35,024 bases of DNA, taken from assembly GCA_038042445.1 (NCBI GenBank), contig JBBTED010000096.1, forward strand, positions 1 to 35,024, written 5' to 3'. The position numbers were made by a program, and so were the translations under genes. Position 1 is the first letter of the stretch. Every line of letters starts with the position of its first letter. Below are positions 1 to 35,024 of this stretch, piece after piece. The stretch comes from Candidatus Firestoneibacteriota bacterium (lineage in GTDB: Bacteria; Oederibacteriota; D2-FULL-39-29; JBBTED01). The notes beneath the pieces were generated by a model. The model was not told where the DNA came from, did not search any database, and saw only the letters and a list, made by a program, of their open reading frames with translations.

Positions 1-44
1 TTTGCGCCGAGGCTGTTTCTTACGATTTCACAAAAAGTGAAAAT

Positions 45-135
45 TGGCGGAGAGGCCGGGATTCGAACCCGGGGTGGAGTTTCCCCCACAACTGCTTAGC
101 AGGCAGCTGCCTTAAGCCAGCTCGGCCACCTCTCC
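45..135 (-). tRNA. tRNA-Ser (anticodon GCT)
   Basis: Reverse complement GGAGAGGTGGCCGAG...GCTGC-CT-GCT-AA-GCAGT...long variable arm...GGGTTCGAATCCC GGCCTCTCCG-CCA: acceptor stem, TTCGAAT T-loop, encoded CCA. Confidence 0.96.
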
Positions 136-230
136 ATATTTTTTTAGCTATGGTCTATCTTTTTCCACCAGACCATAAAAACAAATGTATCATTTTTAAA
201 TATATATTTCAATACCAAATACTATAATTC

Positions 231-253
231 GTAGCTGATAAATCAGCAACTAC
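231..253. repeat. REP-like palindrome, family A (GTAGTYGCYGATTTATCRGC), minus-orientation copy
   Basis: GCTGATAAATCAGC-AACTAC; same family at 19054-19073, 23849-23868, 33654-33710. Confidence 0.8.
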
Positions 254-275
254 ATATTTATTTAAATAAATTATT

Positions 276-1916
276 TTAATTGCCGTTGACTACTTGTAGG
301 AATGTATTGGTTAATTTTGTATCGTAGTGTTTATTTCTAAGGTTGTGGAGTTCTTGTTTTGCTTCTTCTCTGTCTTTAGCAGGACGGTATGGCCTATTAG
401 AAACCATTGCGTCAAAAGAATCTGCGAGTGCAATTATTTTTGATCCAAGAGGAATTTCATTACCTTTTAATGCATTTGGATAGCCGCTGCCATCGATTCT
501 TTCATGATGATGTTTTATAATTTTTAAGATATCCTGAAATTCAGAAATTGGTTTTAAAATTTTTACTGCTGCCAATGGATGTTCTTTAATATTATCATAT
601 TCTTCAGATGTAAGTTTGCCTGGTTTATTTAATACGTCATCTCTAATTGCAATTTTGCCTATATCATGTAATAAACTTGCAATACGGATAGTTTCTATTT
701 CGTCTATGGAAAGATTTAATTTTTTTGCAAGCATACTACTGTATTTTGCTACTCTTTGCGAATGTCCTATTGTATATTTATCTTTTGCTTCTAAAGTTTT
801 AGCTAAACTTTTAATTGTTCTTAAAAATAATTTTTTAAATTGTCTATGCCGTTCTTTAAGTTTATTTGTCTGTTCATAAGTATTTTTAAACAATCGCGAG
901 TTTTCAATAGCAATTGCAGATGTATTTGCCAAAGTAGTTAAGGTAGTATATTCTTTTTTTATAAAATGGTGAGGTTTTGTGGTATATACACTTATAACTC
1001 CAATACATTTTCCTTTGGCTATTAAAGGAGCGCATAGATAAGAACAAAGTCCTTCTTTTTTTGCCAAAGTGGAATATTGACCTTTTCGTGTTTTTAAATC
1101 AAATTCTTCTATTGGTTTTTGTGATGTAAAAACTTTACCAGCAAGGCCTTCACCGGGTTTTGGGTCACCTTTAGTAATATAGGCAATACTTAATCCTTTT
1201 GCTGAAACAACTGTAAGTTTGCCTGTTTTCTCATCAAATAGGCGAACTGAACATATTTTTACATTAATTAATTTAACAATTGAATTAACAATGAATGTTA
1301 ATACATCCTGAAAATTTAAAGTGCTATTGATTTTTTTGGTAACTTGTTCAATTGTTCTTACCCAGTCTAATTGTTGTTTTGTATATTCAAAGTGTTGGCT
1401 ATTGATAATTGCCCGTGTTACAAAATTTGAAAATGTCGTAAGAATAGTCAAATCATTTTTATTACAACAGGAGTCATCAATTTTATCAAATACTGCTATT
1501 GCTCCAATAGTTATATTTTTATTTGTCAACGGAACGCAAATAAAAGATTTCATTTTTGCTGTGCGTGCAATATGTTTTACTGTATATTTATCTTTAAGTG
1601 CATTTTGTACCAAATACGGTTTATTATTTTTAATCGTTCTCCAAAAAATACCTTTTCCAATTGGTGGAATTGGTAAATCAGCAGTATCATATTGAGCACT
1701 GATATGTTTTACCATATTTACTTTGTTAATTGTTCTGTCAAATAGTGGAATGGCGCCTCTTTTTGTATTTGTCAATACAAGAGCCCCTTTGATTATTTTT
1801 TCAAGAATTAAATCCAGAGAAGAGGAAGAATTGACTGACTTTTCAATTTCATAAAATATGGAAAGTTCTTTTAGCTTTTGTCTAAGGTTATTATTTTGAT
1901 ATTTAAGGTCTTGCAT
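276..1916 (-). CDS. GAF-GAF-HD-GYP domain protein (putative cyclic dinucleotide phosphodiesterase)
   Basis: Two GAF-like repeats (SFICVPL...IGAIAV; SYLCAPL...IGVISV) then HD-GYP motifs HSQRV, LHDIGK, HHHERIDGSGYP, ADSFDAM. Confidence 0.92.
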   Translation of the reverse strand: MQDLKYQNNNLRQKLKELSIFYEIEKSVNSSSSLDLILEKIIKGALVLTNTKRGAIPLFDRTINKVNMVKHISAQYDTADLPIPPIGKGIFWRTIKNNKPYLVQNALKDKYTVKHIARTAKMKSFICVPLTNKNITIGAIAVFDKIDDSCCNKNDLTILTTFSNFVTRAIINSQHFEYTKQQLDWVRTIEQVTKKINSTLNFQDVLTFIVNSIVKLINVKICSVRLFDEKTGKLTVVSAKGLSIAYITKGDPKPGEGLAGKVFTSQKPIEEFDLKTRKGQYSTLAKKEGLCSYLCAPLIAKGKCIGVISVYTTKPHHFIKKEYTTLTTLANTSAIAIENSRLFKNTYEQTNKLKERHRQFKKLFLRTIKSLAKTLEAKDKYTIGHSQRVAKYSSMLAKKLNLSIDEIETIRIASLLHDIGKIAIRDDVLNKPGKLTSEEYDNIKEHPLAAVKILKPISEFQDILKIIKHHHERIDGSGYPNALKGNEIPLGSKIIALADSFDAMVSNRPYRPAKDREEAKQELHNLRNKHYDTKLTNTFLQVVNGN

Positions 1917-1973
1917 TTTTAATCATTTTACTAAATACTCATATATGATACAACATTCTATATGTCTTTTAAA

Positions 1974-2297
1974 TTATACAGACTTTTGGGCTGTATAATC
2001 TGTTAATTCTCCGATGCGAAAATGTATATCTTTTATTGCTGTTTTGCCTATTTTCTGATTTAGATTTTTTATTATTTCTTTTTTCATAATAGACAATTCA
2101 TTCATCCATGTTGAATTATCAACGTTAACCATAAGGCAGCTGCTTTTAACTGTGACAGGTTTGGTATGAGCCGATACTTTTTCGCCAACAATTTCTTTCC
2201 ATACTATTAATGCTGTATAAGATTTTATTCTGTGAAATAATCCTGTCTTTTTTAATACGCTATCTAAAGCTGTGCCTATTGGTTTGAATTTTCTCAC
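1974..2297 (-). CDS. DUF721 / DciA-family protein
   Basis: W..IVGEKVSAHT.P......L.V.VDNSTWMNEL...K..II..LN pattern typical of DUF721; GTG start. Confidence 0.82.
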   Translation of the reverse strand: MRKFKPIGTALDSVLKKTGLFHRIKSYTALIVWKEIVGEKVSAHTKPVTVKSSCLMVNVDNSTWMNELSIMKKEIIKNLNQKIGKTAIKDIHFRIGELTDYTAQKSV

Positions 2298-2398
2298 AAG
2301 ATTTATTATTGCATATAATTATTTTAAAATCTATGATAAAAATGCTATAATTGCTATAATAGTAATAGGTCAATGACAGGGGAATAATATTTATTTTT

Positions 2399-2451
2399 GT
2401 AGGGGCTGGCTTGCCAGCCCTTAATTATTGGGCGGATAAATCCGCCCCTAC
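2399..2451. repeat. Paired inverted GTAG-type REPs (REPIN-like), family B
   Basis: GTAGGGGCTGGCTTGCCAGCCC...GGGCGGATAAATCCGCCCCTAC. Confidence 0.8.
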
Positions 2452-2530
2452 GCGATATAACGGAAAAAATCCAAAGACTTGATTCATTACCTATAATATA
2501 AAATCATTGTTTAACAAATGAGGGGGAAAT

Positions 2531-2764
2531 ATGCCGATATATGAATATAGATGTAAAGGATGTGGTGAAAAATTTGAAGCGTTGGTATTTAATAGGGACG
2601 ATAAAGTTAGTTGTCCAAAATGCAAAAAATCAAATTTGGATAAATTATTTTCCACATTCGCAAGTATTATGGGTAAAGATGGAGTTATGCCACAATGTTC
2701 AAGTGGAGCCTGTCCTCGTGGTGGATGTCCTACTGGAACTAATTGCCCAACTTTTAGAAATTGA
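2531..2764 (+). CDS. FmdB-family zinc-ribbon regulatory protein
   Basis: MPIYEYRCKGCG..FE...CPKC.....KLFSTF plus Cys-rich tail; GAGGGG RBS. Confidence 0.9.
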   Translation: MPIYEYRCKGCGEKFEALVFNRDDKVSCPKCKKSNLDKLFSTFASIMGKDGVMPQCSSGACPRGGCPTGTNCPTFRN

Positions 2765-2772
2765 GCAAAAAA

Positions 2773-4446
2773 TCAGAATTTTAGTGATAAACCTGTATTG
2801 TAAGTCCTGTACTCATTTAATTCAAAGGTGTTATTCGATATAGGCAAAGTATAATAATTTAAATTTTTAGTTAAAAAATATATATCTATTTCTGATGTGA
2901 TTTTTTGCGATAATTTTCCTGCAATATCAAATTTTTTATTTAAATCATAATATTGAATTTTAAAATCTATAGTTTGGTTTAATGGAGTTAAAAAGATAAA
3001 TCCAATATTGAATAAATTTGTCAGATTTTTTTCTAAAGAAATATAAGAATAATTATAATATGAAGTTAAACTTTTAAATAATTCTATGGAAAGTTCCAGT
3101 TCAATACCGAATTTTGTTATCAAGTCAATAGTATCTATGGAACTTATTTCTTCAGGTCTGATTAAGAAATTTGAATCTGTAGTAGTGGCATTTCTTGCTT
3201 CATTGTAAAAGCAAGTTGTTCGTAAATTTGTTTTTTCACTAAAAGAATAGTCAAATCCTGTTGTTGCTTCCCATATTTTTTCTATTGGTAAATTTGAATT
3301 AACTTTTAATTCAGCTAAATTCGGCATTGCGGTTCCTGAATTTATTGAAGCGCGCAGTGCTAATTCATCACTTAATCTGTAAAGTATGTTTGTTCCAGGA
3401 TTAAATGTTCCGCCGGCAATTGAGTGGTGGTCGTAACGCAAATATAATGTAATTACAAAAAAACCAAGATAATTTATGGTAGTTCCAGAAAATATAGATT
3501 GGACCATAGCTTTTTGTTCATTAAAGGTACTTCCTTTTGCTTTGTCCTCATGTAAATCTGCACCTGTTGAAAAAGATATCAAACCTCCAAGGTCTATATC
3601 GTATTTAATTTGAGTTCCAATTCGAGAAGTGTGGTAATCCTGTTGGTTTATTCCAGATTCAATAAGAGTGTAGGGTATAATGCTTAGAAAATAAGTATCA
3701 TCCCAGGAGAAATTAGTTGATAGGACAGCAGTTCCGCCTTCGTTTTTTAATCCATAACCTTTTGAAGAATATAAATAACCAAATAATTCCATATCTGTGG
3801 ATTCAGATAAAGTTATGTTAAAATCTCCATTTAAATTAGAGGAATCAATAGTGTTAGTGAATAAACTGCTTTCTAAATTGCTACTTAAATTGCCAATATT
3901 ACTATGATGTCCAATTTTATAAAATAATGAGTTTGGAGTTTGATATTCAGTAGAAAGAGATATGGTTTTTCCATATTCTTTGCTTAGCAAATTAATAGCA
4001 CCAGCTCCTGCATTTGTGCCATATAAAGATGAAGCCGGACTTCTTATAATCTCAAATTTTGCAATATTGTTTGTTCCTATATTATTTAAATTGAAACTTC
4101 CATTTAATGGGCTATTAAGAGGGACACCATTTAACATAAATAAAGTATTTTTAGGGTTTTCCCTATTTAGACTTACAAAATTTGCATAAGCTGGATTTCC
4201 ATAAGAAGTAATTTGAACATTCGGGAGATATTGTAATTGATAAAGCAAATCTGTTGTAGAGGTTAAATCATTTATTTGGATTTCATTTAATACTCGTGGA
4301 ATATCTTTTGAAGGCTGAGGGCGTAATAAACCGGTATATGCAAAGTCAGGATTTCTAATTTCTTTTGCATAAGACATAGTTTTATGACTAAAGAAAATAC
4401 TGTAACCATACAACAACAAAATAATTAAAAACAATCTTGATTTCAT
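2773..4446 (-). CDS. TonB-dependent outer-membrane receptor (plug + barrel)
   Basis: Signal peptide; plug motif FEIIRSPASSLYGTNAGAGAINL; LRYDHHS strand; C-terminal RTYNTGLSLKF. Confidence 0.82.
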   Translation of the reverse strand: MKSRLFLIILLLYGYSIFFSHKTMSYAKEIRNPDFAYTGLLRPQPSKDIPRVLNEIQINDLTSTTDLLYQLQYLPNVQITSYGNPAYANFVSLNRENPKNTLFMLNGVPLNSPLNGSFNLNNIGTNNIAKFEIIRSPASSLYGTNAGAGAINLLSKEYGKTISLSTEYQTPNSLFYKIGHHSNIGNLSSNLESSLFTNTIDSSNLNGDFNITLSESTDMELFGYLYSSKGYGLKNEGGTAVLSTNFSWDDTYFLSIIPYTLIESGINQQDYHTSRIGTQIKYDIDLGGLISFSTGADLHEDKAKGSTFNEQKAMVQSIFSGTTINYLGFFVITLYLRYDHHSIAGGTFNPGTNILYRLSDELALRASINSGTAMPNLAELKVNSNLPIEKIWEATTGFDYSFSEKTNLRTTCFYNEARNATTTDSNFLIRPEEISSIDTIDLITKFGIELELSIELFKSLTSYYNYSYISLEKNLTNLFNIGFIFLTPLNQTIDFKIQYYDLNKKFDIAGKLSQKITSEIDIYFLTKNLNYYTLPISNNTFELNEYRTYNTGLSLKF

Positions 4447-4515
4447 ATTTACAATTATATTTTACTGTACGTAATGTTACAAGCAAATAAATCTCCATTA
4501 ATCCCTCTTTATTAA

Positions 4516-4678
4516 GAGACTGTGTTATAATTAAAAAAATGGTGTGATTTGTCATTCCCGCATGTAGTTAGCGGGAATCCAGTGTTTTTAAAACATTGAT
4601 AAAACAAGACTCTGGATTCCTGCTTTCGCAGGAATGACAAACTACTAAAAATTACAATTAGCATTATGACACAGTCTG
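4516..4678. mobile_element. MITE, 163 bp, with 15-bp terminal inverted repeats and TAA target duplication
   Basis: AGACTGTGTTATAAT (4517-4531) / ATTATGACACAGTCT (4663-4677), one mismatch; flanked by TAA at 4513-4515 and 4679-4681. Confidence 0.72.
4551..4638. repeat. Paired palindromes, family D (dRS3-like GTCATTCCCG..CGGGAATCCAG), inside the MITE
   Basis: GTCATTCCCGCATGTAGTTAGCGGGAATCCAG ... CTGGATTCCTGCTTTCGCAGGAATGAC. Confidence 0.85.
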
Positions 4679-4750
4679 TAAAGGGGGAAAGGGGATTTGA
4701 ACTTGATAAATACTGTTTACAATTATAGTGCAATAATTTAAAATAAAAAT

Positions 4751-5776
4751 ATGGTAAGAAAAATACTTGTGGTTAGGACAGATAAAATGGGGGATGTTAT
4801 ATTGGCTACGCCTGTATTGGAAATTTTGCGAAATATATTTTGCGAAAGTCATATTGCAATGCTTGTGCAGTCTTATACAGAAGATATAATACGTGGCAAT
4901 AAAAATGTAAATGAAATTTTGCTCTCTGACAATAAGACCATACTGGAATTGAAAAAAATATTTAAAGAGAGAAAATTTGATGCAGCTATTGTTTTATTTC
5001 CTAGATTTAAAATAGCATTGGCATTGTTTTTGGCAGGAGTTAAAATTCGTATTGGAACAGCATACAGGTGGTATTCATTTTTATTTAATAAAAGAGTTTA
5101 TGTGCATCGTTCGCGTATTGAAAAACATGAAGTGGAATACAATATAGATTTAGTAAAAAAACTAATATCAATAGCAAAAATTAAAGGAGATATATTCCAG
5201 CCAAAATTATCTATTTATATTTCACAGGATGACGAAAAAACTGCAAATACTTTTTTTGAAAAAACGCAGGTAAATAAAGATGATGTAGTGGTAGGAATAC
5301 ATCCTGGAAGTTTTGGCTCTGCACTTAACTGGCCAGTGGAAAACTATGCAAAGCTTGCTGATGAATTGATTTTGACTCACAAGTATAAAGTTTTGGTTAC
5401 AGGCACGCAAAAAGATGCTGAATTAGTCAATACGCTTTGTAAATTAATGATGGCAAAACCTTTGATACTACCGAACAATTTTTCAATTAAACAACTTGCT
5501 GCTGTGTTAAAAAGATGTCCTGTGTTTGTAAGTGGTAGCACAGGGCCTATGCATTTAGCTGCTGCAGTTGATACTTCTACAGTTTCATTGTTTCCACCAA
5601 TATTTGTATGTTCTCCTAAAAGATGGAGTCCATGGGGAAATAAGCAAAAAATCTTAATGCCTGAGGATTTATCCTGCAAAATATGTACATACGATAAATG
5701 CAAAAACTATAACTGTATGCAAAAAATAACTGTTGAAGAAGTTTTAAATAATATTTTAGAATTACTTAAGCAGTAA
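4751..5776 (+). CDS. GT9 ADP-heptose:LPS heptosyltransferase family protein
   Basis: KILVVRTDKMGDVILATP, GIHPGS...NWP, STGPMHLAAAV, CMQKITVEEV motifs. Confidence 0.9.
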   Translation: MVRKILVVRTDKMGDVILATPVLEILRNIFCESHIAMLVQSYTEDIIRGNKNVNEILLSDNKTILELKKIFKERKFDAAIVLFPRFKIALALFLAGVKIRIGTAYRWYSFLFNKRVYVHRSRIEKHEVEYNIDLVKKLISIAKIKGDIFQPKLSIYISQDDEKTANTFFEKTQVNKDDVVVGIHPGSFGSALNWPVENYAKLADELILTHKYKVLVTGTQKDAELVNTLCKLMMAKPLILPNNFSIKQLAAVLKRCPVFVSGSTGPMHLAAAVDTSTVSLFPPIFVCSPKRWSPWGNKQKILMPEDLSCKICTYDKCKNYNCMQKITVEEVLNNILELLKQ

Positions 5777-6863
5777 AATTACATTCCTTTTTTATTAATT
5801 TCAGATAATACAAATAATTTTCAAGTGAAACATCAGGTGGGACTCTGTGGTCAGCAAATGGAATGTATCCACCACTTTTAATTACATCAGATACTCTTTT
5901 AACTTCATTTTCTATTTCTGTTTTGCCTTTTGCAAGTTCTATTTTGTCTATTCCACCCATTAATAATACATTTTTGCCATATAATTTTCTGTATTTTACA
6001 GGGTCACTGTTTCCAGCCATTTCAAGTGGAAACATACCATTTATTCCTGATTCTAACCATAAAGGAAGTAGTTCATCAATATTTCCATCACAATCAACAA
6101 AATTAATCTTGATGTTATTTTTATATAAAAATTCAGTTATTTTTTTATATCTTGGAACCATTAATTCCTTAAAAAGTTTAGGTGAAAGCAAGCTTCCTTT
6201 GTTGTATGCCATATCTTCCCAGAAAAATCCAGCATCAATATCAATTTCTTCAACTGCTTTTTTTAGAACTTTAAGAGTAAAATCCAATCTAAAATCAAAC
6301 ATATCCACAATTAAGCTTTTATCTTCATAAAAAGCAATTGATAAATTTTCAATACCCATAAGTTCTCTTGCCCATCCGAAAAATCCACCACAATGTATAA
6401 GTAGTGGATATGTTCTGTCTTTTACGGATTTTTTGTAGTCTTCCCAATTTCTTGGATACCTTGCAGGTGATTCTGGATTTAATCTTTTTATAATTTCATT
6501 AAAATCTTTTCTATTCTTTACAGGAAATTCAAGAAAGTGTGGAATTGAAACACCTTGTTTTTGTTTGAAACGTTTTAATTTGGTTCCTGTTACATCAATT
6601 ACTATTTGTGTATTTGCATCTTCTTCTAATATTTTTTCTTCAAAAGCAGGTAAAAATCTAAATTCTGCACCTTGAATATAGCTTTCTTCAAAACATCTGT
6701 CCATTCCAAAAAAATCTCTTGGGTGAACATCTTCAGGTAATCCTTCTTTATGCCATCTGTCTAATGTTTCATCCCACCATGCGAAATCCCAATATGGCAC
6801 ACGGTCAACAGGTTCAAAACGCATTAACTTTAAAAACCTTTCCCTTAGATTCAAATTTTGCAT
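5766..6863 (-). CDS. Uroporphyrinogen decarboxylase (URO-D/MtaA-CmuA) superfamily protein
   Basis: RERFL..M.FEPVDRVP, WEDMAYN...LLSP, VDCDGN, GGIDK, GGYIP..DH.VPPDVS.ENY; start moved to ATG 6863 behind an AGGAG RBS. Confidence 0.85.
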   Translation of the reverse strand: MQNLNLRERFLKLMRFEPVDRVPYWDFAWWDETLDRWHKEGLPEDVHPRDFFGMDRCFEESYIQGAEFRFLPAFEEKILEEDANTQIVIDVTGTKLKRFKQKQGVSIPHFLEFPVKNRKDFNEIIKRLNPESPARYPRNWEDYKKSVKDRTYPLLIHCGGFFGWARELMGIENLSIAFYEDKSLIVDMFDFRLDFTLKVLKKAVEEIDIDAGFFWEDMAYNKGSLLSPKLFKELMVPRYKKITEFLYKNNIKINFVDCDGNIDELLPLWLESGINGMFPLEMAGNSDPVKYRKLYGKNVLLMGGIDKIELAKGKTEIENEVKRVSDVIKSGGYIPFADHRVPPDVSLENYLYYLKLIKKECNFTA

Positions 6864-6926
6864 AAAATCGCTCCTTTCATTTAACAACATCTAATTATAG
6901 TAGAAATTGTTTTAAATGCAATAAAA

Positions 6927-6960
6927 AAATTCCCCCTTAGTCCCCCTTTAATAAAGGGGG
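6927..6960. repeat. Family E palindrome (partial)
   Basis: AAATTCCCCCTTAGTCCCCCTTTAATAAAGGGGG. Confidence 0.75.
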
Positions 6961-7028
6961 CTACAACCAGAATTCCCAGAACCTTTCGCCTCGCAACAAT
7001 CCGCACAAAAAAATCTCATCTTTTCACA

Positions 7029-7057
7029 TTGATTTTAAAATATTACTACAGTATAAT
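7029..7057 (+). promoter_or_regulatory. Putative sigma70 promoter for nth
   Basis: TTGATT-N17-TATAAT ending 11 nt before the ATG. Confidence 0.55.
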
Positions 7058-7068
7058 TTCAATAAATT

Positions 7069-7713
7069 ATGGCTAACTTAAATGAAAAAGTAAAAAAAGT
7101 AATAGAATTACTAAAAAAGGAATATTCTCATCCTAAAGTTGTTTTAGATTATAAAAATCCTATGGAATTGCTTGTTGCAACTATTTTATCTGCGCAATGT
7201 ACGGATGTTAGAGTAAATAAAATTACTCCAGGGTTGTTCAAGAGATATAAAACTGTAAAAGACTTTGCATACGCTAATTTAAAAGAATTGGAGATGGAAA
7301 TCAAATCTACGGGGTTTTATAGAAACAAATCTAAAAACATAATTAATTCTGCTAAAAAGATTTTGTCTGATTTTAACGGAAGAGTTCCTGATTCTATGGA
7401 AAAACTGCTTACTCTACCTGGAGTTGCAAGAAAAACTGCAAATATAGTTTTACATAATGCATTTGGTAAGATTGAAGGTATAGCTGTTGATACTCATGTT
7501 AAAAGATTATCAAAACTTATTGGGTTGACTAAAAACGATAATCCGAATAAAATAGAAATAGATTTAATGGATATTACAGAGAAGAAAAATTGGCCATTGA
7601 TTAATTATCTTTTAGTTTTGCATGGCAGAAAAATTTGTATAGCAAGAAAGCCAAATCACTTGGCTTGTGTTATTAATAAGTGCTGTGATTTTTATCAGAG
7701 GCAAAAATGGTAG
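7069..7713 (+). CDS. nth: Endonuclease III
   Basis: LLVATILSAQCTDVRVN, HhH LPGVARKTANIVL, AVDTHVKRL; FCL motif variant C-x6-H-x2-C-x5-C. Confidence 0.95.
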   Translation: MANLNEKVKKVIELLKKEYSHPKVVLDYKNPMELLVATILSAQCTDVRVNKITPGLFKRYKTVKDFAYANLKELEMEIKSTGFYRNKSKNIINSAKKILSDFNGRVPDSMEKLLTLPGVARKTANIVLHNAFGKIEGIAVDTHVKRLSKLIGLTKNDNPNKIEIDLMDITEKKNWPLINYLLVLHGRKICIARKPNHLACVINKCCDFYQRQKW

Positions 7714-7803
7714 TCGCAGGCTTTAGCCTGCGGTTTTTTCTGTAGTGGTAGTCGCTCGCTTTGGCAAGCGTTCTTTTTTCGCAGGCTAAAGCCTGCGGCT
7801 ACC
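7710..7803. repeat. Paired GTAG-type REPs, family C, with a degenerate third unit in the spacer
   Basis: GTAGTCGCAGGCTTTAGCCTGCG ... CGCAGGCTAAAGCCTGCGGCTACC; supplies the nth TAG stop; identical unit at 32300-32322. Confidence 0.88.
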
Positions 7804-7826
7804 AAAGACACAGATAAAGGGAAAAA

Positions 7827-8888
7827 ATGAATACTTTAAAATATAAACCGGATTTTGAAATAGCAAAAAAGTACTGGCAGGCTTTTTGGAAAAAAGAAAT
7901 AATTGATAGGCCATGTGTATTTATAAAAACACCTCAGAATAATAAGGAACAAAAGAAATATCCACCATATATGGCTGGTGTTGATGGTAAATATGAAGAA
8001 GCACTAAATATGTTTGATGAATGGGCAAGTTCAACATATTTTGGTGCTGAAGCTGTTCCATTTTTTGAAATATCTTTTGGTCCTGATCAATTCAGTGCTT
8101 TTTTAGGTGCTGAGCTTGAAATGGCAAAAGACAGGAGTACTTCATGGGTTAAATCATTTATTAACAATTGGAAAATTGCAAAGATAGAGCTTAAAACAGA
8201 TAAAAATAGTGTCTGGAATAAAATGCTGGATTATCTGCATTTTGCCGGGAAATTTAGTGAAGGAAAATTTTTAATAAGTATGTTAGATTTGCACAGTAAT
8301 ATGGATTGTTTAAGCGCACTTCGTGGCCCACAGAATTTTTGTATGGATATAATTGATTATCCTAATGATGTTGAAAAGATATTAAAAGAAGTTAGACTAT
8401 TATATAAGCCGATATATGAAAAATTATATGAAGCTGGCAATATGAAACGTGGAACTATAGGATGGGCGCCGTTTTATTGCGAGGGGAAATTTGCTACTAT
8501 TCAGTGTGATTTTTTGGCATTGATTGGGCCAAAAGATGCAAGGCGTCTTGTTATACCTGCTTTAGAAGAAGAAGCGTCATTTTTAGATCATTGTGTTTTG
8601 CATTATGATGGTCCTGAAGCGCTTGTTCATTTTGAAGATATAATGGCTATTTCTAAAATTGATGTGATACAATGGGTTCCTGGGGATGGCAAACCTCCGA
8701 TGTTCGAGTGGATGGATTTGCTTAAGAAAATTCAAAAAGCAGGTAAAGGATTGCAAATAAATTGTTCTGTAGATGAAGTAAAGAAATTTCACAAAGAATT
8801 AAAGCCCGAAGGTGTATTATATGATGTAGATGCGTCATCAATAAAAGAAGCAGATGAATTAATACTATGGCTAAAAAATAATACATAA
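7827..8888 (+). CDS. URO-D superfamily / corrinoid-methyltransferase-like protein of unknown function
   Basis: W....IDRP, FGPD.FSAFLG, DCLSALRGPQNFC.D..D.P, IQCDF...I.P, HYDGP, IQWVPG.G motifs. Confidence 0.7.
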   Translation: MNTLKYKPDFEIAKKYWQAFWKKEIIDRPCVFIKTPQNNKEQKKYPPYMAGVDGKYEEALNMFDEWASSTYFGAEAVPFFEISFGPDQFSAFLGAELEMAKDRSTSWVKSFINNWKIAKIELKTDKNSVWNKMLDYLHFAGKFSEGKFLISMLDLHSNMDCLSALRGPQNFCMDIIDYPNDVEKILKEVRLLYKPIYEKLYEAGNMKRGTIGWAPFYCEGKFATIQCDFLALIGPKDARRLVIPALEEEASFLDHCVLHYDGPEALVHFEDIMAISKIDVIQWVPGDGKPPMFEWMDLLKKIQKAGKGLQINCSVDEVKKFHKELKPEGVLYDVDASSIKEADELILWLKNNT

Positions 8889-8900
8889 AAAAAGGTTTTA

Positions 8901-8934
8901 CCCCCTTTATTAAAGGGGGATTAAGGGGGAATTT
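8901..8934. repeat. Family E palindrome
   Basis: CCCCCTTTATTAAAGGGGGATTAAGGGGGAATTT. Confidence 0.8.
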
Positions 8935-8953
8935 AAAAAGGAGTCTTATAAAA

Positions 8954-9511
8954 ATGGAACTAACAGATAGATATGACGTACTAAAATCTAAAGTTATAAA
9001 CAGGAAAAAGGAATTTGATAGATTCATTGAATTTATTGAAGAAGAAACAACATGGCTTATAAGTCCTGCAAGCACAAAGTATCATTTGAATAGAGAAAAA
9101 GGTTTGTTGGAGCATAGTCTTAATGTAACAGATATGCTTTTAAAATTAAAAGAAACTCTTGCTCCAAGAATAGATAATGAAAGTTGTATAATAGTAGGGT
9201 TATTTCATGATGCTGGAAAATTAGGATTTCCAGGTAAGCCGTATTACATTCCGAATGAAAATAAATGGGAAGCAGAAAATAGAAATATAAAATATAAAAT
9301 TAATCCGAGTCTTGTAACAATGGGTATTGCTGTTCGCAGTCTTTATTTAGTTTCTAAATATATTTCGCTTTCGGATGAAGAAGCACAAGCTATTGTTTAT
9401 CACGATGGCCAATATATTACAGATAATGCAAGTGTGAAACATAAAGAAGTTCCACTTACTTTGCTTGTTCACTTCGCAGATTTATGGGCAAGTAGTATTT
9501 TGGAAAAATGA
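8954..9511 (+). CDS. HD-domain phosphohydrolase (YhaM-like HD domain)
   Basis: SPASTKYHL..EKGLLEHSLNV, LFHDAGK, AI.YHDG, HFAD. Confidence 0.85.
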   Translation: MELTDRYDVLKSKVINRKKEFDRFIEFIEEETTWLISPASTKYHLNREKGLLEHSLNVTDMLLKLKETLAPRIDNESCIIVGLFHDAGKLGFPGKPYYIPNENKWEAENRNIKYKINPSLVTMGIAVRSLYLVSKYISLSDEEAQAIVYHDGQYITDNASVKHKEVPLTLLVHFADLWASSILEK

Positions 9512-9524
9512 TCCGCCTATGCTG

Positions 9525-9550
9525 GTCATCCTGAACTTGTTTCAGGATCT
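9525..9550. repeat. Family F palindrome (GTCATCCTGAACTTGTTTCAGGATCT)
   Basis: Identical to 19022-19047; related copies at 11513-11584 and 24721-24746. Confidence 0.85.
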
Positions 9551-9573
9551 CGAAATAAAAAAGGAGAAAAATT

Positions 9574-10548
9574 ATGGCATCAATTGATATGCCTTTAGAG
9601 AAATTAAGAAAATATAAACCAATATTAACCGGCAAAAAAGATTTTTCATTGTTCTGGAAAAATACAATAAATGAAGCAAGAAAATATCCCGTAAATCCTG
9701 AGCTTAAATTAGTTAAAGATTCTCCATTTAAATATATGGAAGCGTATGATTTGACATTTGCAGGGTTCAATGGAGATAAGATAAAAGGCTGGTATTTATT
9801 GCCTAAATTTGTGAAAAAAGAAAAATTGCCTGTTGTTGTAATTTATCATGGATATAGTGGTGGAAGAGGACAAATTGCAGATTATTCCCAGTGGATATTG
9901 CTTGGCTGTGCAGTAGCTGTTATGGATACAAGAGGTCAGGGTGGAGCAACTGGCAATATGCTTGGTTATAGCAATCCTTCAGTTGGAGGATGGATGACAA
10001 AGGGAATACTTGATAAAAATGAATATTACTATAGAGCAGTATATACTGATGCAGTTCGTATTTTAGATTTTGTGTTTGAACAACCTGAAATAGATAAAAC
10101 TTGTGTTGCAATAACAGGTGGAAGTCAGGGTGGAGGAATTACAATTGCTGCAGCAGGTTTAGATAAAAGAATTACAATTGCAATTCCAATTATTCCATTT
10201 TTATGCCATTTTAAACGTGCTGTGGAAATATCTCCTAATGGACCTTATGTTGAAGTCGCTGAATATATTAAAAGATACCCACATTATATTGATAAAGTTT
10301 ATGACACACTTAGTTACTTTGATGGTATGAATTTTGCGGCTAATATAAAAGCACGTTCCTTGTGGTCAGTTACTTTGTGGGATGATATTTGTCCGCCATC
10401 AACTGTTTTTGCTGCATATAATAATGTAAAAACGAAAAAAGAAATTCGTGTATATCCTTATAATAAACATGAAGGCATTCCTTGGTTTGATGCTGAAAAA
10501 TTTAGAGTTATAGCACAGTGCTTTAAGTTAAAAAACAACAATCACTAA
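9574..10548 (+). CDS. Acetyl xylan esterase / cephalosporin C deacetylase (CE7, AXE1)
   Basis: CE7 signatures HGY, RGQ, GGSQGG, DDICPPSTVFAAYN, HE. Confidence 0.92.
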   Translation: MASIDMPLEKLRKYKPILTGKKDFSLFWKNTINEARKYPVNPELKLVKDSPFKYMEAYDLTFAGFNGDKIKGWYLLPKFVKKEKLPVVVIYHGYSGGRGQIADYSQWILLGCAVAVMDTRGQGGATGNMLGYSNPSVGGWMTKGILDKNEYYYRAVYTDAVRILDFVFEQPEIDKTCVAITGGSQGGGITIAAAGLDKRITIAIPIIPFLCHFKRAVEISPNGPYVEVAEYIKRYPHYIDKVYDTLSYFDGMNFAANIKARSLWSVTLWDDICPPSTVFAAYNNVKTKKEIRVYPYNKHEGIPWFDAEKFRVIAQCFKLKNNNH

Positions 10549-10559
10549 ATGTTGTAAGA

Positions 10560-10676
10560 TTATCCACTTTTACCACTACATATAGATATTAGAATTAAAC
10601 AATATATATAAGGACAAAACTGCAATTGTGGCAAGTATCAACACTTTATCCACAGGATACTATTGATGACTATTTT
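10560..10676. promoter_or_regulatory. Cluster of DnaA-box-like motifs (candidate origin unwinding module)
   Basis: TTATCCACT 10560-10568, TGTGGCAAG 10627-10635, GTATCAACA 10635-10643, perfect TTATCCACA 10646-10654 then GG-ATACTATTGATGACTATTTT. Confidence 0.45.
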
Positions 10677-11433
10677 AAATGCGATTATTCTTGGTATAGT
10701 TGAAGGAATAACTGAATTTTTGCCTGTATCATCTACAGGTCATCTTATTTTAACTGCTAATATTTTAAAAATTCAGGGGACAGAATTCATAAAAAGTTTT
10801 GAAATTGCTATACAAGTAGGAGCTATTTTATCAGTCGTTCTTTTATACTGGAAATCATTAGTATTTAATTTTGAAATATTGAAACGTGTCCTAACTGCTT
10901 TTATTCCAACTGCAGTAATAGGATTTGTTTTGTATAAATTAGTAAAAAGTTTATTATTAGGTAATGACAAAATTGTTCTATTTTCATTATTTTTCGGCGG
11001 GATTTTTTTGATTATTTTTGAATTACTGCATTATGAAAAGGAAACTGCAATAGAAAATATTTCAGATATATCTTATAAAAATGCATTTCTTATAGGTATT
11101 TTTCAATCACTTGCAATAATTCCAGGTATTTCAAGAGCAGCAGCTACTATTGTTGGTGGATTAATTCTTGGGCTCAAACGTAAAACAATAGTTGAATTTT
11201 CTTTTTTACTTGCAATTCCTACGATGTTAGCTGCTTCTGGTTTTGATTTGCTTAAGAGCGCTAACGCATTTTCCTGGGATCAACTTATTTTTCTCATAAC
11301 AGGATTTTTAACATCTTTTATTGTTGCACTTGTAAGTGTCCAATTTTTACTCTACTTCATAAAAAAGCACAATTTTATACTATTTGGATTTTACCGCATT
11401 ATTTTAGCTATTGTATTCTGGTTTTTTTGTTAA
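10666..11433 (+). CDS. uppP: Undecaprenyl-diphosphatase
   Basis: GIVEGITEFLPVSSTGHL and AIIPGISRAAATI motifs, EFSFLLAIP; hydrophobic membrane protein. Confidence 0.95.
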   Translation: MTILNAIILGIVEGITEFLPVSSTGHLILTANILKIQGTEFIKSFEIAIQVGAILSVVLLYWKSLVFNFEILKRVLTAFIPTAVIGFVLYKLVKSLLLGNDKIVLFSLFFGGIFLIIFELLHYEKETAIENISDISYKNAFLIGIFQSLAIIPGISRAAATIVGGLILGLKRKTIVEFSFLLAIPTMLAASGFDLLKSANAFSWDQLIFLITGFLTSFIVALVSVQFLLYFIKKHNFILFGFYRIILAIVFWFFC

Positions 11434-11480
11434 AATGGCAGTCCGCATAGGCGGATCAAACGCTACACGAAAAATCTTTA

Positions 11481-11607
11481 GAAATTCCCCAAAATGGTAT
11501 TTTTGCAGTTTTGTCATGCTGAATTCATTTCAGCATCTAATAAAATCAAAGGATTTTGAGACCCTGAAACAAGTTCAGGGTGACAAAAAGTCTATTTGGG
11601 GAATCCT
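11481..11607. mobile_element. Possible MITE-like composite: short inverted repeats around a family F palindrome pair
   Basis: ATTCCCCAAA / TTTGGGGAAT enclosing GTCATGCTGAATTCATTTCAGCATCT...AGACCCTGAAACAAGTTCAGGGTGAC (11513-11584); no clear target duplication. Confidence 0.5.
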
Positions 11608-11670
11608 GAAAAATCCTCTTGACTTTTACTAAAAAATTGGCTTTATTATTACAAGACGGAGGTATTAGAT

Positions 11671-12627
11671 ATGAAAAATATTAAAAGTATAATAATAACA
11701 GTAATATATATTTTACAAGCAGGTATATTATGGGCAGAACTTGATACAAAAGTGGGGACAACAGGAGCGTCATTTTTAAAAATAGGAGTGGGAGCAAGAG
11801 CATTAGCATTAGGAGAAAGTTTTGTAGCAGTAGCAGATGATGTAAATAGTTTATATTGGAATCCAGCAGGAATATCGCAGATTAAAACAAATGAGTTAAT
11901 GCTAATGCATAATGTATGGTTTATAGACACAAGTTATGAATATATAGGATTTGTATATCCGATGCAAGACAGAGCAATAGGAATAAGTGCAGGTTATTTA
12001 AATTTAGGAACAATAGAAGGTAAAGACAGTAATGACAATGTGATAAGCAGTTTCAAAGCTTATGATATGTATGTAGGTTTGAGTTATAGTGAAAGAATAG
12101 AAGTAGGATTAGAAGAAGAAGGTAGATTGCTGGTAGGTGGAACAGTAAAAGTGATACAAGAGAAAATAGAAGAGACAACAGCCACAGGATTTGGAGTAGA
12201 TATAGGAGGGTTATTTTGGTTGAGTGAAGAATTAAGTGTAGGAATGATAGTGCAAAATATAGGAACAAGTATGAAATATATAGAAGAAAAGAATTCTTTG
12301 CCAATGAATATAAAGGTAGGAGGAGCGTATAGATTATTAGAGGACAAGGAATTATTGGTAAGTGTAGATGTGAGCAAGCCGTTGGATAACAAAATGATAG
12401 CTGGCACAGGAGCAGAATACAAGTTATACGATAAGAGCTGGGGCGAGATGATGATAATATTTAGGGGAGGGTATAAATATCAAATAGGTGGAAATGATGA
12501 TATAGGATTAACAGGAGTATCAGGAGGTTTGGGATTTGTATATTCGTTAATAGAGGTAGATTATGCATTTGTGCCGTATGGTAGATTGGGTAATTCACAT
12601 AGGGTAGCATTAGTTGTGAAGTTTTAG
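11671..12627 (+). CDS. PorV/PorQ-family (UPF0164) outer-membrane beta-barrel
   Basis: Signal peptide; GASFLKIGVGARALALGESFVAVADDVNSLYWNPAG; C-terminal DYAFVPYGRLGNSHRVAL..KF. Confidence 0.88.
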   Translation: MKNIKSIIITVIYILQAGILWAELDTKVGTTGASFLKIGVGARALALGESFVAVADDVNSLYWNPAGISQIKTNELMLMHNVWFIDTSYEYIGFVYPMQDRAIGISAGYLNLGTIEGKDSNDNVISSFKAYDMYVGLSYSERIEVGLEEEGRLLVGGTVKVIQEKIEETTATGFGVDIGGLFWLSEELSVGMIVQNIGTSMKYIEEKNSLPMNIKVGGAYRLLEDKELLVSVDVSKPLDNKMIAGTGAEYKLYDKSWGEMMIIFRGGYKYQIGGNDDIGLTGVSGGLGFVYSLIEVDYAFVPYGRLGNSHRVALVVKF

Positions 12628-12631
12628 TTAA

Positions 12632-15600
12632 ATGAAAAGAAGTGAAATTTTAGATCTTCCGCAAATTTCTGTAGTGTCTGCTTCTGCAGGTTCAGGAAAA
12701 ACATATATCCTTGCAAAAAAATATATTAAACTTTTAATTAGTTCTACTTCAAAATCAGATGATGTATTTGCGTTGCAAAATATTTTAGCTATAACTTTTA
12801 CCAATAAAGCTGCTATTGAAATGAAAAATCGAATTCTTGATTTACTTAAAAAAATAGCGCTTGATAAGTTTGCGAATCCTGAGGAAAAAGCAGATATTCT
12901 ATTTTATTTATCTGTAGATGAACAATTTGCAAGGGTAAAAGCACAAAACATAATAAATTACATTGTCCGAAAGTATAATTTTTTTCAGGTGCAAACCATA
13001 GATAGTTTCGTAAATTCTGTTCTTTCAAGTTCTGCATTTAAACTTAGTCTTTCAGCAAATTTCAAAATAGAAGATAACTATCAGGATTATTTTGTTTATA
13101 GTCTTGATAAGCAAATTGACAAGGCAGGTATGGATAAAAAAGTTTTGAATATTTTTCATAGTTTCATAATGCAATATCTGCAAATTGAAAATAAAAAAGG
13201 GTGGTCTCCAAAAAATGATATACTGTCTATAATAAATACTTTATTTAAATCTACAAATACTTATGGAAAAGAATTTAAAAAAAACAAGTCCAATAATATT
13301 GATTTGGGGTACAAAAAAGAAAATGTTGTAAAGCTCATCCGGAAATTAAACGATAATTTGCCTGAAGGTATTCATAAAACATTTGAAAAAAGTTTAAACA
13401 AATATATAGAAAATAATTACAATAATTTCAGTATAGATGAAATGCCCGACTTTACGAAAGATAAAATTCCAGTCAGTATAAAAACAATAGTTCCTGATAA
13501 TATAGAAAAATTATGGCAGGATATACGTATAGGCATTGATGAAATATGTACAATGGAAGCAGGCAATATATTTGATTGCTATATTGATATTTTTGATATG
13601 GTAGCAGAAGATTTCAACTATTTATCAAAAAAGGATAATGTGTTGTTTCTTGAAGAGTTAAACAAAAAGGCAAAAGTTATTTTTGGTGATAAATTAACAA
13701 GTGTATCCGAATTATATTTAAGATTAGCTACACGTTTTAACCATTTTCTTATTGATGAATTTCAGGATACAAGCAAACTACAGTGGCAAAATTTATTTTT
13801 GATGATTGAAGAAGCACTTTCTACAGGCGGAACTTTGTTTTATGTTGGAGACAAAAAACAGGCAATTTACAGATTTAGAGGTGGTGAGATTTATTTGTTT
13901 GATGAAGCAAAAAAACAATTTAATGTTAAATCCCAAACAGAATTTTTAAGTAAGAATTTTCGCAGTCAGAAAGAAATCGTTGAATTTAATAACTGGATTT
14001 TTTCTAAGAAAAATTTGGAAAAATTTATTCTGGATTATAATACGCACAAAAAGAATATTTTGGATAATTCCGATATTAACAATATTATAAGTATATTTGA
14101 GGATTCCCAACAAACTTTTAAAAAAGAGAATATATGTGGATATGTGAGAATGGAGTCTATAGATGCGAAAAATATAGAAAAACGTAATGAAATTACAAAA
14201 GATAAAATTTTATATTGCTTAAGTGATTTAAAAAATAGATTCCAATATAAAGATATAGCAATACTCTTAAGAGAAAATAGCGATGTTGATACTTTAACCA
14301 GATGGCTTCTGGAAAAGAATATTCCAGTAGAATCTGACAAAACATTAAACATAAGAGAAAATCCACTTATAAAAGAATTGATTTCCTTTATGAAATTTTT
14401 AAATTCACCAATAGACAATCTTTCATTTGCTTCATTTATATTAGGCAATATTTTTACTGCAGTTTCAGGATTGAAAAAAGAAGATATACAAGGTTTTATT
14501 TTAAAATTTAGAAAGAAAGATATTTATCTATATAAAGAATTTCAGGCAAAACTTCCCGAAGTATGGGATAAATTTATAGACGAATTTTTTAAAAATGTTG
14601 GATTTATTCCTTTGTATGAATTTACTGTAAATATTATCAGCAAATTTGAAATACCGAAAAATTTTCCGAAATATCATGGATTTTTTATGAAATTACTTGA
14701 TCTTATAAAAAGTCAGGAAGAAGAAAATACAGGCATTTCTTCATTTCTGGAATATTTTGATAATGTAAAAGAAACAGATTTATATGTAAATGTAACAGAT
14801 GCTAATTCTGTTAAGATTTCTACAATTCATAAGTCAAAGGGTCTTGAATTCCTTGTTGTAATACTTCCATTTTTGGAAATGGATATTAAAGCAGGAACAA
14901 ATTCATTTATTGTTTCTTCTGAAACAGAGCAATTAGTTTTATTTAGTAACAAAAAGTCATATAGAGATTTTTCTATTTCTTTGAATGAAAAATACAAAGA
15001 AGAGTATAAACGTAGTTTTATTGATGAATTGAATAGTGTTTATGTGGCTTTTACAAGGGCAAAATATGAGCTACATATTTTTATCCCTGCAAAGTGTGGG
15101 AATAGTGATAATCCTGCAAAATTTCTAATACCAGATACTAATTTAGAAAGAGGGGCGAAAAAATGTTATGAAACCAATGACTTCATAAAAAAATCCGAGT
15201 TGATAAATTTACATTCTTTAAAGCACAAAAACTGGATGCATCTTTTAAAAAATGAATTTATCTATAGAGGAAACAAAGAAAATTTATTAAAAGGCGATAT
15301 ATTGCATTTTATTCTTTCATCAATTGGAAATTTGCACAATGAAGATAAGGTTCTAATAATTGAAGAAGCAATTAAAAAAGCAAAAATTAAATTTCCTTAT
15401 GCAAATAATTTTGAAGAATTTGAAGAAGTAATAAGAAAATTGATAGAAAAAGAATCATTCAAAAAGTTTTTCTTTGTAGAGGATGGTTATGTTTTTCAGG
15501 AAAAAGAAATTGTGAGTTCAACAGGAGATACAAAAAGAATAGATAGAATTATAATAAAACAAAATGAAATATGGATAATTGAATATAAAAGTTCTGAGAA

Positions 15601-15724
15601 AGAATTGCACAAAAAACAAGTTATGGAATATATAGATTTATTGAAAAATATTGATATTAGCAAAAAGATTCAGGCGTTTTTGGTATATCTTGATACCTTG
15701 AGTATGGAGGAAGTAAATGGATAG
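12632..15724 (+). CDS. AddA-like UvrD helicase with C-terminal PD-(D/E)XK nuclease
   Basis: ASAGSGKT, AITFTNKAA, IDEFQDTS..QW, VGDKKQAIYRFRGG, NFRS, TIHKSKGLEF, YVAFTRA; RIDR..IIEYKS. Confidence 0.9.
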   Translation: MKRSEILDLPQISVVSASAGSGKTYILAKKYIKLLISSTSKSDDVFALQNILAITFTNKAAIEMKNRILDLLKKIALDKFANPEEKADILFYLSVDEQFARVKAQNIINYIVRKYNFFQVQTIDSFVNSVLSSSAFKLSLSANFKIEDNYQDYFVYSLDKQIDKAGMDKKVLNIFHSFIMQYLQIENKKGWSPKNDILSIINTLFKSTNTYGKEFKKNKSNNIDLGYKKENVVKLIRKLNDNLPEGIHKTFEKSLNKYIENNYNNFSIDEMPDFTKDKIPVSIKTIVPDNIEKLWQDIRIGIDEICTMEAGNIFDCYIDIFDMVAEDFNYLSKKDNVLFLEELNKKAKVIFGDKLTSVSELYLRLATRFNHFLIDEFQDTSKLQWQNLFLMIEEALSTGGTLFYVGDKKQAIYRFRGGEIYLFDEAKKQFNVKSQTEFLSKNFRSQKEIVEFNNWIFSKKNLEKFILDYNTHKKNILDNSDINNIISIFEDSQQTFKKENICGYVRMESIDAKNIEKRNEITKDKILYCLSDLKNRFQYKDIAILLRENSDVDTLTRWLLEKNIPVESDKTLNIRENPLIKELISFMKFLNSPIDNLSFASFILGNIFTAVSGLKKEDIQGFILKFRKKDIYLYKEFQAKLPEVWDKFIDEFFKNVGFIPLYEFTVNIISKFEIPKNFPKYHGFFMKLLDLIKSQEEENTGISSFLEYFDNVKETDLYVNVTDANSVKISTIHKSKGLEFLVVILPFLEMDIKAGTNSFIVSSETEQLVLFSNKKSYRDFSISLNEKYKEEYKRSFIDELNSVYVAFTRAKYELHIFIPAKCGNSDNPAKFLIPDTNLERGAKKCYETNDFIKKSELINLHSLKHKNWMHLLKNEFIYRGNKENLLKGDILHFILSSIGNLHNEDKVLIIEEAIKKAKIKFPYANNFEEFEEVIRKLIEKESFKKFFFVEDGYVFQEKEIVSSTGDTKRIDRIIIKQNEIWIIEYKSSEKELHKKQVMEYIDLLKNIDISKKIQAFLVYLDTLSMEEVNG

Positions 15725-18599
15725 AATAATAACCTATTCATTTGAAGAGAATTTCATAGAGAATGTAGTATCTTTTGTTGAAGAAAACTATATAAAACAA
15801 AATAAAGACATAAGCAAATTAGCATTTGTATTTGGAGGGAAAAGACCATCGCTTTTTCTGAAAAAAGAGTTAGCAAAACGAATAAAGGGAAGTTTTTTCT
15901 CGCCTAAGTTTTTTTCAATTGATGAATTTATAGAGTATATTCTTTCCAAGAAAAATTCTTTCACAAAAATTTCAGATTTAGAATCTTGTTTTATTATCTA
16001 TAATTTGGCTAAAGATATTGCACCTGATATTTTAAATGGCAAAGAAAATTTTCCTCAATTTCTTCCCTGGGCATACGAAGTTCTGTCTTTTATCGAATTA
16101 TTAGATTTAGAAGATGTTAAATCTGATATTTTGAAGCAAGTTCAACATAGTGCAAAAATTGGTTATGATGTTCCTGAAAATATAAACACTTTATTGCAGA
16201 ATGTAAGTTTAATAAGAGATAAATACCATAATATACTAAAAAATAATAAGAATTATTCCAGAGGTTTGATTTACAATTTATCTGCCCAATATGTTAATGA
16301 TATTGACTTTAATGAATTTGATGAAATTTTATTTTGTAACTTCTTTTATCTTCATAAAACAGAAGAAAAAATACTAAAAAATATTTACAATAAGAATAAA
16401 GCAATTCTTCTGTTCCAGGGCGATGAAGATGAGTGGCCTATTTTAAAGAATATTTCAAAGAACTTTTTGTGTAAAATGACGCAAAGCGTCATTCCCGAAT
16501 GTTTCTATCGGGAATCCAAAAAGAGATTTCTAAATGCAAAATATACATTAAAAATTTATGCTGGTTTTGGTGTTCATTCGCAAGTTGCATTGACAGGAGA
16601 AATTCTAAAGAAAATAAAAAATATGGATAAAACTGTTATTATGTTGCCTAAAGCGGACAATCTAATACCTTTACTTTCTGAAATTTCATCACATATAGAT
16701 GAGTTTAATGTGTCATTAGGATACCCCTTGTCCAGAAGTTCTTTGTATTCACTTTTTAAATATTTATTTCAGGCGCAAAACACAAAAAAGAAAGATAAAT
16801 ATTATACAAAAGATTATTTAAAAGTATTAAATCACCCATTTAGTAAAAGCTTGAAACTTGTTTGTGATTCTTCAGTTACAAGAGTTCTTGTCCATAAGAT
16901 AGAGGAATTTATTCTTGGGATTGAAGAATCGCTATTTAGTGGAAGTGTATTTATTGACCCAAAGGAAATTGAAAATTTTGAAAAATTATATGATATTACA
17001 GCCAATACTTTAATTAAAATGAATATTGAAATAAGTGCTGAAGAATTAAAAAATACACTTAAAGAGTTACACAATATTTTATTTTATTCATGGGAAGATA
17101 TAAAAACCTTTTATAATTTTTCATTAAACCTTGAAAGATTTTTGAATGTTTTAATTGAAACATGTTCTTTTTTATCAATTGGTAGCTGGAACGATTTTCA
17201 ATTAAAAATCATTGAGCAGACATTTGTTATAAATGAAGAATTAAAAAATCTATCATTTAGTAAAGAATTATTTTTAAAAGATGAGATTTTTAAGATTTTT
17301 GAAGAAAGATTGGCAAGTGATCTAATTTCTTTTACTGGTTCTCCTGTTAAAGGGTTGCAGATTTTAGGATTATTTGAAACACGCTCTTTGAATTTTGAAA
17401 ATGTAATTGTTATGGATATGAATGAGGGGGTTTTGCCAAAATTAAAAAATTATGAACCTCTTATTCCAAGAGAAATAATGTTAATGTTGAATTTGGATAG
17501 ATATGAAAAAGAAGAAGAAATTCAGAGATACCAGTTTATGCGGCTTATTTCCTCTGCTAAAAATGTGCATTTAATATACGATGAAGGTAAAGATAAAGAA
17601 AAAAGTAGGTTTATAGAAGAACTTATCTGGAATAATCAAAAAGCATCTAATTCTTTAGATGTTTTGCCTGTTTCACGTGCAAATTTTAATGTTGAAATTC
17701 TACCTGAAAAAACTGATATAAAAAAATCTAAAGACGTTTTGAATTTATTAAAGGATTTTGAATATTCACCTACAAGTTTAAATACTTATGTCAATTGCCC
17801 GTTAAGATTTTATTATGCTTATGTTCTACGTCTAAAAGAAAAAGAAGATTTGTTAGATGAACCGGAAGGAGCGGATATAGGTAATTTTGTTCATAATTTA
17901 TTTGAAAATACATTTAAAGGTTTTATAGGCAAAAAACCTTATATTGATGAGAAATTTAAAATCCATTTTTTTTCTGAATTTGACAACGATTTTAAAGAAA
18001 AATTTGAAAAAAGAATGAAATCCGATGCATTCTTGCTTAAAGAAATACTGTTTTTTAGATTAAACAAATTTTTGGCTTATGAAACAAGAAGAGATGTTAA
18101 AGAAATTATAGGAATAGAGCAACAGTTTCGCGAGAAAATTAAATTAAATGACAATTCCTATATGTTTAATTGTAGAATTGACCGTATAGATAAACTTGAA
18201 GACGGAAGCATTTTAATTATTGATTACAAAACAGGCAGCGAAATCAGTAAGCCTAAAACAATAGATAAATTAGAATCTATGAAGGAATTTACGAGAACTA
18301 GCATAAAAGACTCAATAAAATCTTTTCAGCTACCTATATATTTTTATCTTGTAGAGAAATTACATAGTGATGCAGTAGTAAATGCAGCATTTTACAGTTT
18401 GAGAACTATAAGCCTAAATTATTTATATGATAAAGATAAAACAGATTATCCAGAATATAGAAGTAAATTTACCAATTTACTTATTAAATCTTTAGACTGT
18501 GTAATTAGTGAAATTTCAAATCCAGAATCCCCTTTCAAAGCAGATGATAGCAACACCCGCTATTGCGAGCATTGCCCCTACTTTTATCTATGCAGATAA
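15717..18599 (+). CDS. AddB-like PD-(D/E)XK nuclease with Fe-S staple cysteines
   Basis: Inactive-helicase-like body (GLQILGLFETRSL.F), SPTSLNTYVNCP.RFY, RIDRID..IIDYKTG, CEHCPYFYLC; overlaps the upstream gene by 8 nt. Confidence 0.88.
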   Translation: MDRIITYSFEENFIENVVSFVEENYIKQNKDISKLAFVFGGKRPSLFLKKELAKRIKGSFFSPKFFSIDEFIEYILSKKNSFTKISDLESCFIIYNLAKDIAPDILNGKENFPQFLPWAYEVLSFIELLDLEDVKSDILKQVQHSAKIGYDVPENINTLLQNVSLIRDKYHNILKNNKNYSRGLIYNLSAQYVNDIDFNEFDEILFCNFFYLHKTEEKILKNIYNKNKAILLFQGDEDEWPILKNISKNFLCKMTQSVIPECFYRESKKRFLNAKYTLKIYAGFGVHSQVALTGEILKKIKNMDKTVIMLPKADNLIPLLSEISSHIDEFNVSLGYPLSRSSLYSLFKYLFQAQNTKKKDKYYTKDYLKVLNHPFSKSLKLVCDSSVTRVLVHKIEEFILGIEESLFSGSVFIDPKEIENFEKLYDITANTLIKMNIEISAEELKNTLKELHNILFYSWEDIKTFYNFSLNLERFLNVLIETCSFLSIGSWNDFQLKIIEQTFVINEELKNLSFSKELFLKDEIFKIFEERLASDLISFTGSPVKGLQILGLFETRSLNFENVIVMDMNEGVLPKLKNYEPLIPREIMLMLNLDRYEKEEEIQRYQFMRLISSAKNVHLIYDEGKDKEKSRFIEELIWNNQKASNSLDVLPVSRANFNVEILPEKTDIKKSKDVLNLLKDFEYSPTSLNTYVNCPLRFYYAYVLRLKEKEDLLDEPEGADIGNFVHNLFENTFKGFIGKKPYIDEKFKIHFFSEFDNDFKEKFEKRMKSDAFLLKEILFFRLNKFLAYETRRDVKEIIGIEQQFREKIKLNDNSYMFNCRIDRIDKLEDGSILIIDYKTGSEISKPKTIDKLESMKEFTRTSIKDSIKSFQLPIYFYLVEKLHSDAVVNAAFYSLRTISLNYLYDKDKTDYPEYRSKFTNLLIKSLDCVISEISNPESPFKADDSNTRYCEHCPYFYLCR
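16476..16518. repeat. Family D palindrome plus ATGACGC-AAA-GCGTCAT hairpin, in frame inside AddB
   Basis: GTCATTCCCGAATGTTTCTATCGGGAATCCA encodes VIPECFYRES; related intergenic copy (reverse orientation) at 23632-23663. Confidence 0.85.
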
Positions 18600-18604
18600 A
18601 AAAT

Positions 18605-18644
18605 TTGACAAACCAGATATTTTCTAGTATACTATATATAGTAT
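18605..18644 (+). promoter_or_regulatory. Consensus sigma70 promoter with overlapping perfect 16-bp palindrome
   Basis: TTGACA(18605-10)-N17-TATACT(18628-33); ATACTATATATAGTAT at 18629-18644. Confidence 0.8.
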
Positions 18645-18705
18645 GATAAATATTCCAAAAGTCAAACACGTCTCAATACTCAATACTCAATACTCAATAC
18701 AATAA
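18643..18705 (+). CDS. Putative leaderless 20-aa leader peptide MINIPKVKHVSILNTQYSIQ
   Basis: ATG 9 nt after the -10 box; conserved in copy 2, where the only change is synonymous (CCA/CCT). Confidence 0.4.
   Translation: MINIPKVKHVSILNTQYSIQ
18672..18700 (+). repeat. Heptamer simple sequence repeat (CTCAATA)4
   Basis: Four perfect units inside the uORF. Confidence 0.95.
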
Positions 18706-18743
18706 GAAGTCTTTCTTCAAAAACTTTTTTCAAAAAACAAGGA

Positions 18744-19073
18744 GTCATTCTGAGTTCGCTTTGGCGAACGAAGAATCTCGTATTTTATTATTTTCTTTTT
18801 TATCCCCCTTGATAAAGGGGGACTAATGGGGATTTGTAGTTATCTTGCAAGTTGGGTTAGAAAACCCAACCTATATGCGAGTGTAGTGTACCTAAGATTA
18901 GGAAACCCAACGATAGGCAGGACATTCTTGTCCTGCCGTATAAATAGCTACTATGGAAACCATTCCATAGTGTATGGAAATGATTCCATAGTTTTGGTGA
19001 AATTCTAGGTTTAAATGCATTGTCATCCTGAACTTGTTTCAGGATCTGATTTTGTAGTCGCTGATTTATCAGC
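18744..19073. repeat. Concatenated array of seven distinct REP-like palindrome families
   Basis: Units at 18744-18779, 18803-18835, 18851-18873, 18913-18937, 18951-18970 + 18972-18991, 19022-19047, 19054-19073. Confidence 0.85.
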
Positions 19074-19136
19074 ATAAAAACATAACAAAACCAATAACGT
19101 ATGCAAAAGCGCCATAAAATACAAATAATGTAGACT

Positions 19137-19152
19137 TGGCACGAATTTTGCA
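19137..19152 (+). promoter_or_regulatory. Sigma54 (-24/-12) promoter
   Basis: TGGCACGAATTTTGCA = TGGCACG-N4-TTGCA, exact GG-N10-GC spacing, 45 nt upstream of the ATG at 19198. Confidence 0.7.
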
Positions 19153-19197
19153 TATAATATAAAGAAGAGGGAATAACCCATCTTCTTTAAAGGAGAG

Positions 19198-21024
19198 ATG
19201 ACAATGGGAAACAGGATAATGACAGCGGGAAATTTTGGTAAAGCATATTATTTTGATGGAATAGATGATAATGTAAATTGTGGGAACAGTATGGCAAAAG
19301 ATCAATATGCAGAAGGAACAGTTAATGACGAGCTTAAATTTAAGTATGATTCTACAAATTATGGAGTTTCCCAATCATTTAAAGTAGGAGGTTCAGCAAT
19401 ATCATTAACAGCAGTGGAATTAAAGCTGCTAAAAGTAGGTAGTCCAACAAGTGATGGAATTAGCGTAGAGATAAGGGAAAATAATAGTGGAGTTCCAGGT
19501 AATTTAGTAACAAATGGCACATCAGAGGAAATATCTATAGGTCAAATAAATACTTCAAATGCAAGGAGTTATTTATTTAAATTTGTAACGAAGCCGTCAT
19601 TAAGTGCAAATACAACATATCATATAGTGTTTAAAGAAAGGGATGGAAGTGGATTTAATACGACGAATTATATAAGTCTTAAAGGATTTTCCAGTTCAGT
19701 GTATGGAGATGGAGTAGCGTCATATAGTAATGATATTGGTAATTGGACAAATACGAGTAAAGATCTATGGTTTAGGACATATACAGGGAATGGGTCATTG
19801 AATTTGACAGGAACTATGACAATAGAAGCAGTAGTATGTCTTTACGCTCATACTGCTGGAAGTTTTTGCATAATGGGTAAAAAAGATCCAGATAGCGCAT
19901 ATTCTGAATTAGGTGGAGGGTTTAAGATAAATATGGATGCAGGAGGAATAACTTTTGTTTTTGATAGAGGTGATGCAGAAGAAGGGTGTGCATTTGATTT
20001 GCAGGTTCCATTTTTAACATGGATGCATATAGGAATAACATACAATGAAGGTGTTGTGAAGTGTTATATAAACGGTGCACTTATAAGGACAGTAAATAGC
20101 AGTTATCAGTTAATGGCGAGTTCAAAGGAATTACTGATAGGAACAGATGGTGATGGAGGAGGGAATAGATTTTCTGGAGTAATAGATGAAGTAAGAATAT
20201 CAAAAGTAGTAAGAACATTTAGTCCATTAGGATTGAATACTCCATATAGTAATGATAGTGATACAGTAGTATTATTGCATTTTGAAGGTAATGCAAACGA
20301 TTCATCTAGTAATGGAAACAATGGAACAGTATCTGGAGCAATATTAACAGATGAGTATGGTTTGATAGCTGGAATAAATGCATCAACAGAGGCAACAAAG
20401 ATAGATGCGGCACAATTGGAAGCAACAACAGATGCAAAAAAGATAGCTACTGGAAATCTTAAAGATGGTGTATTATCTGCGGATGCAACAGGGTGGGCTA
20501 AGATGGCAGATGGATATGTTACACATGCAAAAATAGAGGATAAACATTTTGCCTATGGGCAAATATACAGAAATACAAGTCAAGGACCAATTGATAATCC
20601 GAATAGTTGGAATCAAATAGTATTTACTACAAGTACAATTCTAAAAAATATTATTTTTCAAGTTGGTATAGATGCAGGGAAAATTAAAGTTAATTATGCA
20701 GGTATATACAGAATACAATATTGGATATCAGCTATCCATCCTTCAAATTCGGGTGTAATAAAAGCAAGAATAGTAAAAAATTCAGCTGATGTAAATTCAG
20801 GAACAGAAGTTGAAGGTAGTTTTAGTATATTTGGATATACTGGAGCAGGGAACTACGGATTTTTAACCAGAGATGTTATTGAATCATTAGGTCAAAATGA
20901 GTACATAAGATTAGCAGTAGGTGGAAATTATAGTAATATGTATGTTAATGTTCCTGGAGAAAGTCCGTCTCCTGCGAATACAGTTGTGGCAATATTAACT
21001 ATAGAAAAAATAGGAGAAGCGTAA
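19198..21024 (+). CDS. LamG-like jellyroll protein with inserted beta-domain, short fibre-like segment and C1q/BclA-like C-terminal domain
   Basis: GNFGKAYYFDG.DD, W.HIGITY..G..K.YING, FSGVIDEVRIS, LLHFEGNANDSS.NGNNG; I.V..AGIY.I.Y motif; AGGAG RBS; no signal peptide visible. Confidence 0.72.
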   Translation: MTMGNRIMTAGNFGKAYYFDGIDDNVNCGNSMAKDQYAEGTVNDELKFKYDSTNYGVSQSFKVGGSAISLTAVELKLLKVGSPTSDGISVEIRENNSGVPGNLVTNGTSEEISIGQINTSNARSYLFKFVTKPSLSANTTYHIVFKERDGSGFNTTNYISLKGFSSSVYGDGVASYSNDIGNWTNTSKDLWFRTYTGNGSLNLTGTMTIEAVVCLYAHTAGSFCIMGKKDPDSAYSELGGGFKINMDAGGITFVFDRGDAEEGCAFDLQVPFLTWMHIGITYNEGVVKCYINGALIRTVNSSYQLMASSKELLIGTDGDGGGNRFSGVIDEVRISKVVRTFSPLGLNTPYSNDSDTVVLLHFEGNANDSSSNGNNGTVSGAILTDEYGLIAGINASTEATKIDAAQLEATTDAKKIATGNLKDGVLSADATGWAKMADGYVTHAKIEDKHFAYGQIYRNTSQGPIDNPNSWNQIVFTTSTILKNIIFQVGIDAGKIKVNYAGIYRIQYWISAIHPSNSGVIKARIVKNSADVNSGTEVEGSFSIFGYTGAGNYGFLTRDVIESLGQNEYIRLAVGGNYSNMYVNVPGESPSPANTVVAILTIEKIGEA

Positions 21025-21054
21025 AAAATAAGGTTCTCCTGAAATTTTAGTGAA

Positions 21055-21177
21055 TTCCCACTCTTTGGAAAAGAGGGGGAGGGGAGATTTTATAAATCAT
21101 AAATAACTCCATAATCTTTTAAAATCCCCCTTCCCCGCTTAAAGATTGCGAGGACAAGCTTCTAAAGGGGAAAATCT
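21055..21177. repeat. Degenerate family E pair with an embedded family D-like fragment
   Basis: CCCACTCTTTGGAAAAGAGGGGGAGGGGAGATTT ... AAATCCCCCTT-CCCCGCTTAAAGATTGCGAGGAC-..AAAGGGG. Confidence 0.6.
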
Positions 21178-21219
21178 ATTATTTAACCCACTAAAATCCC
21201 AGAAGAATCAAAAACAATT

Positions 21220-23550
21220 ATGCAATTTTTAAAAAAGTATTTAAAGAACTTAATGGTTATTGTTTTTTTATTAGTTATAACTTCAATTGCAAGTGCAGGA
21301 TGGAAAACTATATCATTAGATTCCTTGGAGCCATATAGATATACTTCCATTGCATTGGATAATAACAATAAAATTCATATTAGTTATGCTAGTTATGGGG
21401 GTAGCAATGGAAAATTAAAATATGTGACTAATGCTTCAGGTGATTGGGTATATGTTACCATAGATAATGTAAATACGGATGTAATGGGAACTTCAATAGC
21501 AGTAGACCATAACAATAAAGTACATATTGCTTATATTGAACATACTTCAACTGGTTACAGTAATCTAAAATATGCTACAAATGCCAGTGGTTCATGGGTA
21601 ATTTTAGAAAGTGAAAGTGGTAAGTATTCTGATCTATCAATAGCTATAGATGGTAATAATAAAGTTCATATTAGTTATTATGATACTATGAATACGGATT
21701 TAAAATATGCAACAAATGTTACTGGTTCATGGATTTTTATTACTTTAGATAGTGTTGGAATTGTCGGAGCTGGTTCATCTATTGCCATAGACAGTAACAA
21801 TAAGGTTTATATTAGTTATACAGGTGTAGGTGATACGAATGCATTAAAATATGCAACAAATATTACTGGTTCGTGGGTTATTTCTACTATAGCTAATGAT
21901 AATGTAGGTGAAACTTCTATTGCTATTGATAGTAATAATAAAGTTCATATTATCTATTATTATTATTATTTAAAATATGGAACAAATGTTAGTGGTTCAT
22001 GGGTATTTATTGTTGTAAATAGTGCTGATATTGGGAGTGTTGGAGATCATAAATCTATTACCATAGACAGTAACAATAAAATTCATATTAGTTATTATCA
22101 TTATGGCTCCCAGTATATAAAATACACAACAAATATTTCTGGAGAATGGTCATATTTGACATTGGATAAAAGTGGAGCAGATATTTCGAGTGCTATAGAT
22201 GGTAATAATAAAGTTTATATTTGTTCTGCTTCACCTACTGGTGCTTTTGTTGGTATAAAGTATGCAATAATTGATAATTCAAGATCTGCTCCTATACTAT
22301 CATGGACAGGGGAGACGGATTATGCATCAGATGGAGTGAATCCAGATGTGGTAAATAGGGGAAGCAGTGTTCAATTTAGGGTGAAATGGACAGATGTAGA
22401 TGGAGATGCGCCAGATAGCGGGTATCCAAAGGTGACTATTAAGAAAGGAACGAGTGAAATAGGGACATATACAATGCAATATGTGAGTGGAGATAATCGA
22501 ACAGGAGCAATATATAGTTATACACTTGCATTTTCATCTTATGGAGGGGAGTATACATATTATTTTTCTGGGATGGATGAATGGCATGATGTAGCAGTAA
22601 ATACAGCAGAGAAAACATTTACAGTAGTAGATACGAATGGAATAATAACAGGAAAAGTAACAAAGGCAGATGGAGTGAGTGTTGTATCAGGGGTAGGAAT
22701 ACAGCTTTTGCAAAACGGAGTAATAAAAGCAATTACTACAACAGATAGCGGTGGTAATTATTCAACAGAATATGCATCAGGGACTTATGATGTAATGGTA
22801 ACAGCAACAGGATATTCAGTTGCAATGCAAACAGGGAAGGTGATAACCGTATCACAAACAACTGTGGCAAATTTCACATTAAAAGAAGGAGGCACAGCAA
22901 TAATAATAATATCAGATGATAGTTTTGCTGATATAAGCATATCATCAGATATAGATAATGTATATTTTAGTTTTAGCAAGAGGACAGATATTGTAGATGG
23001 AATAGGGTATGAGTTAATAATGAAGGATAAAAACAGTGGAACGAAATTGGATAATTTTGCGAAGCCAATAACATTGACAATACATTGGACAATAGCGAAT
23101 GGAAAGGTGGCAAATACAGAAGTGAGTGAGTATGAAGCGCTTAATAAATTAAGTATATACTATTATGATGGGGTGAGATGGCAGAAAGTAGGCGGGTTAG
23201 TAGACCCAGTGAATCAGACAGTGAGTGTAATCACAAGCAAAGCAGGAGTGTATGCAATAAAGTCAAGTGCATCAGTAAGTTATGGAGGTAGGATATTGGT
23301 GTATCCGAATCCGTTTACACCGAACAATGATGGAGTAAATGATTCAGTAGTGTTTTACTTTGACGCAGGGACAGTGCAGCCAGTAATAAAGGTATACAAT
23401 GGAAGTGGTAGGGTGGTAAGGACGTTAGATGGAGTTGTAAGTTGGGATGGGAAAGACGATAGCGGTAGTGTGGTAGAAGCAGGATTGTATTTGTATCATT
23501 TTAGATTAGGGGATTTGAATAAGACAGGGACAGTGGTTGTGGCGAAGTGA
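21220..23550 (+). CDS. Secreted protein: 7-repeat beta-propeller, Ig/carboxypeptidase-regulatory-like domains, T9SS type-B/FlgD-like C-terminal domain
   Basis: Signal peptide ending ASA; seven S(I)AID.NNK(V/I)(H/Y)I repeats; G.ITGKVT..TDSGGNY; YPNPFTPNNDGVND...WDGKD..G..V.AGLYLY...GTVVVAK. Confidence 0.82.
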   Translation: MQFLKKYLKNLMVIVFLLVITSIASAGWKTISLDSLEPYRYTSIALDNNNKIHISYASYGGSNGKLKYVTNASGDWVYVTIDNVNTDVMGTSIAVDHNNKVHIAYIEHTSTGYSNLKYATNASGSWVILESESGKYSDLSIAIDGNNKVHISYYDTMNTDLKYATNVTGSWIFITLDSVGIVGAGSSIAIDSNNKVYISYTGVGDTNALKYATNITGSWVISTIANDNVGETSIAIDSNNKVHIIYYYYYLKYGTNVSGSWVFIVVNSADIGSVGDHKSITIDSNNKIHISYYHYGSQYIKYTTNISGEWSYLTLDKSGADISSAIDGNNKVYICSASPTGAFVGIKYAIIDNSRSAPILSWTGETDYASDGVNPDVVNRGSSVQFRVKWTDVDGDAPDSGYPKVTIKKGTSEIGTYTMQYVSGDNRTGAIYSYTLAFSSYGGEYTYYFSGMDEWHDVAVNTAEKTFTVVDTNGIITGKVTKADGVSVVSGVGIQLLQNGVIKAITTTDSGGNYSTEYASGTYDVMVTATGYSVAMQTGKVITVSQTTVANFTLKEGGTAIIIISDDSFADISISSDIDNVYFSFSKRTDIVDGIGYELIMKDKNSGTKLDNFAKPITLTIHWTIANGKVANTEVSEYEALNKLSIYYYDGVRWQKVGGLVDPVNQTVSVITSKAGVYAIKSSASVSYGGRILVYPNPFTPNNDGVNDSVVFYFDAGTVQPVIKVYNGSGRVVRTLDGVVSWDGKDDSGSVVEAGLYLYHFRLGDLNKTGTVVVAK

Positions 23551-23663
23551 CGCGAAGCGTAATTTTCGCATGCAATAGGTCAGGCATCTTGCCTGACAAA
23601 TGATGGGAAGCATAGTGTTTTTAAAAAGACACTGGATTCCCGATAAAGACATTCGGGAATGAC
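23548..23663. repeat. Cluster of three palindromic elements between the CTD gene and the barrel gene
   Basis: TGACGCGAAGCGTAA; ATAGGTCAGGCATCTTGCCTGAC (family H); CTGGATTCCCGATAAAGACATTCGGGAATGAC (family D). Confidence 0.75.
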
Positions 23664-23676
23664 AGAAATATTTGAT

Positions 23677-24675
23677 ATGAAAAAAATAACGATAATGCTA
23701 ATAGGGATGTTGGTGTTGGCAGGAGTAGGCGAAAGTGCATTTGACAATAAGCCAGGGATACGAGCAATGGGAATGGGGCAGGCGTATGTGTCAATAGCAG
23801 AAGGCAGTAGTGCAATGTTTTGGAATCCAGCAGGATTGGGTAATTATTGTAGTAGCCGATTTATCGGCGAATTAGAGTTAATGTATGCGAAGAAATATTT
23901 GGGGATAGATGACGACAATTTAAGTGATTGGTATTTGGGGTATGTGATGCCAGTAGGAGAAATAGGAAGCATAGGCATAGGGGATTTATTATTCACATCA
24001 AGCAAGTATAAAGAAAACACAGGAGTGATAAGTTATGGAAAAGCATTTGGAAATATAAGCTGTGGAGTAAGTATAAAGTTAATGAGTGTGATGTATGAGG
24101 AGAACGAGTATACAAGACTTGACCCATTGTTTAATGCAAATGGATATAACAAAACAAGAGTAGGAATAGATTTAGGAATGATGTATCAAGTTTTAAATGA
24201 ATTAAAAGTAGGAGCAAGTGTAGAGAATATAAATAAACCGAATCTGACATTAGGAGATGTATCAGGTGAGGAATTACCAATAGTAATACGAATAGGCAGT
24301 TCATACAGAATAGGGAATTTTACACCAGCAATAGATGTGTCATACAGGGACAGAAATCTAAACGGCAAAAAAGATGTGAATGTATATGGCGGAGTAGAAT
24401 ATATTGTAGGACAGACATCCAGCAGCATAGGACAGACATCTTGTCTGTCAGAAGTAGAACAGACGTCTGGTGTAGAGCAAGCATCTCGCATAGAACAAAA
24501 TTCTCGTCTGTCAGATCTAATCATCCGAGCAGGAGCAAATAAAGACGAAGTATCAATAGGAGCAAGTTATAGTTTTATCAGTAAAATGAAATTAGACTAT
24601 GCGTTTGTCTATCCATTCACCGCAATAAAAGGCATATTAGGTTCCCACCGTTTTGGCCTAACCTGGCAATTGTAA
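23677..24675 (+). CDS. PorV/PorP-SprF-like outer-membrane beta-barrel with REP-derived insertions
   Basis: MKK signal peptide; GIRAMGMGQAYVSIAEGSSAMFWNPAGL, NINKPN, LDYAFVYP...GSHRFGL; start set to ATG 23677 because ATG 23659 lies inside a repeat. Confidence 0.85.
   Translation: MKKITIMLIGMLVLAGVGESAFDNKPGIRAMGMGQAYVSIAEGSSAMFWNPAGLGNYCSSRFIGELELMYAKKYLGIDDDNLSDWYLGYVMPVGEIGSIGIGDLLFTSSKYKENTGVISYGKAFGNISCGVSIKLMSVMYEENEYTRLDPLFNANGYNKTRVGIDLGMMYQVLNELKVGASVENINKPNLTLGDVSGEELPIVIRIGSSYRIGNFTPAIDVSYRDRNLNGKKDVNVYGGVEYIVGQTSSSIGQTSCLSEVEQTSGVEQASRIEQNSRLSDLIIRAGANKDEVSIGASYSFISKMKLDYAFVYPFTAIKGILGSHRFGLTWQL
24406..24513 (+). repeat. Five tandem degenerate family H REP units, in frame (36 aa)
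   Basis: GTAGGACAGACATCC / ATAGGACAGACATCTTGTCTGTC / GTAGAACAGACGTCT / GTAGAGCAAGCATCTCGC / ATAGAACAAAATTCTCGTCTGTC. Confidence 0.82.
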
Positions 24676-24720
24676 ATTTCTATCATCTCGTAATAGGGTA
24701 GCGATTCTAAGTGCATATAT

Positions 24721-24746
24721 AGACCCTGAAACAAGTTCAGGGTGAC
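24721..24746. repeat. Family F palindrome
   Basis: AGACCCTGAAACAAGTTCAGGGTGAC, identical to 11559-11584. Confidence 0.85.
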
Positions 24747-24805
24747 ATACACTTTTCTTAAAAAGATTGATTGAAAAGTCATCTTAAATAATATAAGATA
24801 ATCAA

Positions 24806-25801
24806 ATGCAGGAGAAAATAACTGTATGTCTTCCAGTATATAATGGTGCGGATACAGTTTTGCAAACAATACACAGTGTATTAAACCAGACATTTATTGA
24901 TTTTGAATTTATAATTGTAGATAATGTGTCTACAGATGCCACATTTGATATTATTAGTTCTGTAAAAGATGAAAGAATTAAAATATATGTAAATGAAGAA
25001 AATAAAGGATGTGGCGGGAATTTAGAAGAATGCAAAAAAAGAGCAACAGGTGACATACTTTTTTATATATGTGCGGATGACGTTGTAGACAGAGATGCAT
25101 TAAAAAAAATACATAGTGCATTTTGTATTTCTGAAGACATAAGTATGGTAATAAGGCCATATTATTGGTTTGAAGAGGATGTTTCTAAACCAGTTAGAAT
25201 AACAAGGCAGTTTAGCGAAGAACAGATAGTATCAATAAATGATTCTTATGATAAAATTGTGGATGTTATTGCATTAGCAGACCAGATTTCTGGAGTTGCA
25301 TTTAGAAAAAAATATATGAATTTCCAATTTAAAAATGGATATTTTATGGAAATGCCTTCAATGGTTGCTTCAATGTTGAAAAATCATAAAACAGTTATAT
25401 TGAAAGACAATATAGTTGCTGTACGAATAGGTGCAAGTGGAGCTCTTAATCCTATTGTATATAAGAAATCTCCATTAATGTCTTGGTATAATTTAATTAC
25501 TACAACATATTCTGAAAAAAAATTTAGCGGATTAAAAAAACATTTAATTCATAATTTTATCGCAAAAAATTATATTGGTTTGGTGCAGATAAAAAATTTT
25601 GGAAGTTACACGGCTTTATTTAAAGAAATAGTTTATATGGTAAAATTAAGGTGGAAAAATATCTTAACTTTTCAGTTTTGGATTTTTTCTGTTGGCACTA
25701 TGATTATTCCAAGATTTATTTTAAGAAAACTGGTTGTGTTTTATAAAAATAAAATTAATAGCACATTGTTAAAAAACATAAAACCAATTAAGATAGTGTA
25801 A
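24806..25801 (+). CDS. Glycosyltransferase family 2
   Basis: ITVCLPVYNG...SVLNQTF.DFE.IIVDN.STD; ICADD (DxD-like). Confidence 0.9.
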   Translation: MQEKITVCLPVYNGADTVLQTIHSVLNQTFIDFEFIIVDNVSTDATFDIISSVKDERIKIYVNEENKGCGGNLEECKKRATGDILFYICADDVVDRDALKKIHSAFCISEDISMVIRPYYWFEEDVSKPVRITRQFSEEQIVSINDSYDKIVDVIALADQISGVAFRKKYMNFQFKNGYFMEMPSMVASMLKNHKTVILKDNIVAVRIGASGALNPIVYKKSPLMSWYNLITTTYSEKKFSGLKKHLIHNFIAKNYIGLVQIKNFGSYTALFKEIVYMVKLRWKNILTFQFWIFSVGTMIIPRFILRKLVVFYKNKINSTLLKNIKPIKIV

Positions 25802-25849
25802 AAATCCCCCTTTAATCCCCCTTTTTCAAAGGGGGACAGAGGGGGATTT
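25801..25849. repeat. Family E palindrome (complete)
   Basis: AAATCCCCCTTTAATCCCCCTTTTTCAAAGGGGGACAGAGGGGGATTT. Confidence 0.85.
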
Positions 25850-25866
25850 AATCAAGGGAGATAAAA

Positions 25867-26640
25867 ATGAAAGTTGTGATACTTGCAGGTGGAAAAGGGA
25901 CAAGAATTAGTGAAGAAACTCAATCTATTCCTAAACCTATGGTGGAAATTGGAGGAAAACCAATTTTGTGGCATATTATGAAAATATACTCGCATTATGG
26001 TTTTAATGAGTTTGTAATATGTTTGGGTTATAAAGGATATATAATTAAAGAATATTTTTCACATTATTTTTTGCATACGAGTGATGTAACTATTAATATG
26101 GAAAATAATAATATAGAAATTCATTCTACTACTTCTGAGCCTTGGAAAGTTACATTAGTGGATACTGGTATTGATACAATGACAGGTGGTAGATTGAAAC
26201 GAATAAAAAAATATGTTAATGGCGAAACTTTTATGATGACATACGGAGATGGTGTTAGTGATATTGATATAAAGAAACTACTTCAGGAACACAAGAAAAA
26301 TAAAAAATTTGCTACTATAACAGTTACACAAACAGTGGGAAAATTTGGAATTTTAGATATTGATAAACAAAACAATGTCCAATCTTTTTTGGAAAAACCA
26401 AAAGGGGAAAGTTCATGGATAAATACTGGTTTTTTTGTATTAGAATCAGAGATTTTTAATTTTATCAAAGATGATTTTACTATTTGGGAAAAAGAACCAT
26501 TAGAAAAACTTGCTCAAAAAGGTCAATTAATTGCTCATAAACATAATGGTTTTTGGAAATGTATGGATACTTTGCGGGAAAAGATAGAATTGGAAGAATT
26601 GTGGAAAAATAATAAGGCAGATTGGAAAGTTTGGAGATAG
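25867..26640 (+). CDS. rfbF: Glucose-1-phosphate cytidylyltransferase
   Basis: VILAGGKGTRISEET..IPKPMVEIG, EPWKVTLVDTG..TMTGGRLKR, MTYGDG, GFWKCMDTLR. Confidence 0.96.
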   Translation: MKVVILAGGKGTRISEETQSIPKPMVEIGGKPILWHIMKIYSHYGFNEFVICLGYKGYIIKEYFSHYFLHTSDVTINMENNNIEIHSTTSEPWKVTLVDTGIDTMTGGRLKRIKKYVNGETFMMTYGDGVSDIDIKKLLQEHKKNKKFATITVTQTVGKFGILDIDKQNNVQSFLEKPKGESSWINTGFFVLESEIFNFIKDDFTIWEKEPLEKLAQKGQLIAHKHNGFWKCMDTLREKIELEELWKNNKADWKVWR

Positions 26641-26641
26641 T

Positions 26642-27625
26642 ATGCGGAAAAATTTCTGGAAAAATAAAAAAGTTTTAATAACAGGTTATGAGGGATTTTT
26701 AGGCTCTTGTCTTACTAAGATTCTTATAAATTATGGTGCTAAAATATGGGGATTGGATATTTTAACTCATAGGAAAAAAACAATTTTGTCAGGTAATGAT
26801 TTTCTTAAGATTAATGTTATTAAAGGAAATGTTGCAAATTTACCACTTGTTTCTAAAATTATAAAGGAAAACAAAATGGAATTTGTTTTTCATCTTGCTG
26901 CAGAAGCTATTGTTGGTGAATGTCTTAAAAATCCACTTCTTACGTTTTCGTCTAACATAGAAGGCACATGGAAAATTCTTGAAGTATGTAGAAAATTTAA
27001 GACAGTAAAATCAATTGTTATTGCATCAAGTGACAAGGCATATGGAAGCCATACGAAACTTCCTTATAAAGAGTATGCATCTTTGCACGGTGATCATCCT
27101 TATGATGTGTCTAAAAGTTGTGCTGATTTAATTGCTTACACGTATTTTCACACTTACGGTTTGCCTGTTGCAGTAACTCGTTGTGGTAACATTTATGGCC
27201 CCGGGGATTTTAATTTTTCAAGAATACTACCGGATGCAATAAGATGCGCTTTATTGGATAAACCAATTGAAATAAGAAGTGACGGGAAATTCACTCGCGA
27301 TTATGTTTTTGTGGAAGATATTGCAAATGGATATATTTTATTGGCTGAGAAATTGCAAAAATTAAAATTAGGCGGAGAAGCATTTAATTTTAGTGATGAG
27401 AACCCTATAACTGTAATAGAATTTGTTAAAAAAATTTATTGTGCGTCCGAAAGAAAACCAAAGTATAAAATTTTAAATCAGGCGAAATATGAAATAAAGC
27501 ACCAATATCTTGCGTCTCAAAAAGCAAGGAAAATACTTGGATGGAAGCCCAAATATTCTCTGGAAAGCGGACTTAAAAAAACCGTTATATGGTATAAAAG
27601 TTTTTTACAAAATGAAAAAAGTTAA
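26642..27625 (+). CDS. rfbG: CDP-glucose 4,6-dehydratase-like extended SDR
   Basis: FWKNKKVLITG..GFLG, VFHLAA, SSDKAY, PYDVSK, RCGNIYGPGD; directly follows rfbF. Confidence 0.8.
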   Translation: MRKNFWKNKKVLITGYEGFLGSCLTKILINYGAKIWGLDILTHRKKTILSGNDFLKINVIKGNVANLPLVSKIIKENKMEFVFHLAAEAIVGECLKNPLLTFSSNIEGTWKILEVCRKFKTVKSIVIASSDKAYGSHTKLPYKEYASLHGDHPYDVSKSCADLIAYTYFHTYGLPVAVTRCGNIYGPGDFNFSRILPDAIRCALLDKPIEIRSDGKFTRDYVFVEDIANGYILLAEKLQKLKLGGEAFNFSDENPITVIEFVKKIYCASERKPKYKILNQAKYEIKHQYLASQKARKILGWKPKYSLESGLKKTVIWYKSFLQNEKS

Positions 27626-28493
27626 AGTTGGAATCATAGGTACTGGTAATATTGGAACCGATCTTTTGATTAAAATTCAAAGATCAGAGTTTTTGGAATG
27701 TGGTATATTTGCTGGAAAGAATAAAGAATCCAAAGGAATAAAAAAAGCTTTGTCTCTTGGAGTGAAAGTTTCATTTGATTCTATCAAGGCAATAGAAAAA
27801 GATCCAAATTGTTGTGATATTGTTTTTGACGCAACTTCTGCTAAAGTTCATTTATACAATGCACCGATATTAAAAAAGTTGAAAAAATATACTATTGATT
27901 TAACTCCTTCACAGGTAGGCAAAATGTGCGTTCCTGCGATTAATCTGGATGAATGTCTTAATTTGAATAATGTAAATCTTATTACTTGCGGTGGTCAGGC
28001 AACAATACCTGTGATATTTGCCATTATGAAGGTTCATCCTGAAACAGAATATATAGAAATAGTTGCAAGTATTTCTTCGAAATCTGCAGGATCTGGTACA
28101 AGGGTAAACATAGACGAATTTACGCAGACAACTAGAGATGCTATTGTGCAATTTACAGGTGTTAAAAAAGTGAAAGCCATAATAGTTTTGAATCCTGCTG
28201 AGCCACCTGTTTTAATGCATAACACTATTTACGCAAAAATAGAAAAACCAAATATAGCCAAACTACAGTTTGAAATTATGGAAATGGCAAAAAAAATTCA
28301 AAAATATGTGCCAGGTTACAAAATAAAATTGGGGCCTGTAGCGGAAAACGAAAGAGTTACAACTATGATTGAAGTGGTTGGTTTGGGCGATTTTCTTCCT
28401 AAATATTCTGGTAATTTGGATATAATTACTTGTGCTGCAGTAAATGTAGCAGAAGAATATGCCAAAAAGAAGATTTTCAAAAAAGAGAAATAA
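27612..28493 (+). CDS. Acetaldehyde dehydrogenase (acetylating), DmpF/MhpF family
   Basis: IIGTGNIGTDLL, VFDATSA, NLITCGGQATIP, SAGSGTRVNIDEF, AIIVLNPAEPP, GNLDIIT; start moved to ATG 27612. Confidence 0.93.
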   Translation: MKKVKVGIIGTGNIGTDLLIKIQRSEFLECGIFAGKNKESKGIKKALSLGVKVSFDSIKAIEKDPNCCDIVFDATSAKVHLYNAPILKKLKKYTIDLTPSQVGKMCVPAINLDECLNLNNVNLITCGGQATIPVIFAIMKVHPETEYIEIVASISSKSAGSGTRVNIDEFTQTTRDAIVQFTGVKKVKAIIVLNPAEPPVLMHNTIYAKIEKPNIAKLQFEIMEMAKKIQKYVPGYKIKLGPVAENERVTTMIEVVGLGDFLPKYSGNLDIITCAAVNVAEEYAKKKIFKKEK

Positions 28494-28497
28494 TATT

Positions 28498-29541
28498 ATG
28501 GATAAAATTATTTTTTTTGATTCTACTTTAAGAGATGGTTCGCATGCAGTTAGTCACAAAATTGCTGCTTCTGAAATAAAAAATTACTGTAGAAAAATAG
28601 ACGATGCTGGTTTACATACAGTTATAGTAGGGCATGGAAATGGTCTTGGTGCATCTTCTTTACAGGTTGGATTGTCTGCGCTTACTGATGATGAAATGCT
28701 TAAGACTGCAAAAAAAGAACTTAAAAAAACAAAATTAGGTGCGTTTTTGATTCCAGGTTTTGGTACAATAAAGGATGATATAAATCCTGCAATAGATAAT
28801 GGTGTTGATTTATTTTGTGTTGCAATTCACTGTACTGAGGCAGATGTTACACGTCAGCATATTGAATATGTAAGAAAAAAAGGCAAAGATGCTTATGGAA
28901 TACTTATGATGTATCATATGGCGCCAAAAGAGAGGCTTCTGGAAGAAGCGTTAAAAATGCAAAGTTATGGTGCGATAGGAGTTGTTTTGATGGATTCTGC
29001 TGGTGCTTCAACTTCGCAAATGGTTTCCGAAACTGTTAGATTCTTGTCTGATAATTTGGATATTAAAGTAGGGTTTCATGGGCATAATAATCTTGGTCTT
29101 GCTGTTTCAAATTCACTTATTGCAATACAATCGGGTGCTGTTATTATTGATGGAACACTGCGAGGTTTTGGTGCAGGTGCGGGAAATTGCCAACTTGAGG
29201 TTTTGGCTGGTCTTTTATCAAAATTAAAAATTGAGACTGGTCTTGATTTGTATAAAATGATGGATGTAAGTGACGATGTTGTTTCAAAGATGATGAAGTT
29301 ACCTCAGGAAATAACGTCCGTAAGTTTAATAAGTGGTTTGGCAGGAGTTTTCTCCGGTTTTGCCAATAATGTAAAAAAAACGGCAGTCAGATTTGGGGTT
29401 GATCCAAGGGACATTTTTATGGAACTTGGACGTCGCAAAATGGTAGCAGGTCAGGAAGATTTTATCGTGGATGTAGCTATGTATCTGGCAAACAAAAAAG
29501 GTTCTGAAGAAGAAAGCTACGATATTGAATCATTGCTTTAA
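28498..29541 (+). CDS. 4-hydroxy-2-oxovalerate aldolase, DmpG/MhpE family
   Basis: DSTLRDGSHA, VGHGNGLGASS, HCTEAD, MDSAG, GFHGHNNLGLAVSN, GAGAGN, GQED.I..VA; start moved to ATG 28498. Confidence 0.93.
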   Translation: MDKIIFFDSTLRDGSHAVSHKIAASEIKNYCRKIDDAGLHTVIVGHGNGLGASSLQVGLSALTDDEMLKTAKKELKKTKLGAFLIPGFGTIKDDINPAIDNGVDLFCVAIHCTEADVTRQHIEYVRKKGKDAYGILMMYHMAPKERLLEEALKMQSYGAIGVVLMDSAGASTSQMVSETVRFLSDNLDIKVGFHGHNNLGLAVSNSLIAIQSGAVIIDGTLRGFGAGAGNCQLEVLAGLLSKLKIETGLDLYKMMDVSDDVVSKMMKLPQEITSVSLISGLAGVFSGFANNVKKTAVRFGVDPRDIFMELGRRKMVAGQEDFIVDVAMYLANKKGSEEESYDIESLL

Positions 29542-29564
29542 TGGAATAAACAGGGAGGTAAAAA

Positions 29565-31364
29565 ATGCGAATTGCAGATTTTATTTTTAAGTTTCTTACA
29601 GACAGGGGAGTGGATACTGTATTTATGGTGTCCGGTGGACAGGCGATGTTTCTTGTTGACGCAGTTTATCAGAACAAAAAACTGAAAACTATTTGTGTTC
29701 ATCACGAGCAGGCTGCTGGAATGTCGATAGATGCTTATGGAAGGATTACCGGGAAAATAAGCGTAGCGCTTGTAACTGCTGGTCCCGGTTCCATAAATGT
29801 TATGAACGGACTTGTTGGTGGTTGGACGGATTCGTCGCCAATGATAGTAATTTCAGGACAGTCTACTTTGTCTCATGTTCAGTATCAGCAGAAACATCAG
29901 ATAAGACAATATGGGATTCAAGGAATAAACATAAAACCGTTTGTTGAAAAAGCCACAAAGTTTTTTGTAACAGTTGATGACCCGGCAAAAATTTTATATT
30001 ATATGGAAAAAGCATATTATCTTGCTTTCAATAGTCGTCCGGGACCAGTTTGGATAGATGTTCCCCTGGATATTCAGAAAATGGAAGTTCCTGTAAATTT
30101 GCTTGAAGAATTCAGTCCTCCGATAGAAAATACAAATAGTAATTTGTTAAAAGAACAGGTATTGAAAACGATTAAATTATTATCAGTTTCCGTGCGACCG
30201 ATTTTTATAGTAGGACAGGGTGTAAGGTTATCAAATTCCATAAGTGAATTCACCGAAGTTGTTGAAAAATTTAAAATACCAATTTTAACTTCCCGTTTGG
30301 GAATTGATTTGATAAATAGTGACAGCGAACTGTATGTAGGTCGGCCTGGGAATTACGGAGAGAGGTCTGCAAATTTTGCAATACAGAATTCTGATTTAGT
30401 AATTTCCGTAGGATGCCGTCTTGCTTCTGCTTTGGTGGGTCACGACCCGAAAAATTTTGGGAAATATGCAAAGAAAATTGTAGTTGATATAGATAACAAG
30501 GAATTGGATAAGCCTGGTGTAAATATAGATCTAAAAATAAATAACGATGCAAAACGGTTTTTCTCTGAAATGTTACGACAGGTACAAACTTCGTTTGTTC
30601 CGGATTTTAGCGATTGGATAAAACAATGCAACTACTGGAAAAAAACATATCCCGTGGTTTTGCCAGAATACAAAAATGAAAAACCTGTCAACTCTTATTA
30701 TTTTACGAATAAATTATCGGATCTGGCAAAAAAAGAAGACATGGTAATACTTGATACTGGTACTTGTTTTCACGTTGTCTGTCAGACATGGAAGATAAAA
30801 AAAGGGCAGAGATTTTTGACTACTGGTGGTCTTTCGTCTATGGGTTGGTGGGTGGCAGGCATTGGTGCTTGTATGGCAAACGATAGGAGAAATACCATAG
30901 TTATAACCGGTGACGGAAGTTTGCAAATGAATTTACAAGAATTAGCTACGATAAAGCATAATAATCTGCCTATAAAAATTTTCATTTTCAATAACAATGG
31001 TTATCTCTTGATAAGGCATACACAGAAAAATTTTATGGAGGGCAGATTGTTTGGGGAAGGTCCTGAAACGGGTGTTTGGTGTCCGGATTCTTTGAAAATT
31101 GCCAATGCGTATGGAATAAAAGGTGTAAGAATAAATTCGGTAAAAGAGGTTGAGTCAAAAATAAAAGAAGTGCTTGATTCAGAATGTCCAGTTATTTGTG
31201 ATGTTATGACACCTGAATGGCAATTGATAATTCCGAGAATATCGTCGGATAAAAAACCGGACGGAACTTTGATTTCTAAGCCTTACGAGGATATGTTCCC
31301 GTTTTTGGACAGGAAAGTTCTAAAAAAAGAAATGATTGCCGATACTGATTATGTTAAAAAATAA
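29565..31364 (+). CDS. ThDP-dependent acetolactate-synthase-like carboligase (YerE-like)
   Basis: HHEQAAGM, VTAGPG, RPGPVWIDVPLDIQ, GDGSLQMN.QEL...NNNGY ThDP motif; located in a CDP-sugar cluster. Confidence 0.88.
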   Translation: MRIADFIFKFLTDRGVDTVFMVSGGQAMFLVDAVYQNKKLKTICVHHEQAAGMSIDAYGRITGKISVALVTAGPGSINVMNGLVGGWTDSSPMIVISGQSTLSHVQYQQKHQIRQYGIQGINIKPFVEKATKFFVTVDDPAKILYYMEKAYYLAFNSRPGPVWIDVPLDIQKMEVPVNLLEEFSPPIENTNSNLLKEQVLKTIKLLSVSVRPIFIVGQGVRLSNSISEFTEVVEKFKIPILTSRLGIDLINSDSELYVGRPGNYGERSANFAIQNSDLVISVGCRLASALVGHDPKNFGKYAKKIVVDIDNKELDKPGVNIDLKINNDAKRFFSEMLRQVQTSFVPDFSDWIKQCNYWKKTYPVVLPEYKNEKPVNSYYFTNKLSDLAKKEDMVILDTGTCFHVVCQTWKIKKGQRFLTTGGLSSMGWWVAGIGACMANDRRNTIVITGDGSLQMNLQELATIKHNNLPIKIFIFNNNGYLLIRHTQKNFMEGRLFGEGPETGVWCPDSLKIANAYGIKGVRINSVKEVESKIKEVLDSECPVICDVMTPEWQLIIPRISSDKKPDGTLISKPYEDMFPFLDRKVLKKEMIADTDYVKK

Positions 31365-32289
31365 AAAAATTGCCATTCTTGGTGCTACTAGTCATATAGC
31401 AAAAGGGCTTATCTATAATTTTTCAAAATCCCGGTATAAAAACATTTTTTTGTTTGCGCGTTCTTTAACACGTCTGCAATATTTTCTTAGTGAAATTAAC
31501 TGCAAAAACAAGTGGGCGAAAAAAAATTTTAATGAGTTTAAAAATTACAATTACGATGTAATAATAAATTGTGTGGGTCTTGGAACACCTTCAAAAGTGA
31601 AAGATGCAGGTTACGATATTTTTAGCCTCACAGAAAAATTTGATAATATGATTATTGAGTATTTAGTTAATCGTCCAAAAACTCTTTATATAAATTTCAG
31701 CAGCGGTGCGGTTTACGGAAGTGATTTTGCAAGTCCAGTTAATAATTCTACTTTTTCAAAATGGAATATTAATAATATCAAAGAATCAGATTATTATGGT
31801 ATGGCAAAACTGAATTCAGAAGCAAAACATCGTGCACTTAAAAAATTCAACATAGTAGATTTAAGAGTTTTTGGATATTTCAGCAGGTTTATGGATATTG
31901 ATATGAATTATTTTCTTGGAGAAATAATTCTATGCCTAAAAAGCGGGAAGGTTTTTGAAACAAATGGGAGAAATATAACACGCGATTTTATTCATCCAAC
32001 AGATATTTTTTTATTAGTTGAAAAATGTATATTAAAGCGAAAAATAAACGATGCGTTCGATGTTTACAGTAAAAAACCGATAACAAAGTTCGAAATTCTG
32101 AATTTTTTCAAAAAAAAATACAAACTGAAATATCTTATAAAAGAAAGTAAAAAAATAATTTCAGTAACCGGTATCAAAGACAATTATTTTTCTTTATCCC
32201 GAAAAGCCAAAGAAATAGGTTATAAATCATATTTTAGTTCGCTGGATTGTATTTCTATGGAAACAAATTATATATTGGAAAACTGGTAG
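31351..32289 (+). CDS. NAD-dependent epimerase/dehydratase-family reductase (YerF-like position)
   Basis: ILGATSHIA, SSGAVYG, YGMAK (YxxxK), RDFIH. Confidence 0.8.
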   Translation: MLKNKKIAILGATSHIAKGLIYNFSKSRYKNIFLFARSLTRLQYFLSEINCKNKWAKKNFNEFKNYNYDVIINCVGLGTPSKVKDAGYDIFSLTEKFDNMIIEYLVNRPKTLYINFSSGAVYGSDFASPVNNSTFSKWNINNIKESDYYGMAKLNSEAKHRALKKFNIVDLRVFGYFSRFMDIDMNYFLGEIILCLKSGKVFETNGRNITRDFIHPTDIFLLVEKCILKRKINDAFDVYSKKPITKFEILNFFKKKYKLKYLIKESKKIISVTGIKDNYFSLSRKAKEIGYKSYFSSLDCISMETNYILENW

Positions 32290-32299
32290 CAAATCATAT

Positions 32300-32322
32300 G
32301 TAGTCGCAGGCTTTAGCCTGCG
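32300..32322. repeat. Family C REP
   Basis: GTAGTCGCAGGCTTTAGCCTGCG, identical to 7710-7732. Confidence 0.88.
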
Positions 32323-32337
32323 AAGGAGAAGCAGAAA

Positions 32338-33651
32338 ATGAAAAGTGAAGCAACAATCAGAAAAGAAATCTTTCAAAAAGTAGTAGAATTATATAAATTA
32401 AGAAAATCTCAGGAAAAATTTATTGCAGGTAAAAGTCTTATTAATTATGGTGGTCGTATTTATGATGAAAAAGAAATAATAAGTCTTGTTGATGCTTCTT
32501 TGGATTTTTGGCTGACAGCTGGTAGATACGCACGGGAATTTGAAAAAAAGTTCGCTTTATTTCTCGGAGTAAAGAATTGTTTTTTGGTTAATTCTGGGTC
32601 TTCTGCAAATCTCATTGCTGTAACTGCTTTGACTTCACCGTTGTTAAAAGAAAAACAATTGCATTTAGGCGACGAAGTAATTACAACAGCTTGCGGTTTT
32701 CCAACTACACTTAATCCAATATTGCAAAATAATCTAATTCCTGTTTTTATTGATGTAGAACTTGGAACATACAATATTGATGTTAAAAAAATTGAAAAGG
32801 CAATTTCTAAAAAAACAAAAGCAATTTTTGTTCCACATACTTTAGGAAATCCTTCAGATATTGCAGAAATCTCACGTATAGCAAAAAAATACAATCTCTG
32901 GTTTATAGAAGATAATTGTGATGCTTTAGGTTCTAAATATAAAGGTAAATATACAGGTACTTTTGGTCATATTTCAACTTGTAGTTTTTATCCCGCACAC
33001 AATATAACAATGGGTGAGGGCGGAGCTGTTTTAACTAATGACCCGCTGTTAAGAAGAATTATTCTTTCATTGCGTGATTGGGGAAGAGATTGTTGGTGTG
33101 AGTCAGGCCATGATAATACCTGCAAAATAAGATTTTCACAACAATTTGGCAAAATGCCTTTTGGATATGACCACAAATATGTTTATTCTCATATAGGATA
33201 TAATTTAAAAGTTACAGATATGCAAGCAGCGATAGGTGTTGCTCAATTAGAAAAATTACCTAAATTTATTGAATTAAGAAGAAAAAACTTTGAACGCTTA
33301 TATAATCATCTTAAAAAATATAAGAAATATTTTATATTACCACAGGCAACAAAAAATTCAACTCCTAGTTGGTTTGGTTTTCCAATACTTGTTCAAGAAA
33401 CTGCTCCTTTTACACGTAAAGATATTGTAAATTATTTAGAAGAAAATAAAATTGCCACAAGAATGCTTTTTGGCGGCAATCTAATTAAACAACCAGCTTA
33501 TGAGAATATGAAATATAGAGTTTCGGAAAATCTAAGCAATACTGATTTAGTAATGAATAATTTGTTTTGGATTGGAGTGTATCCAGGTATAACAGATAAA
33601 AAACTAAAATACGTAACAAAAACATTTGACGAATTCATAAAATTACATTAG
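32338..33651 (+). CDS. rfbH: CDP-4-keto-6-deoxyglucose 3-dehydratase (E1, RfbH/DdhC)
   Basis: VNSGSSANL, EDNCDALG, SFYPAHNITMGEGG (His at the usual Lys position), RDCWC......NTC and YDHKY Fe-S motif. Confidence 0.95.
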   Translation: MKSEATIRKEIFQKVVELYKLRKSQEKFIAGKSLINYGGRIYDEKEIISLVDASLDFWLTAGRYAREFEKKFALFLGVKNCFLVNSGSSANLIAVTALTSPLLKEKQLHLGDEVITTACGFPTTLNPILQNNLIPVFIDVELGTYNIDVKKIEKAISKKTKAIFVPHTLGNPSDIAEISRIAKKYNLWFIEDNCDALGSKYKGKYTGTFGHISTCSFYPAHNITMGEGGAVLTNDPLLRRIILSLRDWGRDCWCESGHDNTCKIRFSQQFGKMPFGYDHKYVYSHIGYNLKVTDMQAAIGVAQLEKLPKFIELRRKNFERLYNHLKKYKKYFILPQATKNSTPSWFGFPILVQETAPFTRKDIVNYLEENKIATRMLFGGNLIKQPAYENMKYRVSENLSNTDLVMNNLFWIGVYPGITDKKLKYVTKTFDEFIKLH

Positions 33652-33653
33652 AT

Positions 33654-33710
33654 GTAGTTGCCGATTTATCGGCGTTCTGTTTTTTGTAATGCTGATAAAT
33701 CAGCAACTAC
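33654..33710. repeat. Paired family A REPs (REPIN-like)
   Basis: GTAGTTGCCGATTTATCGGC...GCTGATAAATCAGCAACTAC. Confidence 0.88.
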
Positions 33711-33723
33711 TTGTGAGAAATAA

Positions 33724-34920
33724 ATGGAAAATTGGTTTTTTATTGCAAATAATACTATTGGTGATTCTGGTTTAAGTGGTGGAGATAGAATATATATTGA
33801 ATTAGCAAGAAATTGGAAAGATAAAGTCCAATTATCTATTATAGGAACTGAAGAAACAATAACTGTTTGCAAAAGAGAAGGCCTTACTGATGTAGATTTT
33901 TTAAAAACCTCAACAAAATTAGGGCTCAAAAATGTTTTTACAATGTTTGCCCTTTTTTCTAATTTTTTCAAAAAATTATTCAACGGTGTATTATTTATAA
34001 TAAAAAATACAAAGCTATTTAAAAATAGCAATTGTGTTTATTCTGTTTCAGATTTTTATCCTGATTCAATACCTGCATTTTTAATTAAACTCATAAACAA
34101 AAAAGTTATTTGGATTGCAGGTTTTTATCTTTTTGCTCCTGCGCCTTTCCAAAAAGATTCACCATATAAAGGAAAAGATTTTCTTAGGGGTTTTTTATAC
34201 TGGTTATCACAAATCCCAATTCATTGGATAGTAAATAGATATGCGGATATAGTATTTATTACCTCTGAACCAGACAAAAAAAGATTTATTAGAAAAAAAA
34301 GAGATGAATCAAAAATTATAGTTATCAGAGGAGGAGTAAATATTTCAGATTCTACAAAATATTTGAATAGCCAAAATGTTATTCCTGTGGAGAAACGAAA
34401 ATACGATGCCTGTTTTGTTGGCAGATTCCATCAGCAAAAAGGTGTTTTAGTTTTGATTGATATATGGAAAGAGGTTGTGAAGCTTAAACCAGATGCAAAA
34501 TTAGCAATGATAGGAAATGGACCATTAGAAGAAGAAGTTAAAAACAGAGCTAAAGAATATGGAATAGGTAATAATATAGATTTATTTGGTTTTTTAGATG
34601 GCGAGAAAAAATACGCCATTTTTCAGCAAAGTAAAATTGTAGTGCATCCTGCTACTTATGATAGTGGTGGAATGGCATCAGCAGAAGCTATGGCATGGGA
34701 ATTACCAGGCATAAGTTTTGATTTAGAAGCGCTAAAAACATATTATCCAAAAGGTATGATAAAAATACCACAAGGAAATAATAAGAACTTCGCAGAAGAA
34801 ATAATTAAATTATTATTCAATAAAGAATATTACGCAAATTTATCCAAGCAAGCAAGAGACCTAATAATTGAAAAATGGAGTTGGGATAAACGAGCAACCG
34901 AAATTTTTCGGCAAATTTGA
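33724..34920 (+). CDS. Glycosyltransferase family 4 (GT-B)
   Basis: SGGDRI, FVGRFHQQKG, IGNGP, P..YDSGGM...EAMA. Confidence 0.88.
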   Translation: MENWFFIANNTIGDSGLSGGDRIYIELARNWKDKVQLSIIGTEETITVCKREGLTDVDFLKTSTKLGLKNVFTMFALFSNFFKKLFNGVLFIIKNTKLFKNSNCVYSVSDFYPDSIPAFLIKLINKKVIWIAGFYLFAPAPFQKDSPYKGKDFLRGFLYWLSQIPIHWIVNRYADIVFITSEPDKKRFIRKKRDESKIIVIRGGVNISDSTKYLNSQNVIPVEKRKYDACFVGRFHQQKGVLVLIDIWKEVVKLKPDAKLAMIGNGPLEEEVKNRAKEYGIGNNIDLFGFLDGEKKYAIFQQSKIVVHPATYDSGGMASAEAMAWELPGISFDLEALKTYYPKGMIKIPQGNNKNFAEEIIKLLFNKEYYANLSKQARDLIIEKWSWDKRATEIFRQI

Positions 34921-35024
34921 CAAAATCTATATTTTGTAGTATACTATATATAGTATGATAAATATTCCTAAAGTCAAACACGTCTCAATACTCAATACTC
35001 AATACTCAATACAATAAGAAGTCT
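34913..35024 (+). repeat. 112-bp promoter/uORF/heptamer module, copy 2 (runs to window end)
   Basis: TTGACA 34917-22, TATACT 34940-45, palindrome 34941-56, uORF 34955-35017, (CTCAATA)4. Confidence 0.95.

Follow-up and report, generated by a model that had tools for sequence, protein, structure and literature searches.

A mixed stack of nuclease-associated hairpins in the probable sigma-54-dependent control region of a LamG gene of a Candidatus Firestoneibacteriota bacterium

The window analysed here is the whole of one contig, C96 (35,024 nucleotides), of a Candidatus Firestoneibacteriota assembly that comprises 2.81 Mb in 181 contigs with 32% G+C; other loci are likewise named after their contigs. 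A gap of 598 bp (18600-19197) separates an AddB-like gene from a LamG gene and contains the 330 bp flagged in the initial annotation. The left neighbor encodes a 960-aa PD-(D/E)XK AddB-like protein and is preceded by a UvrD/AddA-like gene. The right neighbor encodes a 608-aa Laminin_G_3 protein (Pfam, E = 4e-16) and is followed by genes for a CHU_C (type-9 secretion signal) protein and a PorP/SprF-like protein. The features of the gap are collected in Table 1. AddB-like relatives in metagenome contigs (48-49% identical) showed neither the synteny nor a stack after the gene. An Rfam search of the window gave a gathering-score match only to a tRNA, and between 18500 and 19300 solely sub-threshold chance matches. 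A 98-aa ORF on the minus strand (18857-19153) has no Pfam match, is built of the hairpins and was rejected as spurious.

Table 1. Features between the AddB-like and LamG genes, in window coordinates
Feature	Position	Strand	Description
Repeated module	18600-18735	+	About 135 bp (the 112-bp repeat of the initial annotation); left edge of the duplicated regulatory region
Module promoter	TTGACA 18605-18610; TATACT 18628-18633	+	Sigma-70-like, boxes 17 nt apart; 11 of 12 in promoter scan
Module short ORF	ATG 18643 to TAA 18705	+
Module heptamers	18673-18700		Four TCAATAC, A/T-rich tail after
E1	18744-18779	+	GTCATTCTGAG..GAAGAATCTC; GTCAT-class (NTS/SRM-like) two-tier hairpin
T-rich tract	18780-18802		Directly 3' of E1
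E2	18803-18822	+	TCCCCCTTGATAAAGGGGGA; C-run/G-run hairpin, triplex-type, BoxC/PIT-like
E2 third G-run	18828-18831	+	Whole E2 feature 18803-18833
GTAG REP stump	18836-18850		Degenerate, after E2
E3	18851-18870	+	GTTGGGTTAGAAAACCCAAC; half of composite ATAGG-class REP doublet
Partial E3-arm copy	18900-18911
E4	18913-18937	+	(ATA)GGCAGGACATTCTTGTCCTGCC; other half of ATAGG-class doublet
E5	18950-18992		Two TATGGAA-N4-TTCCATA palindromes, 18952-18969 and 18973-18990, 21 bp apart; predicted enhancer
E6	19022-19047	+	GTCATCCTGAACTTGTTTCAGGATCT; GTCAT-class (NTS/SRM-like) hairpin between predicted enhancer and promoter
E7	19054-19073	+	GTAGTCGCTGATTTATCAGC; classical REP with 5' GTAG (at 19054), short palindrome and TTTA loop
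Predicted sigma-54 promoter	19137-19152	+	TGGCACGAATTTTGCA = TGGCAC-GAATT-TTGCA, -24/-12 elements; 147 bp past E5
LamG leader	19160-19206	+	Hairpin, 19160-19171 pairing with 19178-19189 (inverted repeat)
LamG ribosome-binding site	19191-19195		AGGAG; start codon 19198 or 19204

All seven motifs that the initial annotation had listed in about 330 bp were found in place and are far from chance. Five of the seven are perfect-stem hairpins within 243 bp. When a strict hairpin is defined as a perfect stem of at least 7 bp with at least 3 G/C, the genome contains 1309 compared with 230 in a block-shuffled genome, which corresponds to about 0.02 expected by chance per 250 bp. These hairpins fall into dozens of stem families, with 835 in families of at least three copies, and 601 of 792 family hairpins are intergenic, intergenic DNA making up 11% of the genome. 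All oriented units of the stack face the same way, on the plus strand. The annotation had four families recurring in the window, and repeat families D5, D7, D10 and D11/D13 are seen there. The E1 family, GTCATT(CT/GC)GAG..GAAG(A/C)AATC, numbers 68 copies, and 16 of these lie within ORFs of 120 aa or more. The E2 class comprises 130 strict hairpins, of which 118 have an extra C- or G-run no more than 25 nt away. E6 has 80 copies at up to 3 mismatches (8 in ORFs); its hairpin is followed by a T-run, is terminator-like and was flagged by a terminator scan. E7 has 10 exact copies and 154 at up to 3 mismatches, 31 of the latter in ORFs of at least 120 aa. The tandem pair E5 has 6 copies at up to 6 mismatches.

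Although the hairpins are present, they do not amount to the seven REP-like families proposed, as one of these reads as an activator site (the TATGGAA pair of E5, described below) and two are halves of one element. E3 and E4 occur 6 and 7 times in the genome, and elsewhere they stand together in 6-7 copies as two hairpins 3-20 nt apart, mostly just past gene ends, for example after two tatA-like genes and after a rubredoxin-like gene. E3 and E4 are thus one composite two-hairpin unit and not independent families. In the stack the halves are split by about 40 nt, including the partial copy of the E3 arm, and DNA contigs from other copies lack 36-40 nt at this split.

The initial annotation regarded the units as recognition hairpins of different selfish elements, and for most of them this holds, since RAYT, GIY-YIG and DUF559 genes of this genome are flanked by the matching class. 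Hairpins with a GT[AG]G foot number 347 strict family copies. A 5' GT[AG]G foot is described as the defining feature of REPs (PMC3479197, PMC3686654); E7 has it, whereas E3/E4 have ATAGG. Three Y1-transposase (RAYT) genes (C63:23635-24243, C11:20005-20529 and C74:19400-19933) are flanked by GTAG REPs, often as inverted doublets, and no RAYT was seen next to the exact stem variant of E7. The protein encoded at C59:5329-5787 is also a RAYT (111.8 bits against NCBIfam REP_Tyr_transpos, cut-off 80), with two ATAGG-GTCAGGC units on each side that belong to the same class as E4. The resemblance to REP/RAYT systems thus includes the GTAG foot and palindrome of E7, hundreds of extragenic copies that form several classes within a single genome, RAYT genes bordered by repeats of the class to which they belong, and common doublets (REPINs). 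In contrast to those systems, E3/E4 and the class around the C59 RAYT have ATAGG in place of GT[AG]G, and in contrast to REPINs the units in the stack are single and in one orientation, not inverted doublets.

The GTCAT-footed hairpins comprise 154 perfect GTC-AT..AT-C units. According to PMC11893778, SsnA, a GIY-YIG nuclease of 94 aa, cleaves single-stranded DNA of the Neisseria NTS and of the wider group of SRM repeats. A Pfam search found four small GIY-YIG genes in the present genome. One of them (C63:19819-20040, 94 aa) is flanked on both sides by E1-family units and another (C79:17162-17386, 95 aa) by E6-class units, and both proteins match Pfam GIY-YIG and resemble UPF0213 structures. 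A screen of ORFs of at least 90 aa for GTCAT-flanked genes gave pheS as its sole match, which was rejected as a chance hit. The SRM search string given in PMC11893778 has 46 sites in the genome compared with 0-2 in shuffles, all of the GTCATTCCCGC type; neither E1 nor E6 matches it. The likeness to the NTS/SRM and Ssn system, as PMC11893778 presents it, lies in the oriented GTCAT foot followed by a hairpin, in the repeat-gene-repeat arrangement around single-domain GIY-YIG genes of 94-95 aa, and in the clustering beside surface-protein genes described for Neisseria. Compared with the repeats of that paper, E1 and E6 are A+T-richer variants that fall outside the SRM string, each with its own cognate gene, and their cleavage is putative. 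The E2 class abuts two of three DUF559 genes, one of them on both sides. E2 resembles the triplex-type BoxC/PIT repeats in its C-run hairpin with a third G-run, and its tie to DUF559 here is one of adjacency only.

Enterobacterial BIMEs are described as REP types in mosaics with linker motifs (PMC3479197), and the stack shares with them a mosaic of palindromic units within one extragenic site. As characterized in that source, BIMEs consist of REP/inverted-REP pairs of one system with defined linkers, whereas the units here belong to at least three unrelated nuclease systems, are in direct orientation and have unrelated spacers; neither the alternation of REP and inverted REP nor defined linkers were found. 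A CRISPR-like organization, with one repeat, unique spacers and polar growth, was likewise not found, as no unit repeats except the activator site. The true CRISPR arrays of this genome look different, with 32 units in C91 and 12 in C21.

The TATGGAA-N4-TTCCATA palindrome of E5 (18 nt) is distributed in another way. Its 15 occurrences in the genome lie at eight loci, and the 21-bp pair is present at seven of these. A -24/-12 element lies 109-502 bp downstream of the palindrome, aimed at a gene, at 7 of the 8 loci, when one mismatch per half is allowed and GG and GC are kept. Five loci have 109-180 bp between enhancer and promoter; a further locus has 260 bp, and in the remaining one the 502 bp include a scaffold gap. 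Sites that agree with the TGGCAY-N5-TTGCW consensus number only 21 in the 2.8-Mb genome. C95a, C160 and C36 have kept the block TTGGCACGAnnnTTGCATATAATA at the promoter. At the eighth locus, C95b, a single palindrome is fused straight to the leader hairpin (the counterpart of 19160-19189), a deletion that runs from the second palindrome to the leader and took away the promoter. The genome encodes RpoN (Sigma54_DBD at C63:52124-52600, E = 1.5e-55) and six activators with a full Sigma54_activat domain. We therefore read the palindrome pair as the predicted enhancer (UAS) of an NtrC-type activator and not as a REP family, since it is a tandem site before a sigma-54 promoter at seven of eight loci. 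All seven promoters have a TATAAT box after the -12 element, and the promoter scan also gives TAGACT-16-TATAAT at the site in C96 (10 of 12), which together leave room for a coinciding sigma-70 promoter.

Sigma-54 promoters with tandem upstream sites for enhancer-binding proteins of the NtrC family are known from systems of the glnAp2/NtrC and DctD type. The arrangement in this genome resembles them in the -24 GG/-12 GC promoter (TGGCAC-N5-TTGCA), in two upstream dyad sites in helical phase, in the presence of rpoN and of REC-AAA+-HTH_8 activators, and in the recurrence of the site before several genes, as in a regulon. It differs in that the spacer between enhancer and promoter is filled with mobile palindromes and in that no kinase gene stands beside the candidate activator C128. 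The genes of the predicted regulon encode Laminin_G_3 proteins of 608 aa (C96), 395 aa with a BclA_C-like end (C95a), 593 aa (C95b) and 863 aa with a phage tail collar domain (C160). At C36 the product is a giant Ig-like protein that exceeds 3300 aa, and at C155 it is a CsgG-like protein of the outer membrane. A literature search with short sequence words from the motifs as a whole yielded one relevant paper, PMC11893778, and no description of the TATGGAA-N4-TTCCATA site or of a LamG-type regulon of this kind.

A scan of the whole genome collection gave the tandem motif in its exact form for only four further species. The copy in a Deltaproteobacteria MAG starts 3 nt past the stop codon of a REC-Sigma54_activat-HTH_8 gene, and TGGCACCTTCCTTGCA (TGGCAC-N5-TTGCA) follows 53 bp after its end. 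A Verrucomicrobia MAG has a consensus promoter about 110 bp from the motif, on the opposite strand, and a Nitrospirota MAG has a second tandem pair, 22 bp apart, just past another activator gene. The motif thus adjoins bEBP genes in two other phyla. The activators of the Deltaproteobacteria and Nitrospirota MAGs have the recognition helix (V/I)DYKT(L/I)L in common with the REC, AAA+ and HTH_8 protein encoded at C128:6639-8018, which is the best HTH match among the five activators of this genome that were compared (E = 1e-10). In the comparison of whole proteins another activator of this genome, C18, is the best match to the MAG protein. As a control, three relatives were found to have DYKTL-type helices with no palindrome within the 3-kb loci around them, so that the helix alone is no proof of a pairing between activator and site. 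We tentatively regard C128:6639-8018 as the best candidate for the activator of the TATGGAA site.

The module at the left edge of the gap occurs five times, and its own left edge is sharp and lies at AAATTTGACA in every copy. Contig ends cut two of the copies (C96:34913-35024 and C133:1-106), and runs of the NCAATAC heptamer are confined to the five copies in the genome. In the three resolved copies (C96a, the copy studied here, C160 and C95b) a mixed stack follows and then the activator site, which bears out the suggestion that other copies of the 112-bp repeat, namely those in C160 and C95b, also precede mixed arrays. When the copies are aligned, the common order is module, E2, GTAG REP, enhancer, E6, E7, conserved spacer, sigma-54 promoter and leader. 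E1 and E3/E4 are present only in C96a and absent from C160 and C95b; C160 keeps E2 at the same position and has two other hairpins instead of E1 and E3/E4, and C95b lacks E2. C95a has no module; between enhancer and leader its identity to C96a is 89% with the spacers counted in, and that of C160 to C96a over the same span is 70%. E6 stands at the same position in C95a and C160, and E7 is shared with C95a and degenerate in C160. The coding N-termini of the C96 and C95a genes are visibly different. In these alignments E1 and E3/E4 are whole-unit insertions specific to the C96 copy in a common scaffold. Assembled contigs from four DNA runs were mapped onto the region, none of which spans it on its own. 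In X4, from another study, a contig of 485 nt carries the beginning of a C133-type module joined to an almost identical stack, where 65 different nucleotides stand in place of 82 nt around E3 (18820-18901); it shows a second copy or strain variant of the stack and has no bearing on polarity. Because the aligned paralogues differ internally, the stack belongs to a duplicated regulatory cassette in which whole units come and go at internal positions, and it is not an array that grows at one end. The polar acquisition envisaged in the initial annotation is contradicted by the paralogous copies, which differ by internal indels of whole units and not by additions at an end.

With five distinct strict hairpin families the region ranks first of 1846 intergenic regions. 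When hairpins were clustered by proximity, only C176, which also has activator sites, was richer, with seven families. Among the 21 intergenic regions with at least three family hairpins, 19 have at least three families, so that the one-of-each composition that had seemed special is expected from dozens of families. At least 13 of these 19 mixed regions, with 3-4 families, lack both the module and a TATGGAA site, and mixed stacks unrelated to the module, named beforehand as a finding that would speak against a special system, are therefore common. The region is an outlier in family number and not in kind. Strict family hairpins reach 4.4 per kb in the seven intergenic gaps with an activator site, 4.4 per kb in gaps below 100 bp, 3.8 per kb in gaps of 100-200 bp and 0.85 per kb in the other called gaps of 300-1400 bp; the four non-UAS strict hairpins of the 598-bp region correspond to 6.7 per kb. 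The UAS regions are thus five-fold enriched over the 300-1400-bp class, an excess that is not fully explained. Intergenic regions were taken as gaps between ORFs of at least 120 aa, a crude form of gene calling, and the small GIY-YIG genes themselves sat inside such called gaps. In our reading the stack occupies a long stretch of genuinely non-coding DNA that filled up at the ordinary rate. This neutral reading depends on the 300-1400-bp class being diluted by uncalled small genes, some of which it surely contains.

With a probability of roughly 0.7, the 598-bp gap is the sigma-54-dependent upstream regulatory region of the LamG gene and its other hairpins are passengers. Two dimers of an NtrC-family activator would bind the tandem TATGGAA enhancer on one face of the DNA, the 21-bp distance between the sites being two helical turns. 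The activator would then loop over about 150 bp to the sigma-54 promoter and switch on the gene for the LamG surface protein. Passenger units would be copies of at least three kinds of nuclease-associated repeats, namely GTAG/ATAGG REPs of RAYT, GTCAT hairpins of Ssn-like GIY-YIG and C-run/G-run hairpins linked to DUF559, which settled in a non-coding stretch that was later copied along with the LamG gene family. The motifs with their copy numbers and cognate genes, the pattern of enhancer and promoter, and the paralogy are observed; that the activator binds, that transcription depends on sigma-54 and that the passengers are neutral is what we infer. Among the possibilities raised in the initial annotation, the data favor that of a mere insertion sink. 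The passengers may nevertheless act incidentally, for example by stopping transcripts that read through from addB or the module promoter, or by insulating against them.

An unlikely alternative is that the region acts as a structured leader or small RNA, in which the sigma-70-type promoter of the module fires, the short ORF is translated from a nearly leaderless transcript and the hairpins act in RNA. The conserved module promoter points into the stack, and the hairpins may for this reason also be RNA. Both promoter boxes, which score 11 of 12 here, are kept in all five module copies, and the ATG..TAA frame is kept in all three module variants despite indels of +1, +7/+21 and -2 nt, giving 20, 18 and 25 codons (chance about 0.11). 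A hairpin with a T-rich tract follows within about 10-60 nt in each resolved module copy, and the predicted fold of the whole leader is much more stable than those of shuffled sequences (z = -8.3). However, a low folding energy is a trivial consequence of palindromes, hairpin content and order are not conserved among the paralogous leaders, and the peptide is conserved in its first six residues only and has no ribosome-binding site. A structured RNA in the transcribed part of the module itself was rejected, with only 4 predicted pairs and no covariation, and a separate, complete sigma-54 promoter with its enhancer lies downstream. The RNA could take the form of a transcript of about 150 nt that ends at E1 and its U-tract, or of a LamG leader of about 560 nt that is attenuated, and even jointly these two variants are improbable.

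It is decidedly doubtful that the hairpins between enhancer and promoter were co-opted, being kept for DNA bending or the recruitment of an IHF-like protein that would aid activator looping. At least one repeat unit is present in all seven enhancer-promoter intervals, E6 and E7 stand at the same position in three paralogues, and REPs are reported to recruit IHF (PMC3479197). The class of unit varies, however, with GTCAT and GTAG units in C96, C95a and C160, a C-run unit in C36 and a tandem 78-nt unit in C176b. The three copies that agree are paralogous to one another (70-89% identity with spacers included), so that descent explains the shared position of E6 and E7, and given a density of 4.4 units per kb, an interval of 110-500 bp would contain one by chance in about half of all cases.

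Little weight can be given to a further reading, drawn by analogy, in which stacks of hairpins for single-strand nucleases (Ssn-like, RAYT and DUF559) before the LamG cassettes would set the sites at which incoming or displaced single strands are cut and would thereby steer recombination and gene conversion among the cassettes, with the module transcript opening the DNA so that the hairpins extrude. The LamG cassettes have module, enhancer and promoter in common, and the analogue is a proposal made for NTS clusters beside surface-antigen genes of Neisseria. A decoy or memory array, as the initial annotation suggested, that is, an ordered and transcribed collection of hairpins that titrates hairpin nucleases or records encounters, is scarcely credible: the units do come from at least three different nuclease-linked systems, all face the same direction on the plus strand and make this the most family-rich of the intergenic regions, but the differences between copies are internal and without polarity, there is neither repeat-spacer regularity nor an adjoining processing gene, stacks of 3-4 families are common in regions without module or TATGGAA site, one "family" is the predicted activator site and two are halves of one element, and the stack was inherited within a duplicated regulatory region.

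Under the preferred reading, that of a sigma-54-dependent control region with passenger hairpins, the candidate for an undescribed system is replaced by a testable regulon with a new putative activator site, at least seven predicted sigma-54 promoters and LamG-type surface proteins. The case also carries a caution, as palindromic activator sites amid REPs resemble one more REP family. One small genome hosts at least three nuclease-plus-hairpin repeat systems side by side. The Ssn/NTS system, described only recently, is represented among these by two A+T-rich variants that each have a separate gene and would provide substrate-enzyme pairs for work on single-strand nucleases.

The repeated module, which carries a sigma-70-like promoter and TCAATAC heptamers, contains a short ORF (ATG..TAA) that traverses the heptamer repeats. 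Each of the three variants of the module keeps this ORF in frame, at 20, 18, and 25 codons, even though the indels between them are +1, -2, 7, or 21 nt. Four modules out of five start no more than ~12 nt from the stop codon that ends the preceding gene. The TCAATAC heptamer is found at no fewer than 16 places (L012, L008, and L002) in G024, a G+C-rich relative from the same phylum, where GTATTGA runs are opposed to TCAATAC runs, with short spacers between them, immediately 5' of ribosome-binding sites.

Coordinates of module copies and CRISPR-like arrays (C-numbers are contigs of the source genome, G000)
Feature	Location	Units	Repeat
Module copy (ORF span)	window 18643-18705
Module copy	window 34913-35024
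Module copy	C133:1-106
Module copy	C160:6907-7062
Module copy	C95:5199-5329
CRISPR-like array	C91:190-2201	32	G+C-rich palindromic
CRISPR-like array	C21:69575-70326	12	G+C-rich palindromic

For one LamG paralogue (G000:C95:5020-5110, L025), the second palindrome of the activator site, the GTCAT-class hairpin E6, the GTAG REP E7, and the sigma-54 promoter are all lost, and a lone TATGGAA palindrome is joined to the leader hairpin, a deletion that leaves the module promoter as the only promoter remaining upstream. At G000:C176:6130-6500 (L023), a tandem array of a ~78-nt unit, broken by a scaffold gap, lies between the activator-site pair and its sigma-54 promoter, and every unit carries a hairpin of the GTCATTCCCGC type together with an ATAGG-type REP.

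Repeats are also present within and beside coding frames. The AddB-like reading frame contains a GTCATTCCCG..CGGGAATCCA unit of the NTS type (window 16473-16518), which is preceded by an ATGACGC..GCGTCAT hairpin and has a sister copy at window 4536-4581. A 1370-aa open frame with an N-terminal RAYT-like Y1 transposase domain (G000:C63:4660-8772) is bordered by GTAG REPs on either side. The gene for a 776-aa CHU_C protein includes six tandem units of ~140 nt (window 21346-22249), and the repeated motif that they encode (..SIAIDSNNKVHISY..) looks like propeller blades. The two CRISPR-like arrays differ in repeat sequence.

In two members of the regulon, an N-terminal Laminin_G_3 domain is paired with either a phage tail collar domain (G000:C160:3910-6501) or a BclA_C-like end (G000:C95:1616-2803). 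No signal peptide is evident in either product, a picture that recalls tail-fibre-like proteins.
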